NCBI GenBank assembly: GCA_016211085.1
Contig: JACQSY010000015.1
Coordinates: 12,041-76,040, forward strand
From: Acidobacteriota bacterium
GTDB lineage: Bacteria > Acidobacteriota > UBA6911 > RPQK01 > JACQSY01
DNA length: 64,000 nt
Direction of reading: 5' to 3'
Under the pieces are notes generated by a model that worked only from the letters and a program-made list of their open reading frames with translations, had not been told where the DNA came from and did no database searches. Positions 1 through 64,000 of the stretch are shown in pieces. The stretch's first letter is position 1; the number at the start of each line of letters is the position of its first letter. The translations under genes and the position numbers were made by a program.

Positions 1-1
1 A

Positions 2-445
2 AAAACGAGCCGAGGCGCTCAACATCTGGTCCCGACTCAGGGGAGCCTGCAAGATATAAACCGACAGGAAAGCACCACTCCACCAAGTCCAGATCAAAGC
101 GTAGAGCAACCCGATGAGAGTGATTCCCGCCGATGTCTTGAATAACTGCCCATTCAAGAAAGCTTCCAGCCCCTTGAGCAAGGCTCCCGCCGACAGCAGC
201 GTCGCATCAAAAGTACTGGCCAGCCCTGTGGCCGCCGTACGAAACTCTGCATACCATGCAGGATCAAATCCCCGCGCCAGATGGTCTCCTGCACGGCTGG
301 GACCCAGAGAACTTTGAATACTTTCTTCAACAAACAGCATGGGTATCAAGGCGAGCAACACATTCGAAAAGTAAATCAGCAAGATTAACCGCTTCGCCCG
401 GTGCATCCGGCTGAGTCCTTCGCGAATTGCACTTAAAACGTTCAT
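2..445 (-). CDS. Hypothetical integral membrane protein, 3' end runs off the window
   Basis: Manual translation from ATG at 445: MNVLSAIREGLSRMHRAKRLILLIYFSNVLLALIPMLF...ITLIGLLYALIWTWWSGAFLSVY, open to the window edge with hydrophobic helices; TATAAT 16 nt upstream; absent from the ORF track because it lacks a stop. Confidence 0.75.
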   Translation of the reverse strand, partial: MNVLSAIREGLSRMHRAKRLILLIYFSNVLLALIPMLFVEESIQSSLGPSRAGDHLARGFDPAWYAEFRTAATGLASTFDATLLSAGALLKGLEAFLNGQLFKTSAGITLIGLLYALIWTWWSGAFLSVYILQAPLSRDQMLSASARF

Positions 446-585
446 AGAAAAAGGAGTGCGGATTATAACATCAGCGCCGGCGTGCACAACTGATCAACCA
501 CCAGAACTTTCAACCCTCGAGAGCACGTACCGGAACGCTGCGCTGCGTGTCCTTGTTTCACGTTTATTTTGCTGAGCGCACGGCT

Positions 586-2541
586 TCAGGAAAAGAAGGC
601 GAAGTGTTCAAGAAGATTCTGCAACCAGATCGCCCACTTGAGCGCCCACTTTCGTGCAGCCGACTTACTCGCCGGTTTCCGTACCCAGCTGTTGTTGGTG
701 TAATTCACGTCCAGCGCCAGCTTCCCGTCGGGATCAACTTCAACCAGCCTTATGGGAGACTTCTTGCGAAAATCAAAGCGCGTCCAGCGTGACTGTCCAT
801 CCCAGATCTCACGGACTACCGTGGCGTCGGAGAACTCCACCCTCACTTCAACGGGGAAAACTCCTTCTCCCCAGCGCCTGAGATGCACGGACTGCAGCCC
901 ATTGCCGAGATCCGTAACCGCATCGACAGAATAATCAAAGACGTGTGAGCTACGGTAAGTCTGGTTCCAGAACCATGAGAAATCTTCCCCGGCCACCTCA
1001 TGCACCACGTTAAAGAAATCTTCAGCTCGAGGATGCTTGAAGCGCCATCGGGAGAAGTACGTTTGAAGAATAGAGCGGAACTTGCCCCACCCCAGGTGTC
1101 GTTCCAGCGTGATCAGCATCAGGTCCGGCTTTGTATACGAATTCACCGTATACGCCCCGGGCCCGTAAACACGGGTGAGGCCGGTTGCATCCGCAGAACG
1201 ACCGCGCCGCGCCGCCGGCCCATACTGCCATGCGGGCGTCGCCATCACGTCCAGTTTAAGCTCTGATTCAAAAGTGCCCAGCCCGCTGGCGGGGTGGTCC
1301 GATTGGAATATTCCTTCGAAAAGCAGCGGGATAAAACCTTCGAAGTAACGGCGCACCACCGGGGCAGACCCGAAAGCCTCACGCATGATCTTGCGAGTTG
1401 AGTACTCGGTCAACCCTTCGTCCAGCCAGGCATCCTCGAACTCATTATTGGCGACAACCGCATAGAAAAACTGGTGGCCGGTTTCATGGACTGTGACCTC
1501 CTCGGGGACCTGCGATCCAGGGAGGTTCAGCCAACGAGTGCCCCCGGTGATCAAAGTCGGGTACTCCATACCCCCGCTGTTGGAAAGATATGCGGGATCG
1601 ATAATAGTCAAATGTCCGTACGGATATTCTCCTAACCATTCGCCAAAGTATTTCAAAGCCGTCTTCGCGGCGGTGAAGTACCTGCTTTCCTGCCCCAGAT
1701 GATCCAGCATCAACAGTAACCGCAGATCGACGGCTTTTAAGTGCGGGTGCTCGAATCGGTCGCGAAATTCATAGAAGTCTGGACTGGCCACCCAGGCAAA
1801 ATCAATCACCTGTTCCTGATAAAAATGGTGCGTAGCCGTGCCATCTTTGTTTTGGCGATGCGACTGCTGCCTGCCCGTTGCTCCTACGATCCAACCCCCG
1901 GGAACCACCAGCCGAACATCGTAGGTGCCGAATTCAGAAAAGAATTCCGTTTGAATGAATTGGCGACAGTTCCAGGCTCCGGTTTTTTCAAAAACTCCCA
2001 GTTTGGGAAACCATTGGGCAATAAAGAAGTACTCTCCACGAGAGCCGGTCCGGGCAAAAGGACGGGGAACCTTGATTTTGAATTCGACTTGAATCTCAAT
2101 GGTTTCGCCAGGCTTCACCGGCCTGGGGAGTATAACCTTCATAACGGTCCGATCATGCGGATTGCCGTCATCAGGCTGGATATATTGAATGGCTGAAGTG
2201 AGGTCCAATTCTGCAAATCCATTGCCTGGCAGGATCTTCAGCCGACTGACGTCAATGGCAGCCCACTCGTTGGGACGCCACTGCTTGAGCGCTTCTTCCC
2301 TCATGCGGTTTGAATTAAGGAAGGAGCTTTGCGGGTTCAACCATGCATTGTAGTAAAGGTGAAATTGCAGATCGGAGGCGGCAAACGTCGTCTTATTTGA
2401 CCAGCGAATGTGAGCTGAACCGGACACGGTTCGAGCGGCAGGATCCAGGCGCGCCTCCAGCTTGTAGTCAGCAGCCCATGCCTGGCTCAGTGCCGCCGAA
2501 GCAACAAGAATAAGAAGGACAATCCAGGTAGGGTCGCGCAC
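586..2541 (-). CDS. M1-family zinc aminopeptidase, secreted
   Basis: GGMEY and HETGH-x18-E motifs; signal peptide (WIVLLILVASAALSQAWA) directly after GTG 2541; the longer ORF-track N-terminus runs through a repeat element and the upstream gene. Confidence 0.9.
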   Translation of the reverse strand: MRDPTWIVLLILVASAALSQAWAADYKLEARLDPAARTVSGSAHIRWSNKTTFAASDLQFHLYYNAWLNPQSSFLNSNRMREEALKQWRPNEWAAIDVSRLKILPGNGFAELDLTSAIQYIQPDDGNPHDRTVMKVILPRPVKPGETIEIQVEFKIKVPRPFARTGSRGEYFFIAQWFPKLGVFEKTGAWNCRQFIQTEFFSEFGTYDVRLVVPGGWIVGATGRQQSHRQNKDGTATHHFYQEQVIDFAWVASPDFYEFRDRFEHPHLKAVDLRLLLMLDHLGQESRYFTAAKTALKYFGEWLGEYPYGHLTIIDPAYLSNSGGMEYPTLITGGTRWLNLPGSQVPEEVTVHETGHQFFYAVVANNEFEDAWLDEGLTEYSTRKIMREAFGSAPVVRRYFEGFIPLLFEGIFQSDHPASGLGTFESELKLDVMATPAWQYGPAARRGRSADATGLTRVYGPGAYTVNSYTKPDLMLITLERHLGWGKFRSILQTYFSRWRFKHPRAEDFFNVVHEVAGEDFSWFWNQTYRSSHVFDYSVDAVTDLGNGLQSVHLRRWGEGVFPVEVRVEFSDATVVREIWDGQSRWTRFDFRKKSPIRLVEVDPDGKLALDVNYTNNSWVRKPASKSAARKWALKWAIWLQNLLEHFAFFS

Positions 2542-2564
2542 CGTGTTGACATGAGCCCCCCTCG

Positions 2565-2640
2565 ATTCCTCCTGGCGTCTCGACCTCGCTTCGCACGCCC
2601 GACTCGCAAACATATGATTATTTCTTCTCCGAGACACTAG
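2565..2640 (-). repeat. Partial copy of CTAG-bounded palindromic repeat family
   Basis: Minus strand CTAGTGTCTCGGAGAAGAAATAATCATATGTTTGCGAGTCGGGCGTGCGAAGCGAGGTCGAG aligns with the copy at 62644 (CTAGTATCTCAGAGCACAAATAAGCGTACGATTGCGAGTGGAGTTTGTGATGCGAGGTCAAG). Confidence 0.7.
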
Positions 2641-2672
2641 CGCCGAAACTTTTCTTATCATTTCGACTGATT

Positions 2673-3221
2673 TTAGGGAAAAGAAGACGGAGGGTCTGCG
2701 GGGCGGCACTTTCTCCAATAAAGCCAGAAAAGAGCAGCCACTGTCTTGGCGTCCTGAATTTCTCGTTTCATGCAAAGTTCGATCGCCTCATCCAGCCGGT
2801 AAAATTCCACCTCAATTTGTTCGTCATGCTCGTGATTGGTTTTGGTTTCCACAATCCGGTCGGCATAGTAGAAATGTAACAGCTCATCACAGTAACCGGG
2901 GGTCGGATACAACTTAAATACTGGATGCAAAGACTCAGGGCGATAGCCGGTTTCCTCTTCGAGTTCACGCGCGGCACCGGCTAGAGGATCTTCTCCCGGG
3001 TCCACCTTGCCGGCCGGTAACTCCAGGAGCAACTTATCCAAAGGATAGCGAAGTTGGCGTACAAAAGGGATACGGCCGTCGGGGAGCTCGGCCAAGACCA
3101 CGACACCGCCCGGATGTCTGACGACTTCCCGGATAAAGCTACGCCCGTTCATTTCAATCGTATCCACAACGAGATCCACAATCTTACCGGAGTAAACCTT
3201 CTTGCGGTTGATCAGCATCAC
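2673..3221 (-). CDS. nudF: NUDIX hydrolase (ADP-ribose pyrophosphatase type)
   Basis: Nudix box GKVDPGEDPLAGAARELEEETGY; REVVRHPG, ELPAG, PTPGYCDE and IQDAKT motifs. Confidence 0.85.
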   Translation of the reverse strand: MMLINRKKVYSGKIVDLVVDTIEMNGRSFIREVVRHPGGVVVLAELPDGRIPFVRQLRYPLDKLLLELPAGKVDPGEDPLAGAARELEEETGYRPESLHPVFKLYPTPGYCDELLHFYYADRIVETKTNHEHDEQIEVEFYRLDEAIELCMKREIQDAKTVAALFWLYWRKCRPADPPSSFP

Positions 3222-4207
3222 TGGTCGATGTTGATAAAGATCTTGCCGGGAACTTTTCGAGTCGAGACTTTGACTTCCCGCCGGTTCTTGTCATCGTCAA
3301 AACTCGTCTGATAAATCATCACGTACTGGCTCTTCATCTCGTGAATGATGTCCATATAGATCTGGCGCAGGTCGGCAAAAGCATTGGAAAAAATTGTTCG
3401 GCCTCCATAACGAAGGGTCTGATCCACAAAGCGGTTCTGCAAAATGATCAGGTTGTGAAAATCACGGCTGACGCGGCGTCTTATTCCTAGAGTGTTCGTC
3501 CTGTCGAGCCCGTTCCGGTAATTTTGTATGTATTCGTTAGTATAGATAATCGGGTAGAGGGTAATTCCGTGATGCCGCGTCACCTCGATCATGTCTTCGA
3601 ATGAAGAACTACTCTTGGTGTCGATGCCATCCGTCAGGAGGATGATGAGCTTTTTCCCCCCCCGATCCTTGAAAAGATTATCAGCCACCCAAATGACCGA
3701 ATCGTACAAAGCGGTCTTACCTTTTGGCTTCATTCCGTGAAGATAAGCTCCCAGATCAATGGGAGGATCATCCCACCCGAGAACAGGTTGACATTCTTCA
3801 GAAAAGAGGACAAAAGCGGATTTTTCCTTTTCCAGGCCTTTGAAGAAATCGACTGCGGTCCGAACCGCATTGTCAAAGAAATAACCAATGCTCCAGCTGG
3901 TGTCGACCATGATCACTGCATTAATCGGCACTTCCTGCTCCTTCAGGAGCGCAATCTTCTGCTCTTGTCCATTCTCCTGGATCAGGAAATCCGTAGCCTT
4001 GAGATTCTTAATGTAACGGCCTTGATTGTCGCGCACCAGAAAACTCAGCTGGATATGCTCTACCTGCATCAATATCTGTATGTTCTCGATGCGCAAATCG
4101 TCTAATTCTCTTTGACTGCGATCTTGTTCAGCCGCGGCAAAGACAGACGAAAAGCCAAGCAAGACCGTAAACGTAAAGATGAACAGTGCGTGGGATGCTC
4201 TTTTCAC
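3218..4207 (-). CDS. Secreted VWA-domain protein (acidobacterial type)
   Basis: Signal peptide; DTSWS MIDAS-like motif, GKTALYDSV, IILLTDGIDT, QYVMIY. Confidence 0.85.
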   Translation of the reverse strand: MKRASHALFIFTFTVLLGFSSVFAAAEQDRSQRELDDLRIENIQILMQVEHIQLSFLVRDNQGRYIKNLKATDFLIQENGQEQKIALLKEQEVPINAVIMVDTSWSIGYFFDNAVRTAVDFFKGLEKEKSAFVLFSEECQPVLGWDDPPIDLGAYLHGMKPKGKTALYDSVIWVADNLFKDRGGKKLIILLTDGIDTKSSSSFEDMIEVTRHHGITLYPIIYTNEYIQNYRNGLDRTNTLGIRRRVSRDFHNLIILQNRFVDQTLRYGGRTIFSNAFADLRQIYMDIIHEMKSQYVMIYQTSFDDDKNRREVKVSTRKVPGKIFINIDQ

Positions 4208-4509
4208 TCTTCAACCTCCTCTTTGGCATTGTTCGCTCGTTCCATCGTAATGTGGAACAAATGATGAAAACAAGCTCGCCAAAATTCACCTCGTCCTGTA
4301 TTACGCCGGTTTGTTCAAGAGAGAACTACGCCGTCCGCTCGCGTCAAATCCCGGCAAAAATTGTGGACCGGTTCCTCTTGAACAAGGCAGGGCGTGCTAA
4401 TATTGCCTGCGGAATCGCCAAAAAAGTCAAGTGGTCTGGTTTACAAGTGGTCATTTCTCCATATTACCGCCTCAAAACAATAGTCATCGAAAAGGATTCG
4501 CTGCTGGCG

Positions 4510-5868
4510 ATGGGCACGCTGGTACTGGCAATAGCGGCCAGCTTTGCAAATTCCCTTCCCGGGGCCTTTCACTTTGACGATTTCAGTCTGCTACTTGAGA
4601 ATCCACGTGTTCTTCGCTTTGACTACAGCGCTTTTCTTGATCATTACGGAGGCCGCCCCCTCACCTTATGGACTTTTTTTCTTAATCATCAATGGTCAGG
4701 TCCCCAGGCTTTGGGATTTCATGCGGTGAACCTGACGCTCCATGTGGGCGTTACGTTTTTGGTTTTCTTACTGGCCCGGAAAACTCTGAAACGGACCGGG
4801 TGGGCCTGGTTCGCTGCCCTTGTTTTCGCCATTCATCCACTGCAAAACCAGGCAGTGAATTACATTTGGTCTCGAAGCGTCCTGCTCATGGCTTTATTCG
4901 GCCTCCTGGCTATTTACACGGTCAGGAAGGCGCCACTGCTTTCCCTGTTCTCTTTTCAGCTTGCTGTATGGAGTCGAACCGAAGCTCTCTTGTTCGCGCC
5001 GCTGCTTTTTTTCATGATGGATCGCAATCGGTTTTGGCTTACGGCGCTGTCTTTGTTAAACGCAGGCGCTTTCCTGCTTTCGGTGCTCTGGTACTCACCT
5101 CAAGAAATTGCCTGGAACCACACCGACCCACTCGCCTATTGGAGTACTCAACCAGTTTTGTTCTGGAAATACTTCTCACTGTTTTTCTTGCCGCTCGAAT
5201 TGAATATTGATCACGATTTTTTCAAGCCCTCCTCGTCTATCGTGATGGTTTCCCTGCTGGGCTGTGTCGCTTTTTTTCTGATCATCTGGAAGTCAGCGCG
5301 ACAACAACCCGCAATGCGTAGTGGGATATTTTGGTACGGCTGGTTTTTTGCGGCGGCTTGGCTGGTACCTAATTCTGATTTTCTAAACGAAACGCGTGCT
5401 TATCTGCCACTTGCCGGCCTGGCTGTTGTGCTGGCTGCTCTGATGCAGAGATACCTGCAACACTCCTGGTGGATCGGCATAGCGGCGACTTTATTTCTGC
5501 TGGCTGCAGTACCCCTGAACCGGGAGCGCAATCGCCTCTGGAATGACGACGTTGCCTTATGGGAGGATGCCGCAAACAAGAGTCCTGCTAAGCCGCGCGT
5601 CCATTACAATCTCGGGGTGGCGTATGCCCGAGAGGGCCGCTTGGCGCCGGCCCGTGAGGAATTTCAGCAGGCGCTGCGTTTGAACCCGGGCGACGATCTG
5701 AGCTATGCTGCGGTGGGATACTGTGCCGAAAAGCTGGGGGACTTGCGCGGCGCCCTGCACTTTTACGGCAAGGCGCTGGAATTGAAACCCGCCAATCGAT
5801 ACGCCCAAAGAAGAGTCCGCAACCTGAATCGGCTGGAAACCGTGGCAAAAGGGCAAGGGAGTTTATGA
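4510..5868 (+). CDS. TMTC-like multi-pass membrane protein with C-terminal TPRs (putative GT-C protein O-glycosyltransferase); start uncertain
   Basis: FHFDD loop motif, GRPLT, FHAVNLTLH, FAIHPLQNQAVNYIWSR, ETRAYLP, then WNDDVALWEDA and TPR repeats. Confidence 0.75.
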   Translation: MGTLVLAIAASFANSLPGAFHFDDFSLLLENPRVLRFDYSAFLDHYGGRPLTLWTFFLNHQWSGPQALGFHAVNLTLHVGVTFLVFLLARKTLKRTGWAWFAALVFAIHPLQNQAVNYIWSRSVLLMALFGLLAIYTVRKAPLLSLFSFQLAVWSRTEALLFAPLLFFMMDRNRFWLTALSLLNAGAFLLSVLWYSPQEIAWNHTDPLAYWSTQPVLFWKYFSLFFLPLELNIDHDFFKPSSSIVMVSLLGCVAFFLIIWKSARQQPAMRSGIFWYGWFFAAAWLVPNSDFLNETRAYLPLAGLAVVLAALMQRYLQHSWWIGIAATLFLLAAVPLNRERNRLWNDDVALWEDAANKSPAKPRVHYNLGVAYAREGRLAPAREEFQQALRLNPGDDLSYAAVGYCAEKLGDLRGALHFYGKALELKPANRYAQRRVRNLNRLETVAKGQGSL

Positions 5869-6392
5869 AGTACTTACCCCAACTGCACTGGTTAATGGCT
5901 GCAATTGCAGTGGTGATTGCCGCCTATACCTTTTCAAACACGTTCTGGAATAAACCTGAATTTCAGCCGATCAGCATAAGAGAGGTCGCGCCTCCGGCTG
6001 CGCAGCCCCCCTTGTCTAAGAGCATGGGTGGCGCACCTTCCAATGCCAGTTCACAGGCCGCACCCATTGCTGTAAAGCCTCTTTCCGAGCTGCCTAAAGA
6101 GCCAACGGGCGCGCCCGCCGCGGCCCCGGTGGTGCAACCGGATGCCGCATCAGGCTCGGCCCCAGCTCCTGCAATTCCGCAAGCACGGCCTTCATCTTCA
6201 CCCCAGCCTCCTGTTCCGCCCTTTCAAGGGGTTCCACCCCAGCCGGGCTTATCACCGTTTGGCAGGCCGACAGATCCGGAACTCGTACCGCGTTCAGTAC
6301 TGGCCCCGCGCAATACCGCAAAGCGAACACCTCGCGACGAATCCGATGCTCCTCCGGTACGCTCCTCTTTGCCCGAGCAGGACCCGCCCTGA
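5865..6392 (+). CDS. Membrane-anchored Pro/Ala/Ser-rich hypothetical protein
   Basis: N-terminal TM helix followed by a low-complexity Pro-rich tail; ATGA overlap with the upstream gene and GGGAG RBS. Confidence 0.7.
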   Translation: MKYLPQLHWLMAAIAVVIAAYTFSNTFWNKPEFQPISIREVAPPAAQPPLSKSMGGAPSNASSQAAPIAVKPLSELPKEPTGAPAAAPVVQPDAASGSAPAPAIPQARPSSSPQPPVPPFQGVPPQPGLSPFGRPTDPELVPRSVLAPRNTAKRTPRDESDAPPVRSSLPEQDPP

Positions 6393-6439
6393 ATCACGGA
6401 AAAGCTGCCCGTTTTCTTTGGACACGCGTCGGGCGGCGG

Positions 6440-6520
6440 CTAAGTGCTCCATTTCACAAATAAAGTTTGTTGCGAGCGCGACGGCGGCCAGGTCGAGGCG
6501 CGACGAAATGGGGTACTAAG
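6440..6520. mobile_element. Short MITE-like element, complete ends
   Basis: CTAAG at both flanks (6440-6444, 6516-6520); terminal IR AGTGCTCCATTTC / GAAATGGGGTACT (11/13); interior TTGCGAGCGCGACGGCGGCCAG shared with the element at 40172; lies between convergent genes. Confidence 0.75.
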
Positions 6521-6549
6521 CTTGTCAAAATGAATATTGGCTTCACCGG

Positions 6550-7881
6550 TCAACCGGTTCTGAGTGCTCTTGCGGGGTCGATTCTGGCGGCACGCTGAGC
6601 AGGGACCAGTCCGGAAATCGTACTGAATGCCGTGGAGAAGGCCAGCGCCCCCAGGATCAACCAGAGGGGAAGATCAAACAAGTCGGGCACCTGCTGGAAC
6701 TGATGCTGCTCAAAATAGCGCCTGATGAAGAAATCAGCCACTCGTGTCAGTCCCCATCCGGAGATCAACCCCAGAATGCCTCCCACCATCCCAATGCAAC
6801 CGGCCTCCAGCAGAAAAATCCGTCGGACATCCTGGTCGGTGCCGCCGACCGCTTTCATGATGCCAATCTGCTGGGTCCTCTCCATGACCGACATGATCAG
6901 CACATTGGCAATTCCCAGAGAGGCCACCAGCAGCGCAATCGCGCCCAACACTGAGAGGATGGTTTCCAGTATGAGGAAAGCGCGCATAATGGTGTCCATC
7001 TCGTCGGCAATGGCAAAGGTGTAGTTGCCCCAGGACTCGACTTCCCGTCGCACGCGATCCATGTTTGCTACATCATCCACTCGAACATCGATGGCAGGAT
7101 ACTCCCTCCCTCTACCCTGTTCGGCAGCAATCGCGCTCGAGAGAGCAGCCATGCTCGCCAGGCTCTGATCCCACAGCTTCCGCGCTTCGTCGAGAGGGAT
7201 TATCGTACCCATATAAAATGGGTTTCTCTGCGTGACAATCACCCGGGGAAGCACGCCCACGACGCGGTAGGGGAAACGGATGGTCTCAATGGGTGGATCG
7301 TCTTCCCCGGCCTCCTCGCGCATCCGATCTGTCAGTAACTCAATGGTGGAGCCCACCGCTGCCTGGGGTGGATTGAAACCAAGGCGCTCAGCCACCCAAT
7401 ATGACAGGACGATCTCACGGCCGCTTACACCTGATAGGAATCGACCGTCCGTGATCCGCGAAAATGGAGAAAGCGGGGCAATATGAGGACCTCCCCCTTG
7501 AACCCGCGTCAAATAGGCGTGGTTTCCGTTCTTCAACTGTACCGGTAAAACGATATCGGGCTGGACGCTTTGCACACCTGGTATTTTCGAAAGCTTCTTC
7601 ACCAGGGCATCATCGAGTGCCGGGCTTTCCCGTTCCGCGGGAGGCTGGCCGCGAAAACGGCGCAAATTTTGAGCCTGTCGAGCTCCGACCACGCGAAAAG
7701 AGGAAAAGAGTTCCCGAGTTTCCAGATTGCCAACCGTTTCACGGCGCAGCCCCGCACCAAAGCTGACCATGGAAACCAGGGTGGCAATGGCGATCACCAC
7801 TCCCAAACAGGTGAGTGTAAAGCGCAGTTTGGAGTGTTGAATGTTATGAATAGCGATTTGAAAACTGTCGAACCAGGTCAT
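6550..7881 (-). CDS. ABC transporter permease, MacB/FtsX family
   Basis: RFTLTCLGVVIA N-terminal TM, periplasmic core, GIANVLIMSVMERTQQIGIMKAVGG, PAQRAARIDP. Confidence 0.92.
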   Translation of the reverse strand: MTWFDSFQIAIHNIQHSKLRFTLTCLGVVIAIATLVSMVSFGAGLRRETVGNLETRELFSSFRVVGARQAQNLRRFRGQPPAERESPALDDALVKKLSKIPGVQSVQPDIVLPVQLKNGNHAYLTRVQGGGPHIAPLSPFSRITDGRFLSGVSGREIVLSYWVAERLGFNPPQAAVGSTIELLTDRMREEAGEDDPPIETIRFPYRVVGVLPRVIVTQRNPFYMGTIIPLDEARKLWDQSLASMAALSSAIAAEQGRGREYPAIDVRVDDVANMDRVRREVESWGNYTFAIADEMDTIMRAFLILETILSVLGAIALLVASLGIANVLIMSVMERTQQIGIMKAVGGTDQDVRRIFLLEAGCIGMVGGILGLISGWGLTRVADFFIRRYFEQHQFQQVPDLFDLPLWLILGALAFSTAFSTISGLVPAQRAARIDPARALRTG

Positions 7882-7888
7882 TGCTTCT

Positions 7889-8560
7889 TCAATTCGCTAC
7901 TTTTCCATCCTGCAACCTGATGAAACGGCCTACGATTCCTGAAAAAAGCTCCATCTCATGAGTCACACAAATGATCGTCCGTCCTTGCGCGTTTAGCTCC
8001 TTGAATATACTGAGAATCTCCTGTGCGGTGGCACTGTCAAGATTCCCTGTGGGTTCGTCTGCCAGCAAAAACTCAGGATCATTGGCCAGCGCTCTGGCTA
8101 TTGCGACCCGCTGTTGCTCACCGCCGGAGAGTTGCGCCGGCAGGTGATCCTCCCGGTTTCTCAAGCCCACGCTCTCGAGAAGGCTCCGGGCGCGATCCAA
8201 ACGTTGTGATGCCGCCACTCCTGAAAATGCCATCGGAAGAGCCACGTTTTGCAGGGCGGTCATCGTCGTGACCAGGTAAAAGAATTGAAAGATCATGCCG
8301 ACGGTATGTTGACGATGATTCGCCAACTCGCGGGAACTCATGGCCGCTAGGTTCCTGTTTCCGGCCCAGATGGCGCCTGAGCTGGGACGGTCCATGCCGG
8401 CCAGCAAATTCAACAGGGTTGACTTCCCGGAACCCGAGCGACCTGCGATTCCCACCAGTTCGCCCGCCTGTATTTCGAGCGACACTGAGTCGAGCGCCCG
8501 GACTAGGCGGTCTCCCATCGAGTATTCTTTTGAAACGGACTCCAGTCGCAGAGAAGACAT
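7889..8560 (-). CDS. ABC transporter ATP-binding protein (LolD/MacB type)
   Basis: Walker [36 protein letters not shown]. Confidence 0.95.
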
Positions 8561-8720
8561 GGTCTAGTTTACGCAAGTAAGATTCTTATTGTTTCGGATA
8601 ACCGCGTTAATTCCACCGCTTGTCTTTTCTTGATTCGTGCCGGCGGCAACTACACGGAGCTTCCGATCAAAGAGTTTACAACAACCCACACGGGAACAAT
8701 CATGGTATGGTGACAAAGAA

Positions 8721-9566
8721 ATGCAGGCAAAACTTTCTTTGTGGTTTTCTCTGTTACTGGTCTCCAGCCTTCCCTTGGCGGCGGCGCCGCTAAGGGTGAT
8801 TCGCGACATCCCCTATTACACGGGTCCCGGCGCGCATCCGCGCCGTCATCTGCTGGATCTTTATCTGCCTGAAGGCGTGTCCAGATTCCCCCTTGTGATG
8901 TTCATCTACGGCGGCTCCTGGAGCCGCGGAGATAAAGATGACCGTGGAGGAGCCTACAGTCTGATTGGTCAACGACTGGTGCAAAGAGACATTGGTTTCG
9001 CAATCATCAATTATCGACTCTCGCCTTCCGTGCAACACCCGGAACACGTGCGGGATGTGGCGCGGGCCTTGGCATGGCTCTTTAGAAACTCCGAACGATA
9101 CGGATGGAATTCCAACCGCTTATTCCTGCTTGGGCACTCGGCCGGGGCGCATCTGGCCTCGCTGGTTACGGTAGACGACACTTATCTTGCCGAACAGAAA
9201 CTCAAACCCGGTATTGTCAACGGGGTGATTGCACTCAGCGGAGTCTATGATTTGACGCTCACAGGAATTTCAGGTCAAGCCATCTACGAGCCGGTATTCA
9301 CAGCAGAACCTTCCAGGCTTAAAGCGGCTTCCCCGGCCCTTCTTGTGAGTCGAAAAGCGCCTCCCTTTCTCCTGGGCTATGCCGAGAAAGACTATCCCAG
9401 CGCTGATTTTCAAGTGCGGCGATTCAAGAAAACTTTAGAACGGTTTGGAGGCACGGCGGAGACCCTCATGGTTCCCAAGCGCACGCATGTGACCATCGTG
9501 GTGGGTCTCATAGAAGAAGAGGATCCTTTGCACAAAGCCGTCCTGAACTTTATTCAAAATAATTGA
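8721..9566 (+). CDS. Secreted alpha/beta hydrolase (esterase/lipase)
   Basis: Signal peptide from ATG 8721; LDLYLP, YGGSW, NYRLSP, nucleophile elbow GHSAG. Confidence 0.88.
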   Translation: MQAKLSLWFSLLLVSSLPLAAAPLRVIRDIPYYTGPGAHPRRHLLDLYLPEGVSRFPLVMFIYGGSWSRGDKDDRGGAYSLIGQRLVQRDIGFAIINYRLSPSVQHPEHVRDVARALAWLFRNSERYGWNSNRLFLLGHSAGAHLASLVTVDDTYLAEQKLKPGIVNGVIALSGVYDLTLTGISGQAIYEPVFTAEPSRLKAASPALLVSRKAPPFLLGYAEKDYPSADFQVRRFKKTLERFGGTAETLMVPKRTHVTIVVGLIEEEDPLHKAVLNFIQNN

Positions 9567-9586
9567 GTCGGAATCCCGTCTTTACA

Positions 9587-9609
9587 AGCCGCCTGCTAGG
9601 CAGGCGGCT
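9587..9609. terminator. Perfect hairpin between convergent genes (probable bidirectional terminator)
   Basis: AGCCGCCTGC-TAG-GCAGGCGGCT, 10-bp stem, followed by CTTCTT. Confidence 0.6.
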
Positions 9610-9621
9610 CTTCTTGCGGAT

Positions 9622-10242
9622 TCATCGGGGTGGCGTTTGTGGTTCTCCCGGGGCTGCAGGTGGCGGCGTCATCGGCCTGCCACGCATCTCGGGAACGCGT
9701 CGGCGAAGGTCCTGGAGTTTGGAACGTTGCTCGGCTGTCAGGACAGCACGCGCATCAATCAGCCCATAAATGCGCGCCCGCGACAAGGCGCTTTGTGCTT
9801 GCGCAACTTCCTGCAGTTTGCGATCAATTGCAGACTTGTCGGGATTTTCCGCAGTTGTCAGGCGCCCCAGTTCCAGCTGTCGCACACGGAGATCCGAACT
9901 GTGCTGAATAAGGCTTTTTGGGGTGTTGAACGCTATCTCCTCCAGCTTCTTCACCTGGTCATCGGTCAAGCCCAGTTCGGTTCGCATCCTGGGATCATGA
10001 AGTATCCTCAATAAATCCCCTCTGCGTTGGTCTCCTCTGCGAGCACGACGCGCCTGCATCATCCGCATTCCGGCGCCCGGGCCCCTACCCATGGGCCGCT
10101 CCATATTGGCCCCGGGCCGAGGCCCCGGCATTGGACCAGCCGGCGGCCCTTGCGCACTCGCCAAAGGAGCAAGCCATGCTGAAACAAGCATGCTTGCAAA
10201 AAAGACCCATCCATGATGTAAAACTCTTTTCATCATCACCAT
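9622..10242 (-). CDS. Periplasmic Spy/CpxP-family helical protein
   Basis: GGAGG RBS before ATG 10242; signal peptide; LGLTDDQ and VLTAEQR (LTxxQ) motifs. Confidence 0.8.
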   Translation of the reverse strand: MVMMKRVLHHGWVFFASMLVSAWLAPLASAQGPPAGPMPGPRPGANMERPMGRGPGAGMRMMQARRARRGDQRRGDLLRILHDPRMRTELGLTDDQVKKLEEIAFNTPKSLIQHSSDLRVRQLELGRLTTAENPDKSAIDRKLQEVAQAQSALSRARIYGLIDARAVLTAEQRSKLQDLRRRVPEMRGRPMTPPPAAPGEPQTPPR

Positions 10243-10326
10243 GTTTCCTCCTGAATGATCTATACGGCACCTGAGCCGGAATGTTTCCGGAGGCTTCACA
10301 GTATCCGGAATGTTAAACTGAGCGTG

Positions 10327-12522
10327 ATGCTGGTCACCACACCTCGCGAGCAACTGCAATTTCTGATTGCCGGGGAAGAGCGCCATCCCTTTGCTCTACT
10401 GGGCCCTCATGTCCTCCAGGATAACAATCGGCGCACCGTGTTCGTGCGTGCCTTTCTACCGGACGCCACTCACGTTGAGGTTCTTTCTGCAGGGGCGGCG
10501 ACAGGTGAGCCGACGATTCGAATCCATGAAGCTGGTATTTTTGAGGCAATCCTGGCAGAGCTGCCGCGACAGCCTTACCGGTTCCGATTTCGCAACCGCC
10601 AGGGCGGTCTGCAAGAGCAGTATGATCCTTATTTTTTCAGAGAATTGCTATCCGAATTCGATCTCCATTTGCTGATGGAAGGAACTCACCTCCGAGCGTT
10701 TGAGAAGATGGGAGCTCATCCCGTGGAACGTCAGGGCATTACCGGCACGTTGTTTGCCGTCTGGGCTCCCAATGCAAGGAGCATAAGCGTCATCGGGGAT
10801 TTCAACAATTGGGACGGGCGCGGCTATGGCATGGAGCTTCACGAAGCCAGCGGTGTGTGGCAGCTCTTTGTTCCTCACTTGACGGCCGGAGCCCTGTACA
10901 AATACCAAGTCCGGCTACGAGACGGCGGTATCGAGGAGAAAATCGATCCGTATGCCAATTACTCTGAGCAACCGCCTCGGACTGCTTCCATTGTCTACCG
11001 ATCCAGGTATAAGTGGAACGACCAGGAATGGATGCAGACGCGCGAAACAAGAAACGCGCTCGACGCTCCTCTCTCTTTTTACGAAGTTCATGTGGGATCA
11101 TGGAAGCGAAAACTCGAAGAAGGAGAGTGCTTCTTAAACTATCGGGAATTGGCTGAATTGCTCGTACCTTATGTCAAGGATATGGGTTATACCCATTTGG
11201 AACTGCTCCCCATCTCCGAGCACCCCCTTTCGGCGTCGTGGGGTTATCAAACGACCGGATATTATGCTCCCACCAGCCGCTTCGGGAACCCGGATGATTT
11301 TCGTTATTTTGTGGACACATGTCATCAAGCCGGCATTGGCTTAATCCTGGACTGGGTGCCGGGACATTTTCCGCGTGATCTTCATGCCTTGGCCCATTTT
11401 GACGGCACCCATTTGTATGAACACGCTGATCCCCGTCTTGGGAGCCATCCCGACTGGGGCACTTTGATTTTTAACTACGGCCGCAACGAAGTGGCAAACT
11501 TCCTGATTGCCAACGCTTTGTTCTGGCTGGATGAATTTCATATCGATGGGTTGCGCGTGGATGCCGTGGCGTCCATGCTCTACCTGGACTACTCACGAAA
11601 GCCCGGCGAATGGATACCCAACCGCTATGGTGGAAACGAGAACCTGGAGGCGATTCAGTTTCTGAAACGCTTCAATGAAACCGTCCATCAACGCTTTCCC
11701 GGCGTTCTAACTATCGGAGAGGAATCGACGGCTTGGCCTGGCGTGTCTCGGCCTACCTATATAGGGGGACTGGGGTTCAGTCTAAAATGGAACATGGGAT
11801 GGATGCACGACTCTCTTGTCTACATGTCCAAAGACCCCGTTCATCGTAGATACCACCACAACAATCTCACTTTTTCGCTGCTGTACGCCTTTTCAGAAAA
11901 CTTTGTTCTGCCCCTCTCACACGATGAGGTCGTCCACGGCAAGGGTGCCCTGCTGAATAAAATGCCGGGGGACCTCTGGCAAAGATTTGCCAATTTGCGA
12001 GCTTACTACGGCTATATGTACGGCCACCCCGGCAAGAAGCTCCTGTTCATGGGAGGGGAGTTCGGCCAGTGGAATGAGTGGAATTTTGATGCGAGCCTTG
12101 ACTGGCACCTGCTTCAATGGGAAAGCCACGTTCAGCTTCAAAGATTTGTACGTGACCTTAACCACATTTATCGCTCAGAACCCGCCCTCCATCAGGTAGA
12201 TTTCGACTGGGCAGGTTTTGAGTGGATTGATTTTCATGATGCCGATTCCGGTGTTATCGCTTTTTTACGGAGAGCTCGTGATCCTGATGATTTCGTGGTG
12301 GTGGTCTGCAATTTCACTCCGGTACCGCGCCTGGGTTACCGCATTGGAGTACCCCGGGAAGGCCTTTATCGAGAGCTTCTTAACAGTGACTCGGCCTTTT
12401 ACGGAGGCAGCAATCTCGGGAATTCCGGAGGAGTGCCATCTGAGCCGCGTCCTTTCCAGGCTTTCCCACACTCGCTGAAGCTCACCCTCCCGCCTCTTTC
12501 CACACTGTTCCTAAAACCATAG
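10327..12522 (+). CDS. glgB: 1,4-alpha-glucan branching enzyme
   Basis: [50 protein letters not shown]; start placed at ATG 10327 (or GTG 10324) after TGnTAAACT. Confidence 0.97.
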
Positions 12523-12562
12523 GCTGCTTCAAGTTTCGTTTTAAAAGTGAGATACTGAATAG

Positions 12563-12988
12563 GTGGCGCCAGAAGAACTGTCGCAGTTCCAAACCTTGCC
12601 CCCTTTACGCAAGAAAAAGATCCTGGTGGTTGATGACAGCGAAGATATCCACACCCTGATCCAGTACTACTTTTCTGGCAAACAGTTTGTGCTGGAGTCT
12701 GCACTGAATGGAAAAGAGGGATTAAAAAAACTCGAAACTTTCTCACCCGACCTCCTCATCCTGGATATCTTGATGCCGGTAATGGATGGCATGGCAATGC
12801 TTTCGGAACTGCGGAACAATCCACGCTACCGGCAGTTGCCTGTCGTGGTGTTGACGGCCAAGAGAGTCACTCCTGAGGAAGAATGGCGTTTTAAGAAGGG
12901 CGTCTCTGCCGTAGTGAGCAAAGGAGAGCAGTTCGAAGCCGATCTTAAGCGCGTAGTCCGTCAAATGCTCCGCACCCGGCACACTTAA
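12563..12988 (+). CDS. Single-domain response regulator
   Basis: ILVVDD, PDLLILDILMPVMDG, VVVLTAK. Confidence 0.9.
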   Translation: MAPEELSQFQTLPPLRKKKILVVDDSEDIHTLIQYYFSGKQFVLESALNGKEGLKKLETFSPDLLILDILMPVMDGMAMLSELRNNPRYRQLPVVVLTAKRVTPEEEWRFKKGVSAVVSKGEQFEADLKRVVRQMLRTRHT

Positions 12989-13075
12989 CAGCAGACCAGC
13001 CCTGTTTCGAGCTACACTGTTAATGACACGAGTGTTTACGACTGGATAAGTCTTTTAAGCTGGCAGCTGTATCTC

Positions 13076-13441
13076 ATGTCATTTCCTCCTGAACCGGGAC
13101 CGACGATTGTGGACGTCACGGTCCTGAACCGTCTGAGGAAAATTGGCGGTGACGAACTGGTCAGAAAAATGATTGAACTTTTTTCCACTCACGGGCGCTT
13201 GCGAGTACAGGCGGCGCAGGAGGCATGGGAACGCCGGGACCTTCGAGAAGTGGAACGTGCTGCACATTCGCTACGCTCCAGTGCCGGGAACGTGGGGGCA
13301 ATGATCCTGGAACGATTATGCGCCAAACTGGAAAAAGAGGCTTCTGAAACCATTGAGTCGCAGGCTCTGGGCAGCCTGCTCTCGGCAGTCTCAGAAAGCT
13401 TTTCGCAGGCCCTGCAGGTACTTCAGCAGGAGAGCCAGTAG
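13076..13441 (+). CDS. Hpt phosphotransfer protein
   Basis: AAHSLRSSAGNVGA Hpt motif. Confidence 0.9.
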   Translation: MSFPPEPGPTIVDVTVLNRLRKIGGDELVRKMIELFSTHGRLRVQAAQEAWERRDLREVERAAHSLRSSAGNVGAMILERLCAKLEKEASETIESQALGSLLSAVSESFSQALQVLQQESQ

Positions 13442-13443
13442 CC

Positions 13444-13842
13444 GTGAAAAAAATAGCGGTAGTTGAAGATAATCCCGACAACCAGTTGCTGATCCAGGCC
13501 ATTCTCGAGGACCGCTACGACATCCAGTTCTACAACAGCGGGATGGAGGCGCTCAAAGGAATTAAGAAAAACCCTCCCGATTTAATCTTGCTGGACATCT
13601 CATTGCCTGAAATGGACGGCACGGAAGTTCTCAATCAACTCCACGCCGACCATGATCTTCGTTCCATCCCCGTGGTGGCGCTTACGGCACACGCAATGGC
13701 CGGAGATCGCGAAAAATATCTTTCCTGCGGATTCGATGATTACATTACCAAGCCCATCCTTTCGAACCGTATCCTGATTTCGGTGATTGAAAATTGGGTG
13801 CAAAAAGGAAGCGAACTCGCTCGACCTAGCAACGATAGCTGA
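13444..13842 (+). CDS. Single-domain response regulator (DivK-like)
   Basis: VVEDN, DLILLDISLPEMDG, ALTAHAM.GDRE, DDYITKP. Confidence 0.92.
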   Translation: MKKIAVVEDNPDNQLLIQAILEDRYDIQFYNSGMEALKGIKKNPPDLILLDISLPEMDGTEVLNQLHADHDLRSIPVVALTAHAMAGDREKYLSCGFDDYITKPILSNRILISVIENWVQKGSELARPSNDS

Positions 13843-13869
13843 TTTTTTCAATCCTATATTTACAGGACA

Positions 13870-15396
13870 ATGGGAGAAAATTCAGGTCTAACGTCCAATC
13901 AACTCGCCTATTCTCAAGAACCGCGACGGGTGCTCAGGCACGAGCTGCGCAAGCCACTGAACTCAATCATCGGCTTTGCAAATGTCCTCCTCAAAAACAA
14001 AAGCCAGAAACTCTCATCGACGGAACTCTCCTACGTGAAAAGAATTTTGAACAACGGACGCCAACTTCTGTCTTTGATCGATGATCTTCTCGATCTCACC
14101 GATTTGGAATCGGGTAAACTCGGGCTAAAACTACAGGCCGTCGCTCTGGACGTTCTCCTAAAGGAAACCATTGAAGAAATCGAGACCGGCGAGGGAAAGG
14201 TCTGTGTTGCGCTGGAGGCGCCGGGTAAGGTCAGCGCGTTTGACACCGACCCGTCCCGGCTGAAGCAAGTTTTAAAGAAATTAATCGGAAGCGGCCGAGG
14301 CGAAGTCATGGTGCGCCTGTATGTAGACCCTGCCAGCCTCAAACCGACACGGGTAGATGTCATGGAAACCGATTTGGCGCCCAGACAGTTGCCGACCATT
14401 TCCAACTCCTTTCAACAGGTTGAGCAAGGCGGCAGGCTCAGCGACGGAAACACCACCATGGAGCTGAGTATTTGCCGCTCACTTTGCGATCTGCTTGGCT
14501 GTAAGCTCGAGGTCCAAAGCGGACCGGGCCAAGGCTCTGTATTCAGCGTAATTTTCCCTGTCAACGAAGGTGTCTTGTTGCAAACTCGGGTGGAGGAGAA
14601 GCATCCCGGCCCATCCATAGAAACTCCGGAACCTGCTGGTAGTAAACACCTTATGTTGGAGTTGAAGGACAAAACCGTTCTCATTATCGACGAGGAGACG
14701 GAATCCCGCCGTCTGCTGGGGCGTTACGTTGCCGATTTTGGATGTCGTGTATACAGCGCCGCCTCAGGCTCGGAAGGCTTGCAAATGGCGCGCCAGCACC
14801 ATCCTGATCTGATTACACTTGACCTTGCCCAGCCTGCACGCGGCTGGGAGTTTCTAAAGAGCTTAAAAGCAGATCCCGGTTTGCGCGAAATCCCTGTAGT
14901 TCTGGTGAGCCGGGTTGCCCAGCAGCTTCGAGGTGTGCATCTTCGCAGTTTCGACCTGCTCGACAAACCGGTTACCCGTCATAACCTCCTAGAAACGCTG
15001 AAACGCAATCTGCGGCACGGTCCGGGGCGGGTGTTGATCGTGGATGATGACAAAGATACACGCGAACTGGTTTCTGCATACCTTTCTGAAGAGAAAGTGG
15101 GGATTGAGACCGCCGTTAACGGGCGGGAAGCGCTGGAGGTTTTGAACCGCTTTTCACCCGATCTCGTCATTCTGGATCTGCTGATGCCGGTCATGGATGG
15201 GATGACTCTGCTTTCTCACATTCGCAAAGACTCGCGTTATATCGACCTCCCTCTGGTGGTAGTCACGGCGAAAGATGTTTCGAGCAGAGAAATTCGCCAC
15301 CTGGAAAGCGAGACATCCATCATCCTGAAGAAAGGCGAGGAACTCGAAGAAGATTTGAAGCTGATCCTTAGGGAAATCCTTAAGCGCAAGAAATGA
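13870..15396 (+). CDS. Hybrid histidine kinase-like protein (HisKA, degenerate HATPase, two receivers)
   Basis: H-box HELRKPLNSIIGFA; VQSGPGQGSVF G3-like region; two REC domains; N and G1 boxes not recognisable. Confidence 0.85.
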   Translation: MGENSGLTSNQLAYSQEPRRVLRHELRKPLNSIIGFANVLLKNKSQKLSSTELSYVKRILNNGRQLLSLIDDLLDLTDLESGKLGLKLQAVALDVLLKETIEEIETGEGKVCVALEAPGKVSAFDTDPSRLKQVLKKLIGSGRGEVMVRLYVDPASLKPTRVDVMETDLAPRQLPTISNSFQQVEQGGRLSDGNTTMELSICRSLCDLLGCKLEVQSGPGQGSVFSVIFPVNEGVLLQTRVEEKHPGPSIETPEPAGSKHLMLELKDKTVLIIDEETESRRLLGRYVADFGCRVYSAASGSEGLQMARQHHPDLITLDLAQPARGWEFLKSLKADPGLREIPVVLVSRVAQQLRGVHLRSFDLLDKPVTRHNLLETLKRNLRHGPGRVLIVDDDKDTRELVSAYLSEEKVGIETAVNGREALEVLNRFSPDLVILDLLMPVMDGMTLLSHIRKDSRYIDLPLVVVTAKDVSSREIRHLESETSIILKKGEELEEDLKLILREILKRKK

Positions 15397-15767
15397 AAGT
15401 CATGGTGGTCGACGATGACCCGGCAACACGGCTGGTCACTGCTATCGTTCTCGAGGAAACCGCAGGCTTCGAAGTGGTGCAAGTGGAATCGGGATTGAAG
15501 GCCGTGGAGGAGGCGCGCCGGGAGCTTCCTGATGTCATCCTGCTGGACCTGGTGCTGCCAGAGCTCGACGGGCCTGAAGTGCTCCAACAGATCCGTTCCG
15601 ACGAGCAAACTCGTTCCATCCCCGTCATCCTCCACACAGCCGATGATGAGAGCGGTGGCCTTCGCCAACTCATGGATCTGGGAGCCGCCGGCTTCATTCT
15701 TAAGCCTTTTGACCCTTTGCGGCTGGCGCAGGAAATCGTGCGCATCTTGGATCGGGGCCACTCCTAA
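15393..15767 (+). CDS. Single-domain response regulator
   Basis: VMVVDDD, PDVILLDLVLPELDG, GFILKPFDP. Confidence 0.9.
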   Translation: MKVMVVDDDPATRLVTAIVLEETAGFEVVQVESGLKAVEEARRELPDVILLDLVLPELDGPEVLQQIRSDEQTRSIPVILHTADDESGGLRQLMDLGAAGFILKPFDPLRLAQEIVRILDRGHS

Positions 15768-15894
15768 ATTGAGCACACAAGGAGAAGTTTCCTGACGCTG
15801 CGTGCGCGCCTCCGATTCCTCTGCATGAAAAGCAGCGCTGAAGGCACAGCCGCCAGTCCTTTCCGAAGCGCGGGTACAAGGAGCGCCTCGCGCA

Positions 15895-16494
15895 TCAAGG
15901 CTGCAGCGCCTCGTGCAGCTTCGCCAGGGCCTTGCCACGATGGGAAATAAGGTTCTTTTCTTTTCTACTCAATTCCCCAAAAGTGCGACCAAGGGGTGGA
16001 TACCAGAAGATCGGATCATAACCAAAACCGCTGGTACCCCGCGGCTCTTTGATAATTTTCCCTTCCACCGTGGCTTCGACTTCCAAGATTTGTTCTGGTG
16101 AAAAAAAGCACAGGGCACAAACAAACCGCGCCGACCGCTCGTGCTCTCCGAAACCCTTTAGTTCACGCAGGAGCCGCTGAATTCTCTCAGCATCAGTGGC
16201 TGCGTATCGCTTTGAATAAATACCTGGAGCCCCACCCAGGGCATCGACGCACAAACCTGAGTCGTCCGCGAGGGTCGGCAATCCTGTCAGCTGAGAATAG
16301 TGCTGCGCCTTGAGACGGGCGTTCTCACGGAAGGTAGTTCCGTCTTCTGACGGGGGTGGGAGGCCGCGAAAATCTTGCAGCGAAGCAAAATCAAAGGGGA
16401 GAGAAACCAGCGCGGATCGAAACTCCTCGAGCTTGCCCTTATTGCTGGTTGCCAAGAGCAATCGTGAGCGGTTCACTCTGAAAGAGATCGTCAA
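15895..16494 (-). CDS. rdgB: dITP/XTP pyrophosphatase (HAM1 family); start may be GTG 16476
   Basis: [44 protein letters not shown]. Confidence 0.95.
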
Positions 16495-17224
16495 CAGTAC
16501 CCAGATTTTCCCGCAGCACTTCGCGCTGGTGCATGTTCAGCTGGCGAATTCCGAGCGATGCCAGTTCCAGAAGAGACTCAAGTTGTGTCTGCGAAAAGGG
16601 TTTTCCTTCTGCTGTACCTTGTATTTCTACCAACATCTCGCGTCCCGTCATGACGACGTTCATGTCCACTTCAGCTTTGGAATCTTCCTCGTAATTCAAG
16701 TCCAGGCGTGCTTCACCATCGACCATGCCCACGCTCACAGCAGCCACCGAATCGAGCAGCGGGGGCTTGGGCAAGAGGTTTTGGCGTTTCAGGCGGGCCA
16801 GAGCCATCGCCATAGCTACAAACGCTCCAGTAATGGAGGCGGTGCGGGTTCCGCCGTCGGCCGAGATTACATCGCAATCCATCCACAGCGTGCGCTCACC
16901 GATGGCCTGCATGTCCACCACAGAACGCAAAGAGCGGCCGATCAATCTTTGAATTTCGTGAGTCCTTCCTGAGGGTCGTCCCTTGGAGGCTTCCCGAACC
17001 ATCCGCTCTCCGGTTGAGCGAGGAATCATCCCATATTCGGAAGTGATCCAACCTTGCCCTTTGCCCCTCAGAAATTGTGGGACTTTGTCTTCAATACTGG
17101 CGGTGCAGATCACCTTGGTCTCTCCACACTGAATCAATGTGGATCCTTCTGCATGCTTGATGTAATCGGGAAAGATCATGATGGAGCGGAGCTCGTTTGC
17201 TCGTCTGGTACCATTTCGCGGCAT
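16439..17224 (-). CDS. rph: Ribonuclease PH
   Basis: [50 protein letters not shown]. Confidence 0.97.
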
Positions 17225-17235
17225 CGCCAGACATT

Positions 17236-17868
17236 TTACATGAACGGTTCGTACAGCGAAACATGGCCGGCAAAAGTCGGCTGCTCCCGGCCTTCAATGA
17301 TGAATTTCACCCTTTTCACCTGACTCAGATTAACGCTAAGGGAACGGACAATGGAATAAATTGCAGCCAATTCAGCGCTGATTCCTCCTGCTAACTGTTC
17401 TGAAGCCTCCCGGGACAGGTCCACCACTGCTGTTCCTTCTTCCAGGAGATAAATTTGGCGCAGTTTCGCCTGCTCGGGGAAAAGTCTGGGGTGATCGTTG
17501 CTCCCTTTGAGCAGCTCGTTCACGACCTGGCGAGCGTCCAGTTGCACATCGCCCGTCTTGAACACCGACCTTTCCTCAGGCACCAGGAAACCTTCCTCTG
17601 AGGGTTGAGAGCCACTCTTGTAAAAATAAAGCTGAACCTTTAGGAGGCCGCTGCTCTGAGCCTGGAGCACGCTCGAGTCCACATCCATCTTACTTTCGCT
17701 GGCGCGGCGCAGTTCCATTTGATGGCTGCGCTCCTGGTAGTACAGGAATCCAAAAAGCAACACGATTGCAGCCAACAGGAGTATGCCGACCAGGACCTTT
17801 CGGGCTTCACGCCTCGCACCGCGTACCGGAGAGCTGTCGGGAACAGATGAAGAACGTTTCTTTTTCAT
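17236..17868 (-). CDS. GerMN domain membrane-anchored protein
   Basis: N-terminal TM; VQLYF...VNELLKG...TAVVDLS...IYSIVRSL...VKFIIEG. Confidence 0.8.
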
Positions 17869-19328
17869 TCCACCGCCTTGAAGAACCGCAGCAGCGCAGC
17901 CACTATGGTGGCGGCTATCTGGTCCTGAAAATCCGGTGACGCGAGCTTCTCCGAATCCTCACTGTTGGTCAGGAACCCAACCTCAACCAAAATGGCCGGG
18001 CTATTAAGCGGAGCCAGGAGTGCCAAAGGCGCCTCCACTACCCCGTTCTCCACGCCATAGAGAGCATTCAGCTCTTTTTGCACCTCGGCGGCAAGCTTTT
18101 TACTATTTTCCAAATTAAAGCGTTGAGCTTCCCTCCACAGAATGAGCCCCTTATCGGGCCCGGGTGGGGTGTCGGAACCGTAACGTTGAACATAGACTAC
18201 GGGACCGCGAACCTCCGGTGACGGAGATCCTCCCGCGTGGATACTGATAAAGGCTCGCGACCTGGCTGAATTGGCCGCGGCGCTACGTTGTTCCAAGGAC
18301 AGCTCGGCGTCACGGCTCCGGGTTAGGAAAGCCGCCAACCCGCCCGACTTGAGTCGTGCACCAATCCGCTCTGAAATTTTCACCGCCAGGTTTTTCTCGA
18401 CCACGTCCGGGGTGATCAGTACCCCATAATCTTCTCCGCCGTGTCCCGGATCAATAGCGATGCTGTTCGACACAGCGAGGCGCTGAAAAACCAAAGGCGC
18501 TTCATCCGGTATGGATCGCGCCGGCGCTGGAGGAGGCTCCGGTGCCGCCTCGGGAACCGCAGGTTTGGCTTCGGGTGGAACGACCAAAACCGGTGGGGCA
18601 TAAAGGTCGATAACCTTCCGATCCGGACCACTCAACGCGAATTCCCGAAAATTGTAATACTCAGGCCCCTTGTAAATACGAAGCGCGCCCCTCGCATCTT
18701 TGGGTCTCAAATCCATGGAGGCGATGATCCGGGCATCAGCGTGGGTTGAAGGCACCTCCGGCTCCAGCAGATAGTCGCCGAACTCGACCTGAAGATAATT
18801 CCGGAACTCCCTGACCCGAACGGGTGTTTTTTGACTGGGCTGGAAAACCACTCGAACGTGATCGGGATAATTGGCAATGAGCGTTTTGATTCGGTTAACT
18901 TCGAGAGGGCTGGAGCGGTAGCTGCGATCCGCAATTCTCTCCAGTCGTAAGCTTAAAATCAACGGGGCCGCAACGGTAAGGAAATCTTCCGAAACGTACC
19001 AGTCCTTGTTTTTCCGTTTCCAGACCGGCTCGGAAAGAAGGATATATTGTTCTTCAAACTGGACCAGCGGACGCCCATGGGTCAACACCAGTCGCCCACG
19101 AGGACCGGTGACGCTGATCTGCTCCTTCTCCTCCTCCAGCTTCAAATCGAAAACGTTGGCAATGTCCTCCAGATCAAAATAGGCACGGCCTTCCATTTCG
19201 CGAAAGTCCACGCGGTGTCGTTTGGCGCCAATGGTGATTTCAACGTCTTTGACCGCAGGCTGCAGGTAAACGGCGGACACGCCAAAGATCAGAAAGGACA
19301 AAACTACAATCAGGGAAAAGCGCGACAT
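17865..19328 (-). CDS. N-acetylmuramoyl-L-alanine amidase (Amidase_3) with N-terminal extension
   Basis: Signal peptide; IDPGHGG, EK, FISIHA, PAILVEVGFLTN. Confidence 0.85.
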   Translation of the reverse strand: MSRFSLIVVLSFLIFGVSAVYLQPAVKDVEITIGAKRHRVDFREMEGRAYFDLEDIANVFDLKLEEEKEQISVTGPRGRLVLTHGRPLVQFEEQYILLSEPVWKRKNKDWYVSEDFLTVAAPLILSLRLERIADRSYRSSPLEVNRIKTLIANYPDHVRVVFQPSQKTPVRVREFRNYLQVEFGDYLLEPEVPSTHADARIIASMDLRPKDARGALRIYKGPEYYNFREFALSGPDRKVIDLYAPPVLVVPPEAKPAVPEAAPEPPPAPARSIPDEAPLVFQRLAVSNSIAIDPGHGGEDYGVLITPDVVEKNLAVKISERIGARLKSGGLAAFLTRSRDAELSLEQRSAAANSARSRAFISIHAGGSPSPEVRGPVVYVQRYGSDTPPGPDKGLILWREAQRFNLENSKKLAAEVQKELNALYGVENGVVEAPLALLAPLNSPAILVEVGFLTNSEDSEKLASPDFQDQIAATIVAALLRFFKAVE

Positions 19329-19345
19329 ATCAGCTCGGAGATAGG

Positions 19346-20239
19346 CTATTCGTTCACCACGTTTTCTGAAATCTGGTGAACGAATAACCTATCCCCTTTA
19401 ATTTTACGGCATGCTTTGGGACTGCGTGCCAGCGCAGTGGCCAGATCGGTATGAAGGGCGTGCCCTGCCTTGTAGGCGCGCACGTGGCCCAGGATAGGAT
19501 ATCCACAGAGGGAAATGTCACCGATTAAATCCAGCACCTTGTGCCTCACAAACTCATCAGATGCTCTCAACTTTCCGTTCATGATATCAGTCCGGCTGAG
19601 AACCACGGCGTTGTCGAAAGAGCCTCCACGGATGAGACCTTTCTGCCGCAACTCTTCCACCTCATCGTAAAACCCAAAAGTCCGGGCAAATGAAATCTCT
19701 TGCTCGTAGGTCACCGGATCCAGCACGAAATCAAGCTTCTGCTTTCCAATGGCGGGATGGCTGAAATCAATCTCATACGTGATGCGAAAATGAGGAGCCG
19801 GTTCGACGGTTATATATTTGTCTCCTTCCGAGATACGAATGGGACGTTCGACACAGAGATAGGTCCTCTCTCGATGCTGCTCCACGGTTCCTGCACTTTT
19901 GATCGCCTCAACAAAAGGCTGAGCTGAGCCATCCAGAATGGGAACTTCCAGGGAATTGATGTCGACGTAAAGATTGTCTATGCTGAGGCCATACAGAGCT
20001 GAAAGCAGGTGTTCCACGGTTGACAGCATCACCCCCCGCTTCATCAGCGTCGTCGCCAACACCACACGCGAGACTCGATCGCGACGCGCTTCAATCTCGA
20101 AATTCTGCAGGTCCACCCGCCGAAAAATGATCCCCGTATCTTCGGGCGCAGGGCGCAATTCAATCTGCACATCACAGCCCGTGTGAAGCCCGATCCCGCA
20201 AAGTCGAACCGGGTTTTTTAAAGTCATTTGCATTTTCAC
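19346..20239 (-). CDS. lpxC: UDP-3-O-acyl-GlcNAc deacetylase
   Basis: GIGLHTG, TVEHLLSAL, EVPILDGSA, ARTFG, RHKVLDLIGD, KAGH. Confidence 0.97.
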   Translation of the reverse strand: MKMQMTLKNPVRLCGIGLHTGCDVQIELRPAPEDTGIIFRRVDLQNFEIEARRDRVSRVVLATTLMKRGVMLSTVEHLLSALYGLSIDNLYVDINSLEVPILDGSAQPFVEAIKSAGTVEQHRERTYLCVERPIRISEGDKYITVEPAPHFRITYEIDFSHPAIGKQKLDFVLDPVTYEQEISFARTFGFYDEVEELRQKGLIRGGSFDNAVVLSRTDIMNGKLRASDEFVRHKVLDLIGDISLCGYPILGHVRAYKAGHALHTDLATALARSPKACRKIKGDRLFVHQISENVVNE

Positions 20240-20249
20240 GGAGGCAAGA

Positions 20250-20264
20250 GCAAGAGGCAGGCCA
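20250..20264 (-). promoter_or_regulatory. Putative sigma-54 (-24/-12) promoter of lpxC
   Basis: Minus strand TGGC-CTGCCTC-TTGC matches TGGC-N7-TTGC; ends 10 nt before the GTG start. Confidence 0.55.
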
Positions 20265-20336
20265 AAACAAAAAAGCTTTTCAGGACAACTACTTTCGTAA
20301 AATCTGGCCCAGGAATCCTGTATCCTCTCAACAACA

Positions 20337-21902
20337 CTATTGTGGATTAAATGGAACAGGGAGCGCGGCGCGAGGCTGGAGAGTCTGGAAGAGAGACATG
20401 AACCCCGTATAAAGATAACCCACGGTAAACAAAAGCAGGAAAGGAATGGTTCCGTAAATCCCTGTGTCCAGTGAATACAGCACCATCAGGGCAAAGTAGA
20501 GACCAAGACTTACTTCGATCCAGGGGAGAAAACCTACGCTGGCACGGTACCGTTTAGGACGCCAGTCATCCTCGCGGTTCTGAATACAAAACTTTGGTGT
20601 TCGAATGAAAGAAGAATCAATGCCAAGCAACGCTTCCAGGACGGCCTTGGTGTTGCTCACCGACAGACCAATGCCGACGCTCATCAGGAAGGGCAGGTAC
20701 TTTATTCGAGACTTCCAGTCGGGAGAAACTTCGCGCTGGGAAATAACGTAAAAGGAACTGACCGAGAAGGTGGCAGCCGTAAACAAGGGCAAATCAATCA
20801 GCAAAAGCTCAAACCAGCCCTGATTAAAGCGAATGATCAAAGCAGGGAACAGCAGCAGTCCCAGAAGGATCATCAGCGGATAAGCAATGTTGGCCGTGAG
20901 GTGAAAAAAAGCCTCGACTTTAATCGGCAGCGGCAAATCGCCCATCAAGATCTTGGGGAGGATTTTCTTACCGGTTTGGATCGAGCCTTTTGCCCAGCGG
21001 TATTGCTGCGATTTGAACGAGTTCATCTCAACCGGGATCTCCGCGGGAGCAGCGGGCTCTGGAAGGAATATAAACTTCCATCCTTTGATTTGAGCCCGAT
21101 AACTAAGATCCAGGTCCTCTGTGAGCGTGTCGTGCTCCCAGCCGCCCGATTCCTCGATGGCCTTGCGCCGCCACACCCCTGCTGTGCCGTTGAAATTGAA
21201 GAAGCGCCCGGAACGATTACGCGTTCCGCTCTCCATGATGAAGTGTCCGTCCAACAGAATGGATTGCACTTTGGTAAGCAGGGAGTAGTCACGGTTGATA
21301 TGGTCCCAACGCATCTGAACCATCCCCACCTTGGGATCTGAGAAGAAATGGATGGTTTCATTCAAGGTGTTGGGCCGCGGTGAAAAATCGGCGTCGAAAA
21401 TCGCGATGAATTCACCCGTTGCAAGCTGCAGCCCATACTCGAGAGCCCCCGCTTTAAAGCCGTTACGATTAAAACGCCGGATATAACGTATGTCGTAGCC
21501 AAGCGCCGCATACTTTCGTACGTGGGCTTCCGCCACCGAGGCGGTTTCATCTGTGGAATCATCGAGCACTTGAATCTCGAGCAGGTGGCGAGGGTAATTT
21601 AAACGACAAACCGAATCTATCAAACGCTCCACCACATACATCTCGTTGAAGATGGGGAGCTGCACCGTAATACGCGGAAGTTCGCTCAACTCGGCCAGCG
21701 GCCGAGGCGTGTTGTCGCGATACTTGAAGAAGAGATACACCAGGTGATATCGATGCAACCCGTAGATTGCAAGGATCGTGAGCACGCTGAAGTAAGCAAT
21801 CAGGATGGTCCAGTCAAAAGGAGTATTCTGGTAAAGGTACGAGAGGTTGTCGGTTTCCAGGAACCTCTGCAGCGGGGAGCGCTCCGGCCCAAAGAAGTCC
21901 AT
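20337..21902 (-). CDS. GT2 processive membrane glycosyltransferase (cellulose-synthase-like, CslA/CslC-like)
   Basis: QLPIFNE, LDDSTD, FKAGAL, FDAD, FNGTAG, TEDLD, QQYRW. Confidence 0.92.
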
Positions 21903-22045
21903 ACGTCTACGTTAACAGTTAGCTGTGCAATCCCACTCAATAATCTGTCCCGAAAACCATGGACAATTGCGGTATTATACTGATTCCGTACGCGTTGTCA
22001 ACGAACAGACTCTGCGCTGTTTAGTGTTATAACTCCGCGTATTTA

Positions 22046-22834
22046 CTACTTTTTTTTCTCCGGAACCGGTTCTTGAAAATACTCCGACGAGACGGGAATG
22101 TTGTAAGAAATACTCTCTAAGAAAATCTGCCGGGAAAGATCCCCGTCAATGGAGATGTCAACTCTTAGCGGCGTATGCACTCCCTGGATGGTATGCCAAT
22201 TGTGGTACTCCGTCTCTTCCTTATGCTTCAGCCCCATCTTGTCCACAAACTGTGATTCCAGTCGCACCGGCAAATGAGAATTTCGATTGAAATAAATCAC
22301 CACCGAATCGTTGGTGGCGTCCAGGAAATCCACCGCCTCCAAGTCTTCTGAACCTTCGATGTCGTCAGGACCGTAATAGTAAAGGTGCAGTCCCGGCTCA
22401 TTCAGCCGCGTCTTCAGTACCACGTTGAGGTCGTGCTTTACCGACTTCTCAAAATCTTTGACCCTTTCAGGCGGAAGCTCTTCAACTGAATCCTTTCCTT
22501 CCATCTTCCAACCTTTGCGCACCTCGAGGTTGTATATCTCCACTTCCTGGCGTTTGCCCTCGCCTAATTGAAAACGGCTCTTGATGGGTTCGTAAACTGT
22601 CCAGTCCCAAAACTTGGAGAAGCCTTTTTGTCCTTCCTTCCCGAAGATGAAATACCGGCCGTAGCTGTGAGAGTTCCCGGCTTTACGATAACGCTTTCCT
22701 CCCATCGCCTCGATAGCAGAATTAATCACTTCCCGAGCCTTGGCCTCGCCTTCGGTCAAGTTCTGTGCCGGAGCCGTGACGCTCACAAAAAACATCGCCA
22801 GTGCACTCACCAAAAAGATTTCTCGTGGTCTCAT
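22046..22834 (-). CDS. Secreted hypothetical protein (possibly LolA-like fold)
   Basis: ATG 22834 overlaps the upstream stop (ATGA); signal peptide; AIEAMGG N-terminal motif; beta-rich body. Confidence 0.7.
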   Translation of the reverse strand: MRPREIFLVSALAMFFVSVTAPAQNLTEGEAKAREVINSAIEAMGGKRYRKAGNSHSYGRYFIFGKEGQKGFSKFWDWTVYEPIKSRFQLGEGKRQEVEIYNLEVRKGWKMEGKDSVEELPPERVKDFEKSVKHDLNVVLKTRLNEPGLHLYYYGPDDIEGSEDLEAVDFLDATNDSVVIYFNRNSHLPVRLESQFVDKMGLKHKEETEYHNWHTIQGVHTPLRVDISIDGDLSRQIFLESISYNIPVSSEYFQEPVPEKKK

Positions 22835-23490
22835 CGTGAAATGTAGATCCAATATACTCCCAACATTAAACTGAGGCTCCCCAAGATGACAGAAACCGAG
22901 CCTTTGCGGCATTTCCCCAGCGTAGATCCGGCGAGCCACCCGTAAGCGCTCATTGAAGCCGTAATACCCAATCCGAAAAACGCCACGGCAAGCAATGCCC
23001 CTAACACAGAATGGGCATTAAGGATTGGCATCGACGTCAGAAAAAGGGAACGCAGTCCGCTCAACGCGAAAAGCCCCCCGAATACAGTCGTGAAGTGAGG
23101 ATGCAGATGACGTCCGGGATGAGGATTCTTGAAATGCAAGTGCTGATGTTCGTGTCGGCGTCGCCACAACCAGTGATCGTGCATGTGAGAATGCACGTAA
23201 GCCCGTTTGAGCAATACCTCCAACAACGTCCATGCGCCCAATAAAATCAGGAGGACCCCGCCAAAGACCTCCGCGTGCGTTTCCCAGCTTCTGGGCACGG
23301 CAAAACTGAAGAGCAACGCCGCCCCCACCAGGAAAACCAGTGCACTGCTATGGCCGAGAGCAAAGCGCAGGCCCGCGCGAGAGATTTCCCGGCGCGTCGC
23401 CCCGCGATTTGCCAGAGTGGTTAATGCCACCAAATGATCAGTTCCGAGGCCATGGTGAAGCCCCTGGAAGAAAGCAATAATTACGAACAT
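22831..23490 (-). CDS. Ni/Co transporter-like membrane protein (UreH/HoxN/RcnA-like)
   Basis: HGLGTDH (HxxxxDH), LGHS, His-rich loop HSHMHDH...HEHQHLH. Confidence 0.75.
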   Translation of the reverse strand: MFVIIAFFQGLHHGLGTDHLVALTTLANRGATRREISRAGLRFALGHSSALVFLVGAALLFSFAVPRSWETHAEVFGGVLLILLGAWTLLEVLLKRAYVHSHMHDHWLWRRRHEHQHLHFKNPHPGRHLHPHFTTVFGGLFALSGLRSLFLTSMPILNAHSVLGALLAVAFFGLGITASMSAYGWLAGSTLGKCRKGSVSVILGSLSLMLGVYWIYISR

Positions 23491-23515
23491 ACCAATAACA
23501 GTAGGTGGGCCCAAA

Positions 23516-24529
23516 TTAATTTCCGATATATCGGGAGTACACGGCCCGGGCCTCGGCAATGTCCTCCGTACCTCGAATAATCGAGCGGCCGTTACAAAAA
23601 AGAGCGATCTCGTATCCGTTCACGTCAATCTTCATCATGAAATCGTTGTAAAGCACTTTCCCACTTTTTTCGAGCCGCCTGGACAACTCCTTGAAATCAA
23701 GAGTCTGCTGGCGGCGCGGATAAATCTGCACGGCGTTCCTGCCGCAAAGGCGGACAAAGCGATCTTTCTCTTTTCCTTCCAGAAACTCAAATGTGCGCTG
23801 CACGCAACAAAGACAATCAGGCCGATAAGGCTGACCTGGAGTCATACGGACGCTGTCTTTCCACACATCGATTTGAAAAACGTTGGTGGGACACTCGCTT
23901 TGACAAAGAAGCTTGAGCGCAGCCGCGCTCTGAAAGGCGGCGACGGCGTGAACTACCGGTGCAATGACGCCAGCCGTATCACAGGTGGCAAGGCTTCCGC
24001 GCGCCGGTGGGTCCTCTAGCCAGCAACGCAAGCAGGCGGTGACCGCAGGACGTATGGCAAAAGCGATGCCGTAACTTCCAACGCAGGCTCCGTAAATCCA
24101 GGGGATTGCCGTCTTGACAGCAAAATCGTTAAGCAAGAAGCGGGTTTCAAAGTTGTCGGTGCCGTCAATGAACAGGTCCGCGGCCCCGCAGATCTGCTCA
24201 ATGTTTTCAAAGCTGATATCTTCAACAATACCCTCAACTTTGACGTCCGAGTTAAGGGTGCTGAGGACCTGCTGGGCAGCAATGGCCTTAGGAAGCCCGC
24301 GTCGGGCGTGTTCTTCCGAAAACAACGATTGGCGCTGGAGATTGCTTTCTTCAACAAAGTCACGGTCTACCAGCAAAAGCGAACCGACACCGGCCCGTAC
24401 CAGGACCTCGGCATTGACCGTCCCGAGAGCTCCGCATCCCAGGACGACTATCCTCCGGGTGCGAAGTAATTCTTGACCTCGCTTTCCGATGCCGTTAAAC
24501 AAGACCTGACGAGAATACTTTTCCGCCAC
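23516..24529 (-). CDS. ThiF/MoeB-family adenylyltransferase
   Basis: YSRQ, GCGALG, DRDFVEESNLQRQ, DGTDNF, CLRC, TCDTAGV, C-terminal LCGRNAVQI domain. Confidence 0.92.
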   Translation of the reverse strand: MAEKYSRQVLFNGIGKRGQELLRTRRIVVLGCGALGTVNAEVLVRAGVGSLLLVDRDFVEESNLQRQSLFSEEHARRGLPKAIAAQQVLSTLNSDVKVEGIVEDISFENIEQICGAADLFIDGTDNFETRFLLNDFAVKTAIPWIYGACVGSYGIAFAIRPAVTACLRCWLEDPPARGSLATCDTAGVIAPVVHAVAAFQSAAALKLLCQSECPTNVFQIDVWKDSVRMTPGQPYRPDCLCCVQRTFEFLEGKEKDRFVRLCGRNAVQIYPRRQQTLDFKELSRRLEKSGKVLYNDFMMKIDVNGYEIALFCNGRSIIRGTEDIAEARAVYSRYIGN

Positions 24530-24643
24530 GCGTTTATTCTAACACCCGTTTTGGACAACCCTGATATCCCGCGCCCTGACTGGTAGTGTCAACTCTTAGA
24601 ACACTACCCCCTGACCGTCTTCCGAGAGGCGTATAATTTAATT

Positions 24644-27034
24644 ATGGTCCGGCTTAAGGGGCACAGTAAAGCAACGATTGTCGCTGAGGCCGTGGTTGGG
24701 TTGCTGTTTGCGGGCCTGATTTTTGTGGGCTTTGCGGGGATCTATTATTTCGTCTATTTCGTCCGTCTCTACGAGACTCGGCTGAAGTACCAATCGCCGG
24801 AGACGACGGCCGTCTATACCCGGCCCTACGAAATCAAAACAGGCCAAAAGCTTTCGAGGGCAGCCCTGAAGGACCGCCTTCAGAGAGCCGGTTACCGGGA
24901 GATCTCAGGAGATGAGCTTGCGTCACCATCCGACTGGTACTTTCAGTCCGAGGAGAGTCCATCTGTAATTCAATTCGGGCATTTAAATCCGCTGGCAGTC
25001 AATGTCCGTGAGGAATATGCAGTTGTTTTTTCCGGCGCCGCCATCCACACCATTCGCCAGTCGGGTATCGAAACTAATTCAGCCTTTATTAAACCGGAAT
25101 TCATTTCCAACTTGTTTGGCCCCTCCCTGCAAAAAAAGCGGCGGCTTAGCTTTGAAGAGCTTCCGCCTCAATTGATAAACGCGGTGCTGGCGGCCGAGGA
25201 CGAACGCTTCTTTTCGCACCAGGGCTTCGACTTGGTCGCAATTATTCGAGCGGGCTTCGCCAACCTGTTAAACCGAGATCAACTGCAGGGTGCGAGTACG
25301 CTGACTCAACAATTCATCAAGAATTATTTTCTCACTCCAAAGCGAAATCTCAAGAGAAAGCTGGAAGAACTTTATCTGGCGGCATTACTGGAGAAAAGAC
25401 TTACCAAGAAGCAAATTTTTGAGCTTTATGCAAACGAGGTGTATCTGGGCCAGGTTGGGTCTTTTTCCATTTTGGGCTTTGGGGAAGGAGCCCGGACCTT
25501 TTTTGGGAAAAACGTGGACGAGCTGACCATCGATGAGGCGGCATTTCTGGCAGGAATCATCCAGGCGCCAAACCGGCATTCTCCCTATCAAAACAAAGAA
25601 GCGGCCGTGCAGCGCCGCAACCACATCCTCGAACTGATGTGGAGGAAGAAACTGCTCACCGAAAAGGAAAAAGACGCGGCGCTTAAAGCTCCTTTGCAGC
25701 TGCAGCCGCACCGGCGGCGTGGGCAGGCTGAAGCCCTTTTTTTTGTCGATTACGTTCACGAGGCGCTCGACAAGGAATGGCCGGAGTGGAGGAAGAATCT
25801 CCGCAATTTTGAAATTTACACCACCCTGGACATCGACCTTCAGAAAGCTGCCAACGAAGCCGTGGCGAAAGGAATGGAACAGGTTAAAAAACGGCTGGGA
25901 AGGCGGCGTAATATCCAGCCGGAGGCGGCCTTGGTGGCGCTGGATCCCAAGACCGGTGAGGTGCTGGCAATGGTTGGAGGCAGTAATTACTCCCAAAGCC
26001 AGTTCAATCGTGCAATCCGCGCTTACCGGCAGCCCGGTTCGACCTTCAAGTCCTTTGTTTACGCGGCAGCTCTGGAGAAGAGCCTCGAGCACCACAATCC
26101 TCAGTACACACTCTCCAGTTCATTTGTCGACGAGCCGTATACGTTTTTTTATGAGAATAAACAGTATTCGCCCAGCAATTTTGGCGAGAAATACTATGGC
26201 CGCGTGACCTTGCGGCGTGCTCTTGCTCTCTCTTTGAATGTAGCCACTGTGAAACTGGCAGAGCAAATTGGCTTTGACTCGGTTGCGGATCTTTCAAACC
26301 GGGCAGGTTTCAGTCACGAGCTCAAGCCCTACCCGTCGGTGGCCCTGGGAACGTTTGAAGTGAGCTTACTGGAACTGGCACAGGCGTACACAGCTTTCGC
26401 GAACAATGGGCAGGTAGTCCTGGCGCACCCTCTGAAGGGTTTTCGGAAGGGTGGTGTTTTTGAGACGGTTGCCGGACCGGTACCTCAAAGCGTGATCCAT
26501 CCGGAAACCGCGTTTTTGATTACCTCTGCTCTGCAATCAGTGGTCAACGAGGGAACAGGCGCCGGCGTGCGTGGCATGGGCTTCTACCTTCCTGCAGCGG
26601 GAAAGACGGGTTCTTCAGACGACAGCTGGTTCGTCGGGTATACGCCTGATTTGCTTTGTGCCGTGTGGGTGGGACGAGACGAACTGAAACCGGTGTACCT
26701 GGGCGGAGCTCAGGCAGCGCTGCCTATATGGGTCCATTTCATGATCCGTGCGCAACAACTGGGACGCTTGAGCGGGCGCGATTTTCAAATGCCCCCCAAC
26801 ATCGTAGCCGTGGCCATCGATCCCGACACCAACTTACTGGCGTGGCATAACTGCGAACGTGTCAGAACCGAATACTACATCAGGGGAACGCAGCCGACCG
26901 CCTACTGCAATGAGGAGTTTGAAGACGCCGAGGAATTTTCGACCGATGTGGCCGCCAGTGAGTCAGAAGAGAGCGATACTCCCGCCAGTTCCCAGGATGG
27001 TTTTTGGGGCCGTGTGTGGGGCGTCTTACGTTAA
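24644..27034 (+). CDS. mrcB: Class A penicillin-binding protein (PBP1B-like)
   Basis: TM, UB2H-like region, EDERFFSHQG, GASTLTQQ, RKLEE; transpeptidase STFK, SLN, KTG. Confidence 0.9.
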   Translation: MVRLKGHSKATIVAEAVVGLLFAGLIFVGFAGIYYFVYFVRLYETRLKYQSPETTAVYTRPYEIKTGQKLSRAALKDRLQRAGYREISGDELASPSDWYFQSEESPSVIQFGHLNPLAVNVREEYAVVFSGAAIHTIRQSGIETNSAFIKPEFISNLFGPSLQKKRRLSFEELPPQLINAVLAAEDERFFSHQGFDLVAIIRAGFANLLNRDQLQGASTLTQQFIKNYFLTPKRNLKRKLEELYLAALLEKRLTKKQIFELYANEVYLGQVGSFSILGFGEGARTFFGKNVDELTIDEAAFLAGIIQAPNRHSPYQNKEAAVQRRNHILELMWRKKLLTEKEKDAALKAPLQLQPHRRRGQAEALFFVDYVHEALDKEWPEWRKNLRNFEIYTTLDIDLQKAANEAVAKGMEQVKKRLGRRRNIQPEAALVALDPKTGEVLAMVGGSNYSQSQFNRAIRAYRQPGSTFKSFVYAAALEKSLEHHNPQYTLSSSFVDEPYTFFYENKQYSPSNFGEKYYGRVTLRRALALSLNVATVKLAEQIGFDSVADLSNRAGFSHELKPYPSVALGTFEVSLLELAQAYTAFANNGQVVLAHPLKGFRKGGVFETVAGPVPQSVIHPETAFLITSALQSVVNEGTGAGVRGMGFYLPAAGKTGSSDDSWFVGYTPDLLCAVWVGRDELKPVYLGGAQAALPIWVHFMIRAQQLGRLSGRDFQMPPNIVAVAIDPDTNLLAWHNCERVRTEYYIRGTQPTAYCNEEFEDAEEFSTDVAASESEESDTPASSQDGFWGRVWGVLR

Positions 27035-27050
27035 ACGATACTGCATCCCT

Positions 27051-27950
27051 TTAACTGACGAAACGCGGTCCTTCGAGATCCAGACCCAGAATTCGAAACG
27101 ACGATTCGATCCTCTTTTTCTGAAAAGTGTTCACCATCCAGGAACCAATTTCTTGAAAACTTGCATCGGCCATGGCTATGACCGCTGAGCCGGAGCCACT
27201 GATAAAGACCGCCCATAACGCGTCCTCCAGATCTGGGGGCAGCCCTCTACGTTCCAGGAGTTCGGAAATCCCTGGAACCATGCGGGCTCGAAACGGCTGG
27301 TGCATTTGATCGCGGGTCGCTTCTCTAAGCAATTCTTTTTTCCCACCGGTAAGCGCGTGGACCAACAAGGCACAGCGTTGGAGATTAAAAACGGCCTCAG
27401 CGCGCGAGTATTTCTCTGGAAGGATGGAACGCGCCTCCTGCGTGGATACCGTGACTTCCGGAACGGACACCACAAAGCGGCACTCCAGCATCGAAGCCAG
27501 TCTTTCTGCATGCATTCTTTCATCAACTACCCAGGAAATAGCCCAGCCTCCCAGGAAGCTGGCCGCCAGATTGTCAGGGTGCCCTTCCAAAGGAAGGGCG
27601 AGATCAAAACAAGCCTGACGGCTGAGCGTGATCCCGGACGCGCGCTCCGCAATTTTGATGCCCGAGACAATGGCCGCAGCGCTGCTTCCCAACCCCCTTC
27701 CCAAGGGGATGGGGTTTTCCATAGTGATCCTCATGCCGGGAACTTTGACCCTCAGAATCTCAAACGCGCAGCGGAGAGCGCGATCTGCCATATTCTCCTG
27801 CGAGGAATCCCATCCAACCCACTCAACCTGGTTGCCGGCAACAGGCTCCACATCCAGCTTTAAATACAAATCCAAAGCCGCTGAAAGTGTGTCAAAACCG
27901 GACCCGAGATTACTTGTACTTGCAGGAACCTTGAGCGTGAATTTATCCAT
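27051..27950 (-). CDS. thrB: Homoserine kinase
   Basis: VPASTSNLGSGFD, IPLGRGLGSSAA, EGHPDN, ISGSG. Confidence 0.93.
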   Translation of the reverse strand: MDKFTLKVPASTSNLGSGFDTLSAALDLYLKLDVEPVAGNQVEWVGWDSSQENMADRALRCAFEILRVKVPGMRITMENPIPLGRGLGSSAAAIVSGIKIAERASGITLSRQACFDLALPLEGHPDNLAASFLGGWAISWVVDERMHAERLASMLECRFVVSVPEVTVSTQEARSILPEKYSRAEAVFNLQRCALLVHALTGGKKELLREATRDQMHQPFRARMVPGISELLERRGLPPDLEDALWAVFISGSGSAVIAMADASFQEIGSWMVNTFQKKRIESSFRILGLDLEGPRFVS

Positions 27951-29433
27951 CCGGCTGCTCCGATGCAAATGCGTCGCCTTGAGGGGGCTTCTTGACGGTC
28001 CGAAGAGCCTCCCTGACCCATTTCTTCATTAGATCACGATCAGGGTTGAATCCAGTCCAGGCCATAAATTGCAAAGCGGCCTGCTCCACAAACATTTCCA
28101 AACCAGAGATGACCGGAATTCCCTTTTTCTCAGCCAATCGAATTAAGAGCGTGCGTTCGGGATGATAGACCAGGTCGTAAACCAGATCGAATTGCAACTG
28201 TTGCTCTTCAAGAAGAGACTCGCCGATAGATGGAAACTGACCCACCGGGGTTGCATTGATGAGAATATCTGCTGCCTTGATTTCACCAAGATCGAGAAAG
28301 CTACAGCCCAATTCGGAAGCAAACTGTGCAGCCCGGGACCGATTCCGGCCCGTGATCGTCACATCGGCTCCTTCGTTCTTCAGGGCTGTAACCACCGTTC
28401 GCGCAACCCCTCCATAGCCAAGCACAAGAACAGTCTTCCCGCCAAGTTCCAGCCGCGAAAGCAGCGGTTTGAGGAAACCCGCATAATCGGAATTCAACCC
28501 CTCCCACCCCGAGTCGACCTTTACCAAGGTGTTGATGGAGGCGATCGGCGATTCGATGTGGTTCGTATATTGAAGCACATCGGTCTTGAAAGGCGAGGTG
28601 ATGCTAAATCCTCCGAACCGTAAACAGGTGGTGGGAAGAAAATCGAACCAAGAGTGCACCTCGGAAAGCTGGAACGGAAAATAGACTTTTCCCATCTCAT
28701 ATCTTTGAAAGAGACAATTATGAAGCCACGGAGAAAGAGAGTGAGCTATAGGGTTCCCAAGGACTCCGTAAACAATGGGAGGCTTTCTCCATTCCGGAAG
28801 CCGGTAGAGCCAGGCAGCTTCGGAAAAGGGAAACTGCCCTGCCGCCAGCACGTGATCACTGTTTTCGGAAACATAGGTCCAGAAATTTCCGGTAAAAGCG
28901 CCCAGGAAACGTGAAGGCTGGCCAAAAGAACCCATCCCATGGATTACTCGAGGGGGCTGGGCCGGAATTGTCTCCTGAAAACGGAGCAGTTTAACTAGTT
29001 CGCGGCTGTCATTCACAGTTACCACCAGCTTCGCAAGATCACCTGGGAGCGCGCGCAAGCGTCCCATGAGTTGTTCAAGCTCCTCCGGAAAGGCACCAAA
29101 GCAGTGAAGCGAGCGCAAGATACACGTTAGCCTGGGGAGTACCGGGATCGAAGCCACGTCGTGCTCGAGATCCACCCACTGGAACCCGCGGCGGGCGGCC
29201 TGAGCCAGGCACTCGATACGCTCTGTTTCGGGACCATCGTAGTACCCGCCTTCTCTCCGCGGCCGGCAGGTGGCAATGAAACGGGCCCTGGCCCTTTTGG
29301 GAAGTTCCGGAACCTCCAGGTGCCCCAGACAGTCCAGGCGTACTTCAACATAGGCCAGTTGGCTCGCATAACGAGCCAGCTTTTCTTGAAGAGAGATTAG
29401 GGATTGCTCCGCTAGAGTGAGACAAAGATCCAC
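27943..29433 (-). CDS. aroDE: Bifunctional type I 3-dehydroquinate dehydratase / shikimate dehydrogenase
   Basis: N-half EVRLD, IATCR..EGG, VDLE, SLH, AK; C-half GNPIAHSLSP, TSPFK, NSD, INATPVG, DLVYHP, GLEMFVEQA. Confidence 0.88.
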   Translation of the reverse strand: MDLCLTLAEQSLISLQEKLARYASQLAYVEVRLDCLGHLEVPELPKRARARFIATCRPRREGGYYDGPETERIECLAQAARRGFQWVDLEHDVASIPVLPRLTCILRSLHCFGAFPEELEQLMGRLRALPGDLAKLVVTVNDSRELVKLLRFQETIPAQPPRVIHGMGSFGQPSRFLGAFTGNFWTYVSENSDHVLAAGQFPFSEAAWLYRLPEWRKPPIVYGVLGNPIAHSLSPWLHNCLFQRYEMGKVYFPFQLSEVHSWFDFLPTTCLRFGGFSITSPFKTDVLQYTNHIESPIASINTLVKVDSGWEGLNSDYAGFLKPLLSRLELGGKTVLVLGYGGVARTVVTALKNEGADVTITGRNRSRAAQFASELGCSFLDLGEIKAADILINATPVGQFPSIGESLLEEQQLQFDLVYDLVYHPERTLLIRLAEKKGIPVISGLEMFVEQAALQFMAWTGFNPDRDLMKKWVREALRTVKKPPQGDAFASEQPDG

Positions 29434-29461
29434 GGGTATTTGACAAGGAGCAGTGGTTGGA

Positions 29462-30124
29462 TCAGCGCGCCGTTCCTCCTAGTGCAGGGGGCCCATCAGG
29501 TTTTATCAGAGCGTTACTGCCGGACCGCTGTCTGCGCAGCAGGCTGATTTTTCGGCGCATCTCGCGCCGCGTTCGATACTTAATGCTTTCATCAACCTGG
29601 CCCCAGAAGCGGCGGAAATACTGGACCATGGATGTAATCGCCAGGACTACAACCAGCCAAAGGAGTAGCTGGCCGGCCGGGTAAAGAATGCTGTCAGGAT
29701 AGCGATTGCCCATAATCAGCGCGCTAACGCAGAGCACCTGGGTGGCCATCTTGTATTTTCCAAGGCGGGATGCGGAAATACTGAAGCCCTCAGCAGAAGC
29801 AATGCTACGCAGTCCGGTAACCGCAAACTCACGCCCGATAATTACCACCACCATCCATGCGGCTACCATATTCAACTCGACCAGTGAAACAAAAGCCGCG
29901 GAAATCAGCAGTTTGTCGGCAATTGGATCCAACAGTTTTCCCAGCGTCGTCACCTGGAGTCGCCGTCGTGCCAGATAACCATCCAGCAAATCGGTGATCG
30001 CTGCCGCCATGAACACAATGAATCCCCAGATCTCCCGCTCTGGAGAAGATCCCGTCAAAAGAACGACCACCAGCAACGGCACCAAAAAAATCCGCAAAAC
30101 CGTGAGGGAGTTCGGAAGATTCAT
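29462..30124 (-). CDS. pgsA: CDP-diacylglycerol--glycerol-3-phosphate 3-phosphatidyltransferase
   Basis: MNLPNSLTVLRI, TDLLDGYLARR, GKLLDPIADK, GREFAVTGLR. Confidence 0.95.
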   Translation of the reverse strand: MNLPNSLTVLRIFLVPLLVVVLLTGSSPEREIWGFIVFMAAAITDLLDGYLARRRLQVTTLGKLLDPIADKLLISAAFVSLVELNMVAAWMVVVIIGREFAVTGLRSIASAEGFSISASRLGKYKMATQVLCVSALIMGNRYPDSILYPAGQLLLWLVVVLAITSMVQYFRRFWGQVDESIKYRTRREMRRKISLLRRQRSGSNALIKPDGPPALGGTAR

Positions 30125-30216
30125 AAAAATCGATTCACTTATAACACAATTCTCCCCTTTAAGGGGAGCAATCGAGCGATGTCCTGATTTCTGGTTTGTG
30201 TTAGCATAAACAGCCT

Positions 30217-31257
30217 GTGATTAAAGCCGTGATCCTCTCGGGAGGGGCGGACAGCGGTTTGCTCCCGCTGACGATCAACACGCCAAAATCGCTGCTGCCC
30301 ATCGGCAACTACCCCTTGCTGCTTTTCCAGATACACCAGCTTAAGCGTGCCGGCGTCACTGAAATCATTCTGAGCCTCCCGCACGAACCACGAAAGATTC
30401 GCGATGTTTTCGATGATGGGTCTGATTTCGGCGTCATCATTCGCTACCATGTAGAGAGTACTCCTCTGGGAACCGCCGGTGCCTTCAAACGTGCCGAACA
30501 TCTGATCGATGACACGGCCGTGGTCGTTAACGGCGACATTGTGACCGAGTTCAGCTTTGAAAAGGCCCTGGCGATTCATCGTTCCAACAACGCAGTTGCT
30601 ACCATCTCTATTTGTGAAGTTCCCCGCCCCCGTTCCTACGGAGTGGTTGAGACCGGACAGGACGGACGTGTCACGCGTTTTCTGGAACGTCCTCGCGGCC
30701 AACAATTTAGAACCAACATGGTCAATGCCGGGGTTTACATTCTTGAGCCGGAGGTTTTGAACTGGATCCCGGAGGGACGGCAGTTTTTTTTTGAAAGGGA
30801 TCTCTTTCAACTCTTTTTAAAAAAGGCGGTTCCCTTCTTCGCGGCGAGTTTTTCGGAGTACTGGACGGAGATCACCCGCCCCCATAATTACTGGCAAAGC
30901 AATATGGATTTTCTGGACCACAAGCTCACAACCCCTGAATTCCTAGCGTTTGCGAAAAGGCACCACCCGCCGGACAACCCCATGGTTACCGCAGACTCCT
31001 CGTCCTTTATCGATCACGATTGTCTGCTCAAGGCAGGCACCCGCATCGAGCACTCGGTCATTGGCAGCAACTGCCGCATTGAGGAAGGGGCGTTAATCCG
31101 GCGTTCGGTCATTTGGCCGGGGTGTCGAATTCAACGGGGTGCCGTCGTAAACGGCAGCATCCTTGGTCGCGGCTGCTTAATTGGGGACGGAGTTCGAATT
31201 CGAGCCGGGAACCTGATCGGTGACCGATCTACCCTGACCAGCGAGAGCCGGACTTAG
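30217..31257 (+). CDS. NDP-sugar pyrophosphorylase-family protein (GDP-mannose pyrophosphorylase-like) with altered catalytic motif
   Basis: AVILSGG..LPLT..PK, PLGTAG, NGD, NAGVYI, C-terminal left-handed beta-helix. Confidence 0.85.
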   Translation: MIKAVILSGGADSGLLPLTINTPKSLLPIGNYPLLLFQIHQLKRAGVTEIILSLPHEPRKIRDVFDDGSDFGVIIRYHVESTPLGTAGAFKRAEHLIDDTAVVVNGDIVTEFSFEKALAIHRSNNAVATISICEVPRPRSYGVVETGQDGRVTRFLERPRGQQFRTNMVNAGVYILEPEVLNWIPEGRQFFFERDLFQLFLKKAVPFFAASFSEYWTEITRPHNYWQSNMDFLDHKLTTPEFLAFAKRHHPPDNPMVTADSSSFIDHDCLLKAGTRIEHSVIGSNCRIEEGALIRRSVIWPGCRIQRGAVVNGSILGRGCLIGDGVRIRAGNLIGDRSTLTSESRT

Positions 31258-31443
31258 GAACGACAACCGCACTCCCATCCCGTCTTTCCGCTTCCCGAGC
31301 CATATCTAGGTGTAGGTTATAAAATGTTTATATTAAACAATTTAGTTTCGCTACCCCCTCCCCAAATGTGCCCTGGGTTTCCCTGCCGTGGTATACTAAA
31401 ACCTTTGTGTTAGGGGGTATCTTGTTTGAGAGAGGAGAGCATT

Positions 31444-31998
31444 ATGAGACAAGGACAACAACCGGAGAATGTTTGGGGCGTTGCCGTTGCCTTATTTGCT
31501 GGCTTTCTCTTGGTCTTCTCAGCCAGTTTCTTTATCTTTTCGCTTCAATCGACTCCTAGCCTTCGGTTGGCAAACGCGCCTGTAGCTGTTGGTTACCAGG
31601 ATTTATTCCCGGTGCCCAAAGAGTCACTGCAAACGTCCGTCCTACATCAGGTTGCTGCTACGACCGCTTCGGATTACCAGGTTTTCAAGGCCACAGCCTA
31701 TTCCATAGCAGGGATCACTTTTTCAGGAGTGCGTGTGGCAGAAGGAATCGTCGCCGCCGATCCGGAAATCCTGCCCATCGGCTCGGTCATTGAGGTCCGA
31801 GCCGACGATTACAGCGGAATTTACACGGTCCTGGACACAGGCTCACTTGTGCAAGGTCGCCACATTGACATCTACTTACGGGACACCCAGCAGGCGATAG
31901 AATTTGGCCGCCGCCCCGTCAAAGTTCGGGTGCTTCGTTACGGGTGGACTATTTCGAGCCGGAGCCTCCCTCCATTCAAGTCCTCGCCTACCGGTTGA
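31444..31998 (+). CDS. 3D-domain (MltA-like) cell-wall protein
   Basis: GAGGAG RBS; TM; ATAYS, VAADP..LPIGS, DTG, GRHIDIY, FGRR. Confidence 0.88.
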   Translation: MRQGQQPENVWGVAVALFAGFLLVFSASFFIFSLQSTPSLRLANAPVAVGYQDLFPVPKESLQTSVLHQVAATTASDYQVFKATAYSIAGITFSGVRVAEGIVAADPEILPIGSVIEVRADDYSGIYTVLDTGSLVQGRHIDIYLRDTQQAIEFGRRPVKVRVLRYGWTISSRSLPPFKSSPTG

Positions 31999-32019
31999 CC
32001 TTATTCTGCTGTCGTAAGA

Positions 32020-32057
32020 GTTGTTGCGAGTCAAATGCTGGCCAGTCGAGGCGTGAC
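32020..32057 (+). repeat. Degenerate copy of the palindromic repeat family
   Basis: TTGTTGCGAGTCAAATGCTGGCCAGTCGAGGCGTGAC versus the 6440 element TTGTTGCGAGCGCGACGGCGGCCAGGTCGAGGCGCGAC; possible inverted partner at 32396-32425. Confidence 0.55.
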
Positions 32058-32456
32058 CACGTGTCTCCGTCGCCTGGAGATAACTCCAAATCTTTACAGA
32101 ATAGCCGGTTACAGTCGATTCCAGCTAGAGCCATCCTTGACTTCGACAAGTGAGACCGACTGCCAGAAATGGATCACCACGTCGAAAGGCTACCAATTCA
32201 AGATCTCAGCCCCACGGAATCAATAAGAAAACAAACTCCAGGGAAGAGGCAATCGCCTAAAAAAAAGCGGTGACTTTTCACGGCGCCTCAAATGGCGCTC
32301 AAAGCGCGGCCAGCATATCTGATGTGGGAAACCACAGGTGAATTGCTGCGACTGTGCCGCCCTTCCCCCTGCCGGCGAGGGCTGCGCCTCGCCTACCTCC
32401 ACCTGCGCCAGCGCACCTGATCGCAGGCCACCCCGACACGGTTCATTTTCAATCGG

Positions 32457-32495
32457 TCTCCTTTTTCGGAGGGTTGCCGCCCTCCGGAAAGGGGA
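32457..32495. other. Long hairpin immediately upstream of the uvrC promoter
   Basis: TCTCCTTTTTCGGAGGG-TTGCCG-CCCTCCGGAAAGGGGA. Confidence 0.6.
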
Positions 32496-32504
32496 ACGGC
32501 AAGT

Positions 32505-32513
32505 TGCTATAAT
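32505..32513 (+). promoter_or_regulatory. Extended -10 box, leaderless-type promoter of uvrC
   Basis: TGcTATAAT 8 nt before ATG 32522; no SD. Confidence 0.6.
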
Positions 32514-32521
32514 CGGCGTGA

Positions 32522-34321
32522 ATGGCAACGGAGATCCTCGAGGCCAAACTAGATAATCTGCCGGACCGGCCCGGAGTTTATCTTTTTCAGGACGGGAAGG
32601 GCGGAATTTTGTACATCGGTAAGGCCAAAAGTCTCCGGCACAGAGTTCGCTCCTATTTTCAGTCGGCGCGCGGTTTTGATCATAAGACTGAGGTTCTAAA
32701 AAGCAAGATCAGCAACCTGGAGTATATCGTTACCGATACTGAAGTCGAGGCCCTGATCCTGGAGAGCAACCTCGTCCGAAAGAACCGGCCCAAGTTCAAC
32801 GTCAACCTCAAAGACGACAAGGCTTTTCTTCACATTAAATTAACGATAAACGAGCCTTACCCGCGAGTACTGTTGACTCGCCGTGTGGAGAACGACGGAG
32901 CTCGTTACTTCGGTCCGTATCTTCCGGCGTCTCTGGCCCGCAACATCGTTAAGATCATCAATCGACATTTCCTGCTCAGGACCTGCGATATTGAAATTAC
33001 CGGAGGCCTGGAACGTCCCTGTCTCGAATACCACATTAAACGCTGTTTAGGGCCCTGCGTGGCCGGGCTCTGCAGCCACGAGGAATACCAGCGGGCCGTT
33101 CAGGACGTGCTACTACTGCTCGAGGGAAAAAACGAAGAACTGGTCCGCAGCCTGACTGAGAAAATGATTCAGTCCTCCGAGCAACAGCGTTATGAGGCCG
33201 CAGCTTTTTACCGAGACCGTGTCCGTATGGTGCGGGAGCTTGCAGAACGCCAAAAGATGGTGCTGACGCGGGCTGCCGACGTGGACGTGTTCGCATATTA
33301 CCGGGAAGGAACTCGTATAGCGCTTCAGCTCTTCACACTCCGCTCTGGACGCGTGGTGGGCAAGCGGGAATTTTTCTGGGAAGACCTGGAGTACTTTGTT
33401 CCTTCTCAATTCTTGCGCGATGCTCTTCAACAGTACTATCTCAGCGCAGGTTTCGTTCCCGGCGCAATTTATCTTCCAGTCGAAATCGAAGATCAGGATT
33501 TAATAGCCCGTTGGCTCAGCGGAAAGAAGAGCCGCACCGTGCACCTGCTCGTTCCCCGTCGTGGAGAAAAGCATGATCTGTTGCTGTTGGTGGAACGTAA
33601 CGCGAAGATAGCTTTCGAAAACCGTTTCAAGATTCTCAAATCCGACAAGCAACGGGTGCTGGAACAGCTTCAAAAAGACCTTGAGCTTCCTCAATTGCCG
33701 CGGCGTATTGAAGCCTTCGATGTCTCCAACATTCAGGGATCCGATACTGTTGCCTCGGTGGTTGTCTGCGAAAACGGCGTGATGAAAAAAAGCGAATACC
33801 GAAAGCTGCGCATCCGTTCCGTTGAAGGACCGCACGACTTCGCCAGCGTCTATGAAGCGGTGCACCGTCGCTACCAGCGGTTGCTTGCCGAACAACGGCC
33901 CTTGCCTGACCTGATTCTGATTGATGGGGGTACAGGACAGCTGCATTATGCCTATCAGGCTCTCTCCGAGCTCAGCATTGAGGACACACCGCTCGCCAGC
34001 CTTGCCAAACGTGAGGAGCACATTTTCCTGCAAGGACAGGACGAGCCGCTGATCTTGCCACGGACTTCAGCCGTGCTGCACCTGCTGCAGGAAATCCGGG
34101 ATGAAGCGCACCGTTTTGCAGTGGGCTACCACAGGCAGCGACGTGCCATGCGAGATTTCACTTCGGAGCTGGACAAGGTCGAAGGAATTGGTGAAAAACG
34201 AAAAATAAGACTGTTGGCCAACTTTGGAAGTCTACATCGGATCCGTGAAGCCAGCGTGGAAGAACTGAAGCCATTTGTGGGTGAAAAAATTGCGCGCGCC
34301 CTCAAAGAGAAGCTGAAATAA
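32522..34321 (+). CDS. uvrC: Excinuclease ABC subunit C
   Basis: PGVYLF..YIGKAKSLR.RVRSYF, EALILE, LKDDK, RIEAFDVSN, LILIDGG, RDEAHRFA, HhH. Confidence 0.97.
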   Translation: MATEILEAKLDNLPDRPGVYLFQDGKGGILYIGKAKSLRHRVRSYFQSARGFDHKTEVLKSKISNLEYIVTDTEVEALILESNLVRKNRPKFNVNLKDDKAFLHIKLTINEPYPRVLLTRRVENDGARYFGPYLPASLARNIVKIINRHFLLRTCDIEITGGLERPCLEYHIKRCLGPCVAGLCSHEEYQRAVQDVLLLLEGKNEELVRSLTEKMIQSSEQQRYEAAAFYRDRVRMVRELAERQKMVLTRAADVDVFAYYREGTRIALQLFTLRSGRVVGKREFFWEDLEYFVPSQFLRDALQQYYLSAGFVPGAIYLPVEIEDQDLIARWLSGKKSRTVHLLVPRRGEKHDLLLLVERNAKIAFENRFKILKSDKQRVLEQLQKDLELPQLPRRIEAFDVSNIQGSDTVASVVVCENGVMKKSEYRKLRIRSVEGPHDFASVYEAVHRRYQRLLAEQRPLPDLILIDGGTGQLHYAYQALSELSIEDTPLASLAKREEHIFLQGQDEPLILPRTSAVLHLLQEIRDEAHRFAVGYHRQRRAMRDFTSELDKVEGIGEKRKIRLLANFGSLHRIREASVEELKPFVGEKIARALKEKLK

Positions 34322-34329
34322 CTCTGCCC

Positions 34330-34902
34330 TCACTCGTCGCGTTCCCCCGCCGGCGCAAAACAATGCCGGCAACGGGGCTCGTAAGCTCCCTCAGCTCCCA
34401 CTAATATCTGCTCCCCGCTGCGCACCAGCCGCTGGCTGTAGTTGGCAGGGCGGCCGCACTTCATACAAATGGCCAGCGTCTTCGTTATATACTCAGCAAT
34501 CGCCAGCAGTTCCGGCATGGGGGGAAACGGCCGGCCGCGAAAATCTTTGTCCAGGCCCGCTATGATGACTCGTTTGCCGTCATTCGCCAGCCGATCGCAA
34601 ACCCGAACGATCTCAGCGTCAAAAAACTGTGCCTCATCAATTCCCACGACCTCCGTGGAGCTGAGCACTGCACTCAGGATCTCTCTCGCAGAGTCCACAG
34701 ATTGAGAGGCGATTCTCAACTCGCTGTGGGAGACGATGTGACTCTCAGAAAAACGGTTGTCAACTTTCGGTTTGAATATCTGCACCTGCTGCTTTGCAAT
34801 CTGGGCACGCCGGAGCCGACGTATCAACTCTTCACTTTTGCCGGAAAACATGCTGCCGCAGATAACTTCAATCCAGCCGGACCAACTGTGAACCGTGTCC
34901 AT
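34330..34902 (-). CDS. tdk: Thymidine kinase
   Basis: [29 protein letters not shown]...RCRHC. Confidence 0.97.
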
Positions 34903-34956
34903 GGAAATAACAAAAAACGCCGCAGCAATGGCGAAACCGTATTTGTCCCTGGTGAA

Positions 34957-35538
34957 TTAATCGTAGGCTTGCGGATTATAAAATGGCGCAAAAGCCGCAA
35001 TCAAGGCGATTACAAAGGAGTGTTTTCGAGTGATCAGGTCATCTGTCAGCACACCCCAGGTACCCTGCATACTGCGCACGTTGCTCTGGCGGCTGAAGCG
35101 ATCAATGACGATGCCAAGCTCGATTCCCCGGTCGACAACCGGATCAGCCAGTGCGGAGGGGACGTAGATTCCGCCGCCGTGTCCAAAATAACCTCGATGG
35201 CCATCGGAAACATAAGCCCAGCTTTCCAGAAAAACCTGCCGACGCGGCCCTTGCAAGCTGATGATGTTAAATCCTCCTTCAAGCCCTACGTAAAAATCTG
35301 CCTCCGCTTTTTCCTTCTTCAGCTGCAGAGTTAATGATTCCACCCGTTCCTGGGCTCCCCTCATGAGCTCCTGAGCCGAAAGAGGCATGTGGTGGGAGGT
35401 GGCGGGAACATCGTAATGAAGAAACTGGATTGTCTCCCGAGGATCGTCGATGATTCTTGAGCCGAACAAGGCCCAAGCTTCCCGTATGGCTTCGATCTTA
35501 GGTTCGCGCGAACTGGCGAGTGCGATTCTCACAACCAC
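34957..35538 (-). CDS. yjjX: Inosine/xanthosine triphosphatase (YjjX/DUF84 family)
   Basis: ASSREPKIEA, GAQER, VGLEGG, GIELG, GVLT..ITR. Confidence 0.8.
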   Translation of the reverse strand: MVVRIALASSREPKIEAIREAWALFGSRIIDDPRETIQFLHYDVPATSHHMPLSAQELMRGAQERVESLTLQLKKEKAEADFYVGLEGGFNIISLQGPRRQVFLESWAYVSDGHRGYFGHGGGIYVPSALADPVVDRGIELGIVIDRFSRQSNVRSMQGTWGVLTDDLITRKHSFVIALIAAFAPFYNPQAYD

Positions 35539-35649
35539 TCGATTGTAGCGGCGGGCTCTGTCATTCGAGCCGCTGTGAGCGATTCATCAGTGGCTGCTGC
35601 GGTTGCCGGCTTTTAGCCAACCTACTGCGGCTTCACGCCCGACTCCTTG

Positions 35650-36459
35650 CTACTCTTGTTGTCTATCATTGCCTGCAAACCGTCCCGATAAGATTTCTTT
35701 CATCTGATCATGGATTCGGCCGTTGGTCGCCAGGAGTTCACGATGGTATATAGAGTACTCACTTCCTTCAAAAAGTGAGACGCGGCCTCCCGCTTCCTCT
35801 ACAATGAGCTTTCCTGCCGCTACGTCCCATGGATTCAAGCTCAGCTCCCACATCCCGTCGAACCTTCCGCAGGCCACATAACATAGATCCAGAGCGGCCG
35901 ATCCATCACGGCGCACGGCACGCGCACTCATGATGAAACGGTTAAAGTATTCAAGATTCTCCAGCATGCTGTCGCGATCGTAAGAAAACCCGGTGCAAAC
36001 CAGACTGTCCTCCAGCAAAGGTTTGCTGGAAACCTGAATCCTCCTGCCGTTTAAAACCGCTCCTTGTTGATAGTGTGCGCTGAAGAGTTCTTGCTTAACA
36101 GGATCATAGACCACCCCAAATATGATCCTTCCCTGATACTCCAGAGCAATAGAGACCGCAAAAAGGGGATAGCCGTGCGCATAGTTCGTGGTTCCGTCCA
36201 GGGGATCGATCACCCACTTGTAAGGCGCAGGCCCCCCAAGGGTACCCTGTTCTTCCGCGAGAATCTGATGTTCGGGAAATTCCCCCTGGATTCGACTCAA
36301 AATGAGCTGTTCGGATTGCAGATCCATCTCAGTAACCAAGTTAATCCGTCCCTTTTTACTGATTTGGAATCCTGAAGATAGATTTTTGACAAGCAGTTTC
36401 CCTGCGTCACGAGCCGCTTCCACTGCCACATCGAACATCCGGGTTAACTGATCACGCAT
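35650..36459 (-). CDS. suhB: Inositol monophosphatase family protein
   Basis: LVTEMD, WVIDPLDGTTNY, RRDGSAALD, WDVAAG. Confidence 0.93.
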   Translation of the reverse strand: MRDQLTRMFDVAVEAARDAGKLLVKNLSSGFQISKKGRINLVTEMDLQSEQLILSRIQGEFPEHQILAEEQGTLGGPAPYKWVIDPLDGTTNYAHGYPLFAVSIALEYQGRIIFGVVYDPVKQELFSAHYQQGAVLNGRRIQVSSKPLLEDSLVCTGFSYDRDSMLENLEYFNRFIMSARAVRRDGSAALDLCYVACGRFDGMWELSLNPWDVAAGKLIVEEAGGRVSLFEGSEYSIYHRELLATNGRIHDQMKEILSGRFAGNDRQQE

Positions 36460-36478
36460 AGACCTACAGGCGGCCCTT

Positions 36479-36967
36479 TCATCGGGGTTCTAACTCCACC
36501 AATAGGGCCACTGCCTGGACTGCTATGCCTTCTCGGCGGCCAATGGTTCCTTTCCCTTCCATGGTGGTGGCTTTGATAGAGATGCGGTCGGGCTTCAAGA
36601 AGAGTACGCGCTCCAGGTTGGCCTTGATTGCAGACGTATAGGGATGGATTTTAGGTTCTTCTGCAATCACCATCACGTCGACGTTAACAACCCCAAATCC
36701 CTTCCCTCGAATTAAGCGATAGGCTTTTTCCAGGATCAAGAGACTGGAAAGGCCGGCGTATTGAGGATCAGTATTCGGAAAATAGTTTCCAATATCGCTA
36801 AATCCCGCCGCGCCGAGCAGCGCGTCGGCTACCGCATGAAGCAAGACGTCGCCATCGGAGTGTCCTGCCAAACCCGAAGCGTGCGCAATCTGTACCCCTC
36901 CCAACATCAGCTTGCGTCCGGTTTCAAAAGGATGAAAATCGTAGCCTAAACCGATGCGATAACTCAT
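36479..36967 (-). CDS. ispF: 2-C-methyl-D-erythritol 2,4-cyclodiphosphate synthase
   Basis: RIGLGYDFH, GHSDGDVLLHA, DIG..FP, SIKATT.E. Confidence 0.97.
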   Translation of the reverse strand: MSYRIGLGYDFHPFETGRKLMLGGVQIAHASGLAGHSDGDVLLHAVADALLGAAGFSDIGNYFPNTDPQYAGLSSLLILEKAYRLIRGKGFGVVNVDVMVIAEEPKIHPYTSAIKANLERVLFLKPDRISIKATTMEGKGTIGRREGIAVQAVALLVELEPR

Positions 36968-37614
36968 TTTCTTTCCAGATCACTTCTCCACGTAATCTTC
37001 ACGTTACCCGGGTCTCCTGGGACCACGTGGACGGGAAAACCGAGCCGTTCGATCAGCATTGATTCATCCGTTGCGTAAAAACCCTCGCTGATCGCTCGAG
37101 CAAATGCATCCTCAAGCAGACGGCGCTGAAAACCTTGAGGAGTCTGTGAAAGGTACAGGTGTTCCCGTTTTAAAGTGCGAATGACACGACTGTTTCGTAC
37201 CTCTTTCACGGTGTCAGACACAGGGATGCAAGGAACACACGCCTGATGGAGACGTGTCCCCTCAACGACTCGAACAACGAGGTCGGGAGAAAAAAACGGA
37301 CGAGCTGCATCGTGCACGAGCACTATGTCGACTTCAGGAACAAGTTGGCACAGGCCATTGTAGACGGAGTCCTGGCGCTTCTCTCCCCCCCTGGCGATGG
37401 TAATTTTTTCTGAAAAAGGAAGAGATTGAATCTCGGTCCTCACCGGCTCCAGCCACCCGTCCGAGACCACCAGGACGCACTGCGACACCAATGCACACAG
37501 CCGATCCAATGAATGTAAGTAGATCGATTTGCCCTGACTTCTCAGGAACTGTTTGGGGATTTCAGAACCGAAGCGCGATCCAGTCCCGGCAGCGGCAACA
37601 ACCACTCCAATCAA
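36964..37614 (-). CDS. ispD: MEP cytidylyltransferase
   Basis: [37 protein letters not shown]. Confidence 0.96.
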
Positions 37615-38651
37615 AGCCGCGTTATCCTCTCGCGCTCATACTCTCCGCGTTGGGGCATCTCCCCGTTTGACTGGTACTTCCCGAAGATCATTTTACCGGC
37701 GGTGGTCTGAAGCACACTGGTGACCATCACATCCACGGTGCGCCCGATCATTCTTCGGGCGTTGTCCACCACCACCATGGTGCCGTCATCCAGGTAGGCC
37801 ACGCCCTGGTTGTATTCCTTACCCTCTTTCAGAATGAAAACCCGCATCGTCTCGCCGGGAAGAACCACCGGTTTGATTGCGTTGGCGAGCTCGTTGATGT
37901 TGAGCACTTCAACGCCGCGAAGCTGAGCCACCTTGTTCAAATTAAAATCATTGGTCATGATCTTGGCCCCGCGTTCTTTAGCGAGCTCAATCAGTTTCAT
38001 GTCGACTTCTTTGATTTCAGGATAGTCCTGCTCAACGATTTGCACCTCGATATTGGAATTCTTCTGAATCTTCTGAAGAATGTCCAAACCGCGGCGCCCT
38101 CGGTTGCGTTTCATGGAATCGGCTGAATCGGCGACCAACTGCAATTCCCTCAGGACGAATTGCGGAATCAGCAGCTGACCATCGAGAAACCCAGTCTCCA
38201 CGATATCCGCCACACGGCCATCTATGATGACGCTGGTGTCAAGCAGCTTGGAGGCTTTCTTGGTAGCGCGGTCCAAAAACAAGCCGCCAAAGCTCAAGTT
38301 AAGCATCTCCCCTTTTACAATCCCCATGACCAGCCCCACATAGGTCATGGCGGCCAGGATGAGCACCTGCAAAAAAGTAACTGTCTGGTCGTCTAGAAAA
38401 ACCATACGGTGAATGATAAGGCTGATGAGACTGGCCCCCAGAATACCTAACAAGGAACCCAGGGCAGCACCTACAAGAGCTTTAGGGGAGGTATGCCGCA
38501 CGCTGATTTCGAAAATTATGATAGCAATGGATAGAAACAATCCAGCGAGCAGCGCTACTTGAGGGGCGAGACCAAAGGGTTTCAGGTAGAATGTGGCAGC
38601 GGTGAACGTGATCGCGAAAAGAGTTCGTATCAGCCACAATCGCATAAGCAC
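37611..38651 (-). CDS. PIN/TRAM domain membrane protein (YacL family)
   Basis: N-terminal TMs; [49 protein letters not shown]. Confidence 0.92.
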
Positions 38652-38793
38652 CTCCTTTCAGCGGCGTGTGCCGCAAGGCGAGAGTCTGGCTCATAACAGT
38701 TACAAAAAATGTATGATAGCTTATTCTAGTTTTTTCGGAAGAGCCGTGTCTAGCTGAACACGATTCCGCCGTAGGACGGAAACCCGTGGAATT

Positions 38794-40143
38794 TCAGAAG
38801 AGAGCGTCGAAAGCATCTTGAACGGAGGAAACAGCCTGTATTCTTAAGGGCTCAACCGGCCCCGAGAGGGGAAGGTTGCCGTGGGGAAGCATTACCCAGT
38901 CGAAGCCCATGGCCAGCGCCTCTTTGAGACGCGTCTGCGCAAAGCTCACTGCACGCACCTCGCCGGCCAGCCCTACCTCACCAAAAACCACGCTGCGGAA
39001 CCCGATGGGCTGGTTGCGAAAACTGGACACGATGGCCGCGACTACAGCAAGATCAATTGCGGGTTCCTGCAAAGCCAGTCCGCCGACTACATTCACATAA
39101 ATATCACTGCCGGATAACTGTAATCCCACCCGCTTTTCCAGCATCGCTAGCAGAAGTGCGATTCGACTAGGATCAACTCCATTTCCCATCCTTCGGCCGG
39201 TTCCATAAGCGCTGTGGCTTACCAGCGCTTGCAATTCGGCAAGGATCGGTCGAGAGCCTTGCATTGCGCAAACCACTACAGAGCCGGCCGCGCTTTCGGG
39301 ACGTTCGGAGAGAAACAGTCCGGAAGGATTCTCCACACACAACAAACCGCGGCTGGACATCTCGAAGATGCCTAATTCGTTAGAAGGCCCAAACCGATTC
39401 TTTACCGCGCGCACTATTTTTTGGTTCTGGTGACGGTCACCCTCAAAATAAAGAACCACATCCACAATGTGTTCCAGTGCCTTGGGTCCGGCAAGAGAGC
39501 CCTCTTTAGTGATGTGGCCAATGAGGAAAACCGCGATATTTTGTTGCTTGGCAAAGGAAAGAAACTGTGCAGCGCACTCGCGGACCTGGCCCATAGTGCC
39601 CGGAATTGACTCCAACTTCTCCGTGCTGACCGTTTGGATTGAGTCTACGATGAGAATCTGTGGCTGAAGAGCCTCCACTTCTGTAAAAATCGCTTCCAGG
39701 GAAGTCTCTGCCACCAAAAAAAGATTCCGGCCTTGAACACCCAGGCGTTCGCCTCTTAGCTTGATTTGCTGGATGGATTCCTCGCCGGCAATGTAAAGCG
39801 TCTTCAGACCCTGAGCGGAAAGTGACTCAGCAATCTGGAGAAGTAGTGTCGATTTACCGATGCCCGGTTCACCGCCCAATAGGACCAGTGACCCCGGAAC
39901 CAACCCTCCGCCGAGGACCCGGTCAAACTCCACATTGCGCGTAGTAATCCGCTCGACTTTCTCCTGTTGCACGGTGGGATATTCCAGCACCGGCGATGAA
40001 TTTCGCACCCGCCTCAGCGGCCGATCGCTTTCCGTGAGGAAGCTATTCCACTCGCCGCAGCCCGGGCAGCGACCCAGCCATTTTTGTGAGCGGAATCCAC
40101 AAAGCTGGCACACATAAACTGTTTTTGCGGAAGGTGTCTGCAT
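38794..40143 (-). CDS. radA: DNA repair protein RadA/Sms
   Basis: C4 zinc finger, GEPGIGKST, KNRFG, Lon-like GEVGLAGEVR. Confidence 0.97.
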   Translation of the reverse strand: MQTPSAKTVYVCQLCGFRSQKWLGRCPGCGEWNSFLTESDRPLRRVRNSSPVLEYPTVQQEKVERITTRNVEFDRVLGGGLVPGSLVLLGGEPGIGKSTLLLQIAESLSAQGLKTLYIAGEESIQQIKLRGERLGVQGRNLFLVAETSLEAIFTEVEALQPQILIVDSIQTVSTEKLESIPGTMGQVRECAAQFLSFAKQQNIAVFLIGHITKEGSLAGPKALEHIVDVVLYFEGDRHQNQKIVRAVKNRFGPSNELGIFEMSSRGLLCVENPSGLFLSERPESAAGSVVVCAMQGSRPILAELQALVSHSAYGTGRRMGNGVDPSRIALLLAMLEKRVGLQLSGSDIYVNVVGGLALQEPAIDLAVVAAIVSSFRNQPIGFRSVVFGEVGLAGEVRAVSFAQTRLKEALAMGFDWVMLPHGNLPLSGPVEPLRIQAVSSVQDAFDALF

Positions 40144-40171
40144 TCTCTAAACAAGACAGAGCACTATCGCA

Positions 40172-40448
40172 CTTAGTACCCCCATTCATCAATAGCGTGA
40201 CGTTGGTTGCGAGGGCGACGGCGGCCAGAAGCGGGACGACGAGGCGATGCCAGACCCATCGGCGAGGAGGAGTAACCATAAGATGGCTGCCGTACCGCCG
40301 CAACCCTTCGGGTAAGTGCAGGTTGCGGGAGATCTCTGCGCCGCTCGTCGTCGACGATGTACATCACATCGCCTCCTCCTCTGTCCTTGACCTCGCCTCG
40401 CAAGCCCCACACGCAAACGTTACAGTATTCGTGAAATGGGGTGCTTAG
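40172..40448. mobile_element. Full-length composite palindromic MITE-like element (277 bp)
   Basis: CTTAG at both flanks (40172-40176, 40444-40448); about 30-bp imperfect terminal IR (22/30); two inverted internal units with CGATG-N7-CATCG hairpins; central CCGCAACC/GGTTGCGG stem; ends match the 6440 element. Confidence 0.8.
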
Positions 40449-40516
40449 ATTGTACGGCGTGCTTGCCGACCTCCTCTGGCGACACTCAGACCTTGCATGA
40501 AACCCGGGCATAGAGA

Positions 40517-40951
40517 TCACCGTCCCGATAGCAATGTGTAATATTTCGCGGGCATTCTTGCAGGACGTCCCTCCCCATTGACAACCAGGTGCTTCGTAAA
40601 ACCGTCCGCATATACGACCGACTGGCTGCAGTCCCGCAGCTCGTAAGCGAACTTTATCAATCGCGTGTGGCATTCGCTTAAGCGTGTACGGACAATAAAC
40701 TCCATGTCATAACGAAGCGGCGCCCGGTAACGGCAAAAAGACTCAACCACCATGAAATATGTCTCTTTTTCCCGCTCCATCTCGTCGTAGGTAAATCCGC
40801 GACTTCGGCAAAACTCGCTCCTCCCCACCTCAAACCAGACCAAATAGCTTGCATAATAAGCAACTCGCATCTGGTCTGTTTCCGCATACCGAACACGCAG
40901 GGGAAAATCAACGTAACCAGGAAACTGCACGTCTTCACTGTTCATTGACAT
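40517..40951 (-). CDS. Acyl-CoA thioesterase (YbgC/4HBT family)
   Basis: RVRYAETDQM.VAYYASYLVWFEVGR. Confidence 0.92.
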   Translation of the reverse strand: MSMNSEDVQFPGYVDFPLRVRYAETDQMRVAYYASYLVWFEVGRSEFCRSRGFTYDEMEREKETYFMVVESFCRYRAPLRYDMEFIVRTRLSECHTRLIKFAYELRDCSQSVVYADGFTKHLVVNGEGRPARMPAKYYTLLSGR

Positions 40952-41978
40952 AAACCCGTTGGACCCGCTGTCCGATTGAGGTCAGCACCTCGTAAGGAAT
41001 GGTTTGCAGTTTCCGTGCCACCTGGTGGGCTGACAACGGTGAATCGACTTCGTTTTCCAGCAGAGCGACTTCTTCTCCAGGTTCAGCTTCGGGAATATCA
41101 GTCAAATCGACGGCTGTCAAATCCATACTGATCCTGCCGGCTATCGGCGCCAGCCGGCTCCGTACTCGGACGGCACCAGCGTTTGATAGAAGCCGGTTGT
41201 AACCATCGGCATATCCAACCGGCAGGACGCCGACCCGGCTGTCACGTTTGGCCACAAATGTCCGCCCATAGCCCACACTCTCCCCACCTGGTACATCACG
41301 CAGCGAAAAAATGACCGTTTTCCATGACAAAACCGGCAACACATAATCAATTTCTGGACAGGGTGGGATCCCGTATAAAGCAAGGCCGATGCGCACAGCA
41401 TCCAGATGCGACTCGGGATAGCGCAATCCGGCACTATCACTGATATGTCGCCGGCATTTGGCGCCGCTGGTTGCCTCAAGAAAACGCTGAAGCTGCAATT
41501 CAGAGAAGGCCCTGTTGGTTCCCGAAGCTGCGAAATGTGAAAAGACACCTTGCACCCTGCCTCCGATCTTCTTAAGGAAGGCCGGCGCTTCCTGCCACGG
41601 AATTCCCAGCCGGTTCAGACCGGTGTCGATCTTGACCTCAATTTTGACAGGTGCAGGCGGAACGCGTTCATCAAAGACACTTGCTGTCAGGTCGTATTCG
41701 AGGAAAGTCCTCTCGTCTCCCTCTGGACAACCGCCGAGTACCAGAATGGATGAATTGGGTACGAACTGGCGCAGTTCAATAGCTTCTTCCAGAGTGGCCA
41801 CGGTGAAGTTACGAATACCATCCCGGTAAAGCCGATGCGCCACTCCGGCCACGCCATGGCCATATGCGTTGGCTTTGACCACGGCAATAATATCCGTGGA
41901 CGTCTGAAGGTGAGCACGGATGTTCTCGATATTGTGCGTCAGGCGAGGCAGAGAGATTTCAGCCCAGGATCGACTCAT
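40935..41978 (-). CDS. alr: Alanine racemase
   Basis: AVVKANAYGHG (PLP Lys), KIDTGLNRLG, VGYG, GYADG, GRISMD, TIPYEVL. Confidence 0.95.
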   Translation of the reverse strand: MSRSWAEISLPRLTHNIENIRAHLQTSTDIIAVVKANAYGHGVAGVAHRLYRDGIRNFTVATLEEAIELRQFVPNSSILVLGGCPEGDERTFLEYDLTASVFDERVPPAPVKIEVKIDTGLNRLGIPWQEAPAFLKKIGGRVQGVFSHFAASGTNRAFSELQLQRFLEATSGAKCRRHISDSAGLRYPESHLDAVRIGLALYGIPPCPEIDYVLPVLSWKTVIFSLRDVPGGESVGYGRTFVAKRDSRVGVLPVGYADGYNRLLSNAGAVRVRSRLAPIAGRISMDLTAVDLTDIPEAEPGEEVALLENEVDSPLSAHQVARKLQTIPYEVLTSIGQRVQRVYVNEQ

Positions 41979-43348
41979 TCATGCCCGGCAGAGAGGTTTT
42001 CAAATTTGGTCCACTGGTCAATAAAAGCCAATTTGACCGTATAGCCTGCGGGGCCGTTCCTTTGTTTTGCAATGATGATCTGAGCGACTCCCGAATCTTC
42101 CGAAGGATCTTCCTCCTTGTGGTACTGGTCTTCGCGATAAATAAACAACACCACGTCCGCGTCTTGTTCGATGGAGCCCGATTCCCGAAGATCGGAAAGT
42201 TTCGGTTTATGGTCTTCTCCACGCCGTTGCTCAGGAGCACGGCTTAGCTGCGAGATGGCGACGACCGGGATGTTGAGTTCTTTGGCCAGTGCTTTCAACC
42301 CTCGCGAGATCGCAGCAATTTCCTGCTGGCGATTTTCATAACGGGTCCTAGTGCCGAGCACGGAAGCGGCCATAAGCTGAAGGTAATCAACCATGAGCAG
42401 GTCCAGTCCATGTTCAGCCTTCAGGCGGCGCGCCTTAGAGCGCATTTCACCCATTGAAATACCGGGCGTATCATCGATAAAAATCGAAGCCTGGGCCAAC
42501 GTGCTCATTGCCCGCGCTAATTTGCTCCAATCCTCTTTGGAGAGAAACCCCGACCGTACTTTATGGCCATCCACTCTGGCTTCAGCACACAACAGGCGAG
42601 TCACCAACTGGTTTGATGACATCTCCAAGCTGAAAAACCCGACAGTTTTTTTCCCGCGAGTTGCAGCATGTTGGGCTATGTTCAGCGCCAGACTGGTTTT
42701 TCCGAGTCCGGGTCGTGCCGCCACGATGATCAGATCAGATTTCTGAAGGCCACAGGTCAGCCGATCCAGCTCGATAAAGCCCGAAGCGATTCCGGTGATC
42801 AGCTCTTTGCGATGATAGAGCGATTCGATGTGCTGGTAAGTGGCCGGAAGAAGATCTTGCAATTGTGAAAAGCCCCGGGTGGATTTCTGCTGGCTGATTT
42901 CGAAAATGGATCGTTCGGCGGCCTCCAGTAATTCAGCAGCATTTTCTTCGTTGGACAGGCCGCGCGTCACGATCTCATTGGCGAAATGCACAAGTCTGCG
43001 CAACAGCGCCTTTTCCTTCACTATGCGCGCGTAGTGTTCCAGGTTGGAAAGGCGCGGCACACCATCCAGAAGCGACGCCACGTAGGACACACCGCCTGTG
43101 GCCTCAAGAACTGACTCTCTTTGGAGTTCCTCAATCAACGTGAGCGAGTCGATGGCATGCGAGGCTGCGCTAAGGCGCGCCATTGTGGAAAAGATTCTGC
43201 GATGCCCCTCCAGAAAGAAGTCTTCGGATGTCAGAATCTCCGCGGCCTGGTCGAGCAGAGCATTGTCGAGAAGTATGGCGCCTAACACGGCACGCTCCGC
43301 ATCCAAATTCTGGGGGAGGGTTTTCTCCGGAAGGACGTCCACTGCCAT
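41975..43348 (-). CDS. dnaB: Replicative DNA helicase
   Basis: AERAVLG, AARPGLGKT, FSLEM, VDYLQL, SQLSR, SDLRESGSIEQDAD, KQRNGP; no intein seen. Confidence 0.98.
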   Translation of the reverse strand: MAVDVLPEKTLPQNLDAERAVLGAILLDNALLDQAAEILTSEDFFLEGHRRIFSTMARLSAASHAIDSLTLIEELQRESVLEATGGVSYVASLLDGVPRLSNLEHYARIVKEKALLRRLVHFANEIVTRGLSNEENAAELLEAAERSIFEISQQKSTRGFSQLQDLLPATYQHIESLYHRKELITGIASGFIELDRLTCGLQKSDLIIVAARPGLGKTSLALNIAQHAATRGKKTVGFFSLEMSSNQLVTRLLCAEARVDGHKVRSGFLSKEDWSKLARAMSTLAQASIFIDDTPGISMGEMRSKARRLKAEHGLDLLMVDYLQLMAASVLGTRTRYENRQQEIAAISRGLKALAKELNIPVVAISQLSRAPEQRRGEDHKPKLSDLRESGSIEQDADVVLFIYREDQYHKEEDPSEDSGVAQIIIAKQRNGPAGYTVKLAFIDQWTKFENLSAGHE

Positions 43349-43468
43349 GCGGGTATTATAACCAGCGGGGGCGAGAAAACACGGAAATGCTCAGCAACAG
43401 AAATAAAAAGGGATGAACACTTCGAAAATCCACAGTTCAGATCTAAATTGGAGCGGATCGGGCGTTCC

Positions 43469-44206
43469 TTACTCCGCTTCCTTCTTTTTCTTGCTGGGTC
43501 GCTTACTCTCTTTTTTGCTTGGCTTTAGCTCTTCGCTAGGGGTGGCCTTGCGCGCTTTCCGTTCAGATTCGGCAGCCTTTTCTCCGGAGCGAGCGGAGGC
43601 TGCAACACGGCCTTTTTTCGCCGGCTGCTTTTCCACCTCGGGCTGGACCTGGAGTGAAGGCCGCGCACTGAGCTGTTCGATATCGCGAAGCTTTGAATCC
43701 AGCTCCGCGATGATTCGTTCGCTTTCCTCGTCTTTCTTTTTGACCTTGGTGATGGTTTCATCACCCTCCACCACCACGGAAAGCAGCAATTCGGCTTTCA
43801 CATCGCTGTGCAACAGCACCGAGATTCTATGGTTACCTATGGTCTTGACCGGCTGCTGCAGAAGGATTCTTCTTCGATCCAAATGAATGCCGTTTTGTTC
43901 GAGAAGATCGGTCAGGTCCTTTGAAGTCACCGATCCAAACAGCACTCCGGTTTCACCTGCTTTTCGAGAAAGGATAACATGTAGTTGGTTCAGCTCGTTG
44001 GCCAGGAGTTCAGCTTCCCCGCGGAATTTTGCCTCTTTCCTGGCAAACGCCAGTTGCTGCTGCTCGATCATTTTGAGATTGCCCGGCGTCACCGGAATGG
44101 CCAGCTTCTTCGGGATCAGGTAATTACGGCCATAACCCTCGGCCACTCTTACCACCTCACCCCGCCGTCCCAGGTGAAAAACATCATCTATCAATATCAC
44201 TTGCAT
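43469..44206 (-). CDS. rplI: 50S ribosomal protein L9 with long charged C-terminal tail
   Basis: MQVIL..V..LG..GEVV.VAEGYGRNYLIP, LFGSVT; start ATG 44206. Confidence 0.95.
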   Translation of the reverse strand: MQVILIDDVFHLGRRGEVVRVAEGYGRNYLIPKKLAIPVTPGNLKMIEQQQLAFARKEAKFRGEAELLANELNQLHVILSRKAGETGVLFGSVTSKDLTDLLEQNGIHLDRRRILLQQPVKTIGNHRISVLLHSDVKAELLLSVVVEGDETITKVKKKDEESERIIAELDSKLRDIEQLSARPSLQVQPEVEKQPAKKGRVAASARSGEKAAESERKARKATPSEELKPSKKESKRPSKKKKEAE

Positions 44207-44263
44207 ATGAAAACCTCTGCACAGGAACAGCACCCATCGCGGGCTGCTTTGGATAGGATACCC

Positions 44264-44476
44264 TTACTCCGCGACGTGGGGGAGCAACGCCAGGTGCCGG
44301 GCCCGTTTGATGGCCAGCGCCAGCATGCGCTGGTGGCTGGCACAGACGCCGGAAATCCGGCGGGGCAATACCCGTGCGCGTTCCGGAACAAACTGGGAGA
44401 GAATACGAACATCCTTGTAATCAATATAGTCGATCCGCTCGGCGCAAAATTTACAGAATTTCCTCCGTCTCACCAC
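44264..44476 (-). CDS. rpsR: 30S ribosomal protein S18 (zinc-binding type)
   Basis: [38 protein letters not shown]. Confidence 0.97.
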
Positions 44477-44479
44477 AGG

Positions 44480-44893
44480 CTACTCCTTCTCTATTTCCAT
44501 CTCCTCGCTAATCGGCTCTTGCCGACGAGGAGGCGAAATGGCACGTTTCTTTTTCCGCACTTCACGGCGTGCTTTGAACTTATCGGCCCTTTTCAAGTCT
44601 AGATCCGTGCGCACGGATAAGAACCGAATCACGTTGTCAGTCACTTTAAAACGCCGCTCCAACTCCAGAACCGCATCACCAGAACCCGCTTCCAGGGTCA
44701 TAGTGACGTAAATACCTTCGTTGTGTTTTTTCACCGGAAAGGCGAGACGGCGTTTTCCCCATTGGTCCACGTTGAGGATTCTTGCGCCCTTTTCTTCCGC
44801 CGACTTCTTGAAGGACTGCACTGCCTGATCGACTTCGTCCTCCGTCAATGTTGGCGTGAGGACGAACACCACTTCATATTTCCTGAGCGACAT
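44480..44893 (-). CDS. rpsF: 30S ribosomal protein S6
   Basis: RKYEVVFVL.P, WGKRRLAFPVKK..EG.Y, VIRFL. Confidence 0.97.
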   Translation of the reverse strand: MSLRKYEVVFVLTPTLTEDEVDQAVQSFKKSAEEKGARILNVDQWGKRRLAFPVKKHNEGIYVTMTLEAGSGDAVLELERRFKVTDNVIRFLSVRTDLDLKRADKFKARREVRKKKRAISPPRRQEPISEEMEIEKE

Positions 44894-44943
44894 TGATCTC
44901 CTTCACTGTAAAAAAAAATTTATTTTAGCACACTCTCGGGAGT

Positions 44944-46944
44944 TCAACGCAGAAGCGGTGCAATCACCAGGGAAACGATGGACATCAGCTTGATTAGGAT
45001 ATTCATGGAAGGGCCGGTGGTGTCTTTGAAGGGATCTCCGACAGTATCTCCCACCACGGCGGCTTTGTGGGCCTCCGAGCCTTTACCCCCCAGCTGACCT
45101 TTCTCAATCAGTTTCTTGGCATTGTCCCAAGCCGCGCCTGCATTGGCCATAAACAGAGCCAGTAAGACCCCTGAGAGCGTGGCCCCCGCCAACATCCCAC
45201 CCAGACCTTCAGCACCGAGTACGGTCCCAATGATGACCGGCATCAGCACCGCCAACATTCCTGGAAAGATCATTTCCTTGAGTGCTGCCTGCGTCGAGAT
45301 ATCGATACAACGGGCCGTATCGGGTTTGGCAGTACCTTGCATCAAGCCTGGTATTTCACGGAATTGACGCCTCACTTCCTCGACCATTTTAAAAGCCGCT
45401 TTCCCTACCGAGGACATGGTGAGATCGGCGATATAAAAGGGCAAGATTCCGCCTACAAACAAGCCTGTGACCACAATGGGATTGGTAAGGTCCAGGGACT
45501 TCAATCCTACTGTCTGCACGTACGCGGAAAACAGCGCCAATGCGGTAAGGGCGGCTGATCCAATGGCAAATCCCTTGCCAATAGCCGCGGTGGTGTTGCC
45601 AAGCGCATCCAGGCTGTCGGTGATTTCACGGGTCTCGGGGCCGAGCTTGCTCATTTGAGAAATTCCACCCGCGTTATCGGCTATAGGCCCATATGCGTCT
45701 ACGGACATAGTTATTCCCACGGTGGCTAGCATACCCACCGCCGCAATGCTGATTCCGTAAAGACCCGCGTAGTTGTATGAAATCAGAATAGCGCCACAAA
45801 TCGTTAACACCGGAAGCGCGGTGGACTGCATGCCCACGGCAAGACCACTGATGATGTTGGTGGCGACTCCGGTTTTGCAGGAGTCGGCAATTTTTTGGAT
45901 CGGTTTTCCCGACGTGTACCATTCAGTGATCAGGCCAATGACCACTCCTGAAATAGCGCCCACAAGGACGCTGTAAAAAATTCCCAGTTCCACTTCCAAA
46001 ATGTTTACCACCAAAAATGTGCCGGCCAGCAGCAGGGCCGCACTCACATAGGTAGAATTGCGGAGGGAGGCCGCCGGGCCCAGCGTCCGCAGAATACGCA
46101 TGGACAGAATGCCTGCTATTGAAGCGATCAGGCCAATCAAACCCAGGAAGATCGGCAACGCCATGTAAACAGACTGATTCTCGCTGGTGATATTGAGAAA
46201 TCTGGAGGTGCCAGCCGCCGCAATCGCAATGGTGGCAACCATAGAACCAACATAGCTTTCAAAGATATCCGCTCCCATTCCGGCAGTATCACCGACACAA
46301 TCCCCCACGTTATCCGCTATCGTTGCAGGATTGCGGGGATCATCTTCCGGAATACCGGCCTCGACTTTCCCTACCAAGTCTGCCCCCACGTCGGCGGTCT
46401 TTGTGTAAATTCCGCCGCCGACCCGCGCGAACAGCGCAATAGAACTGGCGCCCATCCCATAGCCGGTAATATCCCCGGCATCCAACGTTCCTCTCAAATA
46501 AAGAAGGAATGCCAACCCGATGCCGAGTAGCCCCAGACTTGCCACCGAAAGCCCCATCACGGCACCGCCGTAAAACGCGACGTTTAAAGCTTGAATCAAA
46601 CCGGAGTCCCGAGCCGCTTGCGAAGTACGCACGTTGGCCCGAGTGGCCGCTTTCATGCCAAAAAAACCCGCCAAAATGGAACTCAGTGCGCCGAAAATGA
46701 AGGCGAGAGCTGTCCACAGTGAGATGGCCCACGACAGAAGCGCGAACACAAGCAGGACAAAGCCGGCCAGAATGGTGTACTCGCGCCGCAAAAAAACCAT
46801 CGCCCCTTGATGGATGGCGTCGGAGATCTCAATCATCAATCCGTCAGTGACGGTTATTCGTTTAATCGAGAAGTAAATCCAAGCAGCAAAGCCCAGCCCA
46901 ATCAGACCACCAATCGGAAATATCAGCGGGTAGGAATCAAGCAT
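44944..46944 (-). CDS. hppA: Membrane-integral pyrophosphatase, K+-dependent (probably Na+-translocating)
   Basis: [57 protein letters not shown]. Confidence 0.95.
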
Positions 46945-46947
46945 TGC

Positions 46948-47544
46948 TCAATCTTCGGCTACAGGTTTAAGGCGGTTTTTCGAACGTTCGTTGAACACGG
47001 ACATGGCGCGATCCAGACCGTCCACAATAATGGTTCGAATGGCTTCAATGGCCAGATCGATCATTTCATCCACAACCTTCCTCTCAGTTTTCGTGAAATT
47101 GCTCAAAACAAATTGCGAATAATCCTCCAGTGGTGTTTCCCCCGGAGAAATTCCCACCCGCAGGCGGGGAATCTGAGTTCCGAAAGACTGGATGATCGAC
47201 TCCATCCCTTTCTGCCCCCCCGAGCTTCCCGATCTTCGAACCCGTATCGACCCGAGAGGCAGATCAATATCGTCGTAGACAATCAGCATTTGGGACAGAT
47301 CCAGCGGATAGTGCTTTAAGAGTTCTTGCAGAGCACTTCCACTGAGATTCATGAAGGTCTGTGGCTTGGCAAGGACCACGATTTCTCCCGACTGCTCCAG
47401 CATGCAGGTCAATGATCGGGCGAAAATGCTCTCGAACTTCTTGCCATGTTGTTCCGCCAGCCGGTCCAGGATCATGAATCCTATATTGTGACGGCTTTTG
47501 CGGTACTGGGGACCGGGGTTGCCCAGGCCGGCGATGAGGTACAC
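46948..47544 (-). CDS. pth: Peptidyl-tRNA hydrolase
   Basis: GLGNPG.QY..SRHNIG, KPQTFMNLSG, YDDIDLP; GGQKG in place of the usual GGHNG. Confidence 0.95.
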   Translation of the reverse strand: MYLIAGLGNPGPQYRKSRHNIGFMILDRLAEQHGKKFESIFARSLTCMLEQSGEIVVLAKPQTFMNLSGSALQELLKHYPLDLSQMLIVYDDIDLPLGSIRVRRSGSSGGQKGMESIIQSFGTQIPRLRVGISPGETPLEDYSQFVLSNFTKTERKVVDEMIDLAIEAIRTIIVDGLDRAMSVFNERSKNRLKPVAED

Positions 47545-47550
47545 TCAGAA

Positions 47551-48213
47551 TTACTCCTCTTCCCCTTCAGCTTTCCCTTCTTCAGCTTTACCTTTCTTGA
47601 TGACCTCAGGTTCTGCGGCCACTGGTTCCACCACTGCTTCCACAACACGCTCAATGTGCGGCGGCACCACAGTTACCACTACCAGTTCTGCATCCGAAAG
47701 GACCCTGATTTTGGAATGGTCCACCGGTATGTTCTCCACGCGTATGGAATCACCGATAGCCAGACTCGAGACTTCAACGCGCAAGCGATCCGGGACATCA
47801 CGAGGCAAACATTCTACCTCCACCTCACGGAGCACGATGTCCAGCACGCCCCCCGTTTCTTTTACTCCCTTGGGCACTCCCACAGCTTCTATGGGCACTT
47901 TGAATTCCATCATGCGATCCATGGCAATGGCCTGAAAATCCGCATGCAGCAGACGCCCTTGTACGGGATGAAGCTGGTATTCTTTGATCAGAACCTCCTT
48001 GGGGCTGCCATCGATGCTCAGCTTGAAGATGGTGTTGTGCCCGGTTTCCGAATGCAGGATATGAATTACATCTTTTGGATCTACGCTGATGGGGAGCGGC
48101 GCCATGCCTTCGCCGTACACGACGGCTGGAATTTTGCCGGTTCGCCTCAGCTGCCGATTGGCATTCTTTCCAAAAGTCTTTCTCGGCTCCGCGTTTACGA
48201 TCATTTCAGCCAT
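47551..48213 (-). CDS. rplY: 50S ribosomal protein L25/Ctc
   Basis: GKNANRQLRRTGKIPAVVYG, QLHPV..LLHADF, GVK.TGG. Confidence 0.96.
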   Translation of the reverse strand: MAEMIVNAEPRKTFGKNANRQLRRTGKIPAVVYGEGMAPLPISVDPKDVIHILHSETGHNTIFKLSIDGSPKEVLIKEYQLHPVQGRLLHADFQAIAMDRMMEFKVPIEAVGVPKGVKETGGVLDIVLREVEVECLPRDVPDRLRVEVSSLAIGDSIRVENIPVDHSKIRVLSDAELVVVTVVPPHIERVVEAVVEPVAAEPEVIKKGKAEEGKAEGEEE

Positions 48214-48305
48214 TTGTCAGACTCCTTACTCTCATCTTCCCCAAATACAAACTTATTATTTTAGCTTAGCTGGGATTTCTTGAACAGAAAGTGCCGCTAT
48301 CGCTA

Positions 48306-49241
48306 TTACACGAAGAGACGGCTCACCGACGTCTCTTCATGAATCGACTTGATGGCTTCCCCCAGAAGCCCGGCCACGCTGAGAACCTTAATCTTGGAAA
48401 CCTGCTTTTCCGGGGAAAGCTGAATGGTATTGGTAACAATAACCTGCTCAAAGTGCGAATCCACAATTCTCTTTACTGCAGGCCCTGAAAGCACCGCGTG
48501 GGTTGACGCGGCAAACAGACGACACGCGCCTTCTCTCTTCAGGGCCTCAATCGCCCTCAACATTGTGCCCGCCGTGTCAATAATATCGTCAACGATAATA
48601 ATGTTCTTGCCAACAACATCTCCCACGATGTTCATGACTTCCGCTTCGTTGTCGGCGACTCGCCGCTTGTCAATAATCGCCAGACCGGCATTCAAACGCT
48701 TGGCGTAAGCTCGAGCGCGTTCCACACCTCCGGAATCGGGAGAAACGACGGTGAGGTTTTCGATTCCAAGTTGCTGGATGAACTCCAGAATTATAGGCGT
48801 GGCGAAAAGGTGATCAACCGGGATATCAAAAAAACCCTGAATCTGCCCTACATGAAGGTCCATCGTGAGCATCCGATGGGTTCCGGCAGCCGAGATAAGA
48901 TCTCCAACCAGCTTTGCGGTGATGGGGACTCGAGGTTTATCTTTCCTGTCCTGCCGGGCGTACCCGTAGTAGGGGACGACGGCGGTAATTCTCTTTGCAG
49001 AAGATCGCTTGAAAGCGTCGATCATGATGAGCATTTCCATGAGGTTCTCGTTTACGGGCGGGCAGGTAGGTTGGACGATGAAAACATCCTGACCGCGAAC
49101 ATTCTCCAAAATCTGGAAATTGACCTCATCATCACTGAATCGCTTGATGCTGCATTCACCTAAGGGGACACCCAGGTAGTTTGCGATCTCGCAGGCCAGC
49201 GTTCGATTGGCACTTCCGCTAAAAATCTTCAGTTCCGTCAT
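48306..49241 (-). CDS. prs: Ribose-phosphate pyrophosphokinase
   Basis: ENVRG, PYYGYARQDRK, VSPDSGGVERA, VDDIIDTAGT. Confidence 0.98.
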   Translation of the reverse strand: MTELKIFSGSANRTLACEIANYLGVPLGECSIKRFSDDEVNFQILENVRGQDVFIVQPTCPPVNENLMEMLIMIDAFKRSSAKRITAVVPYYGYARQDRKDKPRVPITAKLVGDLISAAGTHRMLTMDLHVGQIQGFFDIPVDHLFATPIILEFIQQLGIENLTVVSPDSGGVERARAYAKRLNAGLAIIDKRRVADNEAEVMNIVGDVVGKNIIIVDDIIDTAGTMLRAIEALKREGACRLFAASTHAVLSGPAVKRIVDSHFEQVIVTNTIQLSPEKQVSKIKVLSVAGLLGEAIKSIHEETSVSRLFV

Positions 49242-49246
49242 TGGTT

Positions 49247-50197
49247 CTATTCAGGAAATTTCAGACCCGAACGCTTGAACTCGCGCCTGTAAGCGTTCCT
49301 GCCCAGGGTGCGACAATGGAACACCCGACCCAAATCGTTCCGTTCCACCGCCTCGGCAGCCCTGAGACGGCCTTCTGCGGAACTTATCGCCAGGAGGGTG
49401 GAGCCGCTCCCGCACAGTAGAATTTTTTCGCAACCCGCCTCCGCCAGGATCTGGCGCACTCGTTGGAGAAGCGGATATTTCTTAAAGAGCGGAGTCTCGA
49501 AATCGTTTTCCAGCAGAGCCGGGGAACACTTAAAGTTTTCAACAGCTTCGCGGAAGTTCTGCATTTTAGAAGCTGCGCCCCGGCTTGTCAATACGGCTTC
49601 AGGAGTCCAGGAGCCCCACATTTCCAGACCATAAGCCTCGCTGGTGCTGATGCTCATTCCGGGATGCACCAGAAGCAGCTCCCGCTCAGCGTTGTCAGGA
49701 AGCGGCGTGATGATTTCCCCTCTCCCCTCCCCCAGAGCGCTCCCACCCCACAGAAAGAAAGGAACGTCAGAACCGAGACGCCCGCCCAGTTCTGCAAGCT
49801 GTGAGAGTGACAGTCCTGCCTCCCATAACTGATTTAACGCCATTAGCGTGACGGCTGCGTTGCTGGAGCCTCCCCCCAGACCGGCCGACATCGGCACTCT
49901 CTTTTTCAGACGGATGAAAACTCCCTTTGTCCCGGAAACATGCTCTCGGAGCAAGCTTGCCGCCCGCAGGACCAGGTTTTCTCTTACCGGTCCGGGGGAC
50001 CTGCCGTTAACCTCGAGTTGAATCACCGGCTGATCCAGAACCTGCAATTCCAGGCCATCCTTCAGATCAACCGTCTGATAGAGGGTCAGGATCTCATGGA
50101 ACCCGTCGGAGCGTTTCCCCAATATCTTTAGAATCCAGTTCACCTTTGCAAAAGATGGGAGGGAAAGCAAGGCGGCCATTAGGAGGATTGCCGTCAA
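49247..50197 (-). CDS. ispE: CDP-ME kinase
   Basis: AKVNW.L.ILGKRSDGFHE, PMSAGLGGGSSNAA, GSDVPFF, NDFE. Confidence 0.95.
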   Translation of the reverse strand: MTAILLMAALLSLPSFAKVNWILKILGKRSDGFHEILTLYQTVDLKDGLELQVLDQPVIQLEVNGRSPGPVRENLVLRAASLLREHVSGTKGVFIRLKKRVPMSAGLGGGSSNAAVTLMALNQLWEAGLSLSQLAELGGRLGSDVPFFLWGGSALGEGRGEIITPLPDNAERELLLVHPGMSISTSEAYGLEMWGSWTPEAVLTSRGAASKMQNFREAVENFKCSPALLENDFETPLFKKYPLLQRVRQILAEAGCEKILLCGSGSTLLAISSAEGRLRAAEAVERNDLGRVFHCRTLGRNAYRREFKRSGLKFPE

Positions 50198-50204
50198 AAA
50201 AGGC

Positions 50205-52139
50205 TCAACGTTTCTCAGAACGCAGCTTTTTTAAGTCCGCCAGTTTCTCACGCACTTTCTTGAATTCTTCTCCGTCCTTGGCGAAGAACACAGACTGCTC
50301 GTAGAAATGTAGAGCCTTTTCGTAGTTTCCAAGTTTGGTGTACAGGTCACCCAAGTGATCAAAGATGGTCGGGTCGTTATCGGTCAGTTGAGCTGCACGG
50401 GTAAGATTGATTTCGGCCAATTCCAATTGATTGAGCCTGAAGTAAACCCAGCCGAGACTGTCAAGGTATGCGCCGTTATACGGATCCAGCTCCACAGCCC
50501 TTTTTATGTAGGAAAGTGCTTCATTCAAGCGCACGCCGCGATCGGCCAGCATGTAGCCCAAATAATTCAAGACGCCGTCATGGTCTGCGTTGTGGTCCAA
50601 AATCTTCTTGAAGACTTCTTCAGCGCTTTCGAATTCCTTTTTCCTTTCGAAGACAGCGCCCAGCTGAAACTGCATCCTTTCGCTATCGGGCTTATGAGAG
50701 AGGCCCTCCCGGATAGTTTTTTCTGCGTCACGCAATTTATTGCGGTCCACATAAAGTTGGCTGAGCGCAAGATAAAATTGTTCCTCATCGGGTTTGGCGC
50801 GAATATGTTCTCGCACCACTTCCACAGCCGCGTCGAACCTGTCGGCAGCGGCCAACACCTGAGCGCGGGCAACAGCGACGCTGGCCTCTTGAGGATTCTT
50901 TCTAATCAGTTGTTCACTTGCCGAAAGTGCTTCATCCAGTTTTCCAGCATCCCTCAGAACGTAAACCAGCCGTAATGCAGGCAGGTAATCGTCAGGACTG
51001 TTGCCCTTCATCTGGCGGAAAATTTCTGCCGCTTTGTCAAACTGGCGGGTGGCCTGATACAGCATGCCCAGCTGAGTGCGAAACAAATCACGATTCTGCA
51101 GCTGTCCCGGCGAATACTTTCCGTCGCTCGATTCTGTGATCTTCAGGAGATGATCAAACTTCTCTATGGCTTGAAGACGCTCTCCCAGCTCCGCCAGGAT
51201 TCGGCCCAACTCGTAATTGGCCTCCACGTGATTGGAGTCCACTCGGAGCACCGAATAAAACGCTTCAGCAGCTTCTGAGTACTGCTTATTGTCCCGCAAC
51301 GACTTTCCGAGGTGCAGGTGGATTTCAATATTTTGGAGGTTTTGCGCAGCGAGATCGCGCAGAATGGGTATCGCTTCCCGGTAGCGTTTCTGTTCTGAGA
51401 GAAGCACTCCCAGCTTCGTGCTCACTTCTGCATCTGAGCCGTACTTTAGAGCCCGGCTATAAGTTTCAATCGCCTTCTGGTAATCACGTTTTTCCTCGTA
51501 AACACGGGCCAGGAGCTTCAAATGGTCCAGGTTGCTCTCCCGTAATTTCAACGACCGTTCCAGAGTCTCAATGGCCTGGTCCAGCTCTTTCAACTCGATG
51601 TGGGCCAGCGCCTTGAAGTAATAACCCTGAACTGACGGCTGCAACTCGTTCAAATGGGAAAACAGCTGTTCGGCAACCCGGTAGTTCTTTCTGATGAGTT
51701 GAAGCCTGCCCAGCGAATAAAGTGCCTCATAATGATCCGGTTCCAGTTCCAGAACCCGGCTGAATTCTTCAACCGCCTTGTCCAGCATCCCTTCCTGTCC
51801 ACTTTCACGATAGCCAAAATAGATCTGGCCCAACAGAAAATGGGGTTCCGGATCATTGGGGTTACGTTTTATCGCAGCCTGACATTCTTCGACCGCACGC
51901 CTCAGTTCGCCTGACTCCCAGAGCGTTCGCGCAAATTCCATCCTCAAGTAAGCGCTCTCGGGATCAATCGCGATTGCTTTCTCGAACTGCGCGATCGATT
52001 CTGAGTACTCCTTATGAAAGTCATGCATTTTGGCAAGGCTGAAGTGGTAATAAGCTTTGGCCTTTTCGTCAGCAGCGGCCAGCGTGACGTTACTGACAAG
52101 GACAAGAATCAGCGAAAGCAGAAGCGAAGCGAAATGCAT
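50205..52139 (-). CDS. Exported TPR-repeat protein
   Basis: Signal peptide; many TPRs; C-terminal LNYLGY.LAD...YLDSLGW...DHLGD motif typical of the TPR gene before ispE. Confidence 0.9.
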   Translation of the reverse strand: MHFASLLLSLILVLVSNVTLAAADEKAKAYYHFSLAKMHDFHKEYSESIAQFEKAIAIDPESAYLRMEFARTLWESGELRRAVEECQAAIKRNPNDPEPHFLLGQIYFGYRESGQEGMLDKAVEEFSRVLELEPDHYEALYSLGRLQLIRKNYRVAEQLFSHLNELQPSVQGYYFKALAHIELKELDQAIETLERSLKLRESNLDHLKLLARVYEEKRDYQKAIETYSRALKYGSDAEVSTKLGVLLSEQKRYREAIPILRDLAAQNLQNIEIHLHLGKSLRDNKQYSEAAEAFYSVLRVDSNHVEANYELGRILAELGERLQAIEKFDHLLKITESSDGKYSPGQLQNRDLFRTQLGMLYQATRQFDKAAEIFRQMKGNSPDDYLPALRLVYVLRDAGKLDEALSASEQLIRKNPQEASVAVARAQVLAAADRFDAAVEVVREHIRAKPDEEQFYLALSQLYVDRNKLRDAEKTIREGLSHKPDSERMQFQLGAVFERKKEFESAEEVFKKILDHNADHDGVLNYLGYMLADRGVRLNEALSYIKRAVELDPYNGAYLDSLGWVYFRLNQLELAEINLTRAAQLTDNDPTIFDHLGDLYTKLGNYEKALHFYEQSVFFAKDGEEFKKVREKLADLKKLRSEKR

Positions 52140-52163
52140 GGTAGATATTATGTCACAGACGAA

Positions 52164-54908
52164 TCATTCAACAACTGTAGCCACCCTCTGTGCCGGAACA
52201 ATGGACATGAGTTCGAGGTCATCTGCAAAAAAAAGTTCCAATCCCACCAGAGGTTGGTCCGAAGTGATACGAATGAATCCATCCAACATGGGAGGCAGGT
52301 CGGGAAATAACTCTTTTAGTAGCCGTATCTCCCGGGCTCCGGCAGGAATAGCAAACCTTCGATTGGCCTTCTTTGTTCCCAAGGCGTCAAATACCTCCAT
52401 TGTCACGTCAGCGCTCAAGCCACCCGGATTGACCAAAGCAACTCCCGTAGAAAGTCCTAGGCTTTGTGCCACGTGGGAGAAGACAAAATCTGAAAGAAGG
52501 ACCGGCTGCAGCGGTATTGCCGTCATAGCTTTTCCTGAAAACGCCTGGATCTCGATGTTGCCGGCAATGCCTGTATGACTGCTCTCGACTAAAACCCAAC
52601 CGGAAACTGCCGTGCCGTTGTCAGTTAAACCAAAGAGTTCCGCTATGTCGCGGCGGAGCGACTGACCCGGTTCCATTTCAAGCGTCACTATCGCCAGCTG
52701 CTGTCCCTGATTCCCCTTCAGCGTGAGCTGAACGGACGCTTTTTCGGAGCCTACATAAACCAGGGTTAGAAACGTGTTGGAACCGTTAAAAAGAGCGACC
52801 TGAGGCGCATATTGCGTCTTGTCAAGCCGCGCCCTGGACCCGGTCAGGGGAATGGCATTCAGGCTCGCCAGCCGCTCAGAATCAAAGTATCGCTCAAAGG
52901 CGATCACCCCTTCCCGGCTCTGGAAGACCAGAAAGCCGGATTGAAAGTCCTTGAAAGCATTCTCAGAAAATAGGCCCTCTTGCTTATCATCGGCTGGATT
53001 GGGGTCACGAACCAAAGCAACCAAACTCGCGTTCCCCACCAGCGAACGGTCAATTTCCTCCAGCGTGGTGCCCCCCGAACTTACAAGAGCAATGCTAACG
53101 GTTGTCGGGTTCAAATTGGGATTCACTACTACCACCTCGGTTTGAAATCCGTCAGTCACACGGACTTCCGGCAGTAACAGCTCAGTTCCCGTGAAAAATG
53201 ACGCCAGACCCCCATCGAGGCGCTTTAGAGAATGATCTCCAGTCATGAAAAAGCTGCTGAATCGAGGGCTTTCGATATCGAATTCAGCCCATCCTTGCAG
53301 GCTTTGTCCGGCAGACACGTTAAACAGACCGGCTGCAGTGCGTGCGAGTTGGTTTCCCGGACTCAGGCGAATTCTGACAGGATTGGTAACCTCCACAACC
53401 TCGGGGGTCTCCCGATTGTCCGTGAAAACCGCGCCTTCGATGTCAAACCCCTTCAAGAGAATCTCAGATTCCAAGCCGGAATTGTTAGTTACCGCCACCC
53501 CGGTAAACCACTGGTCGGTCGCAAGCAGGCGAGGTATCACAAAACGTTGAGTTGGCCTCAACAAATCAACCGTGTTGGCGTTGAAATTCAGAACGGTGAT
53601 CACGCTGCCATCAGGCGACAAGGAAACATCAAGCGGCGCCGCGGAGACCGCAAAAGTGACCCCTCCCGAGGTGCGCTCCACAGTCTTGCCCACCTTGACA
53701 GAACGGATGAACTCCCCCGCCCCCATATGAAAGACCAGTAAAACGTCATCAATCGGAGCTGGAATGTAAAGCAAAGAGCCATCTGCGGAGAATACCGGAC
53801 GCGTCGTGGACTTAAAATCCCCGAAAGGAACGCTAAAAACCTTCAACTCCTGCGTGGCAGGCTCAATAAAAACTAGGCTAAGGCCCGTGAGTACCACAAA
53901 TGACTTGCCATTGGGTGTCGTTCCTGAATAAGCCGGCAATCCTCCAATCTCAAAAATTTTCACCACTTCACCCGTTTGCAAATCAAGCATCAGGGCGTGG
54001 TCTGTGGCCAAAGCGGGCACCAAAGCGAACCCCGAGGAGCTATTCTCGCGATCTGTGATAAGACCGAATCTTCCATCGGCTGTAAGCGCGACGCGGTCGG
54101 AGGCAAAGAAATCATGTACCGGTTCATCGGCTTTCACCTCTGGCGCGATGGAAGTGCGTACAGAAAAATTGGCAGTGTCGATGATTTGGACCGAATCAGG
54201 AACCTCACGCCGGTCCACAAAGGGCGAGCCCACCAGGACCGCCGCAAGAAAACTGTAGTCCGCCGCCATGGTCAGCGCACTGGGACGGCTTCCCTCTTCC
54301 AGTTTGAGACGAGGAGTAATCTCAGTGGCGTCGTCCACCCTGAAACGAATGATCTCGTCTGTACCTGAAGAAGCCACAAAGCCTGTCTTGCTGTCCGCTG
54401 AGAAAACAATGTTATTCGCAAAGGAAAAAAGAACGTTGGTCAACTCCAGTGCCTTGACTTGTAGAGTCACTGTTTCAATGACCGTGATGGAGCCAATCAG
54501 TTTCCCCTGATTCCTGCCCGGCTGGGGTAGATTATCGGAAAAGAAGAGCGAAACTACCGCCAGTTTTTTCCCGTCCGGCGTCAAAGTGATTAGCGCGGGG
54601 GTTTTCCCTACCGGGATTAAATGGGTGATGCGACCTGTACTCAGGTCAAAAACCGCCACTTGATCGGATCCTGTGTAACTCACAAAAGCCCTGCCGCTCT
54701 CTGGAGGAATCACGACATTTGGAGAAAAATTCAGGTCCGTGCTCTCCGAAGCTTCCGAAAGCGGGATTGTGTTGATGTCAAACTTGAGTTCCTGTTGCTC
54801 GGCTGATGGATCAACCGTTGCCACAAGTCTTTGAGCGCTGGCTGAAACTCCGGAAAAAAGAAGAAATAGAAATGAGAATGCAAAGCAATAATACATAAAA
54901 GTGCACAC
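52164..54908 (-). CDS. Large secreted protein: YVTN-type beta-propeller plus repeated C-terminal beta domains
   Basis: Signal peptide; IPVGKTP..ITLTPDG, FSADG, LSPDG blades; repeated F/STG(V)xxxN modules. Confidence 0.75.
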   Translation of the reverse strand: MCTFMYYCFAFSFLFLLFSGVSASAQRLVATVDPSAEQQELKFDINTIPLSEASESTDLNFSPNVVIPPESGRAFVSYTGSDQVAVFDLSTGRITHLIPVGKTPALITLTPDGKKLAVVSLFFSDNLPQPGRNQGKLIGSITVIETVTLQVKALELTNVLFSFANNIVFSADSKTGFVASSGTDEIIRFRVDDATEITPRLKLEEGSRPSALTMAADYSFLAAVLVGSPFVDRREVPDSVQIIDTANFSVRTSIAPEVKADEPVHDFFASDRVALTADGRFGLITDRENSSSGFALVPALATDHALMLDLQTGEVVKIFEIGGLPAYSGTTPNGKSFVVLTGLSLVFIEPATQELKVFSVPFGDFKSTTRPVFSADGSLLYIPAPIDDVLLVFHMGAGEFIRSVKVGKTVERTSGGVTFAVSAAPLDVSLSPDGSVITVLNFNANTVDLLRPTQRFVIPRLLATDQWFTGVAVTNNSGLESEILLKGFDIEGAVFTDNRETPEVVEVTNPVRIRLSPGNQLARTAAGLFNVSAGQSLQGWAEFDIESPRFSSFFMTGDHSLKRLDGGLASFFTGTELLLPEVRVTDGFQTEVVVVNPNLNPTTVSIALVSSGGTTLEEIDRSLVGNASLVALVRDPNPADDKQEGLFSENAFKDFQSGFLVFQSREGVIAFERYFDSERLASLNAIPLTGSRARLDKTQYAPQVALFNGSNTFLTLVYVGSEKASVQLTLKGNQGQQLAIVTLEMEPGQSLRRDIAELFGLTDNGTAVSGWVLVESSHTGIAGNIEIQAFSGKAMTAIPLQPVLLSDFVFSHVAQSLGLSTGVALVNPGGLSADVTMEVFDALGTKKANRRFAIPAGAREIRLLKELFPDLPPMLDGFIRITSDQPLVGLELFFADDLELMSIVPAQRVATVVE

Positions 54909-55004
54909 ACTAAAAATTCAATGCAAAAGCTTGATTATACGATGAGTGTCGGATCACTAACAACACGCGGATGAGCTAATAACAACAGGAAAGCTCCACA
55001 GGAG

Positions 55005-55340
55005 TCAAATGCTTTCTGAGATTTGAAATTCGAGTCGTTTAACAAGTACACAATTCCACAACGAATTGATGCTTTGAAGCAGTAATGAACCGAGACTTGC
55101 AAGCTGGTCTTGCCAAACCGGCGATGCCACCGAAAGGATTAGAGTGCCGTTCTGTAATCCGGCAGGAAGGCACTTGCGGGCAACATCCGCCCCTACAATG
55201 CGAGGCCAGAGCTCTTTCAAAAAAATCAGGCTTACTTCTTCATCGGCTGCGATTGAGCTCAAAAAATTTGAAAGAAACGCTCCAATCTTTTCCGGCTGCC
55301 CTGATCGTGCTTCCACGAGTAGATTGTTGGATCTGGTCAT
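55005..55340 (-). CDS. DUF721/DciA-family protein
   Basis: WPRIVG..VA..C.P..L.NGTLILSV.SPVW..QL. Confidence 0.8.
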   Translation of the reverse strand: MTRSNNLLVEARSGQPEKIGAFLSNFLSSIAADEEVSLIFLKELWPRIVGADVARKCLPAGLQNGTLILSVASPVWQDQLASLGSLLLQSINSLWNCVLVKRLEFQISESI

Positions 55341-55343
55341 GGC

Positions 55344-56270
55344 TTAATATGCCCCCGGCGGAAGCTTTGCAGAGAGTTCCTGCTGTTGTCGCAGCAACTC
55401 GGCATTCTCTGGAACTCCGGCTTTCAACTCTATGAAATCGGGTTCAACTTTCTGAATTTTTCCGCCCTCGTCAAAATAAAAACTCAGCTGTCCCAGGTAT
55501 TGACCCTTATCCACCGTGGGTAGAATGATCGCATTGTTCACGCGTTCAGGAGTAGGAATGATAACTCTCTTTTCCGCCAGAAGAATGGCCCTTATTTCAG
55601 GGTGCCGGATGGCCAACTTCGTAGCCGTACCTCGTGAAATTGCCCCCAACAAAACAAGAAAATCCACACGGTCCTTGAGCGACGTCTTGGCCCGGTCCAA
55701 TGCCTCGTCTGGGTCCAGAGCGCTAAAACCCGAATTGGGCTTTACACTGTCAGGACTGCTCAGACCCAGGAATCCAATACGGATATTCTTGCTGAGTTTC
55801 ATTTCAGCTCCCGGGATTTCCAAAACTGTCTGAACAGCCGGGGCCGGGAGCGATTTAGATCGCGGGCCCAGGTTAGTCGAAATGATGACGGTGCGCCTTG
55901 CCGCTTGTGAGAGAGTTTTCCAGTAAAAGAGGTCCTCGGGTGCAAGGTTCAAAACGTGAAGAGGCAAGGCTGAAAGACTTTCCATCATCAACGCGTTCAC
56001 TAGGTCCGCATTCGGGCCGGGGGGCTTCAGATAATTTCCACTATCCACATGAAGCACATAAGCTCCCGTCCTCTTCTCATAATCATGCGCATAGCCGGCT
56101 CGCCGAGCCAGCCCCCCTGTGGGATTATTCTTTCAGCCACATGGTTCAAAATTGCCTGCAATAAAACCGGTGAAGAACAGGGTGAGGATTCGGGGCGGCG
56201 CAGCAGTGGCTTGAAAAAAAATCAGGCCCAACCCCACCAGGGCGAGAAAAATACATCCCGGTCGGCGCAT
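55344..56270 (-). CDS. UshA-like exported selenoprotein (in-frame TGA at 56133-56135 read as Sec46), 308 aa
   Basis: ATG 56270 gives MRRPGCIFLALVGLGLIFFQATAAPPRILTLFFTGFIAGNFEPCG*KNNPTGGLARRA, in frame with the ORF-track 237-aa ORF (LHVDSGN...); CxU motif; hairpin 3' of the TGA. Confidence 0.88.
56094..56135 (-). promoter_or_regulatory. Putative bacterial SECIS element
   Basis: mRNA UGA-AAGAAUAAUCCCACAGGGGG-GCUGGCUC-GGC-GAGCCGGC: 8-bp stem, loop starting with G, about 28 nt after the UGA. Confidence 0.7.
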
Positions 56271-56360
56271 GGGCTCATTTTAGTTGAAGACCGTGTATCA
56301 GTAAACGCGTACGAATCTTGACAAAAGATTTCGACTCGTTAGATAAAATGGGTTGATTCT

Positions 56361-56900
56361 ATGGAACACACGTTGGTTTTAAACGCGAGTTACGAGCCGC
56401 TTCAGATTGTTTCCTGGAAACGGGCCATTCGAATGCTATTCCAGGAAAAAGTGGAAGTCGTAGCAGAATACGATCGTGAAATTCGCAGCGTGACGGTTTC
56501 CATCAAGCTCCCCTCCGTGCTTCGACTTCTCCAATATGCCAGGGTTAAGCGCAATCACCATCAGGTAAAGTTCACGCGTAGCAATCTCTACGCTCGCGAC
56601 GGCTATCGCTGCCAGTACTGCGGCGAACGAGTGGCCCTGAGTGAATTGACCTATGACCATGTCATCCCGGTGGCGCGCGGCGGCGGAAAAACGTGGGAAA
56701 ACATTGTCACCTGCTGCATTCCCTGTAATCGCAGGAAAGGCGATCGAACCCCCGATGAAGCGGGGTTGTCGTTGCTGCGCGAGCCCAAAGCCCCTGCTGG
56801 TTTTCCTCAAAAAGTTCATTTCCTGCTGTACCAAAAGAAAGCTCCGGAAAGCTGGCGCAATTATATTTTTCTAAATGTGGGGCTGTCATTTCAGCTCTAA
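56361..56900 (+). CDS. HNH endonuclease-family protein
   Basis: LVLNASYEPL, RDGYRCQYCG, TYDHVIP..RGG..WENIVTCC..CN..K. Confidence 0.93.
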   Translation: MEHTLVLNASYEPLQIVSWKRAIRMLFQEKVEVVAEYDREIRSVTVSIKLPSVLRLLQYARVKRNHHQVKFTRSNLYARDGYRCQYCGERVALSELTYDHVIPVARGGGKTWENIVTCCIPCNRRKGDRTPDEAGLSLLREPKAPAGFPQKVHFLLYQKKAPESWRNYIFLNVGLSFQL

Positions 56901-57564
56901 ACGGCCGGCATTGGCCGTTTTTGCACGCTATCCCCGCCTGGGAACTGTTAAAACTCGCTTGCTCGGGGTTTTGAAACCTCAAGAGTGCCTGGACTTGCAT
57001 CTTTCCCTTCTTTTGGACACGCTGGAACGAGTCTCCACTATTCCCGGCAGCACAGTTTGGCTGTATCTTTCGGACTGTAGCCCCGACGAAATGGCGTCGT
57101 TTTGCACGTCTTCGCATATCTCGGAAAAGGTCCAGGTGCGGCGTCAGGACGGCCGTGACTTGGGTGAACGGCTTTGCAACGGGCTTGAACAGATGCTCCA
57201 AACCTGCCGGCCTGTCATCTTGCTCGGGAGCGATAGCCCCACCCTTCCGCTCAATTACCTCCGGAAAGCGATCAGAATCCTTAGACAGTCTCCGGTGGTG
57301 CTTGGCCCTACTGAAGATGGTGGTTACTATTTGTTGGGTTTGCAGGATTTTCGAGTCGATTTGTTTCAGGCGATCGCATGGGGCACTTCCGCGGTCCTCC
57401 AGCAGACACTCCAGAACCTGCGGGGACAAAATCCAGTATTGCTGCCGATATGGTACGATGTGGACGTTCCGGACGATTTGACCCGCTTGAAAAGAGATCT
57501 CAGCCGATCATTTGAAGGATATCCACTCCGGACCGCGCACCTCTTGCAAGAACTGGTAAACTGA
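56875..57564 (+). CDS. DUF2064/TIGR04282-family GT-A glycosyltransferase-like protein
   Basis: FARYP..G.VKTRL, Q.G.DLGERL, GSDSP, LGPTEDGGYYLLG, WGT..V, DVD..DDL. Confidence 0.88.
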   Translation: MWGCHFSSKRPALAVFARYPRLGTVKTRLLGVLKPQECLDLHLSLLLDTLERVSTIPGSTVWLYLSDCSPDEMASFCTSSHISEKVQVRRQDGRDLGERLCNGLEQMLQTCRPVILLGSDSPTLPLNYLRKAIRILRQSPVVLGPTEDGGYYLLGLQDFRVDLFQAIAWGTSAVLQQTLQNLRGQNPVLLPIWYDVDVPDDLTRLKRDLSRSFEGYPLRTAHLLQELVN

Positions 57565-57717
57565 AAAACGGGCAGGGCGAATCGCAGCACACCAACCGCC
57601 AAAATTTGATGTTTCCGGCTGAGACTTTTTCTCCACGGACTCATCCTAGAAGTAGGGGAGTAATTTGACTCAACGTGTCCCGCTTTTTAAAATGGACCCA
57701 GCGGGCGACGCAAAAAA

Positions 57718-58611
57718 ATGTCCTTAAAACAAAACGGTTTTGACAACAAACTTCGCGCTTTCGTCGAAAGAATTCTTGCGGTCGAGACAGCCCCATCGAG
57801 GCGTAAATTCGCTGCCGATCCTTTCAACATTTTCGAGGATGATCTTTCGGAACGCCGCCTGCGCCAGATCGCTATTTTCCTGGCCCTTCTTCTTCATTTG
57901 ATTCTGTTTTTGATATACCTGCCGACGCGAAGCCAGGTCTTTATCCCAACTGAGCAAGTGGTGGTCTTGCGCTCTTTGGCCAAGCCAGGTTTGGTGGGGG
58001 GCGGTGGTGGAAGCTCACCTCAAGCAACTCCTCCTAAGCCTGTAAGCCAACCAGAAACCCCGAAAACTCCGGCAACGCTGATACCCATTCCTGATCCAAC
58101 ACCCGATGCTCCCGAAGTCATTCGCAAGAGGGAGATTGAACTACCCAAAGTGATTGAGGAAATCACGGAAAACTTTAACCTTGGAGAAATTAATGCTCCG
58201 GTGGGCTCTCCTGGAAAAGGTGGCAGTGGATCCGGCAGTGGTGCCGGAAGTGGGGTCGGAAGCGGCTCCGGAGGAGGAGCGGGTAGCGGTGAAGGCGGTG
58301 GAGTGGGAGACGGGAGTGGTCCCTACGTGATGGGGAGCGGGATCACCAATCCCGAACTCCTGGTGCAGACCACGCCCAATTATACGGACGAGGCAATCAG
58401 GGCCAAGATCCAGGGGACAGTGTACCTGCAGTGCATCATTCGCAAAGATGGGCGAGTAGACAGCTTTAAGGTCCTGAGGGGGTTAGGTTATGGGCTGGAA
58501 GAAAAAGCCATTCAAGAGATCGCAACCAAATGGAGATTTCGTCCAGGTATGCTCAATGGGCGGCCCGTAGACGTCCTGGCTCACATTGAAGTGAGTTTTA
58601 ACCTTCGCTAA
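57718..58611 (+). CDS. TonB-family energy transducer
   Basis: TM with ALLLH, Pro-rich and Gly/Ser-rich linker, PNYTDEA..AKIQGTV...WRFRPG..NGRPV. Confidence 0.9.
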
Positions 58612-58660
58612 ATCCTCTAAATTTGCAACAATCTATTCCCGCAACAACAGGGAGTCCACT

Positions 58661-61441
58661 GTGTCTGAATCTGTTGATTTAAAGTCTACGCTTAATCTTC
58701 CCCGTACCGATTTTTCAATGAAGGCAAGTCTGCCTGTCAACGAGCCACGCTTTCTCAAGCGCTGGGAAGAAATGCGACTGTACGAGAAAATCAGACAAGC
58801 CCGCGGCAACCGACCGACGTTTGTCCTCCATGACGGCCCGCCTTATGCCAATGGCCACATCCACCTGGGCCATGCGCTTAATAAGATTCTCAAGGATTTT
58901 ATCGTCAAATGCCGAACCATGGCCGGCTTCAATTCCCCCTACGTTCCCGGATGGGATTGCCATGGTTTACCCATTGAAATTAAGGTGGTCGGGAAAAAAC
59001 GAGTGGTGACCAACCCTCTGACCATTCGCAAGCAGTGCCGGGAGTATGCACAGAAATATGTGGAGATTCAAAGAGAGGAATTCAAACGACTGGCGATATT
59101 TGGCGAGTGGGATACGCCCTATCTGACCATGAGCAACCACTATGAGGCGGAAACTGCACGTCTCCTGGGCAGATTTGTCGAGAAAGGGAGCGTGTACCGA
59201 GCTCTCAAGCCGGTCCACTGGTGCGTCTCGTGCGAAACCGCTCTGGCGGAAGCTGAAGTAGAGTATCAGGATCACACCAGTCCGTCCATCTATGTGAAAT
59301 TCCCTATCATCAAGGGGGCTGAGAAATTAAACGGATCATCACGGCCGTTCCATGTCCTGATCTGGACCACCACTCCCTGGACCTTACCCGCTAATCTGGC
59401 CATCTGCTTTCATCCGGATTTTGAATACGCGCGGGTCGACACCGATGTCGAGTCCTATATTATCGCCCGCCAGTTGGTGGAACGTGTTATGCAGGAATGC
59501 GGCGTGGCTGATTACAAGATCGGCGCCACATTTCCAGGTTCTGTTTTACTTGGCATTACCTCCAGACATCCCTGGATCGAACGAGAATCGCGTAGTCTTC
59601 TCGCAAAACACGTCACCCTCGAGCATGGGACTGGAGCCGTGCATACGGCCCCGGGTCACGGACAAGAAGATTACGAAATCGGAGTGGAGCACGGGCTTGA
59701 CATTTATTGCCCGGTCGACAGCTCCGGAAAGTTTTCTTCAGAGGTGGAGCCTTTCGGGGGGCTTTCAGTGTTCGATGCTAATTCCAAAATCAATCAGCTG
59801 CTGGCTCGCAACGGTATGCTTCTGGCCGAGCGAAATATTCAGCACAGCTATCCCCACTGCTGGAGGTGCCATAATCCGGTCATTTTTCGCGCCACTCCCC
59901 AATGGTTCATCAGTATGGAGCATGATGGGCTTCGGCAAAAATCCCTGGAGGCAATCAAGAAGGTTCGCTGGATCCCGGCCTGGGGGGAGGATCGAATCAG
60001 CAACATGATTGCGAATCGCCCGGACTGGTGTATCAGCCGACAGAGAGTATGGGGGGTTCCCATCATCGTTTTCTACTGTACTTCCTGTCGAAAGCCGCTG
60101 TTAAAAGCCGACATCATTTATCGCATCGCCGATATTTTCGCTCAGGAAAGCGCCGATGCCTGGTACTCTCGATCCGTCCAAGAATTGCTCCCTCATAGGA
60201 TCCAATGTGAATGCGGCGGTGCCGATTTCGAAAAGGAATTCGATATTCTGGATGTATGGTTCGACTCCGGCGTCAGCCACTCCGTGGTTCTGCAAGGGAG
60301 GAACGATCTTCCCTGGCCCGCTGATGTCTACTTGGAGGGCGGGGACCAATATCGCGGCTGGTTTCATAGTTCTCTTCTTGTCGCGGCTGGCGTTCGTAGC
60401 ACCGCACCTTATCGGACTGTCATCTGTAACGGATGGACCCTGGATGCAGAAGGCCGGGCCATGTCGAAGTCGCTCGGAAACGTCATCTCCCCGCTGGATG
60501 TCATGAAAACCGATGGAGCGGAGATTCTGCGCCTATGGGTGGCTTCGATTGATTATACCGAGGATGTGCGCCTCGGAGAGGAGATCCTCTCCCGCCTTCG
60601 CGACGCTTACCGGAAGTTCCGCAACACCCACCGTTTCATGCTGGGCAACCTTTACGATTACGAAATCTCCAACACTGTGCCCCAAGAAGCACTGCCGGAA
60701 CTGGACCGTTGGGCTCTGGCTCGACTGGCTCAAATAGCCAGGATTTCTCAAGACGGCTACCAACGTTATGAGTTCCATGTCGTGTACCACACATTGTTCA
60801 ACTTCTGCGTACAGGACCTTTCCAGCTTTTACCTGGACATCATCAAGGACCGGCTTTACACCTCTGCTCCCCATTCTCACGGTCGGCGCTCAGCTCAAAG
60901 CACAATATTTATAATCACTGATACACTAGTGCGCCTGTTGGCGCCTCTTCTGCCGGTTACCTCCGAAGAGATCTGGCTCAAGCTTCACAAAAGCGACGCT
61001 CCCTTTGAATCGGTGCATCTTGCCGAATTTTCAGATCAGGTGAGTCGGTACGAAGATGGAGCGCTTTTAAACCGCTGGCAACGTTTTCGCGAACTGCGAT
61101 CCTACGTCAGCAAAGCGCTCGAGGAGAGTAGACAACAAAAGTACATTGGTAACTCCCTGGAAGCGCGGGTGGAGCTTCGCTGCGGAGAGCAAGTGTATGA
61201 GTTTTTGAGCAGCATGGGGGACGACTTGAAAGCCTATTTCATCGTCTCTGAAGTCAAGCTGGACTTGCAGCCCGATCTGCCTGCCCAGGCGATGGAAGTG
61301 AAGATCTCCAGGGCTCCGGGGTTGAAATGTGATCGCTGCTGGACTTATTCCGAGACGGTCGGCAAGAGACCCGATCTACCTACGGTGTGTTCGCGATGCT
61401 ATTTGGTGTTGCAGGAAGTCACTCCGCCGTTACGGTTCTGA
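58661..61441 (+). CDS. ileS: Isoleucyl-tRNA synthetase (type 1)
   Basis: [37 protein letters not shown]-terminal CDRCW...CSRC. Confidence 0.98.
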
Positions 61442-61932
61442 TGAAAGACATGCCTACTTTTTTCACCTTGCGAGCAGGCGCTTTGTCTTTGGGACTGCTG
61501 GTATTTGCGCTTGATTGGCTCACCAAGTATTGGATAAAGCATTCTGAGTGGTTACATTATCATCCAGTAATTCCGGGGTTCTTTACCATTCATTACGTTC
61601 AGAACCGCGGAATAGCATTTGGATTGTTTCATTCCATCGAGTCCGACTGGAAACCGCTGTTGCTGTCAGTCTTTGCTTTTTTTGGCCTTTTCATTGTCCT
61701 TTACTACATCTGGAAAACTCCGGAAAAACGTTGGCTGCCCTTTGTCTCGCTCGGCATGCTGCTGGGAGGTATTCTGGGAAATCTCACCGATCGTATCTGG
61801 AATGGTTCCGTGGTCGATTTCCTGGAGCTGCATTGGGGAGAAGTATACAGCTGGCCCACATTTAATATTGCCGATTCTGCAATTACCGTAGGAGTATTTC
61901 TCCTTATTTACGAGACATTTTTTTCCAAATGA
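61441..61932 (+). CDS. lspA: Lipoprotein signal peptidase
   Basis: D..TK, NRGIAFG, GNLTDR, VVDF, FNIAD; start overlaps the ileS stop. Confidence 0.96.
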   Translation: MKDMPTFFTLRAGALSLGLLVFALDWLTKYWIKHSEWLHYHPVIPGFFTIHYVQNRGIAFGLFHSIESDWKPLLLSVFAFFGLFIVLYYIWKTPEKRWLPFVSLGMLLGGILGNLTDRIWNGSVVDFLELHWGEVYSWPTFNIADSAITVGVFLLIYETFFSK

Positions 61933-61966
61933 TAAAGATCGTGTTAATGCTCCACCCCAAATCGAA

Positions 61967-62647
61967 GTGATGACACATCATTTCTTTCAAAAACGATACG
62001 CTTTTCGGCCGGTGGTTTTGGTCTTTCTGCATTGTTTCCTTCCCGCTTTTGCGCAGACCCCGAGCCCTCGAGAGATCCTCGCGCGAGTCGAGGCGAGATA
62101 TCGATCATTACATACCCTCTCAGCGCAATTCGAGCAGGTCTTTCGAGGAGGCCCGACCGAAAAACGCGAGAGTGGGATTGTTTTCATGAAGAGGCCTGGG
62201 AAGATGTACTGGGAATATCGCAACCCCACAGCCAAGGTCTTCGTGGCAGATGGCAAGCGGAGCTACTTCTACGTCCCGCAGGACCGCCACGTCATCGTTT
62301 CCGAATTGGACACGACGAAATCGGGCAACCCGCTTTTATTCCTACTTGGACAGGGGGAGCTCGAGCGCGATTTTACTGTAGAAAGGGAGAACGCGCTGGG
62401 AGGTCAAACACTGGGAAATGTGCTGCTGCGGCTTTCTCCCAAACAACCTTCAGCGGAGTTCGCATCCGTGGTGATCGAAGTAGATCCAGATCAGAGCTAT
62501 GCTATCCGCCGTTTGATCGTTTTTGAGCACGTCGGGAATCAAAACGAGTATATCTTTACCCATGTTCTGGAAAATATCCCTATCCCTGATCGCCGTTTTG
62601 AGTTTAAGGTGCCTGCGGGCACAAAAGTCATCCAGGCCAACGGCTAG
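61967..62647 (+). CDS. lolA: Outer-membrane lipoprotein chaperone LolA
   Basis: Signal peptide; AQFEQ, KRPGKMYWEY..P...VADG, FEFKVP.G. Confidence 0.9.
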   Translation: MMTHHFFQKRYAFRPVVLVFLHCFLPAFAQTPSPREILARVEARYRSLHTLSAQFEQVFRGGPTEKRESGIVFMKRPGKMYWEYRNPTAKVFVADGKRSYFYVPQDRHVIVSELDTTKSGNPLLFLLGQGELERDFTVERENALGGQTLGNVLLRLSPKQPSAEFASVVIEVDPDQSYAIRRLIVFEHVGNQNEYIFTHVLENIPIPDRRFEFKVPAGTKVIQANG

Positions 62648-62732
62648 TATCTCAGAGCACAAATAAGCGTACGATTGCGAGTGGAGTTTGTGATGCGAGG
62701 TCAAGGAGCGAGAAACAGGAACGCTCCCTTGA
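62644..62732 (+). repeat. Partial copy of CTAG-bounded repeat family overlapping the lolA stop, ending in a hairpin
   Basis: CTAG contains the TAG stop; aligns with 2565-2640 (minus); GCGAGGTCAAGGA shared with the 40172 element (minus); TCAAGGAGCG...CGCTCCCTTGA stem. Confidence 0.65.
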
Positions 62733-62955
62733 AAAGCTAAAGTAGTTGATTCTATTTGGATAGGGTCTTCCTGCTATTGATGGGCCGCAGGCTCATGGAC
62801 ATTCGTTGACGTTCAGGTCGCGGCCCCCATCAAACGCGGGGTCGTCTTGGCGCTGTCAAATTGCCAGACTGCCTGCTTCTCCATTGACCATCGGTAGGCG
62901 AGCCGTAGAGAATGTGCATTACTTTAGGATCAACGGTTTTGTTTAGGAGTGCCGA

Positions 62956-63966
62956 TTGAGTAAAACGAGAGCCACCATTACTGCGCTGGGGGTGTATTTC
63001 CCCGAAAAACGCGTTACAAACCTGGACATGGCGAAGGTCGTCAATACTTCAGACGAGTGGATCCGTGAACGTACCGGTATTGTGGAGCGCAGGATGATCC
63101 AGGCTGGGCAGTCCAATAGCGATCTTTCCGCCAAGGCCATCGAAGATGCATTACGCGATCGCAAGGTGGATCCAAGCGAGCTGGATTTAATCATCGTGGC
63201 TACGGTGACGCCCGACATGATGTTTCCCTCGACGGCGTGTATCATCCAAGAAAAGATCGGCGCCAGAAAGGCATGGGGCTTTGATCTTTCGGGCGCCTGT
63301 TCCGGTTTTCTTTACGCGCTGGCAACCGGTGCTCAGTTTATCCAGAACAACCTCTACAAGAAGGTCCTGATTGTCGGCACCGACGTAATGAGCTCGATTT
63401 TGAATTTTGAAGATCGGACCACGTGTATTCTTTTTGGCGATGGCGCGGGAGCTGTGCTGCTGGAGCCCAGCACCGAGGATAATTTGGGAATACTTGATTT
63501 CATTCTGCGCAGCGACGGTGCCGGAGGGAAATTCCTGTATATGCCTGGAGGAGGAAGCCTGCATCCTGCCTCTCACGAGACAGTGGACAAAAAAATGCAC
63601 TATGTACACCAGGACGGGCGCAATGTTTTTAAGTTCGCAGTGAAATGGATGAGCGAAGCATGTGAGGAATTGTTGCGGAGAAACGGCCTCACTTCGGAAG
63701 ATGTGAGTTTGTACGTGCCACACCAGGCCAACTTACGAATAATAAATTCCAGCGTCGAGCGCCTGAAACTCCCTCCAGAACGTGTCGTCATCAATATCGA
63801 TCGTTATGCAAATACTACCGCCGCAACCATCCCCAGCGGGCTGACTGAAGCCTATCGCTGCGGGCGCTTAAAAAAAGGGAGTCTGGTGCTGATGGCCAGT
63901 TTCGGTGCTGGATTCACCTGGGGAAGCATGCTGCTGCGATGGGGCCTTGAGCCAAAAAAGCCTTAG
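62956..63966 (+). CDS. fabH: 3-oxoacyl-ACP synthase III
   Basis: AGGAG RBS and TTG start; TSDEWI.ERTGI, GACSGF, LFGDGAGA, PHQAN, GAGFTWG. Confidence 0.97.
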   Translation: MSKTRATITALGVYFPEKRVTNLDMAKVVNTSDEWIRERTGIVERRMIQAGQSNSDLSAKAIEDALRDRKVDPSELDLIIVATVTPDMMFPSTACIIQEKIGARKAWGFDLSGACSGFLYALATGAQFIQNNLYKKVLIVGTDVMSSILNFEDRTTCILFGDGAGAVLLEPSTEDNLGILDFILRSDGAGGKFLYMPGGGSLHPASHETVDKKMHYVHQDGRNVFKFAVKWMSEACEELLRRNGLTSEDVSLYVPHQANLRIINSSVERLKLPPERVVINIDRYANTTAATIPSGLTEAYRCGRLKKGSLVLMASFGAGFTWGSMLLRWGLEPKKP

Positions 63967-64000
63967 GGCAATTAAATCAATTCAGCGCAACTGAAAATCG

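Follow-up and report, generated by a model that had tools for sequence, protein, structure and literature searches.

Gene organization and reading frame

The window, the whole 64,000-nucleotide stretch of DNA that we analyzed, carries on its minus strand a short UshA-like selenoprotein gene at positions 55344–56270. This gene lies in a block composed of a divergent HNH endonuclease gene, the selenoprotein gene, the gene for DciA, and a gene for a 914-aa protein. The same block occurs at 10 of 27 close loci; in other close loci, a GRDB-like protein or an M28 peptidase adjoins the gene instead. The neighborhood provided no functional clue, with three unrelated contexts found among the 27 close loci. 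The DciA gene (55005–55340, PF05258) starts 3 nt past the selenoprotein stop, an arrangement kept in 10 loci, and the 3-nt gap suggests that the two genes, although unrelated in function, are co-transcribed. The 914-aa protein encoded downstream of DciA (52164–54908, minus strand) has only a weak match to DUF5719 (E 3.6e-07), and its position is conserved in 10 of the 27 close loci with 34–46% identity. Seven loci with Cys in place of Sec (L027, L029, L032, L035, L036, L037, and L041) have a divergently encoded protein of 142–163 aa upstream. The one from L036 (160 aa, 926–1408, minus strand), which is the only one scanned, matches just positions 196–345 of GRDB (PF07355), the selenoprotein B family. 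This GRDB-like neighbor may be another selenoprotein that ORF calling has shortened.

The complete coding sequence (55344..56270, minus strand) starts at ATG 56270, ends at the TAA at 55346–55344, and encodes 308 aa with a single interruption, an in-frame TGA at 56135–56133. The table-11 ORF call is truncated, covering only 55344..56057 (minus strand, 237 aa) from a GTG start at 56057. Re-reading the frame bore out the earlier note, which had proposed that the frame stays open upstream of this start through one TGA to ATG 56270 and that the TGA sits inside a C-G-U motif. The read-through product contains the motif F-E-P-C44-G45-U46-K, in which Cys44 is encoded by TGT (56139..56141, minus strand) and is a Cys in all 56 rows of the family alignment, and Sec46 is encoded by the TGA (56133..56135, minus strand), assigned from a Cys/TGA alignment column and from identical contigs of two other samples. 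In public protein sets, the gene is present as a 234-aa piece and a separate 45-aa N-terminal fragment (P0101). Among nine neighboring genes, TGA is the ordinary stop in five and occurs in frame in none of those, which indicates that the organism uses the standard code and that the TGA at 56135–56133 is an exception. The gene is genuine but mis-annotated, and it encodes a Sec-containing, probably exported protein of a previously described family.

The upstream extension also adds a putative signal peptide, as had been claimed for it. Residues 1–23 (56202..56270, minus strand) are predicted from sequence reading and hydropathy to form a Sec-type signal peptide. The N-terminus, MRRPGCIFLALVGLGLIFFQATA followed by A, has a basic n-region (MRRP), a 15-residue hydrophobic core with 11-residue Kyte-Doolittle means up to 2.9, and an A-T-A site, and the aligned homologues begin with a hydrophobic segment too. 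Export of the protein is thus likely.

Homologues and the selenocysteine codon

We found 73 homologues in a search of a 5.8-billion-protein collection. When the full-length ones were aligned with the query, all 52 had Cys opposite the TGA, and C44, G45, and the U46 position were invariant across these 52 proteins and the query. The other 21 of the 73, including the 234-aa piece of the gene itself, are without the N-terminal motif region. This fits gene callers halting at TGA, and these sequences may be Sec forms shortened in this way or fragments from contig edges.

The genomic relatives were collected by searching 400 genomes of the same phylum and the organism's own genome with stops read through, which gave a match at E ≤ 1e-20 in 67 of the 401 genomes. 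Twenty further regions were fetched, and every match was then placed on the family profile. In 58 distinct genomic relatives, the U46 column holds TGA in 31, TGC in 19, TGT in 8, and nothing else; one further match without this column, L052, stands outside the count. The expectation that homologues would carry either Cys or TGA here was therefore borne out (27 Cys and 31 TGA), with no Trp or variable residue at the position, and the coding sequence is conserved on both sides of the in-frame TGA. The 31 Sec rows include L042, whose genome (G049) is marked as unpublished; leaving it out gives 30 of 57. A single-protein locus search returned 11 loci, the nine closest of which are Cys forms, probably because the search pattern included the Cys; the Sec forms came via the genome search.

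A quick maximum-likelihood tree of 56 rows, unrooted and built with the motif column removed, placed the product of 55344–56270 in a clade of 25 short proteins (SH-aLRT 100) from its own order, of which 21 are Cys forms and 4 are Sec forms. The rows outside this short clade are nearly all Sec forms. At least seven changes between Sec and Cys occur on the tree, or three when only strongly supported branches are counted. A Cys-rich clade amid Sec rows, together with several changes of state, fits an ancestral Sec that was repeatedly replaced by Cys, as far as the sequences can tell. One genome of the same order (G015) holds two paralogues, a Cys form (L044) and a Sec form with the motif C-D-U (L065, 483–1391).

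The SECIS hairpin

Downstream of the TGA, the codons for G-L-A-R-R-A-G-Y contain a hairpin (56113–56093, minus strand), GGCUGGCUC-GGC-GAGCCGGCU, with a 9-bp stem and a GGC triloop in which G comes first. The hairpin folded alone has an energy of −14.3 kcal/mol. The stem begins 20 nt and the loop 29 nt after the A of the UGA, leaving 28 nt between the UGA and the loop. According to the Fig. 2 legend of PMC13188914, a bSECIS element has a loop of 3–9 nt, a stem of 4–16 bp, a distance of 16–37 nt from the UGA, and a minimum free energy of −7.5 kcal/mol or lower, and the loop has a G at position 1 or 2. All four published bSECIS constraints hold for this hairpin. What had been noticed by eye as a GC-rich stem-loop with a G-initiated loop at SECIS-typical spacing is thereby supported, and covariation among relatives supports it further.

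The comparison of Sec and Cys forms carries this evidence. Of the 31 Sec forms, 27 retain at least 8 of the 9 pairs in register, compared with 3 of the 27 Cys forms. When the 31 Sec forms are aligned, 90% of the cells are paired, a value that falls to 30–49% when the partner is slid by 1–3 columns. Two-sided changes occur at 5 of the 9 pairs, and the compensatory cells number 34 compared with 8.7 ± 2.5 in shuffles, none of 500 of which reached 34; kinship inflates these covariation counts, yet the Sec forms represent many families within the phylum. In the four Sec forms that do not have the hairpin in register, another G-initiated hairpin lies a few nt upstream. The protein motif G-L-A-R-R-A-G is common to Sec and Cys forms, and the hairpin is built from its codons. 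This amounts to a natural experiment in which genes with Sec encode the LARRAG motif with a hairpin and genes with Cys encode it without one.

Less specific measures did not detect the element. A single-sequence fold of the 71-nt stretch after the motif was no better than shuffles (z −0.44), which makes the evidence for the hairpin comparative. Sec forms (mean −21.1, n = 11) and Cys forms (−22.1, n = 27) are also not distinguished by total fold energy over the 63 nt downstream of the codon; the register-specific hairpin alone tells them apart. An Rfam scan of 55900–56350 at E ≤ 10 gave no SECIS family and one chance snoRNA-like match.

Selenocysteine machinery and other readings of the TGA

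Given that the earlier note implied Sec machinery elsewhere in the genome, we searched the organism's own assembly, a draft of 152 contigs that is 87% complete. The search recovered a tRNA-Sec gene (selC; 72.6 bits, called SeC(tca) by ARAGORN), selA (574 bits), selB (383 bits), and selD (366 bits), all four above the curated cut-offs. The selD gene, which lies outside the window (G000:C67:41968-42888), itself has one in-frame TGA, pointing to at least one other selenoprotein gene in the genome.

With these data, two other readings of the TGA can be weighed. The first takes it as a nonsense mutation in a pseudogene, or as the boundary between a peptide of 45 aa and a separate protein of 237 aa starting at GTG 56057. 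Gene callers do split the gene in this way, and a purine-rich stretch precedes GTG 56057. The protein also departs from the clade consensus in 7 of 71 strongly conserved columns (V37I, D172S, D210A, S251P, R255K, R257Q, and D289N), and D172S, D210A, S251P, R255K, and R257Q affect polar residues common to at least 49 of the 52 full-length homologues. These departures mark an unusual member of the clade and could reflect relaxed constraint. However, the stretch from the TGA to the GTG, 26 codons long, covers the family's most conserved motif, P-x-G-G-L-A-R-R-A-G-Y, and a product starting at GTG 56057 would miss both the signal peptide and C-G-U. In addition, TGA is found at the same column in 30 other relatives together with a co-varying hairpin, and the genome has Sec machinery. 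A broken or divided gene is therefore highly improbable. A tie between the loss of Asp172 and Sec use was considered separately and set aside as unproven, with a non-Asp residue in 13 of the 21 N-terminally cut homologues but in 2 of the 4 close Sec forms read from DNA.

The second reading holds that a TGC or TGT was turned into TGA by a sequencing or assembly error, and it draws on the draft state of the genome and on the Cys found in most close relatives. Against it, contigs of samples X2 (record 1) and X3 (record 5) span the Sec codon with 0 differences, with the limited independence that comes from all DNA runs containing the stretch belonging to one study; the possible source run, X1, gave no contig at this site. 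Moreover, all 9 hairpin pairs are formed here, whereas at least 8 are formed in only 3 of 27 Cys forms. We consider such an error extremely improbable and read the TGA as a Sec codon. The listed runs containing the stretch include no RNA run.

Predicted fold and the lost metal site

The AlphaFold2 model, computed from a 53-row alignment, has a pLDDT of 90.8 and a pTM of 0.88, and its only weak part is the C-G-U loop (residues 41–50, mean pLDDT 52). Foldseek against the PDB matched the model to the E. coli c4898 nucleotidase, UshA, CD73, and SoxB with E values of 4e-19 to 1e-15, TMq of 0.65–0.74, and 13–19% identity. In the model, the N-terminal domain has the α/β-sandwich fold of the 5′-nucleotidase/UshA/SoxB group, which agrees with the UshA-like fold initially proposed from the sequence.

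Calcineurin-like metallophosphoesterases bind their metals through the motifs DxH, GD, GNH(D/E), H, and GH. We mapped these ligands by profile alignment to the PDB nucleotidases 3ivd and 5h7w. The nucleotidase D-x-H corresponds to F36-I-A38, G-D to G78-N79, G-N-H-E to A-P-E-D113, the single H to A210 (an Asp in the family), and G-H-x-H to E-K-R-V. The profile alignment and the column counts thus agree with the degeneration of DxH, GD, and GNHE originally read from the sequence, and the ligand motifs of active metallophosphoesterases were not found in the protein. Among 56 relatives, the former metal-ligand columns are almost never His, indicating a dead phosphoesterase scaffold family-wide. 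In the same rows, C44, the Sec/Cys column, and D113 (Asp/Glu) are kept throughout, and D76 (Asp/Glu) is kept in all but two, both of which have Asn. On the aligned columns, the loss of the metal site is a property of the family and is not peculiar to the gene at 55344–56270.

This bears on whether the protein could be an active metallophosphoesterase or nucleotidase in which Sec is incidental. The fold is in favor of such an activity, as are weak profile matches to 5′-nucleotidases and 2′,3′-cyclic phosphodiesterases, and some sources name homologues as such enzymes. On the other hand, every His/Asn ligand motif is replaced, Pfam matched no family in the protein, Metallophos included, and no C-terminal nucleotide-binding domain is present. 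An active enzyme of this type is very unlikely. With both the dimetal ligands lost and the C-terminal substrate domain absent, we interpret the protein as no phosphoesterase.

Relation to the known UshA-like selenoproteins

UshA-like (COG0737) selenoproteins with a CxU motif were described from the GOS metagenome, where 76 sequences had Sec and 92 had Cys (Zhang & Gladyshev 2008, PMC2398784), and two later reviews (PMC9312934 and PMC13188914) include them as well. No function for them is stated in the passages available from these three sources. Together with the NCBIfam model NF041198, this literature is in line with the statement of the earlier note that the CxU family is described yet uncharacterised. 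The 308-aa protein scored 96.3 bits against NF041198 (UshA_like_PCGU; cut-off 275), matching profile positions 6–276 of 519, and 34.6 bits against NF049981 (UshA_like_Sel_2; cut-off 140), matching positions 1–104 of 262. All 53 aligned members of the short clade fall below the NF041198 cut-off (best E 3.8e-34).

The haem domain and the C-terminal nucleotidase domain were said to be missing, and indeed no CXXCH and no 5′-nucleotidase C-domain was found in the 308 aa, the profile match stopping at position 276. Three long forms of about 480–510 aa from other Acidobacteriota (L058, 1342–2874; L066, 312–1850; and L054, 1066–2499) scored 266–278 bits on NF041198 and combine the C-G-U domain with four C-terminal CXXCH motifs, and their C-terminal domain has weak matches to cytochrome c554-type models. 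With scores slightly short of the 275-bit cut-off, two of these three may be left without a name in annotation. The organism's own genome has three further NF041198 matches, which were rejected as ordinary multihaem cytochromes encoded elsewhere and not positional partners of the gene.

Discussion

Taken as a whole, the data are very probably best explained by an exported selenoprotein of 308 aa, made under the guidance of a SECIS element, with a dead 5′-nucleotidase-type scaffold and a candidate redox site at C44 and U46, and the interpretation of the earlier note holds on nearly every point. In this explanation, the UGA at 56135–56133 is recoded to Sec by SelB and tRNA-Sec, guided by the hairpin 20–40 nt downstream that is made of the conserved G-L-A-R-R-A-G codons. 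The mature protein retains the N-terminal α/β-sandwich, with the dimetal ligands lost and no C-terminal substrate domain. The sole candidate reactive center is the invariant Cys44-Gly-Sec46 loop, located after the strand that carries DxH in true nucleotidases. Cys44 and Sec46 may form a reversible selenenylsulfide for the periplasmic handling of electrons or of a substrate of the sulfur/selenium type. Its redox partner would presumably come in trans because the tetrahaem cytochrome c domain fused to the longer relatives is absent here.

The invariance of C44 and U46, their position in the loop past the first strand, where nucleotidases hold metals, and the four-haem fusion of the long forms favor a periplasmic redox site. 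For the specific claim that the CxU site has a redox role, which draws on sequence comparisons, we see the chances as evenly balanced. C-G-U could instead be a binding site, with the protein acting as a periplasmic carrier or scavenger that holds a soft metal, a metalloid, or a sulfur/selenium species between thiolate and selenolate. Binding would be consistent with the invariance of Cys44 and of Sec/Cys46, with the presence in the fold family of SoxB, an enzyme that works on a sulfur adduct carried by a protein, and with the lack of a haem domain and of a conserved redox neighbor in the short form. However, the fusion of the long forms to a tetrahaem cytochrome suits electron transfer better than passive binding, and no transporter or resistance genes lie nearby. 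A binding role is possible, though we think it rather unlikely.

Returning to the redox site, we also put forward a speculative and frankly doubtful extension, in which the haem-less short UshA-like proteins would be a distinct functional class. Metal-dependent hydrolysis would have given way in them to chalcogen chemistry by a Cys-x-Sec selenenylsulfide, acting on periplasmic sulfur/selenium species or on a partner protein, with Sec ancestral and repeatedly replaced by Cys within one Acidobacteriota order. If true, this would be a new catalytic use of the metallophosphoesterase fold.

The family itself is known, having been in selenoprotein lists since 2008 and having curated NCBI models. What this work adds is a short haem-less clade, comparative proof of the SECIS element, and the family-wide loss of the metal ligands. 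The annotation of a gene publicly held as a 234-aa piece and a 45-aa fragment is corrected, and both NCBIfam models for UshA-like selenoproteins are found to miss the entire short clade, with 53 of 53 examined members below the cut-off. The question of the role of UshA-like selenoproteins is also sharpened: the metal site is dead throughout the family, and long forms are joined to four haems, which together point to redox chemistry at the CxU loop.

Among the known systems, NF041198 is homologous to the protein in its N-terminal 5′-nucleotidase-like domain. The P-C-G-U/C motif is at the same column with P-x-G-G-L-A-R-R after it, both Sec and Cys forms occur, and the SECIS register is shared with Acidobacteriota members at or near the cut-off. 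In contrast, the protein is without profile positions of about 277–519, where the long forms that we examined have four CXXCH motifs (in the C-terminal part, about 345–519), and it belongs to a separate clade of proteins of about 300–330 aa in which Cys forms are dominant (21 of 25). PMC13188914 lists UshA-like selenoprotein family 2 with a CxxU motif. NF049981 resembles the protein distantly over the first 100 residues or so and has a similar profile length (262 positions), whereas the score is below the 140-bit cut-off and the motif here is CxU rather than CxxU. With UshA, CD73, and SoxB (PDB 3ivd, 1ush, 2wdc, and others), the protein shares the N-terminal metallophosphoesterase-domain fold and the G-G-x-A-R-R segment. 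It differs from them in its low identity (13–19%) and in the absence of the dimetal ligands and the C-terminal domain, and it has a Cys-Gly-Sec loop.
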